A DNA stretch of 64,000 bases from a bacterium (GTDB lineage: Bacteria > Bacteroidota > Ignavibacteria > Kapaibacteriales > UBA7675): NCBI GenBank assembly GCA_030430495.1, contig JAUIKM010000030.1:40-64039 (forward strand), written 5' to 3'. Position 1 is the stretch's first letter. Each line of letters opens with the position of its first letter. The notes under the pieces were generated by a model, which made no database searches, was not told the DNA's origin, and saw only the letters and a program-made list of their open reading frames with translations. The position numbers were made by a program, and so were the translations under genes. This document shows positions 1 through 64,000 of this stretch, piece by piece.

Positions 1-272
1 ACATGTTGGACGTATTCACGGGGCCGGATGCCTTCTCTACGTATTTGTCGCTCAGGCGACCATCGCCCCGCCGGATCAAATCCACGCCCGCGCCGCTGAG
101 CAACATGTTGGACGTATTCACGGGGCCGGATGCCTTCTCTACGTATTTGTCGCTCAGGCGACAATCTCCCCGCCGGATCAAATCCACGCCCGCGCCGCTG
201 AGCAACATGTTGGACGTAATCACGGGGCCGGATGCCTTCTCTACGTATTTGTCGCTCAGGCGACAATCTCGC
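1..272. repeat. 102-bp direct tandem repeat, about 2.7 copies in the window; array is cut by the left edge
   Basis: The unit restarts (ATGTTGGACGTA...) at 3, 105 and 207. Copies differ at only a few positions (CCATCGCC vs CAATCTCC, TATTCAC vs TAATCAC). The unit is stop-free in one plus frame and two minus frames, so the 108-aa ORF call (3..329) is not informative. Confidence 0.9.
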
Positions 273-540
273 ATGCCAAAGCGCTTTAAACACCCCCAAT
301 TCTATGTGCGACTCACCAGCGCGACGTAATTTCAAAGACGTCAAGATTGTTGCTTAGGCAACTATTTTCAGGTCTTAGGGTTCACTGCACATCTCCTGAT
401 TTGCGGGTTTCGCATAGCACCGGAAACTCCGCGTTCGGAGTGAGGCGTCAGCCGCAGGGGGCATGAGGTTGAGCGTTCGGGGAATCGAAAGAAAATGCAA
501 CAGAAAGTGGAGGGCGGTGGTGAGGCGGTGATGCGAGATG

Positions 541-830
541 TCTGTTAGCTGTTGATTTATATGGGCTTGTGGTGGCTCAACGCTGCAATGATTCAAAAGA
601 GGCCGTACTTCCCGCTAGATCAGGGGGCCACCCCGCCGCCGCCACGGGTCAACTCCTCCACGTTCAACTACACTCCTCCCACCCTGCTTCAGTGCAAGTT
701 TTTTTGAGTGATTTTCCGTGGATTTCGCACGCCGCATGCTGCGCGCTTCTGCCCCAAGCTTACATCCGTTCATCCAATCTTCACAGCGGAAAAAACTGAA
801 CGACGCGCTCAACGTGGTCAAACGGTCAAT
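541..830 (+). repeat. Dispersed intergenic repeat family 1, copy A
   Basis: Shares ordered blocks with copies at 32255, 37068 and 60765: GTTGATTTA, CTAGATC.GGGGCC.CCCCGCCGCC, CTCCACGTTCA, the hairpin CACT-CCTCCCACCCTGCTTC-AGTG followed by TTTTTTT, a GC palindrome CGCCGCATGCTGCGCG, and AAAAAACTGAACG...AAACGG. Confidence 0.8.
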
Positions 831-870
831 ATTCGTGTACAAACGGACCAGATATCGCACCGACGATGCA

Positions 871-908
871 AACAAAAACGGGATCCGACTCACTGAATCG
901 AATCCCGT
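871..908 (-). terminator. Rho-independent terminator downstream of the cyclase-family gene
   Basis: On the minus strand, stem CGGGAT/ATCCCG (902-907 / 879-884) is followed by TTTTTGTTTG, 26 nt after the stop at 934. Confidence 0.6.
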
Positions 909-933
909 CCCGAAAAATTGATCGGCCGCCCAA

Positions 934-1686
934 TCAGTCGATCAACGCGTACAAAACCGGTTTGCTCGGACTCGCGTCCGTCTCCAGTGCGGCAATCTGA
1001 ATGTTGAGCAAATATTCGCCGTCGGCAACACCGTCCGCCACGTAAATCATCTCTGTAATAGTTGAACTCATCCGCGGGTCCGCCGGATAATTCCACCAGG
1101 CGTGATGCCCCGCCAGCGCACCCTCGTCCTGCTCGCGATCAACCGAAGGCAGGTCCGTCAGGAGGTGTTCAACACCGCGCTCGCGCAACATGCCAAGCGC
1201 CGCCGCCGCAAAGTACGGCGGATTGTTGCCCGACCACTGGCGCGAACATTTGCTGTCGTCATTCGGAAGTGTGCGCACAATCAGCGCCGGCGGCGCAGCA
1301 GCGCCAAGCACCTCATTTAACATGTCCGCCGTGATGACTTTGTCGCCCTGTGAGTTCTCCTGCGGCGTCACCGTGATAAGTAGCGCCAAAAACACAAACT
1401 GTTTAAGGCTCTGGTTGATCGTAATCCGCTCACGGGCGATGTGCCCCACACATTCCGTATGTGTGCCGTTGCCGTGCGCGTTGATAAACAGGTCTTCACA
1501 GTTGACCGGCCCGCCCCGCTGCACGCTGCCGACGAAGTCGCCGGCTCTGAAAGGCTCAAAACGCGGCCGACCCAATCCAAACGCATTCGGGTTGTCCGCC
1601 GTGGCGCGCAAGGGGATCGAGATGTCGATCGGTTTGTTTAAGTCGACTTTGCGATCCTGTTTGTTTATTTCTATCCGGGCAAACAT
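934..1686 (-). CDS. Cyclase-family protein (kynurenine formamidase-like metal hydrolase)
   Basis: 250 aa from ATG 1686 (AGGAAG just upstream; the track ORF begins at an upstream TTG). HGNGTHTECVGH resembles the HxGTHxDxPxH motif of the putative-cyclase/arylformamidase family. Confidence 0.6.
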   Translation of the reverse strand: MFARIEINKQDRKVDLNKPIDISIPLRATADNPNAFGLGRPRFEPFRAGDFVGSVQRGGPVNCEDLFINAHGNGTHTECVGHIARERITINQSLKQFVFLALLITVTPQENSQGDKVITADMLNEVLGAAAPPALIVRTLPNDDSKCSRQWSGNNPPYFAAAALGMLRERGVEHLLTDLPSVDREQDEGALAGHHAWWNYPADPRMSSTITEMIYVADGVADGEYLLNIQIAALETDASPSKPVLYALID

Positions 1687-1715
1687 ACTTCTTCCTGGAT
1701 TCAATACTTGTTTCC

Positions 1716-3476
1716 CTACCCCGCTCTCTTCTGCCCCGGGATAGCTTCGATCAACCCGCGCGTGTACTCCTCGCGCGGGTTGTTGTAAATTTCTTCGGCA
1801 CTGTTAAGCTCGACGATCTTCCCGGCGCGCATCACCGCAATCCTGTCGCTGATAAATCGCACCACGCTCAGGTCGTGTGAAATAAATATGTACGTCAGAT
1901 CAAATTCCTCGCGCAAATTGACCAGTAGATTGAGCACCTGCGCCTGCACCGAAACGTCAAGCGCCGACACCGACTCGTCGCAGATCAGAAAGCGCGGATT
2001 CAACGCCAGCGCGCGCGCGATGCAGATACGCTGCCGCTGCCCGCCCGAAAACTCGTGCGGATAGTGCCGCCCGTGGTCCGGCGTCAAACCCACTCTTGTT
2101 AACAATTCATCGACGAAGTCCTGGCGCTCCGCGCGCGAAGACTTGATGTCGTGCGCCTCCAGCACCTCCAATATCGCGCCGCCTACTTTGAATCGCGGGT
2201 TAAGTGAACCGTAAGGATCCTGGAATACTATCTGCACGTCCCGGCGCAGTTCGCGCATCTGGTCCTTGCTGTAATCGGCCAGGTTCCGGCCGTCGAACAG
2301 AATATTGCCGCCCGTCGGCTCGATTAAACGCAAAATGGCGCGGCCCGCCGTGGTTTTGCCGCAGCCGGACTCGCCCACCAACCCCAGCGTCTCACCGCGC
2401 CTGACCTCAAAACTGATGCCGTCGACCGCTTTGACCACGCTGTTCTCTTTGTTAAACAGACCGGTGCGAATTGGAAAGTGCACCTCGAGGTTTTCCACGC
2501 GCAGCAGTTCGGTGCTGCTGTTCAGGTCGCTCCGGCGCGCCTCGGCTTCGCCGGACTTAAACTCCAGGCTCTGCAGAACGGCCTCCACCTGCGGCGTCTC
2601 GCCGTCAGGGTTTTTCAGGAAATCCGCCACGGTGGCGAGTCGTTTAAGTCGGCGCGTGCGCGGTGGACGACAGGCCAGCAGGCCGCGCGTGTAGGCGTGG
2701 CGCGGATCGCTGAAAATCTGATCGACCCGGCCGTATTCGACGACCTTGCCTTTGTACATCACGGCCACTTCGTCGGCAATGTCGGACACGACGCCGAGGT
2801 CGTGTGTTATAAAGATCACGCCCATGCCGTGGCGCTCGCGCAGTCCGGCCAGCAGGTCGAGGATGCGCGCCTGCACCGTCACGTCCAGCGCCGTCGTCGG
2901 TTCGTCGGCGATTAACACATCGGGGCTGCAACAGATCGCCATGGCGATCATAACGCGTTGTTTCTGGCCGCCGGAAAGTTGGTGCGGGTATTGATCGACA
3001 ATTGTCTCGGGCCGCGGCAGGTCGACTTCTTTCAACAATTCGATCACCTGCTCGCGCGCCTCGCGGCGTTTAAGTCCGCGGTGCAGCGTCAGCGCCTCCG
3101 CGATCTGGTCGCCGCAGCGGTAGACGGGATTGAGCGAAGTCATCGGCTCCTGAAAAATCATCGCCAGGCGGTTGCCGCGGTAGCGACGCATCTCCGCGTC
3201 CGACAACTTCAACAGATCAACTTCAGACTCGCCCTCGCGGCCGGAGTTAAACAGAACGCGCCCGCTGACAATCCTGCCGGGCGGCTGCGGTATCAGGCGC
3301 ATGATCGAAAGCGAAGTCACCGATTTGCCGGAGCCGGACTCGCCCACGATGCCAAGCGTTCGTCCGCGGCGTACGCTGAATCCGACGTCGTCGACGGCGC
3401 GCGTCACACCCTGGTCGGTGCGGAACTCGGTCACGAGATTTTCAAGCGTCAGGACGGCGTCAGCGGACTTGTGCAT
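1716..3476 (-). CDS. ABC transporter ATP-binding protein with two fused ATPase domains (DppD/DppF-type, YejF/GsiA architecture)
   Basis: 586 aa with two Walker A ([16 protein letters not shown]), two signature motifs ([16 protein letters not shown]) and two Walker B (LIADEPT, LICDES). No permease or binding-protein gene is adjacent. Confidence 0.88.
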
Positions 3477-3575
3477 GTGCGGTTGAACGTTTTAAACACG
3501 AAGATTAACAAGAGGAATTTGGAGCGCCGCAAAGCGGCATGCGGTCAGGTCATCTGAATCAACACAAACCGGCCC

Positions 3576-4904
3576 TCAGCCGAACAGCATGGCTTTGAGC
3601 CCGGATTTACGACGTGGACGCAGCGAACTGCCCGGATGAGACCGCAGGTAGAGATTGATAATCGCATCCTCGCACTGCTCGTAAAACTCCGGGTCAAAAT
3701 TGGCCTTGTGCAGTTGTTTAAGCACCTGTTCAATCGTCAGTTTACGCCGAATCCAATCTTCACAGATGCCGTGCCGATACCGAATGCCCATCAGGTTAAA
3801 ACCAATGACACACTCATCATTGTACACGATGCGTATCGCGCGCGCGCCGTCGGGATGTTCCCAGTACAAACTTTTCTCGCCCGGCGTGTCAAAGTTCACC
3901 AGGCCGTAGGTGTGGTATTCGATGTCAAAAAACTTGGCGGAGTTAAACAGAATGCCGCGGTCGTATTCCGTGCGCGTTCCCGCAATGGTCTTTGCAACCA
4001 CCTCGCCATGCATGCGACCCGTGTACCAGAGCTGCTCCAGGCGATTGCGCTCATCGGGGTTTTCAACGACAATTTCCGCACAGTCGCCAATCGAATACAC
4101 ATTCGGGATATTGGTCTCAAAGAAGTCGTTAACCAGCACGCCACGACCGCATTTGATGTTCGAGCTTTTAACAAAGTCGATGTTCGGGTGCACGCCCGCC
4201 GTCAGCGCTACAAACTCACACTCAACTTCGTCGCCCGAGCTTGTTTTAACGGCCCGAACGCGACCGCGATCGTCGGCAAGTATTTCCTGCAGTTCAACGC
4301 CCAGGCGCAGGTCGACGTGATGTTTAAAAATATGGCGCGTCACCATATTCGATTCTTCGTCGGGCAGAACGCGATTCCAGTACTTTTCCTCGCGCACCAG
4401 AAAGGTCACAGGAAGATCGCGCGAGAGCAGCATCTCCGCCACTTCAATGCCGATCAGGCCGCCGCCGACAATGACGCCGCGTTTAATATCGCGCGTATTG
4501 TGCTCCATCAATTCAAGGTCCTGCAGCGAGTACAGGCCCTGCACGCCTTCCAGATCCTGCCCCGGCCAACCGAACTTGTTGGGCCGCGAGCCGCTGGCAA
4601 TAATTAACACATCGTATAAAACATGGCGGCCGGAAAGCAGTGTTAAACGCCGCTTGTCCGTATCGATTTCCGTCACGGTATCGCGCACGAGCTCGATGCG
4701 GTTTTTCTCCCAGAAAAAATCTTCGTAGGGTTTGGTGTTTTCGTATTTCATGTGGCCCATGTAAATGTACATGAGCGCCGGCCGCGAATAAAAGTGATCT
4801 GATTCGGCCGAGATAATCTGGATGTCGTAATCGGAGTATTTGCGGACATAACGCGCAGCCGTCACTCCCGCTATTCCGTTGCCGATAATTACGACGCGTT
4901 TCAT
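3576..4904 (-). CDS. NAD(P)/FAD-dependent pyridine nucleotide-disulfide-type oxidoreductase
   Basis: 442 aa from ATG 4904 (MKRVVIIGNGIAG). Second dinucleotide fold GVIVGGGLIGIEVAE. GDCAE motif near the C-terminal FAD region. Confidence 0.72.
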   Translation of the reverse strand: MKRVVIIGNGIAGVTAARYVRKYSDYDIQIISAESDHFYSRPALMYIYMGHMKYENTKPYEDFFWEKNRIELVRDTVTEIDTDKRRLTLLSGRHVLYDVLIIASGSRPNKFGWPGQDLEGVQGLYSLQDLELMEHNTRDIKRGVIVGGGLIGIEVAEMLLSRDLPVTFLVREEKYWNRVLPDEESNMVTRHIFKHHVDLRLGVELQEILADDRGRVRAVKTSSGDEVECEFVALTAGVHPNIDFVKSSNIKCGRGVLVNDFFETNIPNVYSIGDCAEIVVENPDERNRLEQLWYTGRMHGEVVAKTIAGTRTEYDRGILFNSAKFFDIEYHTYGLVNFDTPGEKSLYWEHPDGARAIRIVYNDECVIGFNLMGIRYRHGICEDWIRRKLTIEQVLKQLHKANFDPEFYEQCEDAIINLYLRSHPGSSLRPRRKSGLKAMLFG

Positions 4905-5031
4905 AATGTTAATCCCGCGTTGACGAGCAGTTTGTTTAAGTATTTTTCCCGATCGGCGCACTGCGCCTCTTTAAGAATTTCTTGTTTGTCGGCGCGCCCA
5001 AAATGTCGATTTGCGGCGTCAATGCCAAGTC

Positions 5032-6603
5032 TCAAATCTTTGAGTCTTCAGCCGGCCGCAAGACGTTCAGCCCGTGACAAACCAGCGCGACCACCAGCGC
5101 CAGGAAAGACAAAAAGCCCGGCAGCATCCAGGCCTCGGCGTCGGGTATGGTCCGCACAACGTGTACTATGGTGGCATACGGGTTCGGTCCGAATGCAATC
5201 GGACTGAATGCCAGTGGAATCGCGAGGAACAACAAGGCCAAAGCCAGCATCGCGATCAGCAGAAAACGCACGGGAATTTCGAGTGCGCGGCGTCCACGCA
5301 GCCACGGATACAGCAATAATGCGGCTCCGCCCAGTATCAGGGAGATCGCGCCGGTCGGCGTCGCCGCGCTTGCTCCCGCAAGGCGCAAAGGCTCCAGATA
5401 CCATGCCGGGCTTTGCGCCGCAACGATGACATATGGAAAGGGCGTGCCGGCCGGGACGATCTCGGCCCGCGTCTCCACCGATCCCGTCGCCGCCGCAAAG
5501 AGCAGGACAAACGCCGCAAAGCCGATCAGGGTTCCGATAGAGCGCAGGGCTGTATCGACGCGCACCGCATTGTCAATTGCTACCGTGTTTTCCCTGCGCT
5601 GAAGCATCAGCGTCAGGCCGATCGGCAGACAGACTGTTGCCGCACCAAGAGCAAATGCACCGATAGTGCGGGTGTGCATCCAATAAGCGTATGGGATCAT
5701 CAAAACGCCAAACGCAAGCAGCAGCCAGGTCAATCTGCCCGACCGCAAAAACCTCGAACCCTCCGTCTCCGCCGGCCGCGTCTCCCGGCGCATGAACAAA
5801 GCTACCGCCGCCAGGAGCAGCAAAATCAGCACCGGCAGCCACAGCGTATGCGCCGAAAACATGCGTTTAAGCGTTGCGCCGCTCACGTACGCGCCGCCGC
5901 TGAACATCTGCCCCAGCGCTTCGCCCACAAATGGAATGCCGCCGATATACGACGCCGCCACCGAAGCGCCCGCGTTGCCCGATGCCGACCACGGCAGCAC
6001 CGAGCCGCTGAAACCCATGCAGACCAGTAAAACACACAGCGCCAGCGCAACGTAATAACGCCCGCGAATGCCGCGTCGGCCCGCCGCAATCTCAAACAAA
6101 AGCGCCGTCAGATACAGCGGCAGAATGATAAACAACGCGCCGGTTGAATGCCGGTGAACATTGCGGATGTAAGCGCCGTAGGGCTGTTTGGCGTGAATGT
6201 CGCGCCAGACGGACAGCCAGGCCGCCGAAGGCGCTTCCCACAGCGTCGGGTTGCGGCTGCCGAAGTTAAACGTACTGTCGTGTTCAAAAATCAGGTAGGC
6301 TTCGTTCTTCAGCCCTTCAATCGGCGCGGGATGGCCAAAATACACGTGATTGTACGAAAAATACGGCCGCGGCTTGCCGTCGGGACCATATTCCGGCTGC
6401 GCCGAAGGTGTGTAAAACACGTGCAGGAACATGCCGCTCAGCGCGGCCGTGCACAGAAAAAAACCGATCAGAATTGCGCAGATGTTGAGCGGGCCGAGGC
6501 GGCCGGGACTCTCCTGCGTGCCGATTAACATGTCGCGGACAAGGCCCTGAGCGGGACGCGTTCCCGCTGTGGATGACGCCTGGTTTTGCGGTGTTTCGCT
6601 CAT
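5032..6603 (-). CDS. Cytochrome b-like polytopic membrane protein (atypical, see findings)
   Basis: 523 aa. Cytochrome b landmarks are present: WRDIHAKQPYGAYIRNVHRHSTGA (helix B region), FSGSVLPW (canonical GYxLPW) and LKRMFSAHTLWLP (canonical RFFxxHxxxP). Many additional TM helices. The start overlaps the Rieske stop (ATGA). Confidence 0.7.
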   Translation of the reverse strand: MSETPQNQASSTAGTRPAQGLVRDMLIGTQESPGRLGPLNICAILIGFFLCTAALSGMFLHVFYTPSAQPEYGPDGKPRPYFSYNHVYFGHPAPIEGLKNEAYLIFEHDSTFNFGSRNPTLWEAPSAAWLSVWRDIHAKQPYGAYIRNVHRHSTGALFIILPLYLTALLFEIAAGRRGIRGRYYVALALCVLLVCMGFSGSVLPWSASGNAGASVAASYIGGIPFVGEALGQMFSGGAYVSGATLKRMFSAHTLWLPVLILLLLAAVALFMRRETRPAETEGSRFLRSGRLTWLLLAFGVLMIPYAYWMHTRTIGAFALGAATVCLPIGLTLMLQRRENTVAIDNAVRVDTALRSIGTLIGFAAFVLLFAAATGSVETRAEIVPAGTPFPYVIVAAQSPAWYLEPLRLAGASAATPTGAISLILGGAALLLYPWLRGRRALEIPVRFLLIAMLALALLFLAIPLAFSPIAFGPNPYATIVHVVRTIPDAEAWMLPGFLSFLALVVALVCHGLNVLRPAEDSKI

Positions 6604-7064
6604 ATCTGGTCCGCCGCGGTTGAATATTCCTCGTCGCGCAAAATCACGCGGCCTTCCCTCTCGGCAATGTCCAGGCGCAGCAGCGGTTTCTCGGGCGGCA
6701 GCAGGTTCACGCGGCCCTCGGCGTCAAAACGCCCGCCGTGGCAGGGGCAGACAAATTCGCTTTCGCGATTCCAGTTGACGATGCAGTTGGCGTGGGTGCA
6801 ACGCAGATCAAAGGCGCGCAGCTCGCCGGCGGCGGAGCGCAGAATGCCGACGGGGCGGTCGCCGTAGCTGATGCGGCGGTAAGAACCGGCGCTGAAGTCG
6901 GCCGCCGCGCCGATGTCGAGCGGAGCCAGTTTGCGGCGCTGCACCTGCGGTTTCAGGAACTTCCAGCCTAGCCAGGGCAAGGGCAGCGCGGCCAGCGCCA
7001 GAGCGCCGTAGAGTATGTTTTTCAGCAGCCCGCGCCGCTCTTCCGCCGTAGTTCCGTCCTGCAT
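6600..7064 (-). CDS. Rieske (2Fe-2S) protein
   Basis: Cluster boxes CTHANC and CPCHGGRF. N-terminal ERRGLLK plus a hydrophobic helix (Tat-like). ATG 7064 is preceded by GGGAG; the track ORF starts at an upstream TTG (7109). Translationally coupled to the cytochrome b-like gene. Confidence 0.85.
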   Translation of the reverse strand: MQDGTTAEERRGLLKNILYGALALAALPLPWLGWKFLKPQVQRRKLAPLDIGAAADFSAGSYRRISYGDRPVGILRSAAGELRAFDLRCTHANCIVNWNRESEFVCPCHGGRFDAEGRVNLLPPEKPLLRLDIAEREGRVILRDEEYSTAADQI

Positions 7065-7180
7065 GAATCTTTGCTCCCGCTTTGCCGAATCCCCCGCAAA
7101 AGTAGACAAAATTTGCTATTTTCGACGGTCCACGTCATTCCGGCTGACCGGCTTTCCCTGTCCATGAACGAACGCGCCTT

Positions 7181-7534
7181 TTGATGGCACATCGCAAGGC
7201 AAACAACAAACACAGCGACGCAACGGTCGACCCGCTCCGGCGACGCCGACGGCGGCGTCTTGCCCTTGCCGGACTTTTGCTCGTCCCCGTGCTGGCATTC
7301 CTCGTGTTTTCGAGTTACGGCCTTGGGTCGCGGCTGCGCCTGGAAATGGAACAGGCCGACATTCACGAGCGCATCGACGCGGCGCAGAAGCGGCGCGACA
7401 GCCTGGAAACGGCAATCGAACGGCTCCACCGCGACACGCTCTACATCGAACGGCTGGCGCGCGAGCGCTTCGGCATGATCCGCCCCGGCGAGCGCGTCTA
7501 CCTGCTCGATTCTGACGACGTGGATTCGGAGTAA
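7181..7534 (+). CDS. ftsB: Septum formation initiator family protein (FtsB/DivIC-like)
   Basis: 117 aa with a basic N-terminus, a single TM (LALAGLLLVPVLAFLVF), a coiled coil, and an IERLARERFGMIRPGE tail typical of the family. Confidence 0.7.
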   Translation: MMAHRKANNKHSDATVDPLRRRRRRRLALAGLLLVPVLAFLVFSSYGLGSRLRLEMEQADIHERIDAAQKRRDSLETAIERLHRDTLYIERLARERFGMIRPGERVYLLDSDDVDSE

Positions 7535-7545
7535 CAGACCGTCAC

Positions 7546-8529
7546 ATGCAGCAGACACCCGCAGCGACAAACATGGCGATAAGCTACGCCGGCATCGACA
7601 TCGGCGGCACGAGCATCAAGTACACGATCATGCGCGACGGACGGACGGCAGAAAGCCGCGCCGTGCCGACCCGAGCCGCGGAAGGCCCCGCGGCCGTGAC
7701 GGCGCAGGTAACCGACATCATTCGCGCATTGCGGGCGGAAGCGCCGGATCTGCGCGCCGTCGGCATCGGCGTGCCGGGCGTCGTCGACCCGACGACGGAC
7801 CTGATCGTTCAGGCGCCGAACCTCAGCGGCTGGACGGACGTGCCGCTCAAACGCGACCTGCAGGCCGCCGTCGACATCCCGATCTTTGTGGAAAACGACG
7901 CCAACGTCGCGGCGCTGGCCGAGCTGCACGCCGGCGCGGGGAGCGACCTGCGCAACATGCTCTACGTCACGCTCGGCACGGGCGTCGGCGCGGCGATCAT
8001 CCTCGATAAAAAACTGATAACCGGAGACCGCGGCGGCACGGGCGAAATCGGCTATACCATTGTCCGCGCCGACGTCGAATCGGCGGGAGACGGCCGGCCG
8101 CGGTGGCGGGCGGGCACCCTGGAAGAATACACGGGCCGGCGCGGCATCCTGGACCGCGCCCGCGCTCTTGGTTTTAGATCGGCGGACAACAAGGCGGACT
8201 ACGACGTACGCGACATCTCGATTGCCGCGGCGGCGGGCGATGAAATTGCGCTGCGCTGCCTGCGCGAGGTCGGCGCGGTGTTGGGCGTCGGCCTGGCCGG
8301 CGCAATGAACCTGCTCGGCATTTCCCGCGCGGTGATCGGCGGCGGAATTTCCCAGGTGCACGGCGCGTTGCTGGAAGCGGCGCGCACGGCGCTCCGGACG
8401 CGCGCCCTGCCGAGCATCGCACGCGAAGCCGAATTGCGCATCGCCGCCTTCGGCGCAGCCGCCGGCGTGCTGGGCGCAGCCTGGCTGGCGCACGACAGAA
8501 AGTGTGAAATCTCAAGTGGTTCTCAATAG
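7546..8529 (+). CDS. ROK family sugar kinase (glucokinase-like)
   Basis: N-terminal GIDIGGTSIK phosphate-1 motif, then VENDANVAALAE and GTGVGAAII motifs. The start could instead be the ATG at 7573. Confidence 0.8.
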   Translation: MQQTPAATNMAISYAGIDIGGTSIKYTIMRDGRTAESRAVPTRAAEGPAAVTAQVTDIIRALRAEAPDLRAVGIGVPGVVDPTTDLIVQAPNLSGWTDVPLKRDLQAAVDIPIFVENDANVAALAELHAGAGSDLRNMLYVTLGTGVGAAIILDKKLITGDRGGTGEIGYTIVRADVESAGDGRPRWRAGTLEEYTGRRGILDRARALGFRSADNKADYDVRDISIAAAAGDEIALRCLREVGAVLGVGLAGAMNLLGISRAVIGGGISQVHGALLEAARTALRTRALPSIAREAELRIAAFGAAAGVLGAAWLAHDRKCEISSGSQ

Positions 8530-8563
8530 TTCACGTGCAGTTTAAATAACAAGGCTCAGTAAA

Positions 8564-8947
8564 ATGTCCTATCGTGAAGTGGTCCACAGCGACCAGGCTC
8601 CCGCACCCATCGGCCCGTACTCCCAGGCCATCCGCACGCAAGGTGAAATGTTGTTTGTCTCCGGTCAGATTCCCATGAATATCCGCGGTGAGATCGTCTC
8701 GCATGAAATCAGCGCGCAAACCCGGCGCGTGCTCGACAACCTGCGCGCCATCCTGGAGGCCGGCGGTTACGACATGTCGCAGGTGGCCAAAACCACGGTC
8801 TACCTGCATGATATGAACGATTTCAAGGCGATGAACGACGTTTACGCCGAGTATTTCAACGAAAGTAAACCGGCGCGCGCGACGATTCAGGTATCCCGGC
8901 TGCCCAAGGATGTGCGCGTCGAAATCGAAGCGATAGCCGTTCGCTGA
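8564..8947 (+). CDS. ridA: RidA family reactive-intermediate deaminase (YjgF/UK114)
   Basis: 127 aa with APIGPYSQA...SGQIP...TTVYL.DM.DF..MN.VY..YF...PAR...V..LP....VEIE pattern. Confidence 0.88.
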
Positions 8948-8951
8948 ATGC

Positions 8952-9605
8952 ATGATTCATCTCTCTGACACAAGCGGCGCGCGCCTGCTGCGCCGCCTTT
9001 GCTTCCTCTTGCCGGCCCTCTGCCTGCCGACCATTATTGCGCTCCTGTCCGCTCCGGACCTGGCGGCGCAACAGGCGCCCCTGCGCGACTCCACCGCGGT
9101 CGACACCGTCTCAACCGTCGAGGAGCGCCCGACATTTCAGCCGCAGCTGACGCCGCGCGACAGCGACATGCTGCCCTTTTCGACCGGCGAAGACAGCACG
9201 GAAGCGGCGGTAACGCCGGAAGGCGCCGTCTGGCGCTCTCTCGCTCTGCCGGGCTGGGGCCAGTACTACGTGGAGGACTACTGGAAAGCGCCGGTGGTGC
9301 TCGGCGCGGCGGGCTGGTTCACCTTCCAGATTTTCCGCAACAACAGCAAGTTCAACGACGCCAAAGACGCGATTGCGCTGCTGCCGGAGGACGATCCGGA
9401 CCTCTTCGTGCTGCGCCGCGAGCGCGAATTCTACCGCGACAAACGCGACGAAGCCGGGCTGTACCTGGCGCTCACCTATCTGATTGCCACGATCGACGCC
9501 TACGTGGGCGCGCACCTCTACTACTTTGACGTCACCGACGACCTGGACGGCCAGCTGTACTTTGACCCGCGCACCTACGGGCCGGGATTGCGGCTCAGAT
9601 TCTGA
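8952..9605 (+). CDS. Secreted DUF5683-like protein
   Basis: Signal peptide, then SLALPGWGQYYVEDYWKAPVVLG, which resembles the PGxGQxYNxxYWK core of the Bacteroidota DUF5683 family. Confidence 0.5.
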   Translation: MIHLSDTSGARLLRRLCFLLPALCLPTIIALLSAPDLAAQQAPLRDSTAVDTVSTVEERPTFQPQLTPRDSDMLPFSTGEDSTEAAVTPEGAVWRSLALPGWGQYYVEDYWKAPVVLGAAGWFTFQIFRNNSKFNDAKDAIALLPEDDPDLFVLRREREFYRDKRDEAGLYLALTYLIATIDAYVGAHLYYFDVTDDLDGQLYFDPRTYGPGLRLRF

Positions 9606-9827
9606 TCTCAGCGCGGCGGCTGAGCATTCCTCACCGCGTGACAAACAAAAAAGTCATGTCAGGGATCGGGCTGCGTCGGGGGAATTCGGCGCAGAACGGC
9701 GCCGCGGAGGAAAATTCACTCGGCGGAAATCGGAAGGCCAAATCTTGGCAAACGAAAGCCATTGTGCTAACTTTGCGGATTCGGGGTAATCCGGGTGTAG
9801 CAATCGTCACTGTATTTTCGGGGTGTC

Positions 9828-11846
9828 ATGGACGTCAAGAACTTCATCTTTTTGCCGATTCTCCTCACGGCATTTGGATTTTTAGCGTGGAACGTCAACC
9901 GCCTGCTGGCCTACCTCAAAATCGCCCAGGCCGAAAATCGCTTTGATGAAATCGGAAAACGCGTCAAACAGGCCATTACGGTGGCGCTGTTGCAGACGCG
10001 CATCCTGCGGGACAAAACCGCCGGACCGATCCACGCCGGAATTTTCTGGGGTTTCCTGATTCTGCTGGCCTCCGCGGTGGAAGCCATCCTGGAGGGAATT
10101 TCGCCCGCGCTGCACCTCGACTTCCTCGGGCCGATTTATTCCGTCATAACCGTCCTGACCGACCTGTTCTGCGGCCTGATAATCCTGGCGACGATGATGG
10201 CGCTGTGGCGGCGCTACATCACCAAGGTCAAACGCCTGCAGGTGAAAGCCGAGGCGCTGGAAGCGGGATTGATTCTGGTGACGATTTTCACGATCGTGAC
10301 TTCGCTGCTGCTGCAGAACACGGCGCGGATCGCGATGGGCACGGACTTCGGCTGGGCGGTGCGTCCGCTCGGCGCGCTGCTGGCGCCGATGATGTCGCCC
10401 GAGGCGGCGCACATCATCTTTGAGGTCTGCTGGTGGATGCACATCGTGCTGATCCTGGGTTTTATGAACTACCTGCCCTACTCCAAACACCTGCACGTGC
10501 TGACCTCCGTGCCGAACGTCTTCCTCGGCCCGCTGACGCCGCCGAACAAACTGGCGGCGATGGACTTTGAGGATGAAAACCTCGAAAAATTCGGCGTGAC
10601 GGACATCGAAGACTTCTCCTGGAAAACGCTGCTGGACGGCTACACCTGCACGCACTGCGGCCGCTGTACCAGCGTCTGCCCGGCCAACACAACCGGCAAG
10701 GTGCTGGACCCGCGCATGATTATCGTGAACATCAACGAACGCACGATGGACCGCGCGCCCGAACTCGTGGCCGCCCGCGCCAACGGCAAAGCGTCGGAAG
10801 AAGAAGGTGAAGAAATTGCGCTCGCCAGCGACGAGAAGTCGCTGATCGGCGATTACATCTCCAAGGAAGCGCTGTGGCAGTGCACCACCTGCGGCGCCTG
10901 CATGCGCGAATGCCCCGTCATGATCGAACACGTGCCGGCGATCGTCGGCATGCGCCGTTCGCTTGTGATGATGGAAGCGGACTTCCCGGCCGAGGCGCAG
11001 GTGGCGCTGGACAACCTGGAGACCAACGCGACGCCCTGGGCGTTTTCGGCCGCGGAACGCGCCGACTGGGCGGAAGGACTGGACATCAAAACGGTGGCGG
11101 AAGACCCCGAACTGGACGTGCTTTTCTGGGTGGGCTGCGCCGGCAGCTACGACGAACGCGCCAAAAAGACCTCGCGCGCCTTTGCCGAACTGATGCAGAT
11201 TGCGGGCGTCAACTTCCGCATTCTGGGAACGGAAGAACAGTGCTCGGGCGACCCCGCGCGGCGCATCGGAAATGAATACCTGGCCGACATGCTGATCAAA
11301 ACCAATGTCGAGACCATGAACAACTACAGCATCAAAAAGGTCGTCACGACCTGTCCGCACTGTTTCAACACACTCAAAAACGAATACCCCGAACTGGGCG
11401 GCAACTACGAAGTGGTTCACCACACGCAGTTCATCCGCGAGCTGAGCGAGTCCGGCAAACTCGAATTCGATCGCGACGCCGTCACGGCCAATGCCGTCGC
11501 ATATCACGACTCCTGTTATCTGGGACGCTATAACGAAGAGTACGACGCCCCGCGCGACTCGCTGCTCAAAGTTCCCGGCCTGGACATCCTGGAAGTCAAG
11601 CGCTCAAAGGACAAAGGTTTCTGCTGCGGCGCCGGCGGCGGACGCATGTTCATGGAAGAAACCGAAGGCAAACGCGTCAACGAAGAACGCACCGAGGAGC
11701 TGACGGCCACGGGCGCGGCGACCATCGCGGTCAACTGTCCCTTCTGCATGCAGATGATGTCCGACGGCGTGAAATCGCAGGACAAGGCGGACGACATCGC
11801 CGTCAAGGACGTTGCCGAGATCGTGCTGGAAAGCGTTAAGCGCTGA
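9828..11846 (+). CDS. Membrane-anchored (Fe-S)-binding CCG-domain oxidoreductase (HdrD/GlpC/DsrMK-like fusion)
   Basis: 672 aa with an N-terminal polytopic domain, two 4Fe-4S ferredoxin motifs (CTHCGRCTSVCP, CTTCGACMRECP) and C-terminal cysteine-rich CCG-type motifs (CPHCFNT, YHDSCYLGRYN, FCCGAGGG, NCPFCMQM). Confidence 0.75.
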   Translation: MDVKNFIFLPILLTAFGFLAWNVNRLLAYLKIAQAENRFDEIGKRVKQAITVALLQTRILRDKTAGPIHAGIFWGFLILLASAVEAILEGISPALHLDFLGPIYSVITVLTDLFCGLIILATMMALWRRYITKVKRLQVKAEALEAGLILVTIFTIVTSLLLQNTARIAMGTDFGWAVRPLGALLAPMMSPEAAHIIFEVCWWMHIVLILGFMNYLPYSKHLHVLTSVPNVFLGPLTPPNKLAAMDFEDENLEKFGVTDIEDFSWKTLLDGYTCTHCGRCTSVCPANTTGKVLDPRMIIVNINERTMDRAPELVAARANGKASEEEGEEIALASDEKSLIGDYISKEALWQCTTCGACMRECPVMIEHVPAIVGMRRSLVMMEADFPAEAQVALDNLETNATPWAFSAAERADWAEGLDIKTVAEDPELDVLFWVGCAGSYDERAKKTSRAFAELMQIAGVNFRILGTEEQCSGDPARRIGNEYLADMLIKTNVETMNNYSIKKVVTTCPHCFNTLKNEYPELGGNYEVVHHTQFIRELSESGKLEFDRDAVTANAVAYHDSCYLGRYNEEYDAPRDSLLKVPGLDILEVKRSKDKGFCCGAGGGRMFMEETEGKRVNEERTEELTATGAATIAVNCPFCMQMMSDGVKSQDKADDIAVKDVAEIVLESVKR

Positions 11847-12053
11847 TTCGTCCCGTAAAATCTCCGATCCGGATAAACTTTCCGCCGTTTCACACAAGCA
11901 GCGTTGATTTGTCATTGCCCATGCCGTAAGTTCGCCTTCACTGCTGCTGCTTTCAGACTCCGCACGCCCCCGCGTCGGAATTGAGGAGCCATACAAATAC
12001 AATAGAATGAATTCGTTAACGGGCGCCGGACGGACGCCCGCAGGAGATTATTT

Positions 12054-13040
12054 ATGTCCACCAGACGACTCGCCGGGGCTGCGGCGACGGTTTGCCTGTT
12101 GTTAACAATCGGCGCTTTGTTTAACGTTCAAGAGCTCGTGGCCGGCGGCGCCTGGGTGCCCGGCCAGGGCAAGGGATACATCCAGGCCGGCTTCAGTTCC
12201 AAGTATGCCGACCGCGTGTGGGACAACAACCACGACGAACTGATCCGCACGAACGACGAGGGCGGCACGCACGTCCACGAATTCCACTACGGCTACCTCT
12301 CCGGTGAAATCGGCCTGATCGACAATTTGTCGGGCACCTTTGTTTTCACTTATCTCTGGGGCCGCGAAGGCTACGACAACGAAGAACTGGAAATCAACAA
12401 CGGGCTGAGCGACGCCTGGATAGGTTTAAAATATTCCCTTGCACAAGGCGAATGGCCAATGGCGGTACAGGTGGTGTTGCGCACGCCGTTCTTCTACGAC
12501 CAGGACGGCCCATACACTCGCCACCTGTATCACATGGGCCGCTACCGGCTGCCGGACGGCACGACGGTGGCGGACACGACCTTTCTGGCGATTAACAATC
12601 CGGAGTGGCGCGGACTTAACAAACACGACCTGACGCTGGCTTTCCTTATCAGCCACTCCATGCCGGAGTTAAACAACGCCTGGGCCAACTTCCGCACGGG
12701 ACTCACGCTGCGCGAGGGCGCTCCGGCGGACGAGATTCCGATCGACGTCGACTTCGGACTCGACATTCCGGTCGGCGACTTCCGGCCCAAGTTAACCGCG
12801 GGCGTCGGCGCGGTATTTTCACTCGGCAACAACAGCACGTCCGACGAGAACGACCGATTTAACTTTCCGCCGGGTTTTGCATACGACTTCAACGACGCGG
12901 ACATGGTACGCGGGCGCATTTCCGCCATTCTGCCCGTCTTCGACAACCTGGACTTTGAACTCGGCTACGCGCAGTGGCTGTGGGGACGCGGCGCGCGCCA
13001 GTACAAGGAGCCATTTGCCTCGCTGGCGCTTAAACTTTAA
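12054..13040 (+). CDS. Putative outer-membrane beta-barrel protein
   Basis: Signal peptide (AATVCLLLTIGALF). Alternating aromatic/Gly-rich beta-strand-like segments. No recognisable catalytic motif. Confidence 0.4.
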   Translation: MSTRRLAGAAATVCLLLTIGALFNVQELVAGGAWVPGQGKGYIQAGFSSKYADRVWDNNHDELIRTNDEGGTHVHEFHYGYLSGEIGLIDNLSGTFVFTYLWGREGYDNEELEINNGLSDAWIGLKYSLAQGEWPMAVQVVLRTPFFYDQDGPYTRHLYHMGRYRLPDGTTVADTTFLAINNPEWRGLNKHDLTLAFLISHSMPELNNAWANFRTGLTLREGAPADEIPIDVDFGLDIPVGDFRPKLTAGVGAVFSLGNNSTSDENDRFNFPPGFAYDFNDADMVRGRISAILPVFDNLDFELGYAQWLWGRGARQYKEPFASLALKL

Positions 13041-13169
13041 CGGCTGAAGAACTCTGGAGAAGAGAACGCACAGCGGTCCGGGCAGACGAGTTTTGTCCGG
13101 GCTGTTGTGTTTATGGCGCGGCGGCGGGCTGAGCGCCGGGCGACTTTACACTAGCAGCGGACCTGTGGC

Positions 13170-13392
13170 ATTTTGACTTGAGGCTTCGCCTCCCTTCACT
13201 GCATTCGGGCGGCTTGCTTTTTTCTTTTGTTCGCCACCGGGAGAGAAGTGTTAAGCATGGGAGTCAGTCGCTGAACGACAGGTTCAACAGCCTCAAACCC
13301 GTCGCTCAATGACAAACAAAACAGTCATAAGAGCCTGAGCGAAGCGCGAGCGCAGGGAGCCGCAGAGCTCAAAGCGGTCCGGGATCGCCCCA
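13170..13392 (+). repeat. Dispersed repeat family 2, copy E1 (both blocks)
   Basis: Block 1 is TTGAGGCTTCGCC...GCGGCTTGCTTTTTTCTTTTGTTCGCC. Block 2 is TGACAAACAAAACAGTCATAAGAGCCTGAGCGAAGCGCG...CAGAGCTCAAAGCGGTC. The same two blocks occur at 55750-55972. Confidence 0.7.
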
Positions 13393-13562
13393 CATTCCAC
13401 TGCCCGTACCATTACGTTTTCGTGACAGCCGCGCCCCGCCGACCCGACGCTGAAGAGCCGGAATTGGACATCGCGGATTGACGCCGTAACTTGGGCGCTC
13501 CCTCCGGCGGCGCGAACTCTGCCGTGCCGACCGGCGCATTGTGGCACTCATCCCCGATACCC

Positions 13563-15368
13563 ATGAAACGCTGTATATCGCTTCTCCTGTGTTCCCTTTT
13601 TGTGTTAATCCTGCACAGTGCGGCCGCCATGGCCGCGAACCGCGTGACGTTCAGCTTGCAGAACAGGCAGGCCGCCAACGGCGAGTACACCGCCGAGCTG
13701 TGGGTCCGGACCAGCGACAGCGACGACTGGGTGATTGTGTCCAGTAATATTGCCGTTAACTACAACACCGCCGCGCTGACGGGACTGACGCTCGATCCGG
13801 CACATGAAACCAATACGGAGCTGAGCGACAACTTTGTGGCGGTCACGCAAACGCTCGGTGCGGGATTTGCGCGCATCAACCTGTTAAAATTCCCCGGCTC
13901 GTTCACGCTGAGCAGCGGGACGGATTTTCACATTGCAACGATTAAATGGGATATCCTCGACGGCGACCTGAAAGACGACCTGAGTTTTATCACGAGCGGC
14001 ACAAACACCAGCGTGTTTAACTCGGCCAACCAACTCTCGTACAACACGGGCGACGCCAACGGCTACGGCGTCGAGAATCCGCAGTCGCGCACGATCGACG
14101 GACTTAATATCACCGCACAGCCGCAGGACCAGAGCGCCTGCCTGGACGGCGACGCCGAGTTTTCGATTGCGGCCACCGGCGCCAGCCTGAAATACTGCTG
14201 GGAACACTTCCTCAGCGGCAACTGGACCGGCGTCACCGGCGCGACGACATCTCTGCTTGAGTTAAACGGAGTGGACATCGGCATGGACGGGCGCAGGTAC
14301 CGCTGCGTCGTCAAATCCGCCTCCGACACGCTGACTTCCGACGAGGCCGCGCTGGACATTTTGTCCGCGCCGATTATCGGCGCACATCCGCAGGACAGGA
14401 CAGTCTGCGTCAACAGCGATGCGACCTTCAGCGCAACATTTCTCGGCAGTGCGCCGCTGCTCTTCAACTGGGAATTCAGCGAGGACGAAGGCGCGACCTG
14501 GGACGACGTGCCGGGCGCAAGCGGCGCGCAACTTAAACTGAAAGACGTGACGGTTGATCAGGACGGCAACAGGTATCGCGTGGTGATCAGCAACGACTGC
14601 GGCAGCATCACGAGCCAGGTCGCCGCGCTGACGGTATTAAACACGCCGGTAATCACTCAACATCCGCAGTCGCAGACCGGCACGCTCGGCAGTGAAGTGA
14701 CGTTCAACGTCGAGACCGAAGGCGACGGGTTGACATATCAGTGGCAGTTTGAAGGCGTGGATATTACCGGTGCGGAGTCGGCGAGTTTAACGCTCAAATA
14801 TTTAAGGCCGGCCGATGCGGGCATGTATCGCGTTAAAATCGGCAACAGCTGCGGCGACGTGTTTTCCGACGCAGCCGAGCTGACGCTGGTGGAAGCGCCG
14901 CACCTGAGTTTAACAGCGTATCTGCTGGGTTACTGGAACGGTACGCGCCACCTGCCGGCGTCGATCATGGTGGACCTCTACGAAGGCGCAGACCTGAGCA
15001 CGGCCCTGCGCGCGGCGCGTTTTACGGCTCTGCTGGATGCGGACGGAGCAACTGAGCTGCGCCTGGACGGCGTCACCACGGGCGACTACTGGATAGTAAT
15101 CCGCCACGGCGGCCATCTGGCGGTCGTTTCGGATCGACGCATCACACTGACCAACGGCCAGGAAAGCGCGCACGATTTCACGCTTCCGGCCAATGTGCTG
15201 GGCGGTTTAAGCGCGCTCGACGAAGTTGTGTTAAACGGAACAACCTGGAACGTGCTGCGCACCGGCGACATGAACGGCGACCTGAGCGTCGGCGCGGACG
15301 ACTTCATTCAGCTGCTTCTGCCCTACTTCGGCGCGTCGAATCCGGGAATGGCGCCGGGAATAGAATGA
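13563..15368 (+). CDS. Secreted protein with a cohesin-like N-domain, three Ig-like repeats and the shared C-terminal module ending in a half-dockerin-like motif
   Basis: ATG 13563 gives the signal peptide MKRCISLLLCSLFVLILHSAAAMA. There are three roughly 90-aa repeats of the I(T/I)xxPQxxxxxxxxxxxF...Y.W......W......GA....L.L..V....G.YR..(V/I) type. The C-terminal 150 aa aligns with the tails of the 1594- and 1383-aa proteins. Confidence 0.8.
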   Translation: MKRCISLLLCSLFVLILHSAAAMAANRVTFSLQNRQAANGEYTAELWVRTSDSDDWVIVSSNIAVNYNTAALTGLTLDPAHETNTELSDNFVAVTQTLGAGFARINLLKFPGSFTLSSGTDFHIATIKWDILDGDLKDDLSFITSGTNTSVFNSANQLSYNTGDANGYGVENPQSRTIDGLNITAQPQDQSACLDGDAEFSIAATGASLKYCWEHFLSGNWTGVTGATTSLLELNGVDIGMDGRRYRCVVKSASDTLTSDEAALDILSAPIIGAHPQDRTVCVNSDATFSATFLGSAPLLFNWEFSEDEGATWDDVPGASGAQLKLKDVTVDQDGNRYRVVISNDCGSITSQVAALTVLNTPVITQHPQSQTGTLGSEVTFNVETEGDGLTYQWQFEGVDITGAESASLTLKYLRPADAGMYRVKIGNSCGDVFSDAAELTLVEAPHLSLTAYLLGYWNGTRHLPASIMVDLYEGADLSTALRAARFTALLDADGATELRLDGVTTGDYWIVIRHGGHLAVVSDRRITLTNGQESAHDFTLPANVLGGLSALDEVVLNGTTWNVLRTGDMNGDLSVGADDFIQLLLPYFGASNPGMAPGIE

Positions 15369-15389
15369 CGCCGCAGGTTTAAACACAAA

Positions 15390-15418
15390 AGCCGCGGAAC
15401 GCTTGCGCGCCCGCGGCC
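15390..15418. terminator. GC hairpin between convergent genes (Ig-repeat gene and ahpD)
   Basis: GCCGCGG (15391-15397) pairs with CCGCGGC (15411-15417), preceded by AAAA. Weak T tract. Confidence 0.45.
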
Positions 15419-15533
15419 TCTATCGATCAATCTCTGCTATTCTGTCGTGTAAGTTGCGGAGTTACCTGCGCGGCAGCCTGCCAATCCATTTGTGTCATGC
15501 CTGCCGAATACCGTGTTGCCGCGCGCGTCCTGT

Positions 15534-16127
15534 TTAATTGATGATAGCCGAAACTCCCTTGACGACGGATGCCAACCTGATAGCGTCAAAAATGCGTTCC
15601 TCCGTCGCCCCAGCCTGTCGCACCGATTGTTCGTGAGAATTCACACAGGCTTCACAGCCGTTGACGGCGGATACCGCCAGGCTTGCCAGCTCAAAAAACT
15701 CTTTGCCGAGCACCGGACGGGCCATCAGGGTCATCTTGATGCGCGCCGGCATTTGTTCGTAGTTTTTGTTGTCGCTGAAGTGTCGAAAGCGGTAAAACAC
15801 GTTATTGATTCCCAGCAGGGACGTCAGAGCATGTATTTCGCCGATTTCGGCATCCGTTGCTTCCAGATCGCGCGCCCGGCGCGTGAACGCCTCTTTGAGG
15901 GCGGCGTTCTTTTCGTTAACCGCCACGGCCAGCGCCAGCAGCGCCGCTTCCTTGTCGGTCAGGTGCTGCGAGCCGAGCGTGTTTTTGAGGTTAACCTTGG
16001 TGTCGCGGATGTATTTGATCTCGCCTTCCGCCATGGCGTCGAGCGAGTCGGTTGTTCGCGTACTGTCCAGACCGAGCAGACGTAACAACTCAACCTTGGC
16101 TTCGTGTAGTTCTTCCTTGAGACTCAT
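15534..16127 (-). CDS. ahpD: Alkyl hydroperoxide reductase AhpD (carboxymuconolactone decarboxylase family)
   Basis: 197 aa with the active-site motif GCEACVNSHE (CxxC...H). Lies directly downstream of ahpC. Confidence 0.85.
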   Translation of the reverse strand: MSLKEELHEAKVELLRLLGLDSTRTTDSLDAMAEGEIKYIRDTKVNLKNTLGSQHLTDKEAALLALAVAVNEKNAALKEAFTRRARDLEATDAEIGEIHALTSLLGINNVFYRFRHFSDNKNYEQMPARIKMTLMARPVLGKEFFELASLAVSAVNGCEACVNSHEQSVRQAGATEERIFDAIRLASVVKGVSAIIN

Positions 16128-16213
16128 TATTTCTCCCGTGGTTAATCTTGTCCGTTCTTCCGATTGCTGCGGTCTGCCTGTGAACCACGCCGGCTGTTAA
16201 ACCGGGCGCGGCA

Positions 16214-16768
16214 TTATACGTTCAGCGTCTCTTCGCCTTTCTGCCAGTTGCAGGGGCAGAGTTCGTCGGTTTGCAATGCGTCGAGGGTGCGCACGACTTC
16301 GGCGACGTTACGGCCGACGGAGAGGTCGTACACCGAGACCCAGCGGATGACGCCCTGCGGATCGACGATGAAGGTGGCGCGGTAAGCGATGCGTTCATTG
16401 TCTTCCAGGATGCCCAGTTGTTCGGCCAGCGATTTGCTGGTGTCGGCCAGCATCGGGAAGCGCAGGTCGCGCAGGTCTTCGTGGTTGTTGCGCCATGCCA
16501 GGTGAACAAACTCGGAGTCCGTCGAAGCGCCGATCAGTTCGGCGTCGCGATCGGCAAACTCTTCGTAGTGATTGTTGAATTCAGCGATTTCCGTCGGGCA
16601 CACAAAGGTGAAGTCCTTCGGCCACCAGAACATCACCATCCACTTGCCGGCTTTTTTGTGGTCTTCGGAGTTGATGTCGGCAAACTCTTTGCCTTTGTCG
16701 CGGGATACAACCGCCGTTTTGTTGAATTCGGGGAAAACCGATCCGATACTTGCAATACGTGCACTCAT
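16214..16768 (-). CDS. ahpC: Peroxiredoxin AhpC (typical 2-Cys)
   Basis: 184 aa from ATG 16768 (the track ORF has a spurious upstream extension). Peroxidatic motif DFTFVCPTE; resolving Cys in ELCPCNW. Confidence 0.9.
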   Translation of the reverse strand: MSARIASIGSVFPEFNKTAVVSRDKGKEFADINSEDHKKAGKWMVMFWWPKDFTFVCPTEIAEFNNHYEEFADRDAELIGASTDSEFVHLAWRNNHEDLRDLRFPMLADTSKSLAEQLGILEDNERIAYRATFIVDPQGVIRWVSVYDLSVGRNVAEVVRTLDALQTDELCPCNWQKGEETLNV

Positions 16769-16854
16769 GTTATTCAATCCTGCCTGAACAGTTAAAAAAA
16801 TCAGATGACCTTGTTGGAGTTCACAATTTACGGCGGACTTGGCCGATAAATCAA

Positions 16855-16890
16855 ATCGATACTTTCTATGTTTCAATAGTCGCAAACTAT
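16855..16890. promoter_or_regulatory. OxyR-type operator in the ahpC/oxyR divergent control region
   Basis: ATCG-N7-CTAT-N6-ATAG-N7-CTAT (ATCGATACTTTCTATGTTTCAATAGTCGCAAACTAT). This is close to the ATAG-N7-CTAT-N7-ATAG-N7-CTAT tetrameric OxyR consensus. It sits 22 bp before the oxyR start and about 90 bp before the ahpC start. Confidence 0.6.
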
Positions 16891-16911
16891 GAAGACCGGG
16901 TGGCACAAACC

Positions 16912-17916
16912 ATGACGCTTGTCCAACTCCGATACGTTCTGGCGGTGGCCGAACATCTGCACTTTGCCGAGGCGGCGGCTGCCAGCCACGTTTCCCAACC
17001 GACGCTCAGCATGCAGCTGCGCAAGCTGGAGGACGAACTTGGCGTAACGCTGTTCGACCGCAGTAAACAGCCGGTGCAGCCGACGGAGATCGGCCGTCGC
17101 ATCATCGCCCAGGCGCGCACGGTACTGCGCGAAGCCGACCTGCTGGAAGAGATGGCGCGCGAACTGGCCGGCGAGCCGCGCGGCGAATTCCGCCTGGCCG
17201 TGATTCCGACGCTGGCGCCGGGGCTGCTGCCGCTCTTCCTGGATCGTTTTGCCGAAGAACATCCGCGCGTCGAGCTGATTGTGGAGGAGACGCCGACGGC
17301 GGTGATGCTGCGGCGTCTGCTGGACGACGAGATTGACGCCGGCCTGCTGGCCACGCCCGTCAATACGCCCGGCATCCACGAGGAATTTCTGTTCAACGAG
17401 CCGTTTGTGGCTTATGTCTCGCCGCGCCACCCTCTGTACTCGGAGCCGGAAATCGATGTGGCGCGGATTCCGCGCGAGGACCTCTGGCTGTTGAGCGAGG
17501 GGCACTGCCTGCGCGAGCAGGCCCTGAGTCTCTGCGGTGCGGTTGCGCGCACTGAAGGCGGCACATCCGGCGACGAGAAAAACCGCGTCAGATTTGAAAG
17601 CGGTACGCTGGAGACGCTGCGCAAACTCATCAAACGCGGCGACGGCCTGACGCTGCTGCCCTGGCTGGACGCACGCGATCTGGAAGACCGCAGTCTGCTG
17701 CGCCCGCTGCGCCTGCCGCGCCCCGTACGCGAAATCAGCATCGCCACTTCGCGCCCCTATCGGCGGCGCCCGCTGATCGAGGCGCTCAGGGTTGCCGTTC
17801 AGGCGGCCGCACGCGAGGTTCTGCCGCAGGTCGAGTCCCAGTATCGCGTTGATATTCCTTCGTTTTCCGCGCAAAATCCGACGCGTTCGACGGCCACATC
17901 GACAATGGAACAATGA
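16912..17916 (+). CDS. oxyR: LysR-family hydrogen peroxide-responsive regulator OxyR
   Basis: 334 aa from ATG 16912. wHTH region is MTLVQLRYVLAVAEHLHFAEAAAASHVSQPTLSMQLRKLE. Conserved redox Cys context (LLSEGHCLREQAL). Divergent from ahpCD. Confidence 0.85.
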   Translation: MTLVQLRYVLAVAEHLHFAEAAAASHVSQPTLSMQLRKLEDELGVTLFDRSKQPVQPTEIGRRIIAQARTVLREADLLEEMARELAGEPRGEFRLAVIPTLAPGLLPLFLDRFAEEHPRVELIVEETPTAVMLRRLLDDEIDAGLLATPVNTPGIHEEFLFNEPFVAYVSPRHPLYSEPEIDVARIPREDLWLLSEGHCLREQALSLCGAVARTEGGTSGDEKNRVRFESGTLETLRKLIKRGDGLTLLPWLDARDLEDRSLLRPLRLPRPVREISIATSRPYRRRPLIEALRVAVQAAAREVLPQVESQYRVDIPSFSAQNPTRSTATSTMEQ

Positions 17917-18126
17917 CCGGAATTTTGTAACTTCAAGGCGGCTGAGCTCAGAGCCCGGCCGTTCCGCGGTGCAGGTCCGCTTCCGGGGCGGTCTTCCCGG
18001 CGTCAGACCGCGCATACGCGACGGCACGGACCGGCGCGGTTTCCCATAGCAGTTTTGATCAATCTACCCATGCCTGCCCTTCCGCTCTCGTGCATGCAGG
18101 TTGCAGTTTAGTGGAGTTCCCTCGTA

Positions 18127-19092
18127 GTGAGCGACGTACTCGTCTCAGTCAGGAATTTGCGCACCTCGTTCTTTACCAAGGCGGGCGAGGTCAAAGCGGT
18201 TAATGATGTCTCCTATTCCATCAATAAAGGCCAGACTCTCGGCATCGTCGGCGAAAGCGGATGCGGCAAGTCCGTCACGTCCTACTCGCTCATGCGCCTG
18301 CTGGAATCGCCCGGCAAAGTCGTCGGCGGCGAGGCGCTCGTCGACGGCATCGACATGCTGAAGCTGGATGAGAAACAACTGGGCGAAGTCCGCGGCAACA
18401 AGATCGGCATGATCTTTCAGGAGCCGATGACCGCGCTCAACCCGGTGTTCACGATCGGCTACCAGCTGGACGAGCAGATCATGAAACACATGAAGCTCGA
18501 CAAAAACGCCTCAAAAGAACGCGCCGTCGAAATGCTGCGCGTCGTCGGCATCCCCTCGCCGGGCGAGCGCTACTCCAACTATCCCCACCAGCTTTCAGGC
18601 GGGATGCGCCAGCGCGCCATGATTGCCATGGCCCTCTCCTGCAACCCCGACTTTTTGATTGCCGACGAGCCCACAACGGCGCTCGACGTGACGATCCAGG
18701 GGCAGATACTGGAGCTGATCCAGTCGCTCCAGGAAAAAATGAACATGACGGTGCAGTTCATCACGCACGACCTGGGCGTGATCTCGGAAATTGCCGACAA
18801 CGTCATGGTGATGTACGCCGGCCACACGGTAGAAATCGGACGCGCGGACGATATTTTCAACCGGCCTAAACATCCCTATACTTATCTCTTGTTGGAATCG
18901 ATTCCGCGCCTGGGGCGCCACGTTGAACGACTGCCGACAATTGAAGGCTCCGTGCCCTCCCCGCTCAATCTGCCCCCCGGCTGCCCCTTTCAGAACCGCT
19001 GTCCACGTGCAAGCGACGAGTGCCGCACGGCTATGCCGCCGCTCGAAGAGCATGCCGACAGCCACAAAGTCGCCTGTTTTCATCCGCACTGA
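18127..19092 (+). CDS. Peptide ABC transporter ATP-binding protein (OppD/DppD-type)
   Basis: GTG start. Walker A GESGCGKS, signature LSGGMRQR, Walker B LIADEPT, and a C-terminal oligopeptide-type extension with CPFQNRCP. Confidence 0.88.
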   Translation: MSDVLVSVRNLRTSFFTKAGEVKAVNDVSYSINKGQTLGIVGESGCGKSVTSYSLMRLLESPGKVVGGEALVDGIDMLKLDEKQLGEVRGNKIGMIFQEPMTALNPVFTIGYQLDEQIMKHMKLDKNASKERAVEMLRVVGIPSPGERYSNYPHQLSGGMRQRAMIAMALSCNPDFLIADEPTTALDVTIQGQILELIQSLQEKMNMTVQFITHDLGVISEIADNVMVMYAGHTVEIGRADDIFNRPKHPYTYLLLESIPRLGRHVERLPTIEGSVPSPLNLPPGCPFQNRCPRASDECRTAMPPLEEHADSHKVACFHPH

Positions 19093-19139
19093 TTTATTCA
19101 GCCCGACAAACCGAACTCAACAACATAGAACAGAATTGT

Positions 19140-20126
19140 ATGGCCGAGCCGATCCTCGAAGTCAAAAACGTCAAGAAGTATTTCCCGATTCGCAAGGGAT
19201 TGTTCCTCAAGCATGTCAACGACGTCAAAGCCGTCGACGGCGTTTCCTTCGAATTGAAACGCGGCCAGACCCTCGGCCTCGTGGGCGAGTCCGGATGCGG
19301 CAAGTCGACGCTGGGCCGCACGATTATACGCCTGTATGAAGCCACCGAGGGGTCAATCCGCTTCAAGGGTCGCGACTTTGCGTCCATCGGCGGCGCGGAC
19401 CTGCGCAAGGAACGCCAGAACATCCAGATGATTTTCCAGGATCCCTTTGCGTCGCTCGATCCGCGTATGACCGTGGCGCAGATTCTGGAAGAGCCGTTCA
19501 AAGTCCAGGGCATCGGCGGCGATAAAAAAGAACGCGCAGCCAGAGTCCGCGAACTGCTGCGTCTGGTAGGGCTCAAAGCCAGTTATTTGAACCGCTACCC
19601 GCACGAGTTCTCCGGTGGTCAGCGTCAGCGCATCAGCATCGCGCGCGCCATGGCGCTCAACCCCGAGCTGGTTGTGGCCGACGAACCCGTCAGTGCGCTC
19701 GACGTGTCGATCCAGGCGCAGGTGCTCAACCTGATGAAGGACCTGCAGGACAAACTCAGCCTGACCTACCTGTTTATCTCGCACGACCTGGCGGTGGTCG
19801 AACACATGTGCGACGTGATTGCGGTGATGTACCTCGGCAAGATTGTGGAGATCGCCCCGCGCGAAGAACTCTTTGCCAATCCGATGCATCCTTACACACA
19901 AGCGCTGATGAGCGCCATCCCCAAAGTCGGCACGGGCAAAAAACGCATGTCCCGCACGCTGGACGGAGAAGTCCCCAGCCCGATCAATCCGCCCTCGGGC
20001 TGCGCCTTCCATCCGCGCTGCCCCAAAAAATTCGACAAATGCGACAAGGCGACGCCCGTACTGGCTACGCCGCGCGACGCCATGGCCGAACATCAGTCGG
20101 CCTGCTGGCTGCACGAGCTGAAGTGA
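19140..20126 (+). CDS. Peptide ABC transporter ATP-binding protein (OppF/DppF-type)
   Basis: ATG 19140 (MAEPILEVKNV). Walker [29 protein letters not shown], and a C-terminal CAFHPRCP motif. Confidence 0.88.
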   Translation: MAEPILEVKNVKKYFPIRKGLFLKHVNDVKAVDGVSFELKRGQTLGLVGESGCGKSTLGRTIIRLYEATEGSIRFKGRDFASIGGADLRKERQNIQMIFQDPFASLDPRMTVAQILEEPFKVQGIGGDKKERAARVRELLRLVGLKASYLNRYPHEFSGGQRQRISIARAMALNPELVVADEPVSALDVSIQAQVLNLMKDLQDKLSLTYLFISHDLAVVEHMCDVIAVMYLGKIVEIAPREELFANPMHPYTQALMSAIPKVGTGKKRMSRTLDGEVPSPINPPSGCAFHPRCPKKFDKCDKATPVLATPRDAMAEHQSACWLHELK

Positions 20127-20212
20127 CCGCGGCCCGGCCGCTCCCGCAGCTCCGAACTATTCAATCGATATCAAATATCAATTATACAGATCCCTACAAG
20201 GAGTCTTACCCA

Positions 20213-21934
20213 ATGAAGTTGCTTCGCAGTATAGTGTTAACCCTGCTCGCGGGGACGTTGGCCTTCGGCTGTGCGGAAGAAAGTTCGCTGCCGACCAACA
20301 AGGAATTCAAGATCGGCATGTCCCAGGAGTTTGAGAACCTCAATCCCCTGATCATGACGATGAATGCGACGACCTATATCTACTCCTTCGTCAACCGCAG
20401 CATCGTGACGATGGACTATAACAACAACTGGGTAACGGAAGTCTGTACCGCAATTCCGACGCTGGAGAACGGCCTGGCGCGCATCGATACCATCGACGGC
20501 GTCCCGACGCTCAAAGCCACATGGGAAATCATGGAAGGCGTCAAGTGGGGCGACGGCGAGCAGGTAACCGGCAAAGACGCCTGGTTCTCCTGGGTGGTCG
20601 GCAATACCGAGACTGTCGGCGTCGGCTCGCGCGAGGTATTTGACATGATCACGGACTGCGAAGTACACGAAGACAATCCGCGCAAATTCACCTTCACTTT
20701 TGACAAAATCCGCTGGGACTTCAACCAGCAGGGCACCTTCTACCTGCTGCCCTGGCACCTGGACGGCAAGGTTTTTGAGCAGCACAAAGGCACAAATCAG
20801 GGCTACGAGAAAAACTCGCTCTACTCAATCGACCCGACAAATCCCGGACTCTACTGCGGGCCCTACCGCGTCTCGGAAATCAAGCTGGGCGATCACGTCA
20901 CGCTGGTCAAGAACGAACACTGGTTCGGCGACGGCCCGAACATCGAAAAAATCGTGCTGATGTATCTGCCGGACACAAGCACGCTGGAAGCCAACCTGCG
21001 CGCCGGTACGATCGATATGATCTCCGTCCTCGGCCTCAAGTTCGACCAGGCGTCCAAATTTGAAGAAGGCATCGAAGCGGACAATCTGCCGTTTAAAGTC
21101 AACTTCGTCGACGGCCTCGTGTACGAACACGTCGACCTCAACCTGGACAATCCCTATCTGCAGGACGTGCGCGTGCGCCGCGCGCTGGTGCACGCCATCA
21201 ATCGCGATGAAATCACCAAGACGCTGTTTGAGAATCGCCAGAAAACGGCGATCCACAACATTTCCCCGGTTGACAGCGAGTGGTACACCGACGATCCGAA
21301 CAAGATTGTGCTCTACGATTACTCGCGCTCCAAAGCCGATTCCCTGTTAACCGACGCGGGCTGGGTCATGGGCGAAGACGGCTTCCGCTACAACGACAAA
21401 GGCGAGCGGCTGACCTTCTCGATCATGAGTACCGCGGGCGACAAAACGCGCCAGAACGTGCAGGTTATTCTGCAGAGCATGCTGCAGCGCGTCGGCGTTG
21501 AATTGACGATCAAAAACGAGCAGGCGCGCGTCTTCTTCGGTAAAACCACGCGCGAACGCCTCTACGACGGTCTGGCCATGTACGCCTGGATTTCCTCGCC
21601 GCAAAGCACGCCCAAATCGACGCTGCACACGGAGAGCATCCCCGAAGAAAGCAACAGCTACAGCGGTCAGAATACGCCGGGCTGGTCCAACCCGCGCGTC
21701 GACAGTCTGATCGATTCGATGGAAGACGAACTCGATGCCGACGTGCGCCGCGAGCACATTCATGGCATACTGTACGAATACACCAACGATGTTCCGGTGA
21801 TTCCGCTCTACTACCGCGCCAACATCTCGGTGACGCCGATTAATCTGGAAGGTTATCATTTGACCTCGCACCAGTTTTCTTCCTCGCATCACGTCGAGTA
21901 CTGGAATCTTAAACAAGCCGAAGCCGGCAAGTAA
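20213..21934 (+). CDS. ABC transporter family-5 (peptide/nickel) substrate-binding lipoprotein
   Basis: AAGGAG lies 9 nt before ATG 20213. Lipobox LAFGC. 573 aa, sitting between the ATPase and permease genes. Confidence 0.82.
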   Translation: MKLLRSIVLTLLAGTLAFGCAEESSLPTNKEFKIGMSQEFENLNPLIMTMNATTYIYSFVNRSIVTMDYNNNWVTEVCTAIPTLENGLARIDTIDGVPTLKATWEIMEGVKWGDGEQVTGKDAWFSWVVGNTETVGVGSREVFDMITDCEVHEDNPRKFTFTFDKIRWDFNQQGTFYLLPWHLDGKVFEQHKGTNQGYEKNSLYSIDPTNPGLYCGPYRVSEIKLGDHVTLVKNEHWFGDGPNIEKIVLMYLPDTSTLEANLRAGTIDMISVLGLKFDQASKFEEGIEADNLPFKVNFVDGLVYEHVDLNLDNPYLQDVRVRRALVHAINRDEITKTLFENRQKTAIHNISPVDSEWYTDDPNKIVLYDYSRSKADSLLTDAGWVMGEDGFRYNDKGERLTFSIMSTAGDKTRQNVQVILQSMLQRVGVELTIKNEQARVFFGKTTRERLYDGLAMYAWISSPQSTPKSTLHTESIPEESNSYSGQNTPGWSNPRVDSLIDSMEDELDADVRREHIHGILYEYTNDVPVIPLYYRANISVTPINLEGYHLTSHQFSSSHHVEYWNLKQAEAGK

Positions 21935-21971
21935 GCGTCAAAACGCGCGGAATTAAACAAGGACAAGCCGA

Positions 21972-22943
21972 ATGACCGCATACATAACCCGGCGTCTGAT
22001 CCAAACCTTTATCGTCACAATTCTCCTGTCTGTTGTGGCTTTCGGGGTTATGCAGTTAATGCCGGGCGATCCTCTCGACGCAATGATCAGTTCCATCCCG
22101 GATATCACGGCGGAGGACATCGCCCGACTCAAGGAAATCTACGAAATCGACAAGCCTTTTCACGAGCGCTATTTAGAGTGGATATCCGGCGTAGTACAGG
22201 GCGACCTCGGCTACTCGCGCACCTACCGCGTGCCGGTGCAGGACCTGGTGTGGGACCGTTTAATTAACACGACCCTGCTCTCGGGTTTTGCCATGGTCCT
22301 GGCGCTGATTATCGGCATTCCGCTTGGGGTGTTCTCGGGACTTAAACCCAATTCCAGGCTGGACTACACAGCCAACTTCACGGCTTTTGCCGGTATTTCA
22401 ACGCCGTCATTTTTCCTGGCCCTGGTGTTAATCATGATTTTTGCGGCCGGTTTAAAATGGTTCCCGGCCAGCGGCACCATCGACCCCAGTTACTCCAGCA
22501 TGGGTTTCTGGGAACAGATCGGCGACAGATTTTCACACCTCGTGCTGCCGGTGATTTCACTGACGGCGCTGCAGATGGGCGTGTACGTGCGCTATGCGCG
22601 CAGTTCGATGATGGAGGCCATGCGCAACGACTTTATCCGCACTGCGCGCGCCAAAGGCATGAGCCGCAAAACGGTCGTCTGGGTTCACGGCTTTCGCAAT
22701 GCCCTGATCCCGATTATCACGATCGTGGCGCTCAGCCTTTCTTTCCTCTTCTCCGGTTCGCTGATCACCGAAACGGTCTTCAGCTACCAGGGAATCGGAC
22801 AGTTCCTCTACACGGCAATTATGAACAGCGACTACAACGCGGCCATGGTCTCGTTTATGATCACCATTATCATGGTGCTCGTGATGAACCTGCTGGCCGA
22901 CGTACTCTACGCCGTCGTTGATCCGCGCATTTCCTACTCGTAA
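21972..22943 (+). CDS. Peptide ABC transporter permease (OppB/DppB-type)
   Basis: 323 aa, six TM segments, EAA-type loop (MMEAMRNDFIRTARAKG). Confidence 0.85.
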   Translation: MTAYITRRLIQTFIVTILLSVVAFGVMQLMPGDPLDAMISSIPDITAEDIARLKEIYEIDKPFHERYLEWISGVVQGDLGYSRTYRVPVQDLVWDRLINTTLLSGFAMVLALIIGIPLGVFSGLKPNSRLDYTANFTAFAGISTPSFFLALVLIMIFAAGLKWFPASGTIDPSYSSMGFWEQIGDRFSHLVLPVISLTALQMGVYVRYARSSMMEAMRNDFIRTARAKGMSRKTVVWVHGFRNALIPIITIVALSLSFLFSGSLITETVFSYQGIGQFLYTAIMNSDYNAAMVSFMITIIMVLVMNLLADVLYAVVDPRISYS

Positions 22944-22958
22944 AACACAGCAGATACA

Positions 22959-24176
22959 ATGAGCACCGTGACATCGAATCCCGCCGGAGACAACGGCCCC
23001 GCCAATGAGGAAACCGGCATCGAGCAGAACGTCGAAGCCAAGTCGATGCTGCAAATTGTGGTCTCGCAGTTTAAGGACCACAAACTTGCCGTTGCCGGTT
23101 TTATATTCATTTGCGCGGCTCTTCTGGTCGCTATTTTCGCCGACGTCATCGCGTGGGCCGTTAACATCGACCAGAACGAACAAAACCTCGGGCATCGCTA
23201 CGAGGCCATGTTCACTACGCTGGAAAAATCCTTCAGCGAGCGCGAAATCTCGCTGGAAAACTTTTTCAAGGCCGATGCCGAACGCAAAGACAGGGTCATT
23301 GGTCAACTTGCCGACGCCGGCATGATTCAGGCCGGCGCCACGCAGGAACAGGTCGTGACAAAGTTTGCCACGGACGGACTCGACGCGCTGCCGAAGCTTA
23401 AACAACTCGACGGCGGCGACATTGCCGCTTTCAACACGGTGGTTGGACGCTTCGAGACGTTTCACCTCTTCGGCACCGACGAGGTTGGCCGCGATGTGTT
23501 TATCCGCCTGGTCTACGGCACGCGCATGTCGATTTTTGTCGGTATTATCGTCGCCTTCGCCGCGGCAATTATCGGCCTGTTTATCGGCAGCATTGCCGGC
23601 TACTACGGCGGCATCCTCGACGTGTTTTTAATGCGCGTTACCGACTCGCTGATCGCCCTGCCGCGCCTGCCGATATTAATCGTTTTCTCCGCCATCTCAC
23701 TGGCTAAACTGCCCTTCCTCAACACGATGATCGGCGGCGACAACGAGAGCATCTGGAAGGTGTTTATCGTTCTGATGATTTTCTCGTGGATGACGGTCGC
23801 GCGTCTGGTGCGCGGCAGCATCCTCTCAATTCGCGAGCGCGAGTTTGTTTTAGCGGCGCGCACGCTGGGCGCCAAAGACGCCTGGGTAATTTTTCGTCAC
23901 ATCACGCCCAACGTCATTGCTCCGCTGCTCGTGGCCGTTACGCTCGGCGTGGGCGAGGCGATTCTGTCCGAAGCGGCGCTTTCCTTCCTCAGCCTCGGCA
24001 TTCAGCCGCCGACGCCTTCCTGGGGCAACATGTTAATGAACGCACGCGAGATGATTTTCGACGCGCCGCACCTGATCCTGCTGCCGGGTTTTCTGATCCT
24101 GGTAACCGTCATGAGTTTCAACTTCTTCGGCGACGGCCTGCAGGACGCAATCGACCCGAAGGCAATTCGCCGTTAA
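22959..24176 (+). CDS. Peptide ABC transporter permease (OppC/DppC-type) with a long N-proximal periplasmic insert
   Basis: 405 aa with an EAA loop (SIREREFVLAARTLGAK) and a roughly 110-aa soluble segment after TM1. Confidence 0.82.
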   Translation: MSTVTSNPAGDNGPANEETGIEQNVEAKSMLQIVVSQFKDHKLAVAGFIFICAALLVAIFADVIAWAVNIDQNEQNLGHRYEAMFTTLEKSFSEREISLENFFKADAERKDRVIGQLADAGMIQAGATQEQVVTKFATDGLDALPKLKQLDGGDIAAFNTVVGRFETFHLFGTDEVGRDVFIRLVYGTRMSIFVGIIVAFAAAIIGLFIGSIAGYYGGILDVFLMRVTDSLIALPRLPILIVFSAISLAKLPFLNTMIGGDNESIWKVFIVLMIFSWMTVARLVRGSILSIREREFVLAARTLGAKDAWVIFRHITPNVIAPLLVAVTLGVGEAILSEAALSFLSLGIQPPTPSWGNMLMNAREMIFDAPHLILLPGFLILVTVMSFNFFGDGLQDAIDPKAIRR

Positions 24177-24213
24177 ACACAGCGGATTCTATCCGGCATT
24201 CAACCGAATAATC

Positions 24214-24251
24214 AAAAAAGCGGGGTCGTACTTTTCGGCTCCGCTTTTTTT
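24214..24251 (+). terminator. Rho-independent terminator of the peptide ABC operon
   Basis: AAAAAAGCGGGG...CTCCGCTTTTTTT, 38 nt after the stop codon. Confidence 0.8.
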
Positions 24252-24313
24252 GTGCAGCGACGAACAAAAGCGGTTTTAAAGGCCTACCGCAGGTAAAGGC
24301 CCCAACCCATTCC

Positions 24314-24372
24314 AGAGCACTTCGCCTCCTTGCTGCGCCGCGGCGGCTTGTTTTTTCCTTTTGTTTGTCAGC
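24314..24372 (+). repeat. Dispersed repeat family 2, copy E2 (block 1 only)
   Basis: GAGCACTTCGCCTCCTTGCTGCGCCGCGGCGGCTTGTTTTTTCCTTTTGTTTGTCAGC aligns with the block 1 cores at 13185, 31762 and 55780. Confidence 0.6.
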
Positions 24373-24551
24373 GCGCCCCGGGCCGGGAGTTGCTGAATAT
24401 GCTGCGCGCGCACAGCCCGCGTGAGCGACCGACCGGGCCATTAAACAGTTTGTCATTTGCAAATGTGGTTTTGCGGCGTATCTTATGTCAAAACAGCCGC
24501 CGTCCCACCGGCATTGGCGGCGTCAATCACACATCAGGCCGAGAGAATGCC

Positions 24552-25232
24552 ATGCCGCTTTACGTCCTGTTTATCGTTGCAATTGCGTTTACTATTCGCG
24601 TGCGCTACGTGGCAAAGTCCAAAGGGCTTTCGCCGACGCCGTGGATTATCGCTGGTCTTGCGTCGGCCGTTGCCATGTCCCTGGCGTCAAAATACCTGAG
24701 CGGCCTGCTGGAAATCGGCATGTGGCCGACCGTTTCGGAGATTATTTCAACGCTGCTCGGACCGGCCGTGGTGTTGATTTTGCTGCACACGCGTCAGGAG
24801 CGCGAGGGCGCGCCGGGGAAACAATACTTCAGCGTTGTGTTTAACTGCCCGGAGTGCAAGGAAGAGGTGTCGTTCCCGCGTTCGCGTCGCGGACTGGCGG
24901 CCGATTGCCCGGAATGCGGCGAAGTGCTGCGCGTGCCGAACGACGAAGCGATTAAACAAAAGAGCCGTGTTAAACCGCGCGGCAACCCGGGCGATGTGGT
25001 TGTGCTGCGCAACTTCACAACCGAGCATCTGGCTGCGCGCGCTCAACACCTGCTGGAACAGGCCGGCATCGAGTCGTCGGTCGCCAGCAATACCGCCGGC
25101 TCCACGCTGACCTTTCTGCCGGAAAACTACGGCGCCGACCTGAAAGTTGAGTTAAAAGATTGGGACCAGGCTTTGCGCATCCTGGAGGATGACGATGCCG
25201 ACGACGCCGAGGGCAACGATAAGATCGATTAA
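24552..25232 (+). CDS. Membrane protein with a zinc-ribbon and a DUF2007-like C-terminal domain
   Basis: 226 aa from ATG 24552 with three or four N-terminal TM helices. CPECKEEV...CPECGEVLRVP is a four-Cys ribbon. The C-terminal VVVLRNFTTEHLAARAQHLLEQAGIES resembles the putative signal-transducing DUF2007 fold. Confidence 0.5.
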   Translation: MPLYVLFIVAIAFTIRVRYVAKSKGLSPTPWIIAGLASAVAMSLASKYLSGLLEIGMWPTVSEIISTLLGPAVVLILLHTRQEREGAPGKQYFSVVFNCPECKEEVSFPRSRRGLAADCPECGEVLRVPNDEAIKQKSRVKPRGNPGDVVVLRNFTTEHLAARAQHLLEQAGIESSVASNTAGSTLTFLPENYGADLKVELKDWDQALRILEDDDADDAEGNDKID

Positions 25233-25271
25233 ACCACAACTCAAACCAACGAACCGACTTTAAACAACAAA

Positions 25272-25303
25272 ACGCCGCACACAAATACGTGCGGCGCTTT
25301 TGT
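25272..25303. terminator. Bidirectional terminator between convergent genes
   Basis: CGCCGCAC (25273-25280) pairs with GTGCGGCG (25289-25296). It is flanked by an A tract on the left and a T tract on the right. Confidence 0.75.
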
Positions 25304-25329
25304 ATGACAGTTAACGGCCGGCCTTTAAC

Positions 25330-26532
25330 TCAGACACACCTGAGAATCTTCGCCAGACGCTCGTACTCACGAATTCTGCCGACGTAATCCGCAATTTCTT
25401 TCGCTTTTGCGTCACCGGAAATTCCGGGCAGAAACCCCTTGACGTCGGACCATTTATTCGGATCTTTCCCCTTGTCTTTGGCGGCTTTGCGCGCTTTGTT
25501 AATTGTTCCAAGCCCACCGTTGTAGGCCGCCAGAGCGAACTTGTTGGCCTCATCCGGATCCTTGAATTTGCCGTTGTCTTTAAACGTCAGCTGCTGCAGG
25601 ATAAAGGCCAGATACCAGGCCGCGACTTTAGCCGCGGTAGCGGTATCCTTGACTTCATCAATGTCGTCCGGCCACTTGATGTTCTGACCTTTGTTGTGTT
25701 TGTTAAAGTCCTTGACCACGGCCTCGCCGAGTTGAAACGGCCCCTGATATTTATCCGGTTTACCGAGGTTTGTGCCGAAGGAACTCTCCTGCGCGAGAAT
25801 GCCGAAGAGTTTGGCCAACCTGAGAGCCGCCGCAATGGATTTGCCACCGCCCGCGTCCATGGCCTTTGCGAATGTTTTATCCTTGCCCGGCGGTGCAAAA
25901 CGACCATTTTTCACAACCCATTCGATTGCCGCCTTGCAGGCATCCGAATTGCGTTTGCACAGCGCCGGATCCTTTTTCCACTTTTCGGCATTGGCGCGCA
26001 GCTGTTTAAGTTGTTCATCTGTTAACGCGCTGTCCGCATCGCGCGGCGGCGCGCCGCCCTGTTGATCGCCGTCTTGCTTGTCGCCGTCCTGCTTGTCGCC
26101 GTCCTGCTGGTCGCCGTCTTGTTGATCGCCGTCTTGCTGATCGCCGTCCTGCTGGTCGCCGTCCTGCTGGTCGCCGTCCTGCTGGTCGCCGTCCTGCTTG
26201 TCGCCGTCCTGCTTGTCGCCGTCCTGCTTGTCGCCGTCCTGCTGGTTTTTCTTGCGTTCTTTGGCAAGTTCGCCTTCAAGCCAGGTGCAGTATTTCTCGT
26301 TTAACATCGCCCCGGTTTGCGGGCCGATTTTACCGTCTTCTTTCAGGCCGTTGGCCTTCTGAAATTTCTCGACGGCCTTTTTGGTTTTGCTGCCGAACTC
26401 ACCGTCGACGCCGTCCTCGTTTGGACCGCCGGTTCCGAGGTCGTATCCAAGGGCGCGCAGTTCTTTCTGCGCCTGCGTGTTTTTGGGGTGTTTTTTCCCT
26501 TTTTTGAGAAAATCCCCGGGCTCAATGTACAT
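25330..26532 (-). CDS. PG-binding domain / acidic DGDxQ repeat / family-1 lytic transglycosylase (SLT) protein without a signal peptide
   Basis: ATG 26532 with GGAG 8 nt upstream. PG_binding_1-like region is AQKELRALGYDLG...DGEFGSKTKKAVEKFQKANGL.EDGKIGPQT. Twelve DGD(K/Q)Q repeats. SLT motifs LAQESSFG, GPFQL and AAYNGG. Confidence 0.8.
   Translation of the reverse strand: MYIEPGDFLKKGKKHPKNTQAQKELRALGYDLGTGGPNEDGVDGEFGSKTKKAVEKFQKANGLKEDGKIGPQTGAMLNEKYCTWLEGELAKERKKNQQDGDKQDGDKQDGDKQDGDQQDGDQQDGDQQDGDQQDGDQQDGDQQDGDKQDGDKQDGDQQGGAPPRDADSALTDEQLKQLRANAEKWKKDPALCKRNSDACKAAIEWVVKNGRFAPPGKDKTFAKAMDAGGGKSIAAALRLAKLFGILAQESSFGTNLGKPDKYQGPFQLGEAVVKDFNKHNKGQNIKWPDDIDEVKDTATAAKVAAWYLAFILQQLTFKDNGKFKDPDEANKFALAAYNGGLGTINKARKAAKDKGKDPNKWSDVKGFLPGISGDAKAKEIADYVGRIREYERLAKILRCV
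26059..26238 (-). repeat. 15-bp in-frame tandem repeat x12 inside the SLT gene
   Basis: Plus-strand unit CTGCTKGTCGCCGTC, repeated 12 times with only third-position-type variation. Encodes (DGDK/QQ)12. Confidence 0.9.
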
Positions 26533-26798
26533 GATGGTACTCCGATTAACGTGGTAGAAACTCTGAGCAGAAGATGGCCTCGCGTCCATTGGTGTTGAGC
26601 AGAAGAATGGTGCGTGGCGTTGCGGAAGATACACAACGGAGTCGGTGAGTTCAAAATTGCAGGCGGTAAAAACGCGTAATTTGTTCTTCCAACGAAAAAC
26701 CCGGCCGCGGCTGTCCGCCGCGACCGGGTCTGTTCATCTGAATTCAATTGGAGTCCAATGCGGCGTAAACGACGCCGCGACCAATGCAGACTCTCGTG

Positions 26799-29700
26799 TC
26801 AATCCAGCGGCGGCACCTGCCCCGGGTTAACGACCCCGAAGTTCGGCAGAAAGAGCTGGATAAAGTCGTCGGCCGAGACGCTCAGATCGCTGTTGAGGTC
26901 GCCCGTGCGCACCACGTCGTAGTCCGTCAGATTTAACGTCACGGTCGTCATCCCCGTCACGCCGTTGACCACGTTGTCCGCGTCCGTGAAGTCAACGCTG
27001 TTTTGCTGGCCCTGGGTAATGGTGATACGCGATTCGGATGCTACGGAGAAGTGGCCGCCGTGGCGCACGATAATCCAGTAGTCGCCGCTGACGATATTGT
27101 CAAAGGCGGCGCGTATGGTCGCCTCGGAGGAAATCAGCGCACTGGTGCGTGTTGTTAACACGGACGTAAACAGGTCGACGCCTTCGCGCAGTTCAACAAT
27201 TGCCGCGGAGCGTTTGTGCGTCGTGCCGTTCCAGAGGCCCTGCAAATACACGTCAACATCAATAAGTGTTTCATCGCTGACAAACAGAACGAGGCGGTCG
27301 GAGCGATAGTCCGGCAGCAGTTGCAGGCCGCCGCCGAGGTCGTTGTTGCGCACTTCACTGAACGTGCCGACGTGGTCTTCGTACTCGGCAATCACAAACT
27401 GGTCGCCTTCCTGCGGCGTGAACCCGTCAATCAGATTGATGTCGAGGACGCCGTCAAAATACATCACCCCGCTGGGCATGGCGAACTGATCGTACTGGAC
27501 GGACGCCGTCGTGCCGCCGATATCAACGCGGTACTCCGCCTGAGGTTGAAACTGAAACGAACCCAATGCCTCCAGGCGTCCGGGCGAAGCGCCGGGGTTA
27601 ACAATACCGTAGAAAAACAGATCGCCGACAGCCGAAGGATCCAACGTGCCGAAGCCGCTGAGAGTCGCGTCCGTGGCAATCGTCACGCGGCCGCCGCCGA
27701 GCGTTAACACCGCGCCCGTGGAAATCGCGATATCGCCATACGACACAAAGCGGCTTGAAAACTGCTGATCCAGAATGCGCGAGCCCGTCGTTGTGTTTAA
27801 CACTTCAAGCACCGCGCCCGTGGCGCTGGTGACGGACACGTCGGCGTCAAGGAAAATCCTCGCGTCCTGAAAGAAGGAATCGTCCAGCACATCCAGCGAA
27901 ACATATCCGTTGTTAAGGAAGCCGTGGTTAATCCGGAATATGGCACTGCCGTCAACCTGCGTTCCTTCCACGGCGATACTTCCGAGCGAGGCATTGGTGA
28001 CGACCCGGTTAAACTCCGTGTCGCCGCGGATGCTCATGCGGTCGAGATTCATCAGACGCGTGTGCACGTTGCAGTCGCGCAGCAGCCAGTGCAGTTGATT
28101 GACGTGGACGCCGTCGCCCTGAACATCGATATTGTGCATTTCCAGCGTCCCGCCGCCCGACATCGTTGCACCTGTGATGACCGTTATACCATCGTCCACG
28201 AACAATGTCTGGGACGTGTGCACGCGCACGATACCGTCCAGAATCAATTGTGAAGCCAGGTTCTGGTCGATCAACAAGCCCGCGTTGCTGCAGATGATTC
28301 TTCCCGTGTTGTTAATCAGACCGCTTGAGTTGACTATCGTCGCCTGCGTCGACACGCGCAAGTCGCCGGCGTTGTGCAGTTCCGCGCCAATATCCATGGT
28401 GATGCGGCGCAGGCTGCTGCGCGCACCGCGCCGGGTGGCAATCGTTGCGCCGGCGTGATTAAACATCGTCGCTCGTATGCGCAGATTTGATTCGCGATCA
28501 ACGCCCGCGTCTTCATTCAACATTCGGACAGCGCCGAAGTTGTCGAAGTTTGTAAAGATGTCCAGTTCGGCATTGCCCGACTGCGATCCGCTGACGCGCA
28601 TAGTCGCGCCGGTCGCGTTCGTGAGCTGTTCCATAAAGTCGACAAAACTCCGCACCGTTACGTTTGAGCTGTTAACAAAGGGCGTTTCGAAAATCGAGGC
28701 GTTGACGACCACGTCCGTTACCGCGTTAAACGTTCCATTGCCAATTGCTGTAACGGAACTGAGTTCAAACTCACCGCCTCCCAGCACCTGTCCGCCGCTG
28801 TGATCGAAGGTCCGGCCGCTCAGCATGAACTGGCGGCCCGGCGCAATATTGATTACACCCGCGTTGTTAAACTGTGCGCCGACGCCGGTCTGAAGGACTT
28901 CCACGTTTGCCGTCGTGGAATTAAACTGGTTGCGGTTGTCGATGAGACCGGAAGTATTGTTGAATCTGAAAAGAGATCGCCCGCCGATTACACCAAAATT
29001 GCGCAGCAGCGCGCCCGACACAAGATTCATCCGGCGCACGCCGCCGAAACTGCCGTCAACCGCGTCGATAGTCGCTCCGGTGCAGTTCAGCAGTTCAGCG
29101 CCTGTGCCGAATACTATCTGCGCTGTGCGGGCCAGCGTAAGGTGTTCGTTGCTGAGTCGCACCAGACCAAAGTTCTTGAGCGTCCCGTTCACGTTTAATG
29201 TCCCGTCGCCGCCGGCGTTGGAACCCACGATGCGCATCGTCGCATTCGTGCCGTTGATCAAATTCTGGTTAAAAGTATTCGCGCCCTGCATGTTCAGTCG
29301 CAGGCGGTTGTCGAAGTCGACATTGACCGTGCCGGCGCGCATGTCCGTGTTGATTTCGGTCAGGAAATCATCGCCGGACAAAGTCGACGACACCAGGGAC
29401 AGAAGACCGCCGCCGGAGATACGGCCGCCGTTGCTTTCAATCTGTCCGTTGGAAATTGAAATCGTTAATCCGGTCGCAACATTGATCTCTCCGGCGTTTT
29501 TCAGGAATGACGTCAGTGTCAGCTGAAATGACACTGTGGCCGACGTGAGACTGATCTCCGCCCGGTTGTCGATTACGGCGTTGTTAATATCAAAGGTATA
29601 ACTTGTGTTGTTGAGGATCGTGCCGTAGTTCAACATCAGCCCGCCGGACTCTACCGCAATTTGCCGCGTGCCGGCAACGGTGCCTTCGCGCAGCGAGATC

Positions 29701-31583
29701 GTCGCGCCGGTTCCATTGACAAAACGATCATTGGTCTGCACGCGCAAGCGCACCGTACGACCGAAGTTCGCGTCGGAATTCACAATCACCAGCAAACCCT
29801 CGTTGCGGCCGCGGTCTTCCACGCGCAGCTCCGCATCGCCGACATCGCTGCCTTCGATGATGCAGCGTCCCGTCGCGCCGTTGTCAAAACGGCCGTTAAA
29901 CGTCGAGGTATTGCGCAGGTGAAGAACCGACTGATTCATGAAGTCGGCATTAACCGTCACGGAGCGCATTTGCATCGGAATGGTATTGGTGATTGTCCCG
30001 GCGCCGTTAAGCGTCGCAAAATCGAACTGGACAGATCCGGCGCCCGAGATACTTCCACCGTCATGTTCATAACGGCCGCTGGAAAAGAGCATCAGCCGAC
30101 CGCCGGCCACATTGACGCTGCCTTTGTTAATAAAGTCGGAGTTTGACGAGTTGCTGCAGTTCAGATCGGCGGTCGTGACGTTGATCGTTCCGGCATTGCA
30201 GAACAGACCGCCGGTGTTGTTGTCGAGCGTGTAGTTAATGTCGGAGTTAATATCGGCGTAATTCTCGAAACGCGTGTCGCTGTTGAGAATGATGTTGCGG
30301 GCCCCTGGTTGTTGTCCCTCCAGGACCTGGACTTCGGCGCCCGTGGCGTTAACAAATTTTGCGCCGCTGCCGTTGAGCCGCAGATTGAGCGTCCGGTTAA
30401 ACGTGAGGTGCTCGTTGTACATGCGCAGGACACCGAAGTTGTCCATGCGCGATTCCAGGCGCAGTTCCGCATCGCCGACACTGCTGCCCAGGATGCGGAA
30501 GGTCGCCCCCGTTGCGTTTTCAACCGCCGCGTTAAAGGTGCATGTATTCTTGAGATCCATCAGCAGCGTGTTGACCACCGGAATGTTTACGGTGCAACTA
30601 CGCAGCAGTGTGATAATTTCAGGGTCAAAGTCGGCCGTGCCGTTGATCGTGACAAAGTTCAGATTGAGTTGGCCGTCGTTGCTGTACGTTCCGCCCTGAT
30701 GCACCAGCCGCCCGGAACTGAAATCGAGCGTACGTCCGGCGGGAATGTTAATCGCGCCGCTGTGCACAAAGTCCGAATTGGAGTTTTGCGAGACAGTCAG
30801 GTTGGCTCCCGTCACATTCACCGTGCCGCTGTTGTTAAACTCGGAGCCGCTGCCTCCGGTCAGAGTCAGGCCGGCGGCCACGTCCAGCGACCCGAAGTTG
30901 CGCAACTCGCTGTTGCTTTCCTGGATGATCTGGCGCGTTCCGCCATTCGTGCCCGTCAGCGCTTTTATCGTCGCCCCCGTGCCGTTCTGCAGAACCTGCC
31001 CTGTCCGCACTCGAATTCGCGTGGAACGGCTGAACGTTCCATCGGAATTGATCAAGCGGATGCATCCGAGGTTGTCAAAGAATGTATCGACCCGCAATTC
31101 GGCATCGCCGACGTTCGAGCCTTCAATGTCGACGCGCGCGCCGGCGCTGTTGACCGTTTCCAGTTCAAAGTCACAATTGTTGAACAGCCGGGTCAGGCCG
31201 TTCAACTCCAATGATCCACCGCCGTCAAGCGCAGCAGATCGCATCTGCAGCACGCCGTTCGTTTTCACCTCGCTCGCCGCCGCCAACGTCAGCGAGTGGT
31301 TCCAGACATACAGCGTCTGCGCCCCGCTTGCCGCGCCGACGGTTACACTGTTAACAGAGCGGTCGGTATCGTCCAGCGTCACCGTATACGTTCCGGCAAC
31401 GGTGATAAACACGTTGTCGCTCGCACCGGGCACTGCGCCGCCGGTCCATTTTGACGCGTCGTCCCAATCACCGTCGACGGCGGAATCCCAGAAAATATCG
31501 GCGGCAAAAGCAGTGGCGCTGCCCAGGAACAACAGGCCGACCACCGCAAGCACGCGATTAAACAGAGTTAACATCATCGTCAT
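26799..31583 (-). CDS. Giant secreted beta-helix/adhesin-like protein (1594 aa) with six ~210-aa internal modules and the shared C-terminal module
   Basis: Signal peptide MTMMLTLFNRVLAVVGLLFLGSATAFA. N-terminal FWDSAVDGDWDDASKWTGGAVPGASDNVFIT is typical of autotransporter-passenger-like beta-helix proteins. The G-x-x-V-G-D-A-E-L-R-like motif recurs at about residues 159, 370, 582, 791, 1003 and 1210. The tail is GDLNSDLSVSADDFIQLFLPNFGVVNPGQVPPLD. Confidence 0.85.
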   Translation of the reverse strand: MTMMLTLFNRVLAVVGLLFLGSATAFAADIFWDSAVDGDWDDASKWTGGAVPGASDNVFITVAGTYTVTLDDTDRSVNSVTVGAASGAQTLYVWNHSLTLAAASEVKTNGVLQMRSAALDGGGSLELNGLTRLFNNCDFELETVNSAGARVDIEGSNVGDAELRVDTFFDNLGCIRLINSDGTFSRSTRIRVRTGQVLQNGTGATIKALTGTNGGTRQIIQESNSELRNFGSLDVAAGLTLTGGSGSEFNNSGTVNVTGANLTVSQNSNSDFVHSGAINIPAGRTLDFSSGRLVHQGGTYSNDGQLNLNFVTINGTADFDPEIITLLRSCTVNIPVVNTLLMDLKNTCTFNAAVENATGATFRILGSSVGDAELRLESRMDNFGVLRMYNEHLTFNRTLNLRLNGSGAKFVNATGAEVQVLEGQQPGARNIILNSDTRFENYADINSDINYTLDNNTGGLFCNAGTINVTTADLNCSNSSNSDFINKGSVNVAGGRLMLFSSGRYEHDGGSISGAGSVQFDFATLNGAGTITNTIPMQMRSVTVNADFMNQSVLHLRNTSTFNGRFDNGATGRCIIEGSDVGDAELRVEDRGRNEGLLVIVNSDANFGRTVRLRVQTNDRFVNGTGATISLREGTVAGTRQIAVESGGLMLNYGTILNNTSYTFDINNAVIDNRAEISLTSATVSFQLTLTSFLKNAGEINVATGLTISISNGQIESNGGRISGGGLLSLVSSTLSGDDFLTEINTDMRAGTVNVDFDNRLRLNMQGANTFNQNLINGTNATMRIVGSNAGGDGTLNVNGTLKNFGLVRLSNEHLTLARTAQIVFGTGAELLNCTGATIDAVDGSFGGVRRMNLVSGALLRNFGVIGGRSLFRFNNTSGLIDNRNQFNSTTANVEVLQTGVGAQFNNAGVINIAPGRQFMLSGRTFDHSGGQVLGGGEFELSSVTAIGNGTFNAVTDVVVNASIFETPFVNSSNVTVRSFVDFMEQLTNATGATMRVSGSQSGNAELDIFTNFDNFGAVRMLNEDAGVDRESNLRIRATMFNHAGATIATRRGARSSLRRITMDIGAELHNAGDLRVSTQATIVNSSGLINNTGRIICSNAGLLIDQNLASQLILDGIVRVHTSQTLFVDDGITVITGATMSGGGTLEMHNIDVQGDGVHVNQLHWLLRDCNVHTRLMNLDRMSIRGDTEFNRVVTNASLGSIAVEGTQVDGSAIFRINHGFLNNGYVSLDVLDDSFFQDARIFLDADVSVTSATGAVLEVLNTTTGSRILDQQFSSRFVSYGDIAISTGAVLTLGGGRVTIATDATLSGFGTLDPSAVGDLFFYGIVNPGASPGRLEALGSFQFQPQAEYRVDIGGTTASVQYDQFAMPSGVMYFDGVLDINLIDGFTPQEGDQFVIAEYEDHVGTFSEVRNNDLGGGLQLLPDYRSDRLVLFVSDETLIDVDVYLQGLWNGTTHKRSAAIVELREGVDLFTSVLTTRTSALISSEATIRAAFDNIVSGDYWIIVRHGGHFSVASESRITITQGQQNSVDFTDADNVVNGVTGMTTVTLNLTDYDVVRTGDLNSDLSVSADDFIQLFLPNFGVVNPGQVPPLD

Positions 31584-31761
31584 TCTCAGAATATGTGGAT
31601 TTGAAAAACATGGGAATGCAGACCGATGAACTGTTTATTCACGGCCCGGGTGCTGTGCTATATAAAAAGGAGAAACCTGAACCAAAGCGGAACGGCGCAA
31701 GATAGGAAAATTCGCTCAAACGGTGTACGCCCGCGCCGGACAGATCCCCGCAATTGCCCTT

Positions 31762-31826
31762 CTGAGCGCTTCGCCACTTTGTTGCTGCGCACGGCAGCGG
31801 CTTGCTTGATTCTCTTGTTTGTCAAT
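31762..31826 (+). repeat. Dispersed repeat family 2, copy E3 (block 1 only)
   Basis: CTGAGCGCTTCGCCACTTTGTTGCTGCGCACGGCAGCGGCTTGCTTGATTCTCTTGTTTGTCAATG. Confidence 0.6.
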
Positions 31827-32254
31827 GTTCCACAAGCGCCGCGTATGTGCGCCAATACTGGTGCAATAAGGCCGGGAGGCGCATGACGACGAGGTTTTCG
31901 TCAACTGGTCCCCCGCAGAAGAATTACCAGGCGGAAGCAACAGATTCGGCGTAAGACTTCAGGTTGGCCCGCCGCGCTGCTATGCGGGTAGCTATAGAAA
32001 AGGACAGGCGCACAATTGCAGCCGGCCTGTTTTCGGCAGATGTGTTTACAGTGCAATTGAAGTATTTTCCCGGCCGACGGCCGGTTTTTGGCGGATGAAT
32101 TCGCGGGCTGAGCGACGCAGCGTCCTTGCGACCGGCGGTATTTTGCAGAGCGGTTTGCGGGGCAATTGAACCAGAGCGACTGAGGCAAGGCGTTTTTATG
32201 TGGAGCTGTTTTTGTGGAGTGCCGCGCGCAGTGTAAGTCTGAAGTCTTGTAGAA

Positions 32255-32520
32255 TTAGTTGAATATTCTTTTGTGAGATCAAAGGACCCACCCCGACACC
32301 ACCACCCTTCCGAGAACGATACCCACCAATATAGCTTCCCTTACCCGCTTGCGCGCGGGCTCGTTCAGCATGCCATCAAACCATGATCTCCACCCGACGC
32401 ACACGACCGGTCCGCGCGCGTCGATCACACATTACGCAGCCTGTAATACTATTCCATGTCTAAAAAATTGAACGTAGCGCATTGCGTGGGTGAACGGCCT
32501 GTAAAGACTCTTGAACGGTC
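32255..32520 (+). repeat. Dispersed intergenic repeat family 1, copy B (most diverged)
   Basis: Keeps the flanks GTTGAATATT...GAGATCAAAGGACCCACCCCGACACCACCACCC and AAAAAATTGAACGTAGCGC...GTGGGTGAACGGCC. The centre has diverged but is still C-rich. Confidence 0.6.
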
Positions 32521-32628
32521 AACATTCTCCGGACGTCATACCCGCTGACAAACAAAAAATGGCCCCGCAGTCCAGCCGCAAAGGCATGTCTGCAGAGCCA
32601 TCCTCTACTATTCCGTTCACTCCGGCCG

Positions 32629-35600
32629 CTAGTCCAGCGGAGGCACCTGCCCCGGATTCACGACGCCAAAATTGGGCGTAAACAGCTGCACGAAGTCGTC
32701 GGCGCTGATGGAATTGTCGGCGTTCAACTCACCTGACAATGCGCCCAGGACGTCGCCGGGCAAATCTGTTAACCAGAGCAGACCGCCGACGACATTTGCC
32801 GACTGACTCAGATCAACATCCGCCGGACTGCCGGCCTCCAGCAAAACAGGCGCCGCGCTCGCCAGAGGAATGTGCCCTCCGTGGCGAACGACAAGCCAGT
32901 AGCTGCCGTCGGCCAGGCCGTCAAACTCAAACCGAGTGCTTGCGCCGGTGCTGTGCAAAGCCGACGCGCGCGCCACGACGGCCGAAGTCGACAATTCGGG
33001 TCCTTCGCGCAATTCAAGCATGAAAGGCGTTCGTTTGTGTGATTCGCCGTTCCAGTAACCCTGGAAGTACACTTCAACGTCAACGACAATCTGATCGGGT
33101 GCGGATGCCGTTACAACGGCCTGTGTTGCGCCAACATCAAGCGTGAAGCCGACGCCGCCGGGCTGCGTAGCGCCGACGACCGCCGCAAATGCGCCGGTTA
33201 CCGACTCGTACTCCATGATGACAAACTGCGCGCCGTCGGCCGGAACAAAGCCGTCGATCAAAGCAAGGCTCAGTTCACCGTCGAGCGTCAGTACTCCCTC
33301 GACGATCAGTTTGTCAAAACCGCTGCCGGGTTCCACGCCGCCAATCTCTATCTCAATGGTCGATGTCGAAGTTAACTCGTAGTCGCTGCCTATTGTTAAC
33401 ACGCCCGGCGAACGGCCCGGGCTGGTGGTGCCTGCATTGGACGCTCCTCCCGGGATGACCGAAAAAGTACCGTTGCCATTGATGACAAAGTCGCCCGGCA
33501 GCAGGACCTTCTCATCTACTGCCAGGGTCAATCCGGCCTCAATCAATTCTACACAGGAACTTTCTTCGGTCAACAGCAGCATGGAAATATCCGGTACTAT
33601 CATTTCCAGGTTTCCGCCGGCAACAGAGACTTTGCCTTTTTGGGTAAACAGCATCTGACCGTCGAGAGTGAAAATTGCAACTGTCGCGGTTTCCATCTGC
33701 GGTTTGCCGTTGTACCCTATCAAACCACAGTTGACGATCTCCGTATTATCACGAGCTTCCACGAGATTGTTTGTGACCGTACAGTCAAAGTTCAGGGTCG
33801 CTCCTGTGTGATTGACCAGCTTGGCATCATCCCGCAGTTGAACATGTGCCTTGTTTGCGGCGCGATTTCCATTAGTCACCACGACGTTCTCATGTACCGT
33901 CGGCTGCCCTATTCTGGCATCTCCGAAGTTGTCGAACAAGCCGTTGCCCTGAAGTTCAATCACCGCCGCCGGATTGGCCGTCGTGGCATTAAACTTTCCG
34001 TTGTTTCTAAAAGTACCGGAACCGGAGGCCAACACAACTGATGTCGTAACCACCTTGCGAACTTCAACCCGCCCATTGTTGACAAATGCCGCATTGTTTT
34101 CTACCAGCACGGACGCTGTTGTTCCTTTGAATTGCGGCACAACATTGTTCGACGGTAAAACAAGATCTCTGAAGTCAACTTTGCCGTTGTTGATAAATTC
34201 CCCGGCTCCGCCGAGATTGATGTGACCTGACGGTTGGGACGGCACAACCTGCGTCTCATCACGTGGAAATAACGTGCTGAAATTAACCTGACCTTCATTG
34301 ACAAACCTGGCATTGTCTTTCACATCGACGCCGCCGGGAACCTGAGCTGTAAAGTTCTCCGGCTGCGGTGCTTCATCGGCGGGCTTGACATCAAACGTGC
34401 CGCCAAAACCATTGAAAAACCTCGCGCCACCGCTCAATTCAAGGCCTTTAAATTTCTCCACGACAACTGCCGCAATCGTCCGCGTTGGAGACTGAACAAT
34501 AACGGACCCGAAATTGTCAAACTTTGCGTTTCCATTAACCGCGATTCCGGCATTGGTGATAATCGGATTGGCCTTCTGCACAAAAGCACCGTGATTTGTA
34601 GCGACGACCTGACCCATGAAGTTAAACGACGAACCGGGCAGACCGTTGGAAAAGTCTATCTCTCCGTTTATGCCGTTGTTAAAAATTGTCGACCCTTCAA
34701 ACTCGACGCCGACAACAGCCCGCAAATTCTCAATCAGACCTTGGTTGCTGAAGTCCGCATCAACGAATTTCAACGTCGCCATAGTGCCGGGCACACCAAT
34801 CTTCACCATCCCTTTGTTGTCAAATTTCCCGTGAAACTCATTCGCGCTGATATTCACACTGCCAATAAAACCTTCCGGCGAAAACTGAACAACGGAATTG
34901 GGATCAATATTGACGTCGCCAAAGAATTTGTTCACGCCGACAACATTGGCCGTTGGAGCGGCAAAAGACAAGGACGCGGTGGTGTTGAGTTGTGATTGGG
35001 CAATTTCCACCACCGACGATGTGATCAGAATCGGATCGTTCAATTTGGAGAACCCCACACTGAACACTCCATCACCCTGAAAGACGGTCGCGGAAGTATT
35101 GAAAATATCCGCATTACTCAGGAATGCCGTCCCGTTATTGTGAAACACATTTGACGCCCCCTTGAAGAAGAGCTTGCCAATTGGCCCCTGCATCGAGATG
35201 GAGACTATTGCCGTAGTGAATGGGACATCGATGTTGCCAAAAGTAATCGGTGACGGCTTGACCATGTTTTTCACATCATTGTCAACGGAGAGAAAAGCAT
35301 CATCCCCCTTGATATTAAACGACCCTTTGGCGCTGTTGATAAATGCATCGGTAGCAAACACGCCGAGTGAGGCCGTCGTAAACACGTTCACACTGCCGCA
35401 GTTAGTGAATTTTGCGCCGTCTTCAAGGTCCAGATTACGTGCGTTAAACACACTGCCTTCCGCCGCCATCGAGTTGACCTCGCCCTGATTTTCAAACTCG
35501 CTGCCTTTGAATACAGCTTGCAGCACTGAGAAGTTAGCCGTCCCTTCCGTTCCAAAGTTGACCTTTCCCTCGTTCAGAAAGTCTGCGTTAAATTCAAAAA

Positions 35601-36780
35601 AACTCGTAAACGAGCCGAACGAATGAAAATTCCAGATCGCCTCTTCCAGATTAAACAATTCGCTGTTAAAAATTCCGACGCCGATCACATCCATTTTCCC
35701 CTGGTTGTCAACGGGTGAGGTATCTTCAAAAACCGAGGTTCCGAAAAACCTGGCACGTGTACAGGCTACCGTAAATGTTCCGTTGCGCACGGTTGTATTG
35801 TTGAACTGGTAGGTGCCGTCGCCCAGAACGCGCCCCTCGCGCGGCTCAAACGTGCCATTGTCGATCGTCATCACGGTGCCGACGGTCACCAGAAGTTTAC
35901 CGCCGTCGTTGATAAACGTCGATCCTCCCACATTGGCAACCGTCACATTGGCAAAAGAAGAATTCACAAGGCCGCGATTAACAAAATTCTGCCGATTTTC
36001 GATTGTCAAAGGATGAAAGGCAACCACATCGCCGTTGTTGATAAAGCTGGTCGCATTGCCGGCGGAAAGCAGTCTTTTGCCGCCCGCATTTGGCACGGTG
36101 CAGATCGTCGCACCGGTAACATTCACAAATGGCGCATTCGCACCGCCTGTGTACTGAATTTTCGATTCTTCGCCGCTTTCGCTGGTCAGTGTGATTTTCC
36201 CCTGGTTTGTTCCGCCCTGCACGACTAACAAAGAGGGGAAGTTTTCATTGTTGCTGACAGAAAGGACAGCATTTGTTCCGTTAACAAAACTGCCCAGCAG
36301 TTGGCTTGCGGAAGCAACCGGGTTTTCGACAAATATTTCGCCGGCATTGTGCAGCTCATTGTTAATCGTTGAACTGAACAGATCCAGGCCGCCGCGATTG
36401 TCTATCCGTCCTGCTCCGCCGACATCCATCTGTTTAAGTTGCACCACGGCGCGATTGCCGAAAGTGGAGCGTTGCGCCAGAGTCAACGACTGCCCGGTTC
36501 CGACAACCGTCTGCGTACCGCCTGTGCCGCCGACCTGAAGAGAGTTTACCGCGGCATCCTGATCGAGGTTGACCTGATAAGTGCCCGATGTTGTGATGAA
36601 CACCTCGTCCCCTGCGCCCGGTACCTGACCGCCGCTCCAATTGGCGGCATCGCTCCAGTTGCCATTGACGGGGTTTTTCCAGAAGACATCGGCCGCACTG
36701 CATTCAGGTGAGATCAACAAAACAAAAGTTCCGCACACGGCCAGCAACGCGGCGGACATGCGCAATGTCGTCGCAATCAT
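32629..36780 (-). CDS. Giant secreted beta-helix/adhesin-like protein (1383 aa), paralogous ends to the 1594-aa protein
   Basis: Signal peptide. N-terminal FWKNPVNGNWSDAANWSGGQVPGAGDEVFIT. Asn/Gly-rich degenerate repeats. The penultimate IEIGG...FDKLIVEGVLTLDGELSLALIDGF.P..G..F.I.EY block and the final 150 aa align with 26799-27260 and end in the identical NFGVVNPGQVPPLD. Confidence 0.85.
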   Translation of the reverse strand: MIATTLRMSAALLAVCGTFVLLISPECSAADVFWKNPVNGNWSDAANWSGGQVPGAGDEVFITTSGTYQVNLDQDAAVNSLQVGGTGGTQTVVGTGQSLTLAQRSTFGNRAVVQLKQMDVGGAGRIDNRGGLDLFSSTINNELHNAGEIFVENPVASASQLLGSFVNGTNAVLSVSNNENFPSLLVVQGGTNQGKITLTSESGEESKIQYTGGANAPFVNVTGATICTVPNAGGKRLLSAGNATSFINNGDVVAFHPLTIENRQNFVNRGLVNSSFANVTVANVGGSTFINDGGKLLVTVGTVMTIDNGTFEPREGRVLGDGTYQFNNTTVRNGTFTVACTRARFFGTSVFEDTSPVDNQGKMDVIGVGIFNSELFNLEEAIWNFHSFGSFTSFFEFNADFLNEGKVNFGTEGTANFSVLQAVFKGSEFENQGEVNSMAAEGSVFNARNLDLEDGAKFTNCGSVNVFTTASLGVFATDAFINSAKGSFNIKGDDAFLSVDNDVKNMVKPSPITFGNIDVPFTTAIVSISMQGPIGKLFFKGASNVFHNNGTAFLSNADIFNTSATVFQGDGVFSVGFSKLNDPILITSSVVEIAQSQLNTTASLSFAAPTANVVGVNKFFGDVNIDPNSVVQFSPEGFIGSVNISANEFHGKFDNKGMVKIGVPGTMATLKFVDADFSNQGLIENLRAVVGVEFEGSTIFNNGINGEIDFSNGLPGSSFNFMGQVVATNHGAFVQKANPIITNAGIAVNGNAKFDNFGSVIVQSPTRTIAAVVVEKFKGLELSGGARFFNGFGGTFDVKPADEAPQPENFTAQVPGGVDVKDNARFVNEGQVNFSTLFPRDETQVVPSQPSGHINLGGAGEFINNGKVDFRDLVLPSNNVVPQFKGTTASVLVENNAAFVNNGRVEVRKVVTTSVVLASGSGTFRNNGKFNATTANPAAVIELQGNGLFDNFGDARIGQPTVHENVVVTNGNRAANKAHVQLRDDAKLVNHTGATLNFDCTVTNNLVEARDNTEIVNCGLIGYNGKPQMETATVAIFTLDGQMLFTQKGKVSVAGGNLEMIVPDISMLLLTEESSCVELIEAGLTLAVDEKVLLPGDFVINGNGTFSVIPGGASNAGTTSPGRSPGVLTIGSDYELTSTSTIEIEIGGVEPGSGFDKLIVEGVLTLDGELSLALIDGFVPADGAQFVIMEYESVTGAFAAVVGATQPGGVGFTLDVGATQAVVTASAPDQIVVDVEVYFQGYWNGESHKRTPFMLELREGPELSTSAVVARASALHSTGASTRFEFDGLADGSYWLVVRHGGHIPLASAAPVLLEAGSPADVDLSQSANVVGGLLWLTDLPGDVLGALSGELNADNSISADDFVQLFTPNFGVVNPGQVPPLD

Positions 36781-37067
36781 AGTTTAATCCGAATCCGTTG
36801 TAATAAAGACTACTGCTGTGTGATAGTGAGCCGCGCGGTTAAGTACCGATACAGCGGCGGGGCGGCCCGGAGGCCTGAGGAAAGGTAAAAACGCAAATTA
36901 CGGCTCCGAGCGGAGAGCGCCTGGCGGCGGTACGCTGGAGTTTATGGTATTACAGTGCTGGCGGGAATTTACGTAATGGCAGGCAAAAGACACAATCAGA
37001 CACAGAATCTGCCAGAATATCCGCGATTCATACCATTGGGTTCGGCCGGACCGGGCGTGGGGATGCG

Positions 37068-37335
37068 AGGTTGTTTAAGACTGGATATACCTCTGCGAGA
37101 TCAAGGGGCCCGCCTGCCCCATCGCCCGCCCCGCCGCCACCGCGAGTCTCCACCACGTCCAGACGCACTCCTCCCACCCTGCAACCAGTGCAGATTTTTG
37201 TAGGGCAAACGTCAGTCCGGCATAACACGGCGCGTTGCATGCGGCGCTCCGTGGTATGCTCCAGTCTACATCGAAACCACAATTTATCCTCGCGTAAAAA
37301 ATTGAACGCTGCGCTGAACGCATGTAAGCGGGCGA
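37068..37335 (+). repeat. Dispersed intergenic repeat family 1, copy C
   Basis: GAGATCAAGGGGCCCGCC...CCCCGCCGCCACC, CTCCACCACGTCCAGACGCACTCCTCCCACCCTGCAACCAGTGCAGATTTTT, a GC palindrome GGCGCGTTGCATGCGGCGC, and AAAAAATTGAACGCTGCGC. Confidence 0.75.
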
Positions 37336-37674
37336 TTTTTCCGCCTGAACGGACCTTGCGCTTCACGTCCGGCCCACAACAAGACAAGCGCCGCAGTCCA
37401 TCCGTCAAACCGATCTGCGGAGCCGGGAGCACTTGCAAATATCGCCGCAGTGTTTTTGTCGGCCGCCACGCACAAACGGCCCTTTTTCCGACTTGATAAA
37501 TCCCCTCTTGTTAGTCGGCGGGAGCGAAACGACCAGCCGCCGGGCTGCAAACCTCTTTCGTCTTCGAGCCCGCAAATGATCGGCCCCATTTTTGTTCCAT
37601 ATCCTCATCCGACAGGCGAATACCAGCGCAAATCAGATGTTCAACGCCCCCCGATCCCATCCAGGAGTACTATC

Positions 37675-38985
37675 ATGCAACGACTTATCACAACCGTCAC
37701 AGTGGTTTCAATTCTCGCCGGCTGCGCCGTCTGGCTTGTCGGCGCCGACGACCGCGCCCCCGTTCCCGCTCCGCGCGTGTCCGCTGATTCCCTCCGTGCA
37801 ACGCCGCCGCTCTCGACCAGACTGACGCCCGCGCCACAGGACCCGTCCTTCGCAGCGCCGGCGCTGGACCGCAGCGCTCCGGTGGAACCCGCCGCCGCGC
37901 CGATCACAAAACCGAGCGACGGCGACGACCTGATACAACTGGCTTTGTTGCTCGACTGCAGCGGCAGCATGGACGGACTGATTTCCCAGGCGCAAGCTTA
38001 TCTGTGGAATATCGTCAACGAACTTTCGGCCATGCAGCGCGACTACCGTCCGGCGCGCATGGAACTGGCGCTGTACGCCTACGGCATTGAAGCTCCCGGC
38101 GGCGCAAACGACTACGTCACCCGCATTGCAGCCTTTACCTCGGACCTCGAAGCCATTTCCGCCAAACTCTTTGCGCTGGAAACGTCCGGCTCGGTCGAAC
38201 TCTGCGGCAAAGTGTTGCACCGCGCGCTCGACGAACTGGAGTGGAGTAAAAATGAGAATACATTGCGCATCATGGTGATCGCCGGCAACGAGTCTTTTGC
38301 CCAGGGTCTTACCGATTTCCGCGCCGAGTGCGAACGCGCCGCAAGGGATCAAACCGTGATCAACACGATTTTCTGCGGCAACTGCTCGGAGGGTGTTGAA
38401 CTGATGTGGCGCGACGCCGCGCACCTGGCCGGCGGAACCTACAACTGCATCGATCACAACGACGAAATTCAGGACGTCGCCACGCCCTATGACGGCATCA
38501 TCGACAGCCTCAATCAGGAGCTGAACGACACATACATCGGCTATGGCCACGGAGGCGCCGAACGCAAATCAATGCAGTTGTACAATGATGCCAATACGGG
38601 GCAACTCAGCAAGGAGCAGTCCGTCAACCGCACAATCGTCAAATCTTCCGACGCGTATTCCAACGGCAGCTGGGACATCGTCGACGCCGTCGCCGCCGAA
38701 GAGTTGGATCTCGAAACGGATGAAGACCTGCTGCCGGAGCGTTTCAGTGAAGCAAGTGTGGACGTACGCAAATTTATGGTGTCGGAGTTGGCGGACAAAC
38801 GCGGCGAGGTGCGCCGCCGGATCCAGGAAACAGCCGAGCTGCGCGGCCGATACCTCAGCGAACTGCCCCGGCCCGCAAAACCCTCCTTTGCCGACGCCCT
38901 GGTGCGCAGTCTGCGCGAACAGGCCGCCGCGCGTGGTTTCAAACAAAACTCCACCGTCAAAACTGACACGCTCGGCACAAAATGA
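37675..38985 (+). CDS. von Willebrand factor type A domain lipoprotein
   Basis: AGGAG lies 8 nt before ATG 37675. Lipobox ILAGC. MIDAS motif DCSGSM in LALLLDCSGSMDG. 436 aa. Confidence 0.78.
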   Translation: MQRLITTVTVVSILAGCAVWLVGADDRAPVPAPRVSADSLRATPPLSTRLTPAPQDPSFAAPALDRSAPVEPAAAPITKPSDGDDLIQLALLLDCSGSMDGLISQAQAYLWNIVNELSAMQRDYRPARMELALYAYGIEAPGGANDYVTRIAAFTSDLEAISAKLFALETSGSVELCGKVLHRALDELEWSKNENTLRIMVIAGNESFAQGLTDFRAECERAARDQTVINTIFCGNCSEGVELMWRDAAHLAGGTYNCIDHNDEIQDVATPYDGIIDSLNQELNDTYIGYGHGGAERKSMQLYNDANTGQLSKEQSVNRTIVKSSDAYSNGSWDIVDAVAAEELDLETDEDLLPERFSEASVDVRKFMVSELADKRGEVRRRIQETAELRGRYLSELPRPAKPSFADALVRSLREQAAARGFKQNSTVKTDTLGTK

Positions 38986-39175
38986 GACAAAATTTGTCCT
39001 TGCCGGGCTGGAATTTGAGACCCATTTTTGTTTCGCTGTGTCTTGGGGTCCAACGTGAATCGACGTGCGCCTTTCAGCAACGATCGCGCACATTGATCCG
39101 GCGTCCCCAAACACAACGAACTCAATGAACACTACGCGCACGCCCGGTAAAAATTCCAAACTGGAGGACACTCAC

Positions 39176-40450
39176 ATGCACATGCGGCGTAAGATCTTTG
39201 CACTGCTCTTCACCGTCTCACTGACCGGCCTTTCGCTTTTGACGTCCTGCTGGCTGACGCCCAGCACCTATACATATGTAGACTACGAGCCGGTGTACAT
39301 GCCGGTCGAGGAACTGCGGTCCTCTGTGGAAGCGCTGCCTTCCCGTTCATTGGTTAACCCGGGAAAAATCTGGGTGTACAATCAATATCTGTTGATCAAC
39401 GAACGCGGCGAAGGCATCCACGTGATCGACAATTCGAATCCTTCGTCGCCGCAGTTTGTGTCCTTCCTGGCGATTCCGGGCAACGGCGATATGTCCGTGC
39501 GTGAGAACATTCTCTACGCCGACAGCTATATCGATCTGGTGGCGCTCGACATCAGCGACCCCGTGGCTGCGCGCGAGGTTGGTCGCGTCGAAAACATTTT
39601 CCCGCAGACGCTGGAAAATACCGGCATTGCTTTCGATCCGGATCGCGGCGTCATCGTCGACTGGAAAGAAGTGACCGTGGAAGTAGAAGGCGGCGACGAC
39701 AGCAGGCCCATTGCGGACGGTCGTCCCTTCCAGCGCGGCGGCGGCGTTATCACGGCCAACGACGCGTCGGCAGCTGCGCCCGGCACCTCCGGCGAACTGA
39801 GCGTCGGCGGATCGATGGCCCGTTTTACAATAGTGAACGGCATTCTCTACGTGGTGGACAGCGACGACCTGCAACTCTTTACGCTGACGGAACCCTCGCG
39901 TCCGGCGGCATGGGCCAAGGTCAACGTCGGCTGGGGCATCGAGACGATTTTTGCCTACGGCAACAAACTCTTCATCGGCTCGCAGCGCGGTATGTTCATT
40001 TACGACAACAGCAACCCGCTGAATCCGACGCAGCTGGCCGAGTTCCTGCACGTCCGCTCCTGCGACCCCGTCGTGGCGGACGACAAATACGCCTACGTGA
40101 CGCTGCGCACGGGCACGGCCTGCGCGCGCGGCTCCAACCAGCTCGACATTATCGACATCGGCGACATCCGCAATCCGCAACTGCTTAAGTCCTACGCGAT
40201 GCAGAACCCGCACGGTCTGGCCATCGTCGGCAACACACTTTACATTTGCGACGGCGAGGCGGGGCTGAAGGTCTTTGACGCCGAGAATCGCAGCGATATC
40301 AAACTGGAGACGCAGGACGCCTCACTGGAGACCTATGACATCATTCCCGTCGGCTCGCTGGCGATAGTCATCGGCCCCGACGGACTGCACCAGTACGACT
40401 GTTCCGATCCGTCCAATATTCAAAAGCTCAGTGTTATCGCACCGCGTTAA
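39176..40450 (+). CDS. LVIVD-repeat beta-propeller lipoprotein
   Basis: GGAGGA lies before ATG 39176. Lipobox LLTSC. Repeated hydrophobic-DISDP / IIDIGDIRNP segments are characteristic of LVIVD repeats. Confidence 0.6.
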   Translation: MHMRRKIFALLFTVSLTGLSLLTSCWLTPSTYTYVDYEPVYMPVEELRSSVEALPSRSLVNPGKIWVYNQYLLINERGEGIHVIDNSNPSSPQFVSFLAIPGNGDMSVRENILYADSYIDLVALDISDPVAAREVGRVENIFPQTLENTGIAFDPDRGVIVDWKEVTVEVEGGDDSRPIADGRPFQRGGGVITANDASAAAPGTSGELSVGGSMARFTIVNGILYVVDSDDLQLFTLTEPSRPAAWAKVNVGWGIETIFAYGNKLFIGSQRGMFIYDNSNPLNPTQLAEFLHVRSCDPVVADDKYAYVTLRTGTACARGSNQLDIIDIGDIRNPQLLKSYAMQNPHGLAIVGNTLYICDGEAGLKVFDAENRSDIKLETQDASLETYDIIPVGSLAIVIGPDGLHQYDCSDPSNIQKLSVIAPR

Positions 40451-40558
40451 ACCGATGGGCATATCGGTTTAACATCTGGTGTGGCACACAGAGTTTTCGG
40501 TTCGAGCGCAGGGGGGCAACTTGCGTTAGCATGTCAAAAAATTCGAGCCGAAAACGCC

Positions 40559-40591
40559 GAGGCGATCCGCAAGGATCGCCTCGATTGTTTT
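40559..40591. terminator. Bidirectional terminator between the LVIVD gene and sigZ
   Basis: GAGGCGATCC-GCAA-GGATCGCCTC, with GATTGTTTT on the plus side and GGCGTTTTC on the minus side. Confidence 0.8.
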
Positions 40592-40614
40592 AAACAGATG
40601 GTAACACAGCCGAG

Positions 40615-41202
40615 TTAACTACCCGAGCATTTGTCGCAATCGGATTGATTGACGCCGGGTCCGCCACGACGCTGGAAGTCAACTATCCCGCCGCGCACAT
40701 CCTGTTCCACCCGGCAGCAGTCCAGAAACACCTCGCGCAGTTTCTCCCTGCCGCGCTGAATGCGCGACTTTGCACCGGACAAACTCAGCCCCAGAATTTC
40801 AGCAGTTTGCGCCTGACTTAAACCGTCGATGTCGGCCAACTCCACTGCGCGGCGATGCGCCGGATCGATCTGCGCCAACAGCGGCAGCATACACTGCGCC
40901 AGCGCTTTCCCGGCAGATTCCTCTTGTTCGTCGCGCAGTTCGAGGTTCTCAGTTAAACTCTCGCCCTGCGGCCGCCCGCGGCGGTAGTAGTCGGCTATGG
41001 CGTTGCGCGCAATCCTGAACAGCCAGGCGTGCAGTTTGCCGTCGTCCAGCAGACTGTCGCGCTGCCCCAAGGCGCGGGCGATAACATCGTGCAGCACGTC
41101 CTCGGCATCTTCCGCATTGTCAATGCGCTTGCGCACAAAACCGTGCAGCATCGACCGCGCGCGGCTCCACGCCGCCGTTTCCACCTGCTTGTCCGTTTGC
41201 AT
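40615..41202 (-). CDS. sigZ: ECF sigma-70 factor, SigZ type, with a C-terminal Cys-rich extension
   Basis: 195 aa from ATG 41202; the 369-aa track ORF is an upstream read-through artefact. Region 2 is AEDVLHDVIARA...HAWLFRIARNAIADYYR. Region 4 is GLSQAQTAEILGLSLSGAKSRIQRGR. The tail is FLDCCRVEQDVRGGIVDF...CDKC. Confidence 0.82.
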   Translation of the reverse strand: MQTDKQVETAAWSRARSMLHGFVRKRIDNAEDAEDVLHDVIARALGQRDSLLDDGKLHAWLFRIARNAIADYYRRGRPQGESLTENLELRDEQEESAGKALAQCMLPLLAQIDPAHRRAVELADIDGLSQAQTAEILGLSLSGAKSRIQRGREKLREVFLDCCRVEQDVRGGIVDFQRRGGPGVNQSDCDKCSGS

Positions 41203-41305
41203 GATTTTCCGCCCACCTGAACGTGTTAACATTGTTTCCTCCCGTGGACGAGGAACATGGGCAAATCGTATCCGCCGCGAACGGCGAGACTCGTCATGCG
41301 CCGCT

Positions 41306-41647
41306 TCAGGATTCGGACTCCGTTGCGCAGCAGGAGGCATCGGCAGCGCAGCATTCCTCGGCAGCGTCCGGGGTGCAGCAGTCGGCGCTGTGAGCAGGTT
41401 CGCAGCATGAACTGACCGCATCCGCGGAACAACACGACGAAGACGGCGCGCAACAGGAACAAATATAAACAGGCGCGCAGCAGACGGCAGCATTAACAGG
41501 CGCACAACACTGAACGACCGGCGCCGGCGCACAGCAAACGGCGCTGCGGAATTGTCTGCTGTTTGCAGATGTGTTTCGAACGGATGTTGTTGTGTGCGGC
41601 AGGACGCAACATGCGCCCGCAAATGCAGAGTATTGGAAATACAACAT
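41306..41647 (-). CDS. Hypothetical Cys-rich protein with nine regularly spaced CC doublets
   Basis: 113-aa ORF with GAGG 9-12 nt before the ATG, 21 Cys and no signal peptide. The 27-bp-like periodicity is in frame. The alternative frames give low-complexity Arg/Leu junk. Confidence 0.55.
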   Translation of the reverse strand: MLYFQYSAFAGACCVLPHTTTSVRNTSANSRQFRSAVCCAPAPVVQCCAPVNAAVCCAPVYICSCCAPSSSCCSADAVSSCCEPAHSADCCTPDAAEECCAADASCCATESES

Positions 41648-41857
41648 GGCTTTAACCTCAAGAGTACGTTGACGTGTTTGTCGTTTGCACTCCTGCTGAC
41701 GCCACTTCCTGTCAAAAGACGCAAAAACGTTTTCGCTGTGGGTTGATCAGCGGGCGCTTCGGGGTTTTAGCTTGTCTGCTAATTGCGTGCCAAAAACAGC
41801 GTTTTCAGTAAAAATCGTGGTGACCGGGGCGGGATACCCTGTTAAGCGGTCAATATT

Positions 41858-41904
41858 TCAGGTTTAAAGAAATGAGCTGTGAGCCCTTAGGGATCACAGC
41901 TCAT
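41858..41904 (-). terminator. Terminator of the FG-GAP/ASPIC gene
   Basis: 11-bp stem ATGAGCTGTGA / TCACAGCTCAT (41872-41882 / 41894-41904), followed on the minus strand by TTTCTTTAAAC. Confidence 0.7.
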
Positions 41905-41920
41905 ACGTAGTTCTACGTAC

Positions 41921-44389
41921 TCAACGAAGCTCAAGCCGCACAGTCCTCAGCTCCAAACCGGCTTCAAGTTCAACAACATACGCGCCCGCAGCCAGCCCCG
42001 CAACATCGAGCTCAAGACGCGGCGCACCCGCCTGAAACTCACCGCTTAAAACCTCGCGGCCCAGCAGCGAACGAACAACATATCGGCCCGAAGTCCGGTT
42101 GATGTCGTCCAGCACAATTGATACGCGTCCGCCCTCAACCGGGTTCGGATAAGCCCGCAGCTCCTGTTTAACGTGCGGATCGCCGACCGAAACCTCGCTA
42201 TGCTCGCCCTGGCGGATCGTCACGTTCTGACCCGCGATGAAGGGACCGAGGAAGTACTCGTTAACATCCGTGCCCGGCCAACGCACCGCCAGTCCTGTTA
42301 ACAAATCGTTTTCACCCAGGCCGAAGTGCTGCCGCGCCGGCCGTTGCACGCGCACGCCGCTGCCCGCGTTAACCTCGCGCGTCATGATGCCGGAAGCGCC
42401 GTAGGCCGTGATGCGCGCGCCGACGGCCTGCGCCGCGCCGCCCTCAGGCACAAGCGACACCCGCACGGAGCCGCCCGCGTCCGGATTAACATTGTGATAC
42501 AGTCGCAGTTGGCGCTCCGACGACATAAACATATCCAGGCGGCCGTCGTTGTCGTAGTCCACAAAGGCCGGACCGTAGACGCGGTTCCAGTTGCCGCCGC
42601 GGTGGTTCTGGAATCCGTAGCGATACGTCGCCCATTCAAAAGTGTGATCGGGCTGCTGTTCGTACACCGCGGAATAACGACAGCGATAAAAACTCGGCAT
42701 AAACACGTCCAGCAGACCGTCGTTGTTTAAGTCCGCCATCGCACCGCTGCCGAAGGCGTCTTCATAGCGAAAACCATGCGTGCCGAACAGGTCGGTAAAC
42801 CGGCCGTCGCCGTCGTTGCGGTAGAGCGTCGTCCAGCGGTGATCAAACTCAAAGTTGCGCACGTGCGCCACCTGCGTCACCAGCAGGTCCAGGTCGCCGT
42901 CGTTGTCGTAGTCGCCGAATTCGCCGCCGGTACCGTGCGCCGAACCGCCCTGATCGTTAATATCCAGCCGCGCGTCGGCCGTCACGTCCGTAAACACCAG
43001 GTTGCCGTCGTTGCGGTACAGTTCGTCGCGCTGCAGCACGTAGTTGATCACCAGCAGGTCCTGATCGCCGTCGTCGTCGTAGTCCGCCCAGCGCGCGCCG
43101 CCGCGCGTAAAAGTCTTGTTGTTCACCAGCGTGTAAAACACATCGCTGCGGTCGGTAAATGTGCCGTCGCCGTTGTTTAAGTAGAAGTAGTTCGGCAGCG
43201 AAACCGGCGGGGTGGGCGGATCCCATTCGAGCCAGCTCTGACCGACAAAAAAGTCGGGATACCCATCGTTGTTGGCGTCCGCAATCGCAATGCAGGAAAG
43301 TCCGCCGTTTTTATCGTTGACCGCCGGCGCTTCCGGCCACTCGCGCGCCGTGAAATTCTGATTGCCGTCGTTGATGTAAAAGCGGCCAAAATCCTTGCTG
43401 ATGTGAACGATGTCAAGATCGCCGTCGCTCTCCAGATCGATAAAGGCGTTCGCGCCGTAAAGATGCGGCAGCTCGCCGATGCCCGCGCTCGCCGTTATCT
43501 CCTCAAACGTCCCGCCATTGTTGCGGAACAGTCGGCCCGAAGCCATCAGGTCGATAAATGTATCGCCGTCCAGATCCGCCAGTGCGACGGTCTCCCAGCG
43601 AATATCGTCCGGCAGCCCGGCCGCCGCCGTCGCGTCCGCAAAGTAGGGCGCGGCGTGCTCCGGCTCGTCGATCAGCACGTCGATCATGAAAGCGTTGTTC
43701 GTCACCACGCCCTGCTGGTTCTGGTTGATCGCATAAGTGCCGTCGCCCAGAGAAAACACCTGAAGCACATTCTGGGCCTGGCCCGGCGCGCTGCAGTAAA
43801 TCTCGTGATCTATGTTGTCCGACACCGTGGAGATGCCGCTGCCGAATTCGTCGATCGCCACAAAAAAGTAATGCTCGTCGACCGGCACCGGCGTGGGCAG
43901 TTGCACTTCGACCAGTTCCACCTGCGTGTCGCTGCTGAGTTGTTTGTTGACCGTCACCGGCGGCATCAGGTCCGCCTGCAACTCCGGCAGCGACGTGCCG
44001 CCCTCCTGTCCAAAAATCCGCAGACGCACCGTTCCGGCGGGACCAATCAGCCCGACGCGCACCGAAACTATGTTGCCCGGCGCATCCAGTTTGAACCAGG
44101 CCGCCTGCAGCGGAAAACGATCCGTGTCAAAAGGTCCGCGGAATCCCTGACTGTCGTCCCAGGGCTGCAAGCGCTTTTGCACCGCCGTGGCGTCCGACGC
44201 GGATTTACCGCTGCGCACCACCTCCGGCACGCCCAGATATTCGGGCGGCCGCGGCAGGGGCAAGGTGTGAACGGCATCGTCCAGCAGAGCTGGATCGGCG
44301 AGATTCTGCGCATTGACCGGGATCGCGGCCGCGGCTGTCATGGTGGTCAGGACGGCAAGAATCGACAAGGCACTGGTTGCAATCTTCAT
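41921..44389 (-). CDS. FG-GAP/VCBS repeat, ASPIC/UnbV (CRTAC1-like) protein with a T9SS C-terminal sorting domain
   Basis: 822 aa from ATG 44389 (signal peptide MKIATSALSILAVLTTMTAAAA). Repeated D.D.DGD.D(L/I) Ca-binding FG-GAP motifs. The C-terminus is LRAYPNPVEGGRVSIVLDD...GAYVVELEAG... Confidence 0.82.
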   Translation of the reverse strand: MKIATSALSILAVLTTMTAAAAIPVNAQNLADPALLDDAVHTLPLPRPPEYLGVPEVVRSGKSASDATAVQKRLQPWDDSQGFRGPFDTDRFPLQAAWFKLDAPGNIVSVRVGLIGPAGTVRLRIFGQEGGTSLPELQADLMPPVTVNKQLSSDTQVELVEVQLPTPVPVDEHYFFVAIDEFGSGISTVSDNIDHEIYCSAPGQAQNVLQVFSLGDGTYAINQNQQGVVTNNAFMIDVLIDEPEHAAPYFADATAAAGLPDDIRWETVALADLDGDTFIDLMASGRLFRNNGGTFEEITASAGIGELPHLYGANAFIDLESDGDLDIVHISKDFGRFYINDGNQNFTAREWPEAPAVNDKNGGLSCIAIADANNDGYPDFFVGQSWLEWDPPTPPVSLPNYFYLNNGDGTFTDRSDVFYTLVNNKTFTRGGARWADYDDDGDQDLLVINYVLQRDELYRNDGNLVFTDVTADARLDINDQGGSAHGTGGEFGDYDNDGDLDLLVTQVAHVRNFEFDHRWTTLYRNDGDGRFTDLFGTHGFRYEDAFGSGAMADLNNDGLLDVFMPSFYRCRYSAVYEQQPDHTFEWATYRYGFQNHRGGNWNRVYGPAFVDYDNDGRLDMFMSSERQLRLYHNVNPDAGGSVRVSLVPEGGAAQAVGARITAYGASGIMTREVNAGSGVRVQRPARQHFGLGENDLLTGLAVRWPGTDVNEYFLGPFIAGQNVTIRQGEHSEVSVGDPHVKQELRAYPNPVEGGRVSIVLDDINRTSGRYVVRSLLGREVLSGEFQAGAPRLELDVAGLAAGAYVVELEAGLELRTVRLELR

Positions 44390-45007
44390 AGGTTGTTCCT
44401 GGTTGTTGAAATCGCGCGGTTGAATGAAACCGGCGCAGGGGCAGCGCCGCATAAATTCCAAAAATTCGCGCTCAATACGAAGTCTGATGACAACACCTGC
44501 CAACCTGCCAGGGTCTCAACCCGTTCCGGCGCGGACCCTCTTACCCGCCTTTTGCATGACTTTTTTGCTTGTCGCGCAGCCGGAAACTGCGAGCCTGTTT
44601 TTGAGCGTCAAACGCCCGGACCCGGCGCCCGAATTCCTCGTGTGAGACGCGCAGCGGCCGGCGGATGCTTTCATGCCCCGGAGCCCGCCGACACTGTGTC
44701 GCAAGGCCGCGGGCCAAACAAGAGATTGCAAGGAAACATCAGCGAAAAACGGCCACAATGAACAATTTTTCATAATGAATTAATTGAAAAGGACGCCAGT
44801 GATTTGCAGTTTGCGAGTCGCTAAAAATCTGCAAGGCGCAGGAAGTCGGTTTCTCCCGTTTCGGGACTCCGTTGTGCAGCGATGGCGACGAAGGCCATCC
44901 GCCGGTTTCCACAGGGATTTGGGGACAGCATCAGAAAAGGTCGTGACATTTCACAGTCCAGAATCGACTCCGCGATACGAGAGCCGCTGCGCTCTCCGGC
45001 CGGATTT

Positions 45008-46720
45008 TTGAGATTGACGAGCAGCGTCCTTGCCTGTCTTTTTCTCGCCGGAATCATGGTTTCCTGCGGCGGCGACTCCGCGCCCGGGGAACGACCGAAC
45101 ACCTTCCGGCTCAACCTCAGCGACGGTGTGGCTTCGCTTGATCCGGCGCTGATCAGCTACCAGTCGGCCATCTGGGCGGGTTCCCAGATTTACTACGGTC
45201 TGGTGCAGCTGGACGCCGACGGCTCCATCGCTCCCTGCGTGGCGCAATCCTGGTCGGTCGACAGCAGCGGATTGGTCTGGACCTTCAAACTGCGCGACGA
45301 CGTTCATTTCCACGAAGATCCTTGTTTCGGCGAAGCCGGCTCGCGCCGCGTCAACGCCCACGACGTCAAGTACTCAATCGAACGCATCTGCGACGCCCGC
45401 ACGGACACGCGCGGCTACTGGGTGTATCGCGAGCGACTGGACGGCGCACAGGAATTTCAGCAGGCCACGCAGATCGGCAATATCCCGGACGGCGGACTGC
45501 GCGGCATTCGCGTGCCGGACAGCCTGACGGTGGAATTTACGCTGACCGCGCCATTTGCGCCTTTCCCCTCGCTGCTGACGATGCCCTACGGCTACATCGT
45601 CCCGCGCGAAGCGATTGAGCACTACGGCATCGACTTCGGTCGTCATCCGGTCGGCTGCGGCGCGTTTGAATTCGTCAGTTGGAAAGACGACATAGAATTG
45701 AAGCTGCAAAAACATCCGCAGCACTTTGAGACGAGCGCGGACGGACGGCGGCTGCCGCTGCTGGACGAAGTGACGATCAGCTTTATCCGCGAGAGCAAGT
45801 CCGAGTTCCTTGAATTTCAGCAGGAAAACCTCGATTTCGTCGAGGAGATCGACCCCTCGTTTGCGCGCAGCGTTTTTGACGAAGAGGGCAATCTGCTGCC
45901 GGACTACCAAAAGTACACGCTGCTGAACTCGCCGGGCAACTCGGTCGAGTACTACGGCATGATGCTGGACAGCACGACGAGCGGCGGCGAAGACTCCCCG
46001 CTGCTGCGCTCGCCGGAACTGCGCAAGGCGCTCAACTACGCCATCGATCGCGAAAATATCGTCAGGTACGTGCTGCACGGAGCGGCGACGCCGGGACACT
46101 ACGGCATTCTGCCGCCGGGCACGCCGGGATTCTCGGACAAGACCAAAGGTTTTTCCTTTGACCGCGAAAAAGCGGCCGCCCTGCTGGCCGAAGCGGGATA
46201 TCCGAACGGCGAGGGACTGCCGCAGCTGACCCTGCAACTGGGCAACAGCGAGCGCACCGCCGCCGTGGCGGAAGCCGTACAGCAGATGTGGCGCGAGGTC
46301 GGCGTCAACGTGGAACTGCGGCGCATCGACTTTCCGCAGCACCTCTCGATGGTGGCCGAGGGCAAACTGGCACTGTGGCGCACGAGCTGGATAAGCGACT
46401 ATCCCGACCCCGAAAATTTTCTGGCGCTGTTTTACGCGCCGTTCAAGGCGCCGAAAGGCCCGAACACAACCAGAATTGCGCTGCCTGAACTGGATTCCCT
46501 GTATCAGGAAGCGCTTTCCCAGCGGCTCGGCACGGCCGAGCGATACGCCCTCTACAACGAGATGGAGCGCATCGTCCTCGACCAGACGCCCTGGATCGTT
46601 CTCTACTACACCATCAATCAGCGGCTGGTGCAGCCCTGGATCCGCGGCGTGTATCTGGACAGCCAGAACCGCCTCGTGCTGAAAGAGGCTGAAGTAGTAC
46701 GGGAACCAATCACACAGTGA
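45008..46720 (+). CDS. Family-5 (peptide-type) ABC substrate-binding lipoprotein, orphan
   Basis: The start is uncertain (TTG 45008 or 45014). Signal with lipobox AGIMVSC. Typical SBP_bac_5 segments (FRLNLSDGVASLDPA, WSVDSSGLVWTFKLRDDVHFH, YNEMERIVLDQTPWIVLYY). No permease or ATPase gene is adjacent. Confidence 0.75.
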   Translation: MRLTSSVLACLFLAGIMVSCGGDSAPGERPNTFRLNLSDGVASLDPALISYQSAIWAGSQIYYGLVQLDADGSIAPCVAQSWSVDSSGLVWTFKLRDDVHFHEDPCFGEAGSRRVNAHDVKYSIERICDARTDTRGYWVYRERLDGAQEFQQATQIGNIPDGGLRGIRVPDSLTVEFTLTAPFAPFPSLLTMPYGYIVPREAIEHYGIDFGRHPVGCGAFEFVSWKDDIELKLQKHPQHFETSADGRRLPLLDEVTISFIRESKSEFLEFQQENLDFVEEIDPSFARSVFDEEGNLLPDYQKYTLLNSPGNSVEYYGMMLDSTTSGGEDSPLLRSPELRKALNYAIDRENIVRYVLHGAATPGHYGILPPGTPGFSDKTKGFSFDREKAAALLAEAGYPNGEGLPQLTLQLGNSERTAAVAEAVQQMWREVGVNVELRRIDFPQHLSMVAEGKLALWRTSWISDYPDPENFLALFYAPFKAPKGPNTTRIALPELDSLYQEALSQRLGTAERYALYNEMERIVLDQTPWIVLYYTINQRLVQPWIRGVYLDSQNRLVLKEAEVVREPITQ

Positions 46721-46871
46721 TGAGCGCAAGGCTCCGCATTCAGCGCGACGGGAAGATGCGCGCGGCGCCGGACCTCATCACCGTCAATCGTCGCAAGTCA
46801 ATGCACAGCAGCATTTCAGCAGGAACGATGGAGATAATCACACAACACATGCAGGACGGAGTACCGCTGCC

Positions 46872-47744
46872 ATGATGCAAACGCTTCAACGTGCTCTCGC
46901 GACTTTCGGCTGCGGCCTGGTCGTTCTTTTGTTCCTCTCCTTTATCAGCAACAGCGAGGCCGCTCCGGCCCGTCGCTGCAATCCGTCCGTCGGTAAACAG
47001 CGCGCACTTGAATACATTCAGTCCAACCGCCGCCTGGCCGAACTGGCCGGCATTGAGTTCCAGGCCAATATGAATTCGGACGAACTCGCTTCACATGCGG
47101 AGACCGACGGCGAAATCCTGACGGATGTCGACATAGCGTCAATGGATGACGATGCGGCCGAACTGGCGGCGCTGGAGGAAAGCGAAGAATTCGATCCGGC
47201 GCTGGACATCGACGCCTTCCGCGAGGACTGGCTGGCTTACATGGATGAAATTGAAGAGCAGGAAGACATCACCTCCTGCGGCATCGCCAAACGCGACCTG
47301 ATGAAAGCCATCGTCGGCTGGCTCGGCACGCGCTACCGCTTCGGCGGCACCAGCAAACGCGGCATCGACTGCTCGGCGTTTACGCAGTCCGTCTTCAACC
47401 AGGCGGCGCAGATCACGCTGCCGCGTACGGCGCGCTGGCAACATACCGTCGGCATGACGATTCAGGAGCAGGAAGACCTGCGCTACGGCGACCTGATTTT
47501 CTTCAACACGCGCCGCCGCGTCTACGTCTCGCACGTGGGTATTTACCTGGGCAACAACCTCTTTGCGCATTCCAGCTCGCGCTACGGCGTCACCGTATCC
47601 TCGCTCGAAAGCCCCTATTACAAAAGCCGCTTCATCGGCGGACGCCGCCTGACGGTGGACGACGTGGCCAGCCTCTCCCCGCTCTGGGACGAAAGCGGCG
47701 ATCAGGATCAACTCATGCCTTCGGACACACTCTCGGCCCACTGA
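46872..47744 (+). CDS. NlpC/P60 (C40) family peptidoglycan peptidase
   Basis: Signal peptide and an acidic linker. The catalytic region is GTRYRFGGTSKRGIDCSAFTQSVF...YVSHVGIYLGNNLFAHSSS. Confidence 0.85.
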   Translation: MMQTLQRALATFGCGLVVLLFLSFISNSEAAPARRCNPSVGKQRALEYIQSNRRLAELAGIEFQANMNSDELASHAETDGEILTDVDIASMDDDAAELAALEESEEFDPALDIDAFREDWLAYMDEIEEQEDITSCGIAKRDLMKAIVGWLGTRYRFGGTSKRGIDCSAFTQSVFNQAAQITLPRTARWQHTVGMTIQEQEDLRYGDLIFFNTRRRVYVSHVGIYLGNNLFAHSSSRYGVTVSSLESPYYKSRFIGGRRLTVDDVASLSPLWDESGDQDQLMPSDTLSAH

Positions 47745-47787
47745 GCCGCGGCAGGCGCATTTCAGCGCAAATCTGACTATATTCCAA

Positions 47788-47817
47788 AGCGCAATCCGGA
47801 CGGGTTGCGCTTTTTTG
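47788..47817 (+). terminator. Rho-independent terminator after the NlpC/P60 gene
   Basis: AGCGCAATCC-GGAC-GGGTTGCGCT followed by TTTTTGTT. Confidence 0.8.
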
Positions 47818-47951
47818 TTATACGAGTACGACGCAGCGCCTGAGGACGTAACGACCGCGCTGCGTCGGGTTTTCAGATCCGGGGCGGACGCGGAAATTCT
47901 ATCCGCCCGGCAACAGGACCAATTCGCGACCGACAGACCAACGGAACAGAC

Positions 47952-50156
47952 ATGATCCACGACAGCATACAGCGCTCGACCGCACTGTTCACTCTGACCT
48001 TTGCAACAGCCATTCTCTTGTTAACCACCGGGCTGGAAGCCGCAAACGACGGCCTGCCCGCGTCCCTGCGGGCCGAGGCGGCCTCGGCGGGAGAAGGCTC
48101 TTTAGTCGTTCAGCACACCTGTTCGCGAGCCTGCGCGCATGCCGTCGCGGCGGCGGACAGCAAGGGCGGCGGAGATCACATCCTGGGCGGAACCGCGGGC
48201 GATCGCGGCTACGACGTGCTCTCCTACGACCTCACGCTGAACTGGACGGACATCTTCACGGCGGAAACGCTGGACGTGGCCACGCGCCGCTACCACGCCG
48301 CAATCGACATCAAGCTGCTGTTCGGCGAGGCGGTTCCCGACACGCTGGTGCTGGACGCTCATCCGATGCTGAACATCGAAACCATTGAATTTGCCGGCAC
48401 GCAGGAAATGCTCGCATTTGTGCGGCCCGAAGACAGCGAGCTGCTGTGCATTCCGCTGCGGGACGCGGGGCTGGAAGCGGGCGAATCGATCGAGCTGCAC
48501 ATCGCATTTCAGCTGATGTTCGAGGACAATGACGTCGGCGGTTTTGTTCTCTACGACAAGGGATTCACGACGCTGGAGCGCATCGCCTACACGCTGAGCG
48601 CGCCCAACTTTGCGCCGCACTGGTTCCCCTGCAACGACAATCCGTCGGACAAGGCGCTGGTCTCCTTCTCCGTGCTCGTGCCGGCCGAAATCCAGGTGGC
48701 CTGCACCGGGCGGCGGGTCAGCGTCGAGCCGATGGACGACGCGGAAAACGTCTTTGAACATCGCTGGACGATGGACCGTCCGACGGCAACCTATCTGATG
48801 GCCGTGCAGGCTTCGCGCTACATCGTCAAAGAAGCCAGCGCAGCGCGGCCCGAAGATCCGGAAACGGACATTCCTCTGAGTTACTATCTGTGGAACGCCG
48901 ACTGGAACGGCGAGGTCTACAATGCCTCGACGACGCTGGAGCGCCTGCCGGACATGATCGGCCTGTTTTCCAACCAGTTCGGCGGGTATCCCTTCGAGAC
49001 CTACGGCGTCGCCATCGCCGAGCCTTTCACGTACGGCGCCATGGAAAATCAGACGATGGTCACGCTGGGGCGGACGGTGCTGCAGGGCGACGTCGGCACA
49101 GTGGCGCACGAGCTGCTGCACATGTGGATGGGCGATCACGTGACGCCCGCCACCTGGAGCGATATCTGGTTCAACGAGGGGGCGGCCACCTACGGCGAGG
49201 CGCTCTGGGCCGAGTATGCCGAAGACGTCGAAGCCTACCGCGCCGTGATGAACTCAAAACGCGGCTTTTACATGCGCCTGAACAACGACGGCCGCGGCCA
49301 GCCAGCGATCTGGCGCGAGATAGATCCCGACGACCGCAACGACATCTACAACTACGCCGTGACCTACAGCAAAGGCGCGTGGATTTACCACATGCTGCGC
49401 GGCGTCATGGGCGACGCGGCCTTTTTCGACGCCATGCGCTCGCTCGGCGACAGCTTCGGCGGCGGCAATATCACAACGGCGGAGTTTGTCGAGCTGATCA
49501 AAACACGTGCGGCGGCGCACAACCTGGACTACGACTTCGACCAATTTTTTGACCAGTGGATCTACATGCGCGGGCATCCGATCTACGCCGCCGGCGCACA
49601 GATTGTCCCCGGCGGAACGGAAAACACGCGCGTCATGCTGCGCGTGCGCCAGACGCAGGTGGGCAACGACATTCCGGAAGTTTTTACTATGCCGCTGACG
49701 GTCGAGTTCCGCGCCGGCGCACAGGTGGAACGCCGTCAGTTCTTCAACAACCAGCGCGACCAGAGCGAGTTCTTTGAGCTGCCCTTTGCGCCGGAAGAAA
49801 TGGAGCTGGACCCCGACGATGCGGTACTGAGCGTCAAACCCGACACGCGCGTGGTGACGGACGCGCCCGAAGAAGCGGCCTCCGGCGGCCAGGGACAGTT
49901 GTACATCACGCCCAATCCCGTGCACCCGGGCGAACTGCTGCACATCGAGATGGAGGCGCGGCCGGGAGCGGCGGTGACGTTGCGCCTCTACGATCTGCTG
50001 GGCAGCTGCCTGTTGAAACGCGAACTCGGCCGCATGCGCGGCGCGTCCGACGCTTTTGCGCTGCGCGTACCGGAGAGCACGCCGGGATTGTACATCGTCG
50101 GCCTGGACGTTAAGAACGGTCGGGAGCTGCGCCGCACGGTAATTGTCGGCGACTGA
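47952..50156 (+). CDS. M1-family zinc aminopeptidase with a T9SS C-terminal sorting domain
   Basis: GAMEN exopeptidase motif (YGAMENQT). HELLHMWMGD plus WFNEGAATYGE gives HExxH-x18-E. The C-terminus is LYITPNPVHPGELLHIEME...GLYIVGLDV. Confidence 0.88.
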   Translation: MIHDSIQRSTALFTLTFATAILLLTTGLEAANDGLPASLRAEAASAGEGSLVVQHTCSRACAHAVAAADSKGGGDHILGGTAGDRGYDVLSYDLTLNWTDIFTAETLDVATRRYHAAIDIKLLFGEAVPDTLVLDAHPMLNIETIEFAGTQEMLAFVRPEDSELLCIPLRDAGLEAGESIELHIAFQLMFEDNDVGGFVLYDKGFTTLERIAYTLSAPNFAPHWFPCNDNPSDKALVSFSVLVPAEIQVACTGRRVSVEPMDDAENVFEHRWTMDRPTATYLMAVQASRYIVKEASAARPEDPETDIPLSYYLWNADWNGEVYNASTTLERLPDMIGLFSNQFGGYPFETYGVAIAEPFTYGAMENQTMVTLGRTVLQGDVGTVAHELLHMWMGDHVTPATWSDIWFNEGAATYGEALWAEYAEDVEAYRAVMNSKRGFYMRLNNDGRGQPAIWREIDPDDRNDIYNYAVTYSKGAWIYHMLRGVMGDAAFFDAMRSLGDSFGGGNITTAEFVELIKTRAAAHNLDYDFDQFFDQWIYMRGHPIYAAGAQIVPGGTENTRVMLRVRQTQVGNDIPEVFTMPLTVEFRAGAQVERRQFFNNQRDQSEFFELPFAPEEMELDPDDAVLSVKPDTRVVTDAPEEAASGGQGQLYITPNPVHPGELLHIEMEARPGAAVTLRLYDLLGSCLLKRELGRMRGASDAFALRVPESTPGLYIVGLDVKNGRELRRTVIVGD

Positions 50157-50186
50157 GTTTACAACGCAGCATCTGTTTAAGTGCAG

Positions 50187-51788
50187 TTACTCGGCGAGTT
50201 CATCGCCTGGCGCCAGTCTGTCGGCAGCATGTCCGGCGGCCGTGTTTCCGGCGGACTCGTCTTTGCGTTCGGCGACTTTGGCCAGAAAGACTTCGCGCAG
50301 CGGTTTGCCGCTGATTTTACTTTCCACCCAGAATCTGATCTCTGTTAACCCAAGCGGCGCGCGGCCTTCCAGGCCTTCTTCGAGGGCGACCAGGGCCGCG
50401 TCGAATTGTTTGAATATTTCGAGCGCCGCCGCGCCGTTGTGTCTGTCGCGCAGGCGGTTGATGTACTTCAATACTATCATTTCAAACTCGTAGGCGGCGG
50501 GCTGGCCTTTGAAGTAGCGGTAGGCGGAGCGGCGGCGCGATTCCAGCAGATCAATCTTCTGCAGTTCGTAGTGCACCACCGGCGAGAGTATGCGCGCAAA
50601 GGCTTCGATGTCGCGCCGCACGGAGGCGGAGTTGATACTCGTCAGAGCCATCAGACAGTTTTCCGTCGCGGCAAAATCACCGGTCACAAAATGAAACACC
50701 GTTATGTTTAACTGTAGCGTCATCAGACGCGACAGGGGAATCTCTGCGCCGAATTGTTCGATGCCGACCTGTATTTCGGCCAGGATATCGCGACAGCGGT
50801 CGAGGTAGCCGTTCTGCAGGTAGTAGTGAAATTCGGCATACAGGACACTTGAAACGTGTTTAACCCGATCCGCACGCGACAGGATCGGCAGGGCTTTGAT
50901 TTTTTGCAGCGTCGGTTCAAACATGTCGAACTTTTCAGCGGCGATGCAACAGGAAAACAGGTTTAACAGATCAGCCTTGTATTTAATCAGACTTGTGTGG
51001 CTGTCGTCTTCATTGCCGTCCCACAGGTCGAGCAGTTTCAGGCGGTATTCATATGCTTCGTCCGGTTTGTCCTGCAGCAGCGCCGCGTCGGCCTTCAGAC
51101 GACAGAACAACATGCGCGAATTGACGGTGGGCGCCTGATCGATGTCCTGCATCAGCGGGTCGGCCAGAATCTGCTGCACTTCGCGCTGCAGTTCGGGATC
51201 GCGGGTATCGAGTGACCGCTCGAACAATTCCGCCACCTGCTGGCGCAGACGGACATAACCGAGTTCGCTGTTAACGGCCATCAGGGTCTCGCGTTGCAGG
51301 CGCAGCAACTCGGACATCTCTTCGTCGTCCCCGTCGATATTGTATGAAACCACGAGGTCGCGCCGCATTTCGGTCACGCAGAGCAGCAGAGTCAGCTGGC
51401 TGCTTTCGTGCGCCAGGCTGGTCGCTTTTTTGAGGTATTTACGCGCCACGTCTCGCACGCCGCGATCGTTGAGGAAACGCGCGGCAAACATGTTCTCGGC
51501 AATCTGTGAAAGGTAGTGGTCGCGCGCGTGCAGGTCGTGCATGCTCTGCACGATGGCATTGGTCAGTTGAAGGTTAACAGTAGCCAAATGTCGTACAAAA
51601 CTTTCATCTTTTAGGGCCCTGAGCAATCGCACTTCGTCAAAACTCTTCAGGGAGTCATAAACCTCAAACAGGCGCAACAGGTTGTTTGATCCCTGTTTCG
51701 AGTAGCGCGCAACACCCAACTTGAAATGGCGCTTTTCCGCCTTGGTCATCGATTTGATCAGGCGGTGGAGCTCCGTTGATCTTGACAT
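50187..51788 (-). CDS. Hypothetical all-helical (TPR-like) protein
   Basis: 533-aa ORF with a clean start (MSRSTELHRLIKSMTKAEKRHFKL). No motif I can assign. The predicted helical repeat character is judged from composition only. Confidence 0.6.
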   Translation of the reverse strand: MSRSTELHRLIKSMTKAEKRHFKLGVARYSKQGSNNLLRLFEVYDSLKSFDEVRLLRALKDESFVRHLATVNLQLTNAIVQSMHDLHARDHYLSQIAENMFAARFLNDRGVRDVARKYLKKATSLAHESSQLTLLLCVTEMRRDLVVSYNIDGDDEEMSELLRLQRETLMAVNSELGYVRLRQQVAELFERSLDTRDPELQREVQQILADPLMQDIDQAPTVNSRMLFCRLKADAALLQDKPDEAYEYRLKLLDLWDGNEDDSHTSLIKYKADLLNLFSCCIAAEKFDMFEPTLQKIKALPILSRADRVKHVSSVLYAEFHYYLQNGYLDRCRDILAEIQVGIEQFGAEIPLSRLMTLQLNITVFHFVTGDFAATENCLMALTSINSASVRRDIEAFARILSPVVHYELQKIDLLESRRRSAYRYFKGQPAAYEFEMIVLKYINRLRDRHNGAAALEIFKQFDAALVALEEGLEGRAPLGLTEIRFWVESKISGKPLREVFLAKVAERKDESAGNTAAGHAADRLAPGDELAE

Positions 51789-52111
51789 AATCTAACGCCC
51801 TGCAAACCGCATCCCCGGCGGTTCGCCATCGGATAATAGTACTTCCTGCGAACGTCCCCTGTTCGAACCACAAATATAAGCCTTTACAGATCAATTGTTT
51901 GGCGAATTTCCAAAAAAGCCCGCAGGCGCTGAATCCAACTGAATCTTTCAAAATTGGACAGAAAAAGGTTGGAACGGCCGGTCTTTTTTCTCGTCATTTG
52001 AAGCAAAGTCGTAGGAAGCCCGGCTCGCGGGCGGATTTGAGAGGGAGAACATACTTAGTAAATGCCGGAGCCTGGATCCGGTTCGTTTGTGGGAAATCAG
52101 GGGAGAATAGC

Positions 52112-52444
52112 ATGAGTACTAATTGGCAGGAATTGACCAGTGGTGTAAGCGCCGCCGGCTCAATCAGCACGGCGCCGGCAGCCGGTGGTGGAACTATCAA
52201 AGTCGCCGGAATTCAGATTTCGATCGGACAGGAGACCGCATCTTTTACGTTCACGGCCAGCGGCTCGTCCGCGGTCAACGTGTTGCAAATGTTCGCGGCG
52301 TCATCAAACGGCGTCAGCGCAGCGATTGCAATTACCCGGATAGACTATCCGAACAATGAAGCGAATATCTATTACAGCATCGGTTCGACCGGCAATCAGC
52401 CCGCCAGTTGGACGCTGGGAACGATCGATCTGGAGAACAGTTAA
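52112..52444 (+). CDS. Hypothetical small Ser/Ala/Gly-rich protein
   Basis: 110 aa from ATG 52112, preceded by AGGGGAG. No signal peptide or TM segment. Followed by a strong hairpin. Confidence 0.45.
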   Translation: MSTNWQELTSGVSAAGSISTAPAAGGGTIKVAGIQISIGQETASFTFTASGSSAVNVLQMFAASSNGVSAAIAITRIDYPNNEANIYYSIGSTGNQPASWTLGTIDLENS

Positions 52445-52447
52445 CGT

Positions 52448-52500
52448 CCTCTTGTCAGTGAGCACGGGCATGGCGCGAGTCCGTGCTCACTGACGAAGAG
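52448..52500. other. Long perfect hairpin after the small ORF
   Basis: TCAGTGAGCACGG (52455-52467) pairs with CCGTGCTCACTGA (52481-52493) and is extendable by CTCTTG/CGAAGAG. There is no clear U tract. Confidence 0.7.
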
Positions 52501-52958
52501 TTGAAATCGCCACTGACAGCAAATGCGCCGCGGGTTCACTTTCTTTGACATAATAACTCGTCGTGCCGCCGGATTCCGCCGGTGCGGCAAGCAAGCAGAA
52601 CCAATACAGTGTTGCGGGTGCGGCCTTTCGCAAAGAAGGACATGGAGCGAAGGAGCTATCGGCACTCGATTTCCACAGGCCGGTTCGGGCGTCATTCGTC
52701 GCGTGCTATGGAGCACTCCCCTACTATTGGCGCCGCTCGATTCGCGTTGAAGGCCGCGGATTGAGGAACGGAAGGCTCTGACTGGAAACCCGGGAATCGA
52801 TTTGTGCGGAGGCCGAATCCGCACACTGTAGTAAATGTGTAATCAGGTACGGCGCCGTACCCGGCTTTCGGTGCACGAAGCCGGATCGGCAAGTACAAAG
52901 GCGGGCATATGTGTGTGATATGCCGGCCTCGAAGTCCGCCGCTTGGAATCGAAACAAC

Positions 52959-53001
52959 AGAAGCCCCAAATCAGCAATTTTCGTTGCGATTTGGGGCTTC
53001 T
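52959..53001 (-). terminator. Terminator hairpin downstream of tRNA-Ala (usable on both strands)
   Basis: 14-bp stem AGAAGCCCCAAATC / GATTTGGGGCTTCT. GTTGTTTCG follows on the minus strand and GTGTTTGTG follows on the plus strand. Confidence 0.75.
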
Positions 53002-53008
53002 GTGTTTG

Positions 53009-53081
<73 letters not shown>

Positions 53082-53127
53082 ATTGTAAAGCGCAAATTTA
53101 CCACTTTCAGCTTTAGCCCGCAAACTC

Positions 53128-54054
53128 TCACGGTTTCAAGGGCAGAATTTCCAGCTCCACCGCGGCCGTGACGTGCGGAATGCGGCGGCGCGCCTCCGCC
53201 AGATGCTGCATCCCATCGCGGTAGCGCGTGCTGAAATGCGTCAGGACCAACTGTTTGACGCCGGCGCGCTCGGCGATTTCGGCCGCCGCCGCCGCCGTCA
53301 TGTGGCGCGTGTGCGCCGCCCGCTCGGCGTATTTGGCGGTGAATGTCGCCTCGCAGACAAACACGTCGGCATCGCGCGCTATCTCTGCGAGCGCCTCGCA
53401 CGGCGCCGTGTCGCCGCTGTACGCAAAAACTGTCGGCGGGTGCGGGGCCAGCAAAAAATCCTCAAGGAAAATGTCGGAGCCGTCGGCAAGCGTCAGGCGT
53501 CCCTCGCGCCGCAAACGACCAACCTGCACGCCCTCCTCCACGCCGCGCGCCTCCAGCGCCTCAATGTCGATGCGCGGCTGTGAAGCCATGCTGCATCGGA
53601 AAGCAAACGCCGGAACGCGGTGATCGACCGGAGCCGCGAATACGCGCATGTCACCGGAGCAGAAGACCTCGACGGGCGACGCCGCCGCGCCGACGGACGG
53701 ACAGTCGATGCATTTGAGTTCAAATTCCACGCTGACGCCCAGGGTTGTGAGCGAATCACGCAGCCAGATGTTGACTTCGGGCGGAGCCACAACGGTCAGC
53801 GGGTCGCTGCGGCGGTCGCTGGAAAAGGCGGCCACGAGGCCCAGCAGTCCCAGGCAGTGATCGGCGTGGCGATGCGTGATAAAAACGGCCGACACCGCGC
53901 CGCGACGGATGGACGCGCGCTGTAGCTGCAGAACGCTGCCCTCGCCGCAGTCGAACAGCAGCACCTCGCCGGGGGCGATTAATGCCACGGCTGCCGGATG
54001 ACGATTGTTGTAGGGGGCCGCACCGGCCCGGTTGCCCAGAACGCAGTAATTCAT
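53128..54054 (-). CDS. rnz: Ribonuclease Z (MBL-fold tRNA 3' endonuclease)
   Basis: 308 aa from ATG 54054. Metallo-beta-lactamase motif ITHRHADHCLGL. The C-terminal LVLTHFSTRY motif is typical of RNase Z. Confidence 0.8.
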   Translation of the reverse strand: MNYCVLGNRAGAAPYNNRHPAAVALIAPGEVLLFDCGEGSVLQLQRASIRRGAVSAVFITHRHADHCLGLLGLVAAFSSDRRSDPLTVVAPPEVNIWLRDSLTTLGVSVEFELKCIDCPSVGAAASPVEVFCSGDMRVFAAPVDHRVPAFAFRCSMASQPRIDIEALEARGVEEGVQVGRLRREGRLTLADGSDIFLEDFLLAPHPPTVFAYSGDTAPCEALAEIARDADVFVCEATFTAKYAERAAHTRHMTAAAAAEIAERAGVKQLVLTHFSTRYRDGMQHLAEARRRIPHVTAAVELEILPLKP

Positions 54055-54226
54055 AGTGTTTGAGCGTAATACGATGTTCGACGGGAATTCGTGCAGCGCC
54101 GGACTCTGCCGCACATCCTGCCGTCCGGCCGCACAAAAACGCTATCTTGACAAAAACACAGGCCTGAGTTCCGGCGAGGACGGAACGCCGGCGTACATTT
54201 CAGCACAACCGCAATAAGCCAATTTC

Positions 54227-55687
54227 ATGTCCGATCAACAAACCGGATCACTCGATTTCAGCCGCATCGGGCTGGCAGCCGGCGCGGCGGCATTTGTCAC
54301 TATGTTGTTGCTTCCCGCACCGACTGGACTGGAAAACGAGGCCTGGCGCACCGCGGCCGTGGCTCTGCTGATGGCCGTGTGGTGGATGACGGAGGCGCTG
54401 CCGATCCCGGCCACCTCGCTGCTGCCGATCGTACTTTTTCCGCTGCTGGGAATCGGCGACATCAAATCGGCGGCGGCGCCCTACGCGCACGACCTGATTT
54501 TCCTGTTCCTGGGCGGTTTTTTACTGGCGCTGGCCATGGAGCGCTGGAACCTGCACCGGCGCACGGCGCTGCTGATCCTGAGCGCGGTGGGCTCCAAACC
54601 GACGGCCCTGATCGGCGGGGTGATGCTCGCGTCCGCCCTGCTCAGCATGTGGGTCAGCAATACGGCCACGGCCCTGATGCTGACGCCGATCGCCGTTTCG
54701 CTGCTGGCGGGCGTCGGCGGGGCAATGCAACCAAAGGCGCGGTTGCAGTTCGGCGCGGCGCTGATGCTGGCGGTGGCCTACGGCGCAAATATCGGCGGAG
54801 TGGCCACGCCGATCGGCACGCCGCCCAACGGCGTGCTCGTCGGTTTCCTGCAGAACACCTACGACATCCAGATCGGTTTCGCGCAGTGGATGCTCTTCGG
54901 CGTGCCGCTGGTACTCGTCGCCCTGCCGCTCGTGTTCCTGATGTTGACGCGCGTCATATGGCGTATGGACGACGCCGGCGCAGCCGACGGCGGCAACATT
55001 ATTGAACGCGAGCTTGAGAATCTGGGCCCGTTCAACATCCGCGAAGCTTTTGTGACGGCCGTATTTGGACTTACGGCGCTCGGCTGGATACTGCGGCCGG
55101 ATGTGCTGCAGCCGCTGGCCGACAGCCTGGGCGCGCAGCTGAGCGACGCGGGCATCGCGGTGACGGCGGGCGTTGCGCTGTTTATCATTCCCGCGCCGGG
55201 CCGCAAGGGCGCCGCATTGATGAACTGGGAATGGGCGGTCAAACTGCCCTGGGGCATTCTGCTGCTCTTCGGCGGCGGTTTAAGTCTGGCGGCGGCCATC
55301 AAGGAAACCGGCCTGGCCGACTGGATCGGCGCGGGTCTCTACGGCGTGGCCGAATTGCCCGTGATTGTATTGGTTCTGATCGTGGCGGTTTTACTGGTCT
55401 TTTTAACGGAAATTACGAGCAACACGGCTACGACAAACGCACTGGTGCCGATTACCGCCGCACTGGCCGTCTCGGCCGGACAGGACCCGACGATGTTGTC
55501 GGCCTGCGCCGCTCTGGGCGCGAGCTGTGCGTTCATGCTGCCCGTGGCGACGCCGCCGAATGCCGTGGTCTACGGCAGCGGCGAGGTCTCGATGGCGCAG
55601 ATGATCCGCGCTGGCCTTTACGTTAACTTTTTGATGATCGCGGTCATTGTGTTGTTTGTGTATTTTTTACTTCCGGTTGTACTTTAG
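54227..55687 (+). CDS. DASS/SLC13 family divalent anion:Na+ symporter
   Basis: 486 aa, polytopic. Duplicated SNT hairpin motifs (WVSNTATALMLTPI and ITSNTATTNALVPI). Confidence 0.82.
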   Translation: MSDQQTGSLDFSRIGLAAGAAAFVTMLLLPAPTGLENEAWRTAAVALLMAVWWMTEALPIPATSLLPIVLFPLLGIGDIKSAAAPYAHDLIFLFLGGFLLALAMERWNLHRRTALLILSAVGSKPTALIGGVMLASALLSMWVSNTATALMLTPIAVSLLAGVGGAMQPKARLQFGAALMLAVAYGANIGGVATPIGTPPNGVLVGFLQNTYDIQIGFAQWMLFGVPLVLVALPLVFLMLTRVIWRMDDAGAADGGNIIERELENLGPFNIREAFVTAVFGLTALGWILRPDVLQPLADSLGAQLSDAGIAVTAGVALFIIPAPGRKGAALMNWEWAVKLPWGILLLFGGGLSLAAAIKETGLADWIGAGLYGVAELPVIVLVLIVAVLLVFLTEITSNTATTNALVPITAALAVSAGQDPTMLSACAALGASCAFMLPVATPPNAVVYGSGEVSMAQMIRAGLYVNFLMIAVIVLFVYFLLPVVL

Positions 55688-55749
55688 ACTGCTTTGTTTA
55701 ACGGCGGACTGCGCGCGGTTGTTTGCGGCATTGCGCTGTCGGCCCGGCG

Positions 55750-55972
55750 ACTTCACTTGTGGCTTGAGGGCTTGAGCGCTTCGCCGCTTATTGCGGCTTG
55801 CTTGTTCTTTTTGTTTGTCGGCGCGTTTACCGTGCGGCGGCATTGCGGCTGTCGGACGCAGTTGTGCGGGACGGACTGAAGGACTTGAGACGTGAAACCC
55901 GGTGGTTAACAAAAGAATCAGAAGAGCCTGAGATGCGCGGAAGGCGCAGCTCAAAGCGATCATGCCCGCCGG
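55750..55972 (+). repeat. Dispersed repeat family 2, copy E4 (both blocks)
   Basis: Block 1 is CTTGAGCGCTTCGCCGCTTATTGCGGCTTGCTTGTTCTTTTTGTTTGTCGGC. Block 2 is AACAAAAGAATCAGAAGAGCCTGAGATGCGCG...GCAGCTCAAAGCGATC. The AT-rich cores of the two blocks are inverted repeats of each other. Confidence 0.7.
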
Positions 55973-56048
55973 AAAGTCGGACAATAAAAAACGCCGCCCC
56001 GCACAGATCGGGACGGCGTTGATTTGTTCAACAACAGCGCGGCGGCTG

Positions 56049-57608
56049 TTATTTGGCAAACGATGTGCTGCGGTATTCCCGTACAATCGTCACGCGAATC
56101 TGGCCCGGATATTCGAGCTCGTTTTCAACGCGCGCGGCGATATCGTTGGCCAGTTGATCCGCCAGCAGGTCGTCGACGCGCTCCGGCTCAACAATGACGC
56201 GGATTTCGCGGCCGGCCTGAATGGCGTATGTTTTATTAACACCTTCAAAGCTGCCGGCAATCGACTCGAGTTTTTCGAGGCGTTTAATATAGTTTTCGAG
56301 CGATTCGCGCCGCGCGCCGGGCCGTGCGCCGCTGATGCCGTCGCAGGCCTGCACAATGGCGGCAATGGGCGACTCCATTTCGATATCCTCGTGGTGCGCG
56401 CCGATGGCGTTGGCCACGATGGGATGTTCCTTGTAGCGCTTGGCCAGCTCGTAACCGAGCAGGGCGTGCGGGCCCTCGATGTTGCGATCGACGCATTTAC
56501 CGACGTCGTGCAGCAGACCGGCGCGTTTGGCCAGACGCGGATCAAAACCGAGTTCCACGGCCATAATGCCGCAGAGATACGCCACCTCGATCGAGTGATG
56601 CAGCAGGTTCTGACCGTAGCTGGAGCGGTACTTCATTTTACCGACGAGGCGCACCAGTTCGGGATGCACGTTGTGGATGTTTAACTCCAGCAGCGCGTTT
56701 TCACCTTCCTGGCGAATTTCCTCTTCGAGTTCCTTTTCGGTTTTGTTCACCAGTTCCTCGATGCGCGAGGGGTGAATGCGGCCGTCCGACATGAGGCGTT
56801 CGAGCGCAATCTTGGCGACCTGGCGACGGAAGGGATCAAAGCCGGAAATGATAACGGCTTCGGGCGTGTCGTCGATGATCAGGTCGACGCCGGTAGCGGC
56901 TTCAAAGGCGCGGATATTGCGACCTTCGCGGCCGATGATGCGGCCTTTCATGTCTTCGCTGGACAGGTTGACGACGGAGACGGTCGTCTCGATGGCGTGG
57001 TCGGAGGCGGTGCGCTGAATGGCCTGGACAACGACTTTCTGAGCTTCGCGTTTGGCATTGAGTTTGGCTTCGTCGCGAATTTCCTTGATGAGGTGAGCCG
57101 CGGCGGCCTTGGCCTCATTCTCGAGGTTTTCCATCAGGTACTTGAGCGCATCTTCGCGGGACATGCCGGTGATGCGTTCGAGGCGCGTGTTTTGCTCTTC
57201 GACGAGGGTTTCGACTTCGGCCAGTTTTTTCTCGATTTTCTTGCTTTTCTGGCCTACATCGCGATCGAGCGTTTGGAGTTGTTTTTCCTTCCGCGTGACG
57301 ATCTCGAGTTTTTTGTCGATGTTTTCCTCGCGGTTTTTAATCTGTTTTTCGAGGTTGAGGAGTTTATCGCGCGAGGACTGGGTTTTGTTCTCGAAGTCCT
57401 GTTTGCGTTTGTGCCATTCCTCCTTGGCTTCGAGCGTTTTTTCCTTGAGGAGGGCTTTGGCCTCTCCCTGGGCTTCGCTCCGGATGACCTTGGCCTGGGC
57501 TTCGGCATCGACGATTTTGGTTTGCGCGGCTTTACCGGCCACGTAATAACCGACGCCGAATCCGAGGATGAGCCCAAGGATACTGAGTATTATTGGGACG
57601 ATGTCCAT
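56049..57608 (-). CDS. rny: Ribonuclease Y
   Basis: 519 aa with an N-terminal TM (MDIVPIILSILGLILGFGVGYYV), a long Lys/Glu coiled coil, a KH domain (GRIIGREGRNIRAFE) and an HD domain (HSIEVAYL...LLHDVGK). Confidence 0.93.
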   Translation of the reverse strand: MDIVPIILSILGLILGFGVGYYVAGKAAQTKIVDAEAQAKVIRSEAQGEAKALLKEKTLEAKEEWHKRKQDFENKTQSSRDKLLNLEKQIKNREENIDKKLEIVTRKEKQLQTLDRDVGQKSKKIEKKLAEVETLVEEQNTRLERITGMSREDALKYLMENLENEAKAAAAHLIKEIRDEAKLNAKREAQKVVVQAIQRTASDHAIETTVSVVNLSSEDMKGRIIGREGRNIRAFEAATGVDLIIDDTPEAVIISGFDPFRRQVAKIALERLMSDGRIHPSRIEELVNKTEKELEEEIRQEGENALLELNIHNVHPELVRLVGKMKYRSSYGQNLLHHSIEVAYLCGIMAVELGFDPRLAKRAGLLHDVGKCVDRNIEGPHALLGYELAKRYKEHPIVANAIGAHHEDIEMESPIAAIVQACDGISGARPGARRESLENYIKRLEKLESIAGSFEGVNKTYAIQAGREIRVIVEPERVDDLLADQLANDIAARVENELEYPGQIRVTIVREYRSTSFAK

Positions 57609-58222
57609 GTTTCACCATGTAGAGGTTATTAATCACGCTCACCGCGCAGGTTCGGCGGAGGGGCCGTCCCGGAGTGCCGCACGGTCGTCATGGAGACATG
57701 ACGGGCGGATGCGGGCGAGCTGCGTATGCGTATTGTAGCCCTTGCAGTAGGGACCAGAAAAATTCACGGACAGGTGGAGAGGTGAGCTGGTACGCGGCGT
57801 CGGCGCCGCTCAATACGGGTTGAAGGTCGGAAGCGGGGATTGGTTATGTCGGGCGCGGCGCCATTCCGCCGCATAAAAAAAATGCCGTATCATGGCCGAC
57901 AATGAAGCGGAATAACCGCAAAGGTATTTAAGAACCCTACTCAACAATGCGGGTAAACGCCTGCGTATATTTTACGTCCACTGGATCCGGAATGGATCTT
58001 CATCCGCGAGGATGAATGAGGCCTGTAATTTATACCCAGAGCAGAATTCCCTGGTAGAATCTTTGTCGGTTCTTAAATAACGTCTTCAAGGTCGAACGAT
58101 ACGGCACTTATTTTTCCGAGTCGCCCCTTCAAGAACTTTCGCTAACGTTGTATACGCGAAAATATTTGCGTCCCGTATGTGTATTCGTACAGCACACCAC
58201 CGCACCTGGGATGCGGAGCGCG

Positions 58223-58516
58223 TCAGGCGCTTTCTCCGGCGCTTTTGGCCAGGAAATCGCCCATTTGCTCCAACTCGCTGGAAAGGTACTCAAGGTCGAA
58301 CCGGCTTCGCTGTTCGAGCTCGTAACCTTCCTCGGCGATGTTGAGCGCGGTCAACACCGTCAAGGCAGTAGTCGAAGGTTCTTTGATCTTATGGCGCAGG
58401 TGCTGGATTTTCACATCCACCTTTTCAGCCAGATGTCGCACTTTCGCTTCGTCATCCGAGCGCAGCTTGTATTCCTGGCCGCCGATTTTCACGTTGACGG
58501 ATTGCAGCGAACTCAT
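58223..58516 (-). CDS. zapA: Cell division protein ZapA
   Basis: 97 aa. VNVKIGGQEYKLRSDDEAKVRHLAEKVDVKIQ...ALTVLTALNIAEE matches the ZapA pattern. Confidence 0.82.
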   Translation of the reverse strand: MSSLQSVNVKIGGQEYKLRSDDEAKVRHLAEKVDVKIQHLRHKIKEPSTTALTVLTALNIAEEGYELEQRSRFDLEYLSSELEQMGDFLAKSAGESA

Positions 58517-58648
58517 CTAACTCCCCACGTCCTTCATGTCAAAACCTCGACAAAAATACATATTTGCATGTACCGATTCAACGATAAAGTACAGCGAGTA
58601 TGAAGCGCGTTCGCGTTTGAACGCTCCAGCCGAAGAAAACCGTGCCGC

Positions 58649-59839
58649 TCAGTCGTTCTTCAGCAAACTGTCTATGCGCGCCAGTGCATCGCGCACCTTG
58701 CGTTCGATAACTTCGCGTTTGGCGGCCGGGAACACGTCGCCGTCGGCGGCGTTCCGGTGCGCCTGCGCCAGCTCCCGCTCAAGTTCTTCTATGCGCTCGC
58801 GATACTGCGCCAGGCCTTCCCCGGAGTCGCCGGATTCATCATCGGCGTCGTGCGAAGGCGTGTTTTCAAGCGCCTTGAGGCGCGTACTTAACTGATCGAC
58901 CTGGCGGCGCAGCTGCAGCGCCTGGGCCTCGCGTTCACGACGTTCGACGTCGTGCCGCCCGAGGTTGTCTTCCAGTACGGCGATGCGCTGTTTCAGCTCG
59001 GAAATCTGCGCGCGCAGTTCGTCGGCTTCGGCTTGCGCATCGCGCAGGCCGTCTTCGGCGCGGCTCTTTTCGTCGGCCAGGCGTTCGATTTCGGCGTAGA
59101 GTTCGCGATTTTTCTCGCGCCATTCATTTTCGATGGCGCTGGTGGAAAAGAGGTCGGCCTGATAGGGTTCGCGCGACTGACGCAGGCGTTCGCGTTCGAT
59201 GCTGACTTCGTCGTAGAGACGGCGCATGCGATCGAGTTCGGCGCGCAGGGCGTCGATTTCACTGCGTCCGGCCAGTGGATCGCCGGCATCCGACTCGGTT
59301 TCGGCCTGCGATGCGCGGGGCTGATCGGCCTGATTCTGCAGTTGCGCCACGGTGTTTTCGAGTTCGGCGACGCGGTTGCGATATTCGAGTATTTCTTTCT
59401 GGCCGGCGTGAATCTGGTTGTTGCGACTGACGAGTTCGGCGCGCAGGAACTCGTTGTCTTTGGACGCGGACCTGAATTCTTCGAGCCGGCTCGAGGTTTG
59501 TTCGAGCGATTGTTTGTCGCTTGCGACTTGTAGTTTGAGGGCCTGGTGTTCGGTTTTGAGTTCGGCGAGTTCAGCCGCAAGCTGGACGCGTTCGGCTTCG
59601 ATGCTGTCGAGCAGCTCGGAGGTTTCGCGTTGTTCGAGGTCGAGGCGCTCATGCGCGCTTTCGCGGTGCGAGAGCCCGCTTTCGAGCTCTTCAACGCGGG
59701 CCTGGAGGCTTTCGTTGTCGTCGCGCAGGGTCACGATCAACTCGCCGGCGCGGCGGATATGCGTCCAGAGTTTGTTGACGGCGTTTTCTATCGCCGGGCT
59801 GGGTTTGCGCTGTTTATCCGGGGTCGCGTGAACATCCAT
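58649..59839 (-). CDS. Coiled-coil protein (first gene of the zapA-rny operon)
   Basis: 396 aa, almost entirely heptad-like Glu/Arg/Leu/Gln sequence. No other motif. Confidence 0.65.
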   Translation of the reverse strand: MDVHATPDKQRKPSPAIENAVNKLWTHIRRAGELIVTLRDDNESLQARVEELESGLSHRESAHERLDLEQRETSELLDSIEAERVQLAAELAELKTEHQALKLQVASDKQSLEQTSSRLEEFRSASKDNEFLRAELVSRNNQIHAGQKEILEYRNRVAELENTVAQLQNQADQPRASQAETESDAGDPLAGRSEIDALRAELDRMRRLYDEVSIERERLRQSREPYQADLFSTSAIENEWREKNRELYAEIERLADEKSRAEDGLRDAQAEADELRAQISELKQRIAVLEDNLGRHDVERREREAQALQLRRQVDQLSTRLKALENTPSHDADDESGDSGEGLAQYRERIEELERELAQAHRNAADGDVFPAAKREVIERKVRDALARIDSLLKND

Positions 59840-60236
59840 GCGTGCAAGGACATCGATTGATTAAGAAATCACCTGCAATGAATCAGGCCAACTGCTAGAT
59901 ACAAAATAGTTTACGTTTTTTCAATTCATGCAGACTTCAGGTTGCAAGATACGACAAAAAACCATTGAGCCGCACGGAGTTATGAAAAGACGGGGTGATT
60001 GAAGTCGTCGGGATTCAAGCGGTGAACACAAGTCCGGGATCGGAGAGAATCACCGGAAGAATGGACATTTCTTGAGCGAGTGTCGGCGGCGGAGCAGCCG
60101 CGGGTGCGAAACAGCTGAGTCGGAGAGAGTGTGTTGTGGCCTTGCAGTCAGGAGCGACGGGAAAGGTTGAATAGTTGGCACCTTTGAACTACGGCACGTT
60201 TTGACCCACTGCATGTTTTCATCCACGGCACGACTT

Positions 60237-60583
60237 GAACAAAGGCGCGAACGGAACAAAGATGTGACTGAACAAGGGAGGCAGCGGAACCAAGGTGTGA
60301 CTGAACAAAGGCACGAACGGACAGAACCAGCAACAGAACAGAGCCGGCAACGGAACAGAGCCGGCAGCGGAACAGAACCAGCAACGGAACAGAGCCGGCA
60401 GCGGAACAGAACCGGCAGCGGAACAGAGCCGGCAACGGAACAGAGACGGCAACGGAACAGAACCGGCAGCGGAACAGAGCCGGCAACGGAACAGAGCCGG
60501 CAACGGAACAGAGACGGCAGCGGAACAGAGACGGCAACGGAACAGAGACAGCAGCGGAACAGAACCAGCAACGGAACAAAGTC
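60237..60583. repeat. 17-bp direct tandem array (consensus GAACAGAGCCGGCAACG), about 20 units
   Basis: There are 14 well-conserved head-to-tail units from 60336 to 60573 (GAACAGARMCRGCARCG), preceded by 6 degenerate 16-17-bp units from 60237. A period of 17 is not a multiple of 3. Confidence 0.93.
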
Positions 60584-60764
60584 ATGAATTGTACAACATG
60601 AAAGCAAACACAAAAACTGTAAAGGTCGACGTTCATCTTCCCAGGTCCTGCCGTCGAGCGGCGCGCCCATGCGTTTGGAGTCTGTCGGGAGCCTTTGGGC
60701 CGGAAGTAAAAAAGTCCTGGTGAGATGTTGACGGTGTTGGAGTCCGGAGAAGGCCGGAAAGACG

Positions 60765-61055
60765 TAAGTTGTTGATTTCACACGGGTTACGGCTTGTTCG
60801 ATGCAGGCGGGTTGATGAGTGGACGCACTTCCGGCTAGATCTGGGGCCCGCCCCGCCGCCACCTCGGGAAGCTCCACCACGTTCCAACGCACTCCTCCCA
60901 CCCTGCATCAGTGCAAGTTTTCTTGAGTAAGCCGGTCGCGGATTTCACGCGCCGCATGCTGCGCGCTCGTCAACAGCAAGCTTAATCACCCTGCAAACCA
61001 AATTCCACCGTAAAAAACTGAACGTAGCCCAACTCGTGGGTGAACGGCCCCTAAA
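60765..61055 (+). repeat. Dispersed intergenic repeat family 1, copy D
   Basis: Closest to copy A over about 290 bp: GTTGTTGATTTCA, CTAGATCTGGGGCCCGCCCCGCCGCCACC, the hairpin GCACT-CCTCCCACCCTGCATC-AGTGC (60889-60914) followed by AAGTTTTCTT, CGCCGCATGCTGCGCGC, and AAAAAACTGAACGTAGCCC...GTGGGTGAACGGCCCC. Confidence 0.85.
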
Positions 61056-61222
61056 GCTGTATAAACGGCAACGCCCAGACAGGCCGGGCGTCCCTGTTTG
61101 TATCTGAACTGCACAGAAGCTGCGCGTGCTCTTTTCGCAGCTCCACGCCGAGTTGTTTTTGCACCGAAGCCACTTGCCTGCCGAGCCGCTTGTTGACGTC
61201 GGAATCCTTAGAGGTGCGGTAG
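61056..61222 (-). pseudogene. Degenerate tandem duplicate of the pheT 3' end plus its terminator
   Basis: A 167-bp unit starting GCTGTATAAAC at 61056 repeats at 61223. Copy 1 retains DVNKR..QVASVQKQLGVELR (compare DVNKRIDKIVASVQKQLGGELR* in pheT), but the stop is mutated and the hairpin is weakened (ACGCCCAGACAGGCCGGGCGT). Confidence 0.8.
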
Positions 61223-61224
61223 GC

Positions 61225-61259
61225 TGTATAAACCGCAACGCCCGGACATGCCGGGCGTT
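61225..61259 (-). terminator. pheT terminator hairpin
   Basis: AACGCCCGG-ACAT-GCCGGGCGTT (61237-61259), 40 nt after the pheT stop, followed on the minus strand by GCGGTTTATAC. Confidence 0.65.
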
Positions 61260-61298
61260 CCTGTTTGTATCTGAACTGCACAGAAGCTGCGCGTGCTC

Positions 61299-63710
61299 TT
61301 AACGCAACTCCCCGCCGAGTTGTTTTTGCACCGAAGCCACAATCTTGTCGATGCGTTTGTTGACGTCGGCATCTTTCAGCGTGCGGTCGATCGCATTAAA
61401 ACGCAACGCAAACGCCACGCTCTTTTTGCCTTCGCCCAGCGACTCGCCTTCAAACACGTCAAAGACGTGCGCATCCTGCAGGATCGGTGCGCCGCCGCGT
61501 TCTATCTGCGCCAGAATGTCGCCCGCCGCAACAGCTTTGTCCACCACGAACGCCAGGTCGCGTTTAACAACGGGGAAAGGTGAAATTCCTTCCAACACGC
61601 CGTCGCGACGATCCAGTTGTTCAAGTGCGCTGAAATCAAGCACACAAACAAACACATCCTGCTCAATGCCAAACTGTCCGGCTACGGCCGAAGATATTCG
61701 ACCGGCATAGCCCACAACGTTTTTGCGTTGGTAAATCTGCACACAGTCGCCGCCGAACCAGGGCGCCGTTTCTGCTGCCGCTTTAACACGAAGTTTAACA
61801 AAGGCAAAACGCTCGATTAACGCTTCGACGACGCCTTTGATGTCAAAGAAATCGACATCGCGTGCCTTTTCACTCCAGCTGTCGGCGGCGGTTCCGCTCA
61901 GCGCGATCACCAGCTCACGGCCTTCGCGAATCCCGCCGATAAACTCGTCTGCATCTGCGTCGCGATTAAACACCTTGCCGATTTCGTACACACGCACGGC
62001 GTCCGCATCAAAGCGCAGGTTGCGTTCAACAACGCGCAGCACCGACGGCAGCACGCTGGGACGCATGATCGACAACTCTTCACCGAGCGGATTGGCCAGC
62101 TCAATCAGTGAATCCCCGCTTAACGCCGCAGCCGTTTTATCGATCTGGTTGGGCGTTGAAATCTCGGAGAATCCAAGGCTGCGCAGCCAGGCGCCTACTT
62201 CTTCGCGCATCGGATTCGGCCGAAGCTGCGCCGGCACGCGACCACTCTCCAGCGGCAGTCCGGAAACGGCGGCTTCCTGAATTGTTTCATAGCCGTGCAG
62301 CCGTGCAATTTCTTCAATCAGATCGGCTTCCTGCTCTATGTCAATGCGATAACTCGGCACGCGTACTGTAATTGAATCGCCGTCTGCCGTGATGACGTCG
62401 AACCCGAGCGCCGCCAGGTACTCGCGGGCCTGCTGTGCGCTGACGTCAACGCCGATGATTTCACATGCGCGTTTAACACGCACCGACACTTCGGCCGCCT
62501 CCACAGGCTGCGGATACTCGTCGATCACGCCGGCGAGAATGCGTCCACCGCCGAGTTCGGCCATTAATTGCGCTGCGCGATCCAGCGCATAGCGCACATT
62601 GTTAACATCCGCCCCGCGCTCAAAACGGTAGGACGCGTCGCTCTGAATTGCCAGCTTCTTTGACGTACGCCGCACGGAAGCGGGCTTAAACCAGGCCGAC
62701 TCTATAAAGACATTTTTGCTTGTATCGCTGATTTCGCTGTTCTGTCCGCCCATCACGCCCGCAATCGCCACGTCGCGCTCGGCGTCGCAAATCATTAACA
62801 TCTGCGCATCCAGGGTGCGCTCCTTGTCGTCCAGCGTCGTGAACTTCTGTCCTTCGGCGGCCGTTTTGACGATGATGTTGTTGCCCTTTAACTCATCCAG
62901 ATCAAATGCGTGCAGCGGGTGCCCGCACTCCATCAACACGTAGTTGGTGATGTCGACGATGTTATTCCGCGGGCGCAGTCCGACGGCTTCAAGCCGGCGT
63001 TTTAACCAGTCGGGCGATTCGGCGATCGTGACATCCTTAACAATTCGTCCGGCGTAACGCGGACACAGCTCCGTGTCGCGCAGTTCAATGGTAAATTGTC
63101 CGTCGATCGACTCCGCATCTTCCTGTAGTTTAAGCTCCGGCCGTTTAACGGTTTTGCCGTAGCGTGCGGCTACTTCGCGCGCGATGCCGATATGGGAAAG
63201 GCTGTCGGCGCGGTTCGGCGTAATCGAGAGGTCGATGGCTACGTCGTTTGCGCCCAGATATTCGGCCAGCGGCATCCCGATCGTCGGCTCGCCGTCCAGC
63301 ACCCAGATCCCGTCGTGGTCTTCGCCCAGCTCCAGCTCGGACACCGAACAGATCATTCCCTGCGACACAACCCCGCGCAGCTTGCGTTTTTCAATGGTAA
63401 ATCCCGCGCTCGGCACCACCGCCCCTTCGATCGCCACAGCCACGAACTGGCCGGCATCGACATTCGGCGCACCGCAGACGATCGTGCGGTTTTCGGCCTC
63501 GCCGACGGTCACGGTACAAACGGACAGCGTGTCGGCATCCGGATGTTTGATGCGCTCAAGGACTTTTCCGACAAAAAACTGGTCGAATTTGGCGCCGAGC
63601 GGAGTAACTTCCTCAACCTCGAAGCCAAGCATAGTAAGGGTTTCGGCCAGTTCCTTCACGGGAACATCTATATCAACGTAGTCTTTGAGCCAATCGAGCG
63701 AGATAATCAT
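61299..63710 (-). CDS. pheT: Phenylalanine--tRNA ligase beta subunit
   Basis: 803 aa. N-terminal MIISLDWLKDYVDIDV and tRNA-binding domain, then B3/4, B5 and the C-terminal FDX-ACB domain (VFDVFEGESLGEGKKSVAFAL). Confidence 0.95.
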   Translation of the reverse strand: MIISLDWLKDYVDIDVPVKELAETLTMLGFEVEEVTPLGAKFDQFFVGKVLERIKHPDADTLSVCTVTVGEAENRTIVCGAPNVDAGQFVAVAIEGAVVPSAGFTIEKRKLRGVVSQGMICSVSELELGEDHDGIWVLDGEPTIGMPLAEYLGANDVAIDLSITPNRADSLSHIGIAREVAARYGKTVKRPELKLQEDAESIDGQFTIELRDTELCPRYAGRIVKDVTIAESPDWLKRRLEAVGLRPRNNIVDITNYVLMECGHPLHAFDLDELKGNNIIVKTAAEGQKFTTLDDKERTLDAQMLMICDAERDVAIAGVMGGQNSEISDTSKNVFIESAWFKPASVRRTSKKLAIQSDASYRFERGADVNNVRYALDRAAQLMAELGGGRILAGVIDEYPQPVEAAEVSVRVKRACEIIGVDVSAQQAREYLAALGFDVITADGDSITVRVPSYRIDIEQEADLIEEIARLHGYETIQEAAVSGLPLESGRVPAQLRPNPMREEVGAWLRSLGFSEISTPNQIDKTAAALSGDSLIELANPLGEELSIMRPSVLPSVLRVVERNLRFDADAVRVYEIGKVFNRDADADEFIGGIREGRELVIALSGTAADSWSEKARDVDFFDIKGVVEALIERFAFVKLRVKAAAETAPWFGGDCVQIYQRKNVVGYAGRISSAVAGQFGIEQDVFVCVLDFSALEQLDRRDGVLEGISPFPVVKRDLAFVVDKAVAAGDILAQIERGGAPILQDAHVFDVFEGESLGEGKKSVAFALRFNAIDRTLKDADVNKRIDKIVASVQKQLGGELR

Positions 63711-63847
63711 GACGGCATCCGCAGTAAATCAGAGAAAACGCCCGGCAGTCGGCGCAGGGAAAGCTGTAAAAATACGTAAAAGGGACTGCCACATCAAAAA
63801 TAGTTTGCATAGATGCCGGGAAAGTAGTAAGTTGCTGTTCTATACAT

Positions 63848-63920
<73 letters not shown>

Positions 63921-63935
63921 CAAAGACACAAGATA

Positions 63936-63972
63936 AAGCCTTGTAAGTTAACGACTTACAGGGCTTTTGTGT
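63936..63972 (+). terminator. Rho-independent terminator after tRNA-fMet
   Basis: AAGCCTTGTAAGT-TAACG-ACTTACAGGGCTT followed by TTGTGTGTT. Confidence 0.8.
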
Positions 63973-64000
63973 GTTCAAGGGCGCGCGCCGCTTTCACTCC

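Follow-up and report, generated by a model that had tools for sequence, protein, structure and literature searches.

A cysteine-doublet repeat protein encoded with a SigZ-type sigma factor: a probable sensor-plus-sponge pair for arsenite or another thiol-seeking metal

What is the role of a small open reading frame (ORF) filled with evenly spaced cysteine doublets (CC) that lies directly upstream of a gene for a SigZ-type ECF sigma factor? The question is raised by a locus in a 64,000-nt stretch of bacterial DNA, which is called the window below. An earlier note on this DNA had proposed a two-gene module composed of a thiol-based sensor sigma factor and a metallothionein-like protein, and had named an anti-sigma factor and a RiPP-like precursor as alternatives. 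The comparisons described here indicate that the pair is most likely a sensor-plus-sponge system, not described before, that acts on arsenite or on another metal with an affinity for thiols. The following features were located.

41874..41886, minus strand: terminator-like hairpin after the upstream FG-GAP/ASPIC gene (consensus scan; 5-bp stem and T-rich tail)
41714..41723, minus strand: putative −35 element of a SigZ-type promoter, TGCGTCTTTT, matching the −35 block of a bipartite motif
41698..41701, minus strand: putative −10 element of the same promoter, CGTC in the context GGCGTCAGC, placed by motif geometry
41659..41695, minus strand: putative 9-bp hairpin in the 5'-UTR, whose end coincides with the first G of the Shine-Dalgarno sequence (RNA fold and conservation)
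41656..41659, minus strand: Shine-Dalgarno sequence GAGG of the CC ORF (direct reading of the sequence; kept in the related loci L002 and L004)
41306..41647, minus strand: CC-repeat ORF, 113 aa, ten CC doublets, proposed thiolate metal(loid)-binding protein
40615..41202, minus strand: sigZ, ECF sigma factor of the ECF238 SigZ branch, 195 aa (TIGR02959, Pfam and homologue alignment)
40558..40583, no strand assigned: 11-bp GC-rich hairpin in the gap that separates sigZ from the convergent LVIVD gene (consensus scan)

The CC ORF extends from an ATG at 41647 to 41306 on the minus strand. Its translation is identical to the one quoted in the earlier note, and the GAGG was present as described, 9-12 nt upstream of the ATG with a gap of 8 nt. 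The nine doublets reported at spacings of 7, 7, 7, 5, 7, 7, 7 and 5 residues were also found, together with a tenth doublet near the N-terminus. The doublets start at residues 13, 38, 47, 56, 65, 72, 81, 90, 99 and 106, and the gaps between them are 23, 7, 7, 7, 5, 7, 7, 7 and 5 residues. A recount gave the same 21 Cys in 113 residues (~19%), and no signal-like N-terminal segment was found. The product has a pI of 4.39, with 9 acidic and 3 basic residues, and ends in CCATESES. No match to it was obtained in Pfam or NCBIfam (E <= 1), including their metallothionein family models and the Pfam ArsD domain, or among PDB sequences (E <= 10); the view that the CC-x7 architecture is not a described family therefore holds. 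A word-indexed search of 5.8 billion proteins and an exhaustive phmmer search of 1.8 billion representative proteins, both with the 113-aa sequence, likewise gave no match, and the relatives of the CC module were reached only through SigZ synteny. An AlphaFold model built with no alignment input had a pLDDT of 48.7 with no confident fold, a thioredoxin-like one included, and structure therefore lends no support.

An exact-sequence look-up indicated that public assemblies carry no gene call for the CC ORF. It could accordingly be a spurious ORF that arose from non-coding DNA with a high GC content and repeats or from the sigZ leader, and the empty phmmer search as well as the sigZ frame, which is likewise open across the CC region in the window (369 aa), would agree with such an origin. 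However, homologous ORFs are present in L002 (3503-3898, 131 aa) and L004 (1236-1529, 97 aa), and the CC frame is the only frame that is stop-free in all three sequences. The 369-aa ORF is closed in both relatives and was rejected. The Shine-Dalgarno sequence and the ATG of the CC ORF are conserved in L002 and L004. Compared with L002, 20 of the 21 Cys are kept, 7 of them with synonymous TGC/TGT changes, against 50 of the 92 other residues (54%), and dN/dS is 0.26. The relatives differ in the copy number of a 27-nt unit (CC plus seven codons): the indels between the window and L002 (48 + 6 nt) equal 2 x 27 nt, and a 27-nt tandem repeat was detected by TRF in L002, while none was detected at the DNA level in the window's own ORF. 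In addition, the core module is common to 213 database proteins. Since the frame is kept in two relatives, the Cys residues are retained and dN/dS is 0.26, the CC ORF is a genuine conserved gene that has been overlooked by gene callers, and a spurious origin is highly improbable. The conservation that the earlier note had suggested looking for, namely of the frame and the CC spacing with synonymous changes in the Cys codons, was thus observed.

The gene starting 103 nt downstream of the CC ORF on the same strand encodes a protein that scored 173.4 bits against the NCBIfam equivalog TIGR02959 (cutoff 168.65, passed) and 175.7 bits against a second SigZ model, NF007215, which is under the cutoff of 212 of that model. 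The Pfam domains Sigma70_r2 and r4_2 were assigned to residues 15-77 and 106-155, respectively. Another possible sigZ start, the upstream in-frame ATG at 41232, which is accompanied by a GGAGG, was discarded because L002 does not share it. SigZ is placed in group ECF238 (PMC7826278). The C-terminal tail, ...FLDCCRVEQDVRGGIVDF...CDKC (DCCRVEQ...CDKC), contains C162, C163, C189 and C192, four Cys within the last 34 residues; the C162-C163 pair does not vary among 42 SigZ homologues, and C189 is conserved in at least 90% of them. Only one Cys is found in the linker (ALAQCMLPLL), for which the family consensus is ELAxCLxPLI. The flanking genes are the FG-GAP/ASPIC gene, the LVIVD gene and the CC ORF, and no anti-sigma domain was found near sigZ. 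The SigZ-type assignment with its Cys tail and the absence of an anti-sigma gene, both stated in the earlier note, were thereby confirmed.

The linkage of the two genes was examined with the pattern CC-x(5-8)-CC-x(5-8)-CC in six frames of the 64-kb window and 83 SigZ loci (368,711 nt). All 17 matches fell within the ORF that immediately precedes sigZ in the same orientation, and there were none elsewhere. The CC-ORF/sigZ pair is also present in L002 (SigZ 94% identical) and L004 (74%), and shorter CC-x7 ORFs are found 5' of sigZ in 10 more remote loci (SigZ identity 33-51%). In a reverse search from CC peptides, a SigZ-type sigma gene adjoined the peptide gene in three out of three long contigs (P0144, P0226 and P0168), and the promoter motif described below was found upstream of these peptides. 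These results support a conserved module made up of the two genes.

A CC protein encoded next to SigZ might be its partner, either an anti-sigma factor or a co-sensor, which would bind SigZ via a shared metal or mixed disulfides and would hold it inactive or activate it until the signal is received. The gene order is conserved and tight and often implies translational coupling (a 1-nt gap in L005, and −4 nt overlaps with the DUF2703-CC tails of L039 and L082), CC motifs occur in both proteins, and the regulator of an ECF sigma factor is usually encoded on the same transcript. On the other hand, the CC module was present in only 12 of the 74 SigZ loci having at least 200 nt of upstream sequence, and in most organisms SigZ therefore works without the CC protein. 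Fusions of the module to ArsM and to DUF2703 enzymes also occur, the 113-aa protein contains neither an anti-sigma Pfam domain nor the HxxxCxxC motif of ZAS proteins (HSADCCT comes closest), and its fast-evolving spacers and a repeat number of 3-11 are unlike a specific protein interface. Moreover, the characterised ECF238 members need no anti-sigma factor (PMC4937300). Taken together, the anti-sigma alternative raised in the earlier note is unlikely. Other, unrelated Cys-rich small ORFs occupy the slot upstream of sigZ in L041, L069 and L025, which suggests that this slot may select for thiol richness and not for a specific protein partner.

The relatives of the module constitute an unnamed CC-x7 family, represented here by alignment A4 plus 213 database matches, with residue conservation taken from 120 listed members. 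The core module, CC-x7-CC-x7-CC...GCGC, occurs in 44-113-aa proteins annotated as 'hypothetical' or in fusions to DUF2703 proteins or ArsM. The x7/x7 spacing was found in all 120 listed members. The doublets of the core family number exactly three; they are accompanied by a Q at position 5 of spacer 1 (111/120), a K at position 5 of spacer 2 (119/120) and GCGC[RKQ] at the end. Neither this Q and K nor GCGC is present in the proteins of the window, L002 and L004, which contain 6-11 doublets derived from amplification of the 27-nt unit and share a distinct N-terminal MxYxQ...CC segment. In a search with the CC-x7 profile, the window ORF ranked second among 1,497 six-frame ORFs (E 8e-4), a weak and composition-driven match with heavy bias correction, and was outranked only by its L002 homologue. 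Local similarity was seen between CCSADAVSSCCEPAHSADCC of the window and CCSADEQASCCDPAERAGCC of L015. The features by which the family is recognised, at least three CC doublets at exactly 7-residue spacing and a position directly 5' of a SigZ-type gene behind a TTGCGTC...CGTC promoter, are present in the window. The window protein probably belongs to the CC-x7 family, as a divergent and expanded member.

CC-x7 is attached to the C-terminus of ArsM in P0155 and to the N-terminus in P0169, and is also fused to the thioredoxin-fold DUF2703, which bears a CxxC motif. A small, Cys-rich, repetitive and fast-evolving ORF might encode a RiPP-like precursor peptide in which the Cys residues serve as modification substrates, as the earlier note had considered. 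This reading has very little chance of being correct, because the module is also present as a terminal tail of enzymes, a leader/core architecture is absent, and the genes around the module in the window, L002, L004, L005, L086 and L087 include none for modification enzymes, proteases or exporters.

A k-mer strand-bias analysis revealed a strand-specific bipartite motif, TTGCGTC(C/T)TTT-N11-CTCCGTCTA. The pattern GC[GA]TC[CT][ATC]TT-N10-14-CGTC gave 80 forward and 0 reverse matches in 65 of 84 SigZ sequences. In 38 loci the motif precedes the sigZ operon, and in 42 it follows closely on the sigZ stop codon. In the window, the pattern TGCGTCN{15,18}CGTC matches at 41698-41723, ~50 nt 5' of the ATG of the CC ORF, and the promoter PWM found this single site, scoring 21.3 against 6.2 for the runner-up. 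A distance of 25 nt separates the G of GCGTC from the C of CGTC, as it does in 66 of 71 instances. The −35 element is conserved in L002 and L004, and the −10 region of the window (GGCGTCAGC) deviates from the consensus CTCCGTCTA. The conserved upstream block was also considered as a classical AAC...CGT ECF promoter and as a sigma-70 TTGACA promoter; both were rejected owing to wrong spacing and the lack of a −10 element. The motif would be read by SigZ, an assignment that is an association within loci all selected for containing sigZ.

The putative 5'-UTR hairpin folds at −16 kcal/mol (z = −2.24), and 3 of 200 shuffled sequences folded as well as this. Its sequence is near-invariant across the window, L002 and L004 and shows no covariation, whereas its flanks diverge. 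The hairpin at 40558..40583, which is followed by GCGTTTTC on the minus strand, is likely a bidirectional terminator that ends the operon. The match at 41874..41886 is weak (3 such sites found versus 2.4 expected in shuffles) and gives a weak indication that an independent transcription unit starts there.

The genes behind the motif point to the nature of the signal. The first gene 3' of the 80 sites encodes ArsM in 35 cases, SigZ in 17, a CC-x7 protein in 9, ArsI/CadI in 5, a DUF2703 protein in 4 and another product in 10; three small CC ORFs were assigned by hand. The ArsM (NF008823) and ArsI/CadI (NF041414) proteins of the SigZ loci scored above the curated cutoffs. CadI and a weak MerT-like neighbour, which occur as well, would also fit other soft metals. 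DUF2703 belongs to an As-induced ars cluster in Rhodococcus (PMC6514093), and in a cultured organism, Sulfuricella denitrificans, a SigZ-like sigma gene closes the ars cluster of plasmid pSCD. The presence of ArsM, ArsI/CadI and DUF2703 among the promoter targets in relatives argues for arsenite or organoarsenicals rather than copper. A tblastn search of the 64-kb window with ArsM, ArsI and DUF2703 seeds gave no match and the neighbours of the operon are unrelated to metals, so that the arsenic link rests on relatives with 33-51% SigZ identity. A literature search for a link of SigZ with arsenic, or of arsM with an ECF or other sigma factor, found no relevant paper.

The very high Cys density could also suit a thiol/redox buffer or a disulfide-relay protein acting in oxidative or disulfide stress, with SigZ as a redox-sensing sigma factor. 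The association of the module with the CxxC-bearing DUF2703 (PMC6514093) and the use of a Cys pair as a redox sensor in some ECF sigma factors, such as SigK of ECF19 (PMC7826278), are in line with this. However, arsenite methyltransferase and ArsI/CadI, rather than redox enzymes, dominate the regulon. Furthermore, vicinal CC pairs typically serve as ligands of As(III) and soft metals, and the disulfides that they form are strained. A redox role is therefore quite improbable. The As(III) site of ArsR-type sensors is a Cys triad that includes a vicinal pair, and ArsD functions as an arsenic metallochaperone (PMC9807832).

The reading that we prefer, with a probability of about 0.55, is that region 40558-41723 is a single minus-strand operon encoding a thiol-sensing, autoregulated SigZ and a co-expressed thiolate sponge or chaperone, probably for As(III). 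The operon would consist, in order, of the SigZ-type ECF promoter, the CC protein gene, sigZ and the terminator. SigZ, having no anti-sigma factor, would directly sense a thiol-seeking metal(loid) via its invariant CC and C-terminal Cys, and active SigZ would transcribe its own operon. The CC protein is predicted to be cytoplasmic, acidic and probably disordered until loaded. We infer from its arrays of vicinal thiols that it would bind the inducer, with two neighbouring CC pairs providing S3/S4 sites, and it would thereby detoxify or chaperone the metal(loid). Withdrawal of the inducer by the CC protein would exert negative feedback on SigZ. The likeliest ligand would be As(III), or methyl-As(III)/Sb(III), but it may instead be another soft metal (Cd, Hg, Cu(I) or Zn).

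A wider generalisation is possible but is put forward only tentatively. SigZ-type ECF238 members may be direct As(III)/organoarsenical sensors, acting through the invariant CC and C-terminal Cys, that read TTGCGTCCTTTT-N11-CTCCGTCTA and control arsM across many phyla; they would then be the first arsenic-responsive sigma family. The CC-x7 proteins may in turn be a new class of 'arsenic metallothionein' or chaperone that evolves by amplification of the 27-nt unit, buffers the inducer and tunes the sigma response. To our knowledge, nearly all arsenic regulation in bacteria is ascribed to repressors of the ArsR family. If the proposal is true, control of arsM, arsI and thiolate sponges by an ECF sigma factor would represent a second, widespread route for regulating arsenic methylation, a process that governs arsenic mobility and volatilisation in soils and sediments. 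SigZ (ECF238), an orphan with no known inducer or regulon, would gain a signal, a promoter and a set of targets that can be tested. The CC-x7 proteins, an unannotated family missed by gene callers, have a simple periodic architecture expanding by repeat amplification, and this putative metal-site architecture is relevant to metal(loid) biochemistry and to the design of biosensors or bioremediation. The promoter and sigma factor, with a probable small-molecule input, are also a candidate orthogonal switch.

Among known systems, CorE and CorE2 of Myxococcus xanthus (former ECF44, now ECF238) sense metals through C-terminal Cys and have no anti-sigma factor (PMC4937300, PMC7826278). The window SigZ resembles them in having sigma2 and sigma4 only, no anti-sigma factor and a short C-terminal Cys extension, as well as in its ECF238 membership; in CorE and CorE2, the Cys-bearing extension is required for metal-dependent activity. 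In contrast to CorE, the window sigma factor has a single Cys (AQCM) in place of the CxC linker motif, which is confined to the former ECF44 group (PMC8999054), and four tail Cys arranged as CC...CxxC in place of about six in 28-38 residues. CorE-type genes adjoin cation-efflux and copper genes, not ArsM or CC peptides, and no Cys-doublet partner protein has been described for CorE or CorE2. The comparison with CorE and copper made in the earlier note is thus loose, as the linker motif is absent and the promoter targets point to arsenic; its interpretation is partly supported, with regard to the module, the conservation and the undescribed family but not with regard to copper.

SigZ of Bacillus subtilis (TIGR02959; ECF238 subgroup 9) belongs to the same NCBIfam equivalog as the window protein and shares with it the conserved C-terminal Cys and the lack of an anti-sigma factor, and its inducer, regulon and promoter are essentially unknown (PMC7826278). 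The arsenic-gene linkage and the promoter motif come from environmental SigZ relatives, not from Bacillus. The proposed sites of the CC protein are similar to the As(III) sites of ArsD and ArsR in combining vicinal Cys pairs with a third thiol and in being encoded and regulated with arsenic-detoxifying genes. There is, however, no sequence or fold relationship to these proteins (Pfam, NCBIfam and PDB): ArsD is a folded thioredoxin-like dimer with three pairs, whereas in the window protein ten pairs recur with a fixed 9-residue period in a low-complexity array. Like bacterial metallothioneins (SmtA/BmtA and MymT) and eukaryotic Cys-rich repeat proteins, the CC protein is small, contains ~19% Cys, is predicted to be unstructured when metal-free and would be under a metal-responsive regulator. 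It differs from the metallothioneins in that it matches none of their family models, carries strict CC doublets at x7 (x5) spacing instead of CxC/CxxC clusters, and is paired with a sigma factor instead of a SmtB/ArsR repressor.

The CC ORF encodes an acidic protein (pI 4.39) with 21 Cys residues, including ten CC doublets at residues 13, 38, 47, 56, 65, 72, 81, 90, 99 and 106. The spacings between the last nine doublets are 7, 7, 7, 5, 7, 7, 7 and 5. The earlier note had quoted the sequence exactly and had described these nine even doublets, a GAGG ahead of the ATG and the absence of a signal peptide. All of these were confirmed: the N-terminus contains no signal-like segment, and the doublet at residue 13 is a tenth. 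The features of the locus are as follows.

41874-41886, weak terminator-like hairpin after the upstream FG-GAP gene
41698-41723, minus strand, putative SigZ-type promoter site, the sole site in 64 kb, 50 nt upstream of the CC ORF ATG
41656-41659, minus strand, Shine-Dalgarno (SD) sequence GAGG of the CC ORF, 8 nt before the ATG
41647 to 41306, minus strand, CC ORF, 113 aa, sequence as quoted in the earlier note
40615-41202, minus strand, sigZ, 195-aa ECF sigma factor gene, starting 103 nt downstream of the CC ORF
40558-40583, 11-bp GC-rich hairpin after sigZ

The proposed profile and BLAST-type searches of the 113-aa protein matched no known family. No homologue was obtained by direct search of Pfam, NCBIfam and PDB, by a word search of 5.8 billion proteins, or by exhaustive phmmer over 1.8 billion representatives, and no gene is called in the interval in the public annotation. 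Close relatives of the pair were present in a MAG contig (L002, CAYULF010000002.1; SigZ 94% identical) and a metagenome contig (L004; SigZ 74% identical), with CC ORF homologues of 131 and 97 aa, respectively. The CC frame and its spacing are conserved in these relatives, a check proposed earlier, and this frame alone lacks stops in all three sequences. Between the window and L002, the in-frame indels of 48 and 6 nt correspond to two 27-nt units (CC plus 7 codons), and L002 carries a 27-nt tandem repeat of 2.8 copies. Twenty of the 21 Cys residues are retained in L002, seven of them via synonymous TGC/TGT changes, as against 50 of 92 non-Cys residues. The dN/dS values of the CC ORF and sigZ were 0.26 and 0.08, respectively. 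Furthermore, the three sequences hardly differ over the ATG, the SD sequence and approximately 80 nt upstream, whereas the flanks diverge. The stop-free frame, the 27-nt-unit indels, the Cys retention, the dN/dS and the conserved ATG and SD sequence contradict a spurious ORF, which is extremely unlikely. Together with the upstream conservation, they lead us to conclude from these comparisons that the CC ORF most probably encodes a translated, fast-evolving repeat protein whose Cys doublets and period are under selection.

A 9-bp hairpin (z = -2.24) in the putative 5'-UTR (41659-41695, minus strand) abuts the SD sequence. It is near-invariant across all three sequences, in contrast to the diverging DNA beside it, and may have a regulatory or stabilising role. 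In the window only, the sigZ frame is open upstream across the entire CC ORF, giving a 369-aa ORF from a TTG (40615-41724, minus strand). A longer sigma factor was rejected because this frame contains stops in L002 and L004, and the extension is thus an accident of composition.

The sigZ product scored 173.4 bits against TIGR02959, the NCBIfam SigZ equivalog (cutoff, 168.65), and contains only the Sigma70_r2 and r4_2 domains, with an invariant C162-C163 pair plus C189/C192 in the tail. The SigZ-type assignment of the gene directly downstream, with its Cys tail, therefore held. At 41230-41232 (minus strand), 30 nt ahead of the sigZ start, lies another in-frame ATG, preceded at 5 nt by a strong GGGAGG. 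Starting there would extend the protein by 10 residues (MLTRSGGRKI). The codon is not conserved in L002, where AAG replaces it alongside a 1-nt indel. The flanking genes encode FG-GAP/ASPIC (with a weak Por_Secre_tail match), LVIVD and SBP_bac_5 proteins. The single promoter site and the flanking hairpins indicate a probable transcription unit of promoter, CC ORF, sigZ and terminator between unrelated genes. Because no processing genes are present, the earlier alternative of a RiPP precursor is scarcely credible. Two nearby ORFs matched no Pfam family at E <= 1e-4 (1383 aa, 32629-36780, minus strand; 511 aa, 37450-38985, plus strand). The 860-aa FG-GAP/ASPIC protein (41921-44503, minus strand) has a weak C-terminal match to Por_Secre_tail (T9SS sorting; 25.3 bits, below the 27-bit Pfam cutoff). 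The closest genome record, that of L002, bears the label 'uncultured Hyphomicrobiales', but MAGs of Rhodothermaceae and Bacteroidetes supply the nearest named SigZ homologues; on the basis of these homologues and the Por_Secre_tail match, the label may be wrong.

The regular expression CC-x(5-8)-CC-x(5-8)-CC was run over six frames of 368,711 nt, covering the window and 83 SigZ loci, among them 80 metagenomic SigZ-relative loci (33-48% identity) plus L005 (51%). The 17 matches, in 12 loci plus the window, were all in the ORF immediately 5' of sigZ on the same strand, with none elsewhere. This confinement and the conserved pair in L002 and L004 uphold the proposed two-gene module. The consensus in distant loci was CC-[SP]PAEQA[ST]-CC-EP[SA][EA]KA[SAG]-CC-...-GCGC[RKQ]. 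In L005, L006, L007, L011, L030 and L072 it was encoded by a small ORF (44-95 aa), and in L015, L039, L050 and L082 it formed the C-terminal tail of a DUF2703 thioredoxin-fold protein. The complete module (three CC-x7 units and GCGC) was fused to ArsM-like sequence at the C-terminus in P0155 and at the N-terminus in P0169. A module profile search retrieved 213 proteins of 44-113 aa, P0155 and P0169 among them, all 'hypothetical' and without Pfam matches except a few to DUF2703. In the reverse direction, 3/3 module proteins on long contigs adjoined a SigZ-type sigma gene (co-directional in L086 and L087, convergent in L088). The conserved Q, K and GCGC of the core module are missing from the window protein and its L002 and L004 homologues. 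These three share the module's period and genomic slot, with local similarity (CCSADAVSSCCEPAHSADCC vs CCSADEQASCCDPAERAGCC), and the profile ranked L002 first and the window second among 1,497 six-frame ORFs, though the matches were weak. As judged from sequence, they are probably a divergent, expanded branch of the CC-x7 family.

The earlier suggestion that the CC protein is an anti-sigma factor or co-sensor is unlikely, since the module is absent from most SigZ loci (present in 12 of the 74 that extend 200 nt or more upstream), is fused to enzymes and ranges from 3 to 11 repeats, and the protein has no anti-sigma or ZAS features. Cys-rich mini-ORFs unrelated to CC-x7, such as MNEETISCCCPDCEEGCCGGLGCNC and a CTCTNC/CxC-rich 49-mer, lie directly upstream of sigZ at L041:2365-2442, L069:80-229 and L025:1-144, which argues that the slot may select thiol richness rather than a specific protein-protein interface. 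ArsM-like methyltransferases with CC-containing N- or C-terminal tails adjoin sigZ at L056:1-738 and L063:2-118. Further thiol- or metalloid-related neighbours are an MIP channel of the aquaporin-Z type, whose tail bears CC, upstream of sigZ (L013:333-1040) and, downstream of sigZ in another locus, a membrane protein that weakly resembles MerT and contains several CC pairs (L037:3873-4415).

The octamer GCGTCTTT, from the conserved block upstream of the CC ORF, occurred 33 times forward and 5 times in reverse across the loci. Its alignment yielded a bipartite element, tTTTGCGTC(C/T)TTTT-N11-CTCCGTCTATA, with a 25-nt geometry fixed in 66/71. As a regular expression, the motif had 80 matches on the sigZ strand and none on the opposite strand, in 65/84 sequences. 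Written as TTGCGTC(C/T)TTT-N11-CTCCGTCTA, it is seen among the SigZ-family loci L006-L085, e.g. L070:590, L014:3067 and L038:1679. The motif lies 5' of the sigZ-containing transcription unit (38 loci) or 3-46 nt past the sigZ stop before the next gene (42 loci). According to automatic classes with manual correction, the first gene behind it was ArsM (35), sigZ (17), a CC-x7 small ORF (9), ArsI/CadI (5), DUF2703 (4) or other (10), the ArsM (NF008823) and ArsI/CadI (NF041414) assignments exceeding curated cutoffs. Arsenite methyltransferase (ArsM) genes just after the sigZ stop follow it most often, and with the C-As lyase/CadI family and the DUF2703 thioredoxin-fold protein they dominate the regulon in relatives. 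The CGTC-type -10, fixed spacing and self-association are those expected of an ECF promoter, and from this architecture and self-association we infer that SigZ reads the motif. Its position before ArsM genes implies a putative, undescribed SigZ-arsM regulon. The window site, whose -10 region is off-consensus, had a PWM score of 21.3, compared with 6.2 for the next best in the window and 17.7 for the best of 20 shuffles. A tblastn search with ArsM, ArsI and DUF2703 seeds found no arsenic gene in the 64-kb window, and the presumed arsenic link is drawn from relatives with 33-51% SigZ identity. In cultured Sulfuricella denitrificans, a SigZ-like sigma gene closes the annotated ars cluster of plasmid pSCD (L090, NC_022358.1 57529-66029; acr3, GDCCVxC protein, permease, arsM, thioredoxin, arsC). 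The CC that normally follows region 4 is absent from this sigma, and the motif comes after its gene, ahead of TolC/RND efflux genes. In Rhodococcus, a DUF2703-type thioredoxin-fold protein is part of an ars cluster that arsenic induces (PMC6514093). A redox-buffer role for the CC protein, consistent with its Cys density and the DUF2703 link, does not fit the relatives' regulon and is quite improbable.

Of the sensor sigma factor plus metallothionein-like protein proposed earlier, the module and, as a likely reading, the metallothionein-like role stand; copper gives way to arsenic as the likelier ligand on the basis of the relatives' regulon. The ligand sensed by SigZ, through C162-C163 plus C189/C192, would be a thiol-seeking metal(loid), As(III) or MAs(III) being the likeliest; other soft metals are possible. 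Ligand-activated SigZ would switch on its own operon, and the CC protein would sequester or chaperone the ligand, feeding back on induction. Vicinal Cys pairs are found in ArsD. As(III) sites of the ArsR type are thiolate triads including a vicinal pair (PMC9807832), and CorE and CorE2 sense metal through their own Cys-rich tails without an anti-sigma factor (PMC4937300).

No paper on the CC-x7 module or the bipartite promoter was found in the literature, nor one linking SigZ/ECF238 to arsenic or arsM; ECF-Hub supplementary data may contain a prior in-silico mention of the neighbourhood. The apparently new elements are the unannotated protein family and the predicted promoter and regulon assignment, and SigZ is possibly the first arsenic-responsive sigma factor. 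A metal-sensing ECF sigma factor with a thiolate-binding protein is itself of a known kind. The window sigma factor is a member of SigZ/ECF238, the group of SigZ and CorE2, which bears a short Cys-containing C-terminal extension and has no anti-sigma factor (PMC7826278). Unlike strict CorE, it has no CxC linker motif (PMC8999054), and its tail contains four Cys residues instead of the six of CorE-like factors. The CC protein, as a proposed thiolate binder, would resemble metallothionein or ArsD in function, whereas it belongs to neither family.

What the first reader, a model, noticed from the sequence alone, without database searches (positions are those of the whole stretch)
60765..61055. 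Four-copy, same-orientation ~270-300-bp intergenic repeat family with a conserved C-rich (anti-SD-like) hairpin loop
Seen in sequence:
- Copies lie at 541-830, 32255-32520, 37068-37335 and 60765-61055. All are intergenic and all are in the same orientation on the given strand.
- Shared ordered blocks are: GTTGWTTTA; (C/G)(T/A)AGATC.(R)GGGGCC(C).CCCCGCCGCC.ACC; CTCCACCACGTYC; a 5-bp stem GCACT/AGTGC closing a loop CCTCCCACCCTGC..C, followed by a T run; a GC palindrome (CGCCGCATGCTGCGCG); and AAAAAAYTGAACG...GTGAACGGCC.
- The plus strand of the left half is strikingly C-rich and G-poor.
- No transposase, terminal inverted repeats or target-site duplications are evident.

Inference, as alternatives:
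(a) A multicopy small-RNA family whose C-rich loops (CCUCCC) could pair with Shine-Dalgarno-like GGAGG sequences, as C-rich-loop sRNAs do in Firmicutes.
(b) A non-autonomous single-strand-transposon relic (IS200/IS605-type PATE, or an omega-RNA-like scaffold), which would fit the strict orientation bias.
(c) A REP-like structural element.

Copies A and D each sit 180-270 bp to the right of an unrelated tandem-repeat array (1-272 and 60237-60583).
Basis: partly seen in the sequence, partly recalled or inferred. Interest (0 to 1): 0.62.

Follow-up and report, generated by a model that had tools for sequence, protein, structure and literature searches.

The report
Regulator-switched G-rich small RNA gene family

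Summary
The repeat family is real. A profile search finds all four window copies (E 1e-42 to 1e-62), and ten more lie in two related metagenome genomes.

The ordered blocks make sense on the minus strand:
- three direct CCGTT(C/T)A boxes spaced 21 and 22 bp apart;
- a T6 run;
- a TAnnYTKG box like the Bacteroidota -7 element;
- a GC-rich 5' hairpin;
- a short hairpin followed by an invariant 15-nt G-rich stretch (CAGGGUGGGAGGAGU);
- a G-rich 3' module.

The syntenic orthologue of copy A is 94-97% identical over this unit, against about 80% in the flanking genes. No reading frame is conserved. At least four copies in the relative are followed directly by convergent genes, so the units stand alone and are not leaders.

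The helices that are kept contain G·U pairs, which pair only on the minus strand.

My best reading (about 0.65) is a new multi-copy small-RNA gene family switched on by a LytTR/AlgR-like regulator. Folding energy is no better than shuffled sequence. Nothing matches in Rfam, plasmids or phages.

The parts
60815..61070 (-). Copy D: whole unit (operator, promoter and G-rich RNA body), read on the minus strand
   Evidence: nhmmer hit at 61069-60816, E 1e-62. Sequence; coordinates.
61060..61068 (-). D distal box, CCGTTTATA.
   Evidence: It sits 21 bp from the middle box. The original pheT tail copy has GCGGTTTAT at the same place.
61039..61047 (-). D middle box, CCGTTCACC
   Evidence: It sits 22 bp from the proximal box.
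61017..61025 (-). D proximal box, ACGTTCAGT, running into the T6 run (61012-61017)
60977..60984 (-). D -7-like promoter box, TAAGCTTG. The predicted transcription start is about 60972.
   Evidence: This position is a conserved information peak in 11 copies. The tRNA-fMet promoter in the same window reads TTTG-N20-TAAGTTGC. The start site is inferred, not observed.
60947..60966 (-).
   Evidence: The outer pair is G·U in D and A-U in L029, and the third pair is G·U in A. G·U pairs form only on the minus-strand RNA.
60902..60917 (-). D hairpin H2, CUUGCA-CUGA-UGCAGG
   Evidence: Paired in all nine copies, 97.8% of cells, with one compensatory C-G to A-U change in L006.
60891..60905 (-). Invariant G-rich stretch CAGGGUGGGAGGAGU. 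Its first four bases are the 3' arm of H2.
Evidence: Identical in 9 of 9 core copies and in L044.
60821..60863 (-). D 3' module: GGUGGCGGCGGGG, GGGCCCC, AGAUC, and the candidate long-range helix H5 (60846-60849 with 60821-60824)
   Evidence: This is the most widely shared RNA block; it is also present in B, L002, L016 and L033b. The H5 middle pair varies C-G / A-U / G-C / G·U.
60650..60814 (-). C-rich, G-poor tail downstream of the RNA body. Possible Rho-loading region or untranscribed spacer.
   Evidence: Body is 37-47% G. Tail is 30-42% C, and 12-19% G in 11 of 13 copies (24-25% in L005 and L009). Sequences.
597..848 (-). Copy A: whole unit. Boxes 838-846, 817-825 and 795-803; T run 790-795; -7-like box 755-762; invariant core 672-686.
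   Evidence: nhmmer E 1.7e-62. Coordinates. The orthologue L021 is 94-97% identical over idx -4..+195.
37070..37354 (-). Copy C: whole unit. Boxes 37344-37352, 37323-37331 and 37301-37309; -7-like box 37261-37268; invariant core 37167-37181.
   Evidence: nhmmer E 6e-59. It is 87-92% identical to three non-syntenic copies in the relative. Coordinates.
32255..32520 (-). Copy B: divergent member. Boxes 32510-32518, 32489-32497 and 32467-32475; -7-like box 32427-32434. It has a different G-rich body and the shared GGGUCC-UUUGAUC block.
   Evidence: nhmmer E 1e-42..
60237..60583 (.). 17-nt tandem array, about 230 bp downstream (in the RNA's direction) of unit D. It is probably not part of the conserved unit.
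   Evidence: Arrays also follow A (1-306) and L016.

Best explanation
Each copy is a stand-alone gene for a small non-coding RNA, read on the minus strand, together with its own activator-dependent promoter.

Order of parts, in the direction of transcription:
- three direct repeats of CCGTT(C/T)A, with starts 21 and 22 bp apart, so all lie on one face of the DNA helix;
- a T6 run;
- about 27 poorly conserved bp without a good -33/-35 element;
- a TAnnYTKG box (-7/-10-like);
- about 5-8 bp further on, the predicted RNA start.

Proposed mechanism:
- A LytTR-type (AlgR/AgrA-like) response regulator, once activated, is inferred to occupy the three boxes and recruit RNA polymerase to the otherwise weak promoter.
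- The RNA body is about 160-190 nt. If transcription runs through the C-rich tail to a downstream terminator, the RNA would be about 330 nt.
- The RNA opens with a GC-rich hairpin bearing GCAUGC in its loop.
- An A-rich linker and a short hairpin follow. They present the invariant 15-nt stretch CAGGGUGGGAGGAGU.
- A G-rich 3' module comes last (GGYGGCGGCGGGG, GGGCCCC, WWGAUC).
- The invariant G-rich stretch is the likely business end. It would either pair with C/U-rich sites in target RNAs or hold an RNA-binding protein.
- The many sibling copies would give a graded, amplified output of one signalling pathway.

Shown here: the family, its anatomy, its strand-specific pairing, its conservation above the neutral level, its non-coding nature and its independence from downstream genes.

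Inferred only: transcription, the start and end of the RNA, the identity of the regulator and the targets.
For: Operator.
- All 12 full copies have three CCGTT-type boxes. The distal-to-middle spacing is 21 bp in 12 of 12. The middle-to-proximal spacing is 22 bp in 11 of 12. The search pattern allowed 21-23 bp for both spacings.
- Information content peaks at the boxes (1.4-1.5 bits), the T run (1.9) and the TAnnYTKG box (1.3). It drops in the spacers (0.7-1.0).
- LytTR sites are 9-11-nt repeats separated by 11-13 nt (PMC4847170).
- AgrA boxes lie just upstream of weak promoters (PMC4227749).
- The AlgR consensus is CCGTTCGTC, with a footprinted site CCGTTCATC (PMC4787818). This matches the box here (CCGTTCAnC).

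Promoter and RNA form one unit.
- All 8 promoter-pattern hits in the related genome are followed by a homologous G-rich body.
- The 31 hits in other taxa are not.

Constraint.
- A compared with its syntenic orthologue L021 is 79-82% identical in the flanking gene and terminator. It is 94-97% identical from the proximal box to +195, and 69% beyond that.
- A third genome (L044) keeps the same unit downstream of the same gene.

Stand-alone units.
- Real convergent genes follow L005 (histidine kinase), L033 (DUF7619/DUF11), L029 (Cys/Met PLP enzyme) and L009 (DUF2064).
- In the relative, the orthologue of A is followed by a convergent ECF sigma operon.

Non-coding.
- The invariant core is read in all three frames.
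- The ORF from the shared AUG stops after 4-18 codons in three copies.

Strand.
- The kept helices H2, H4 and H5 hold many G·U pairs.
- They are 95% paired, against 42-56% when the partner is slid. Two pairs show changes on both sides.
- The tRNA-fMet promoter in the window reads TTTG-N20-TAAGTTGC. This supports the -7 assignment.
Against: - There is no transcript evidence. No RNA run holding the sequence could be listed.
- No LytTR-domain gene was found among the ORFs scanned in the window or in the relative's 8-kb loci. The regulator is therefore inferred from site architecture alone, and other regulators can use two-turn direct repeats.
- Predicted folding energy is no better than that of dinucleotide shuffles on either strand (mean z about 0 and -0.3).
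- Covariation is thin: 9 related sequences, 2 pairs with double changes.
- No canonical terminator closes the body in several copies (D, L009, L021, C), so the 3' end is open.
- Copies B and C lie upstream of co-oriented giant surface-protein genes, so read-through or leader roles there are not excluded.
- No target complementary to the core was found in the window.
Confidence: 0.65

Rival explanations
1. Plus-strand small RNA with a C-rich loop. A C-rich RNA would be transcribed left to right. It would end at the GCACU...AGUGC hairpin plus T-run, and its CCUCCC loop would pair with SD-like GGAGG sequences.
For: - On the plus strand a hairpin is followed by a T-run in A, C and D.
- The terminator scan picks one such site in copy C, 37179-37193.
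- Folding z-scores do not separate the strands.
Against: - No promoter-like site lies to the left of the copies on the plus strand.
- Strong conservation continues about 100 bp beyond the supposed terminator, through the GC hairpin, the -7-like box and the phased boxes. A plus-strand RNA would leave that unexplained.
- The stem is broken in L029 and L006 with no compensation.
- G·U pairs in the kept helices become A·C mismatches on the plus strand.
- In A the stem itself has an A·C mismatch on the plus strand and a G·U pair on the minus strand.
Confidence: 0.07
2. Shared promoter plus long 5' leader (cis-regulatory RNA) of the downstream minus-strand genes. Examples are the two giant secreted proteins after B and C, and whatever follows the arrays after A and D.
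For: - In the window every copy has something co-oriented downstream: a 1594-aa ORF, a 1383-aa ORF, and tandem arrays followed by the zapA-like gene.
- H5 plus a U-run could act as an attenuator in some copies.
Against: - In the relative at least five copies are followed within 0.1-0.7 kb by convergent genes.
- C-type copies there are 87-92% identical to C but are not linked to any co-oriented gene.
- The distances to the giant genes are 290 nt (C) and about 670 nt (B) beyond the conserved body.
Confidence: 0.1
3. Non-autonomous mobile or REP-like repeat. The family would have spread by transposition or recombination, and its conservation would reflect recent copying, not function. Any promoter activity would be incidental.
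For: - There are many copies.
- Only copy A has a syntenic counterpart among the copies recovered from the relative (the strict search pattern may have missed others). C-type copies sit at different loci in the two genomes.
- All four window copies share one orientation.
- Assemblies break at the element.
Against: - There are no terminal inverted repeats, and no transposase, TnpB or IscB domain appeared among the neighbours scanned. Target-site duplications were not specifically examined.
- The upstream edge is not sharp. Between close paralogues the boxes are kept while the spacers have diverged, yet the RNA body stays at about 90-95%. That is the pattern of selection, not of recent copying.
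- Copy A is stably syntenic in three genomes.
- The unit is about 255 nt and not palindromic, unlike REP elements.
- Nothing matches in plasmids or phages.
- Four of four copies in one orientation has a chance probability of 1/8.
Confidence: 0.1
4. A DNA-level element only. It would be a clustered regulator-binding or nucleoid-organising site whose conserved 200 bp act as DNA, with no functional RNA product.
For: - Folding energy is not above background.
- Several palindromic DNA motifs are present (GCATGC, GGGGCCCC, AGATCT).
Against: - Continuous conservation of 94-97% over 200 bp, with helices that tolerate G·U pairs, fits an RNA better.
- A -7-like box sits at a fixed distance from the boxes.
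Confidence: 0.05

Closest known systems
AgrA-dependent P3 promoter driving RNAIII (Staphylococcus aureus agr). Related cases, from my own knowledge: VirR boxes upstream of VR-RNA in Clostridium perfringens, and FasA/FasX in Streptococcus pyogenes.
   Same: - A LytTR-type response regulator binds direct repeats with a period of about 21-22 bp, just upstream of a weak promoter (PMC4227749, PMC4847170).
- The product is a regulatory RNA, not a protein.
   Different: - There are three boxes here, not two.
- The box sequence is AlgR-like (CCGTTCA), not AgrA-like.
- The RNA is unrelated in sequence.
- It is present in many sibling copies, not one.
- The regulator and the transcript are not demonstrated.
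- The lineage is an uncultured Bacteroidota-like group.
AlgR (AlgZ/FimS-AlgR) binding sites of Pseudomonas aeruginosa
   Same: The 9-mer consensus CCGTTCGTC, with a footprinted CCGTTCATC site (PMC4787818), matches the box consensus CCGTTCAnC found here at 8 of 9 positions.
   Different: - AlgR sites are often single or irregularly spaced and control protein-coding genes.
- Here three sites sit in strict 21/22-bp phase in front of non-coding units.
- No orthology of the regulator can be claimed.
Sibling small-RNA families controlled by one response regulator: Qrr1-5 (LuxO), RsmX/Y/Z (GacA), csRNAs (CiaR), LhrC1-5 (LisR). From my own knowledge.
   Same: - Multiple paralogous sRNA genes are dispersed in the genome.
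- Each has the same regulator-binding promoter and an invariant single-stranded segment that carries the function.
   Different: - Those families have 2-7 members. Depth in the source metagenome suggests about 20-50 here.
- There is no sequence or Rfam relationship.
- The functional segment here is G-rich.
Earlier notes of this scan on the same genome (e1-1505330, e1-1505328): G-rich small-RNA families with LytTR-type promoters
   Same: They reach the same inferred logic (a phased-box promoter driving a G-rich non-coding RNA, many copies, a C-rich tail) in other pieces of the same genome.
   Different: - Those families did not come up as look-alikes of this one in the sequence index. This is therefore probably a further family or a diverged branch.
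- The notes are unchecked AI notes, not independent evidence.

Membership tests
LytTR-type operator/promoter (AgrA, AlgR, VirR, BtsR class) | Two or more direct repeats of 9-11 nt separated by 11-13 nt, giving a period of about 21-22 bp | tested here: met
   There are three boxes. Spacing is 21 bp in 12 of 12 copies and 22 bp in 11 of 12. The boxes are conserved and the spacers are not. The definition comes from PMC4847170.
LytTR-type operator/promoter (AgrA, AlgR, VirR, BtsR class) | Repeats lie just upstream of a weak core promoter, with the proximal repeat centred near -50 to -60 | tested here: inconclusive
   The TAnnYTKG box lies 40 bp after the proximal box. This would put the box centre near -50. 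There is no -33/-35 match. The start site is only predicted (PMC4227749).
LytTR-type operator/promoter (AgrA, AlgR, VirR, BtsR class) | A LytTR-domain (PF04397) regulator is encoded in the genome and binds the boxes | not testable with these tools
No LytTR hit was found among the ORFs scanned in the window and in the relative's loci. Earlier notes claim such a gene exists elsewhere in this genome, but this is unverified.
Trans-acting small RNA gene | Non-coding: no conserved reading frame | tested here: met
   The invariant core is read in frames 0, 1 and 2 in different copies. There are early stops in L029, L009 and L033, and single-base indels between close paralogues.
Trans-acting small RNA gene | An independent transcription unit, not the leader of a downstream gene | tested here: met
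   Convergent, Pfam-confirmed genes lie directly downstream of L005, L009, L029, L033 and L021.
Trans-acting small RNA gene | A discrete transcript with a defined 5' and 3' end | not testable with these tools
   No RNA sequencing run holding the sequence could be listed. Terminator-like features are inconsistent between copies.
Trans-acting small RNA gene | Conservation above the neutral level, and structure supported by covariation | tested here: inconclusive
   Conservation is met: 94-97% against about 80% in the flanks. The structure is only weakly supported. Three short helices are 95% paired and two pairs have double changes, but the MFE z-score is about 0.
Any described RNA family (Rfam 15) | Covariance-model match at or near the gathering score | tested here: not met
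   Only two tRNAs pass in the window. The best sub-threshold hits over copies D and C have E of 2-5 and are far below the gathering score.
IS200/IS605 PATE or TnpB/IscB omega-RNA scaffold | Linkage to tnpA/tnpB/iscB somewhere in the family, subterminal hairpins at both ends, and sharp element boundaries | tested here: not met
   No such domains were found in the neighbours scanned. The upstream edge decays gradually, with only the boxes kept. There are no flanking inverted repeats. A genome-wide survey was not possible.
REP/BIME-type extragenic palindromes | Short (about 20-40 nt) imperfect palindromes, in either orientation, usually after genes | tested here: not met
   The unit is about 255 nt, directional and not palindromic. 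Its folding is no better than shuffled sequence.
C-rich-loop sRNAs of Firmicutes (RsaE/RoxS type) | C-rich motifs exposed in loops of the transcribed strand | tested here: not met
   The inferred transcribed strand is the G-rich one. The loop-closing stem is not conserved.

The most novel reading that the evidence does not exclude
One LytTR-type two-component system in this uncultured Bacteroidota-like lineage sends its output almost entirely through RNA. It would fire dozens of sibling genes for G-rich RNAs. Each RNA exposes the same 15-nt G-run, which contains an SD-like GGAGG, and is followed by a C-rich Rho-loading tail. Together the RNAs would act as a high-capacity sponge or pairing partner for a C/U-rich RNA site or an RNA-binding protein. 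The size of the family and the RNA-only regulon would be without precedent among response-regulator regulons.
Probability: 0.2. Interest if true: 0.75.

Novelty: new member of a known kind. Interest (0 to 1): 0.5.

Why it matters
Almost nothing is known about RNA-based regulation outside a few cultured Bacteroides and Flavobacterium species, and nothing at all for the lineage sampled here. A family of perhaps dozens of near-identical RNA genes, each wired to the same signal-responsive promoter, would be a clear and testable entry point. The boxes predict the regulator's site, and the invariant G-run predicts the functional segment. For annotation, it also explains why assemblies of these genomes break at these places, and why long spurious ORFs are called across G-rich intergenic DNA. 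If the reading is right, 'LytTR regulator activates a regulatory RNA', known from the agr, VirSR and fas systems of Firmicutes, is a much more widespread design.

Tried and rejected
Copy number, orientation relative to replication and the regulator gene could not be surveyed directly.
- Scan of JGI metagenome contigs with the RNA core pattern: four hits, all chance matches in unrelated G-rich DNA. The lineage appears to be absent there.
- Look-up of the window's own cyclase gene, to read DNA left of the window: not on record.
- RNA runs: none could be listed for copy D or for a C-type copy.
- Thermodynamic strand test: z-scores are about 0 on both strands, so it is uninformative.
- Pairing of the G-rich body with the C-rich tail: duplex energies are not better than with shuffled tails (mean z about -0.7). 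The apparent complementarity comes from base composition.
- Single-box PWM scan: 60 hits against 37 expected. Single boxes are not specific. Three-box phased arrays occur only at the four copies. One other pair of weak minus-strand hits lies 22 bp apart at 34650/34628 inside the 1383-aa gene and was not followed up. I therefore make no claim about downstream 'bracketing' boxes.
- Sigma-54 reading of TGG-N8-TTGCA in copy D: the other copies do not share it, so I rejected it.
- Small-peptide reading (a 40-aa ORF starting at the AUG in GCAUGC): rejected on frame inconsistency.
- Target search for the complement of the G-run in the window: only the elements' own antisense strands match.
- G-quadruplex reading: a canonical four-tract motif exists only in the C-type copies, so it cannot be the family's common feature.
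- Search for a LytTR gene beside the copies: none among the ORFs scanned.
- Plasmid and phage collections: no match.

Full report
**Observation**

The four copies are real.
- An alignment of the stated intervals gives 65% mean column identity, with long invariant blocks.
- The repeat finder links A, C and D over an 86-nt core, and links B to D over the right end.
- The 13-mer CGTTCANTTTTTT occurs exactly four times in 64 kb, once per copy and always on the minus strand, against 0.65 expected.
- A profile HMM built later from 12 family members recovers the four copies at E 1e-42 to 1e-62 and finds nothing else in the window.
- Copy B is a divergent member. It lacks the hairpin and CCTCCCACCCTGC.
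- Rfam has no match at gathering scores or at permissive thresholds over copies D and C.

**Which strand**

Read on the minus strand, the blocks fall into a familiar order.
GTGAACGG) become direct repeats of CCGTT(C/T)A followed by a T6 run.
- A third repeat lies just outside the stated right border.

I scanned one genome per species (genome contigs) for this three-box pattern and obtained 39 loci.
- Eight loci are in a single metagenome-assembled genome, CAYULF01. It is about 87% identical to the window where the two are syntenic.
- All eight are followed by a homologous G-rich body.
- The 31 hits in other taxa are not, and look like chance.
- nhmmer found a ninth, degenerate copy in that genome (L033b).
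- A third relative, found through the neighbouring cyclase gene, carries the orthologue of copy A (L044).
- A scan of JGI metagenome contigs with the RNA core gave only chance hits. The family therefore seems confined to this sparsely sampled lineage. The next cyclase homologue is only 64% identical.

**Promoter and operator**

- In 12 full copies the box starts are 21 bp apart (12 of 12) and 22 bp apart (11 of 12).
- Information content peaks at the three boxes, at the T run, and at a TAnnYTKG box 40 bp after the proximal box. The spacers and the 27 bp in between are poorly conserved.
- Between close paralogues (C, L005, L009, L033) the RNA body is about 90-95% identical. The inter-box spacers have diverged and the boxes are kept. 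That is a selection footprint, not the trace of a recently copied block.
- Repeats of 9-11 nt with 11-13-nt spacers are the general architecture of LytTR-regulator sites (PMC4847170).
- AgrA boxes sit just upstream of weak promoters (PMC4227749).
- The box itself matches the AlgR consensus CCGTTCGTC and its footprinted CCGTTCATC variant (PMC4787818).
- The tRNA-fMet gene in the window is preceded by TTTG-N20-TAAGTTGC. This is a Bacteroidota-type -33/-7 promoter, from my own knowledge of that consensus. It supports reading TAAGCTTG/TAGACTGG as the -7 element and places the RNA start about 5-8 nt further on, just before the 5' hairpin.
- T9SS sorting domains and DUF5683 in neighbouring genes fit a Bacteroidota-like organism.
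The regulator is inferred from site architecture only.

**The transcribed part**

- Copy A compared with its syntenic orthologue L021 is 79-82% identical in the cyclase gene and terminator. It is 94-97% identical from the proximal box to +195, and 69% after that. Identity rises again to 80% up to a conserved small hairpin-U site near +380, and then alignment is lost.
- No reading frame is conserved. The invariant core is read in all three frames, and the ORF from the shared AUG stops after 4-18 codons in three copies.
- The units stand alone. Pfam-confirmed convergent genes follow L005, L009, L029 and L033, and a convergent ECF sigma operon follows L021.

**RNA structure**

RNAalifold and explicit pair counts on nine core copies support three short helices.
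- H2, CUGCA/UGCAG, is paired in all nine copies (97.8% of cells), with a compensatory C-G to A-U change in L006.
- H4 is CYCGY/GCGGG.
- H5, GGNC/GNCC, is a long-range helix whose middle pair is C-G, A-U, G-C or G·U.
- Overall 95% of cells are paired, against 42-56% when the partners are slid.

These helices and the 5' hairpin contain many G·U pairs, which would be A·C mismatches on the plus strand. H2 is followed directly by CAGGGUGGGAGGAGU, which is identical in all nine core copies and in L044.

It shows no compensatory change and is broken in L029 and L006.

The limits of this evidence are clear.
- MFE z-scores are about 0 on both strands.
- Covariation rests on few, related sequences.
- The 3' end is open. 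Some copies have GYCC-AAA-UUUU, others have nothing, and several have a clear terminator 100-150 nt further on, after a C-rich, G-poor tail.

**Copy number**

Logan contigs of the source biofloc metagenome cover the flanks at depth 10-12.
- The core of D reaches about 218 (88% likeness or more).
- The core of C reaches about 560-935 (80% or more).
- Many short contigs end inside the element.

Summed depth is not a strict copy number, and it may include the co-occurring relative. It does point to some tens of copies. No RNA run could be listed.

**Verdict**

The best-supported reading (about 0.65) is a multi-copy family of regulator-dependent small non-coding RNA genes on the minus strand. They would be driven by a LytTR/AlgR-like three-box operator, and the invariant G-rich stretch would be the functional segment.

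This is the logic of agr P3-RNAIII and of sibling sRNA families such as Qrr or Rsm. Here it appears in a new, unrelated RNA family and in an uncultured lineage. Two earlier notes of this scan on other pieces of the same genome reach a similar picture for other families. They prompted the LytTR idea, and I tested the anatomy independently here, but they are not independent proof.

The rivals are each at 0.1 or below:
- a plus-strand C-rich sRNA;
- a shared leader of the downstream genes;
- a mobile or REP-like relic;
- a DNA-only element.

Noticed in passing
window 61056-61387 and 61060-61068: The distal box of copy D (GCCGTTTAT on the minus strand) lies inside the upstream copy of the 167-bp duplication of the pheT 3' end. 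The original copy reads GCGGTTTAT at the same place. A single base change in duplicated terminator DNA therefore seems to have created the third box. Logan contigs also show 'goes back 167' joints here, so the number of duplicated units may vary.
   Followed up: partly
window 60237-60583 and about 60235-60320 (minus strand): The 17-nt array downstream of D reads UGUUCCGYUGCCGGYUC on the minus strand and contains almost no A. It is followed by 2.6 copies of a 33-nt unit, TCCGTTCGCGCCTTTGTTCAGTCACACCTTGGT. Both units contain CCGTT-type words that resemble the operator box, but they score below the box matrix. Tandem arrays also follow copy A (102 nt x 3, positions 1-306) and L016 (9 nt, GCGTCATCC, many copies). 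Three of 14 copies are thus followed by arrays.
   Followed up: partly
L033 2739-2998 and 6078-6339, with genes 3243-5612(-) and 6634-7902(-): In the relative, two family members lie 3.3 kb apart in the same orientation. Each is followed by a convergent gene for a DUF7619/DUF11 surface protein, and one of these has a T9SS sorting tail. This looks like a duplicated module of RNA gene plus surface-protein gene. The second RNA copy has lost the proximal box and the T-run.
   Followed up: partly
window 63780-63847: The tRNA-fMet gene is preceded by TTTG-N20-TAAGTTGC. This is a good match to the Bacteroidota -33/-7 promoter type and a useful calibration for promoter calls in this genome.
   Followed up: no
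L002 idx +312..+350 and L006 idx +340..+378 (downstream of the RNA bodies); window 31797-31829: The genus-specific terminator-like repeat (hairpin followed by GGCTTGTTTTTT..TTGTTTGTC), noted by earlier readers, closes the L002 and L006 units in the sense orientation. It may be the true 3' end of the longer transcripts.
   Followed up: no
window 60050-60901(-), 615-893(-), 37028-37438(-): Long ORFs (92-283 aa) run across the elements and the arrays only because G/C-rich, stop-poor sequence stays open. They have no Pfam hits and should not be annotated as genes.
   Followed up: partly
window 734-739, 37237-37242, 60954-60959: The self-complementary hexamer GCAUGC sits in the apical loop of the 5' hairpin in the A-, C- and D-type copies. 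It could allow loop-loop pairing between sibling RNAs, or it could be a DNA-level palindromic site just after the start point.
   Followed up: no
record title of CAYULF01 (loci L002-L033, L045): The related MAG is labelled 'uncultured Hyphomicrobiales'. Its genes (T9SS sorting tails, DUF5683, Bacteroidota-like cyclase homologues) point to a Bacteroidota-like organism, so the label looks wrong.
   Followed up: no
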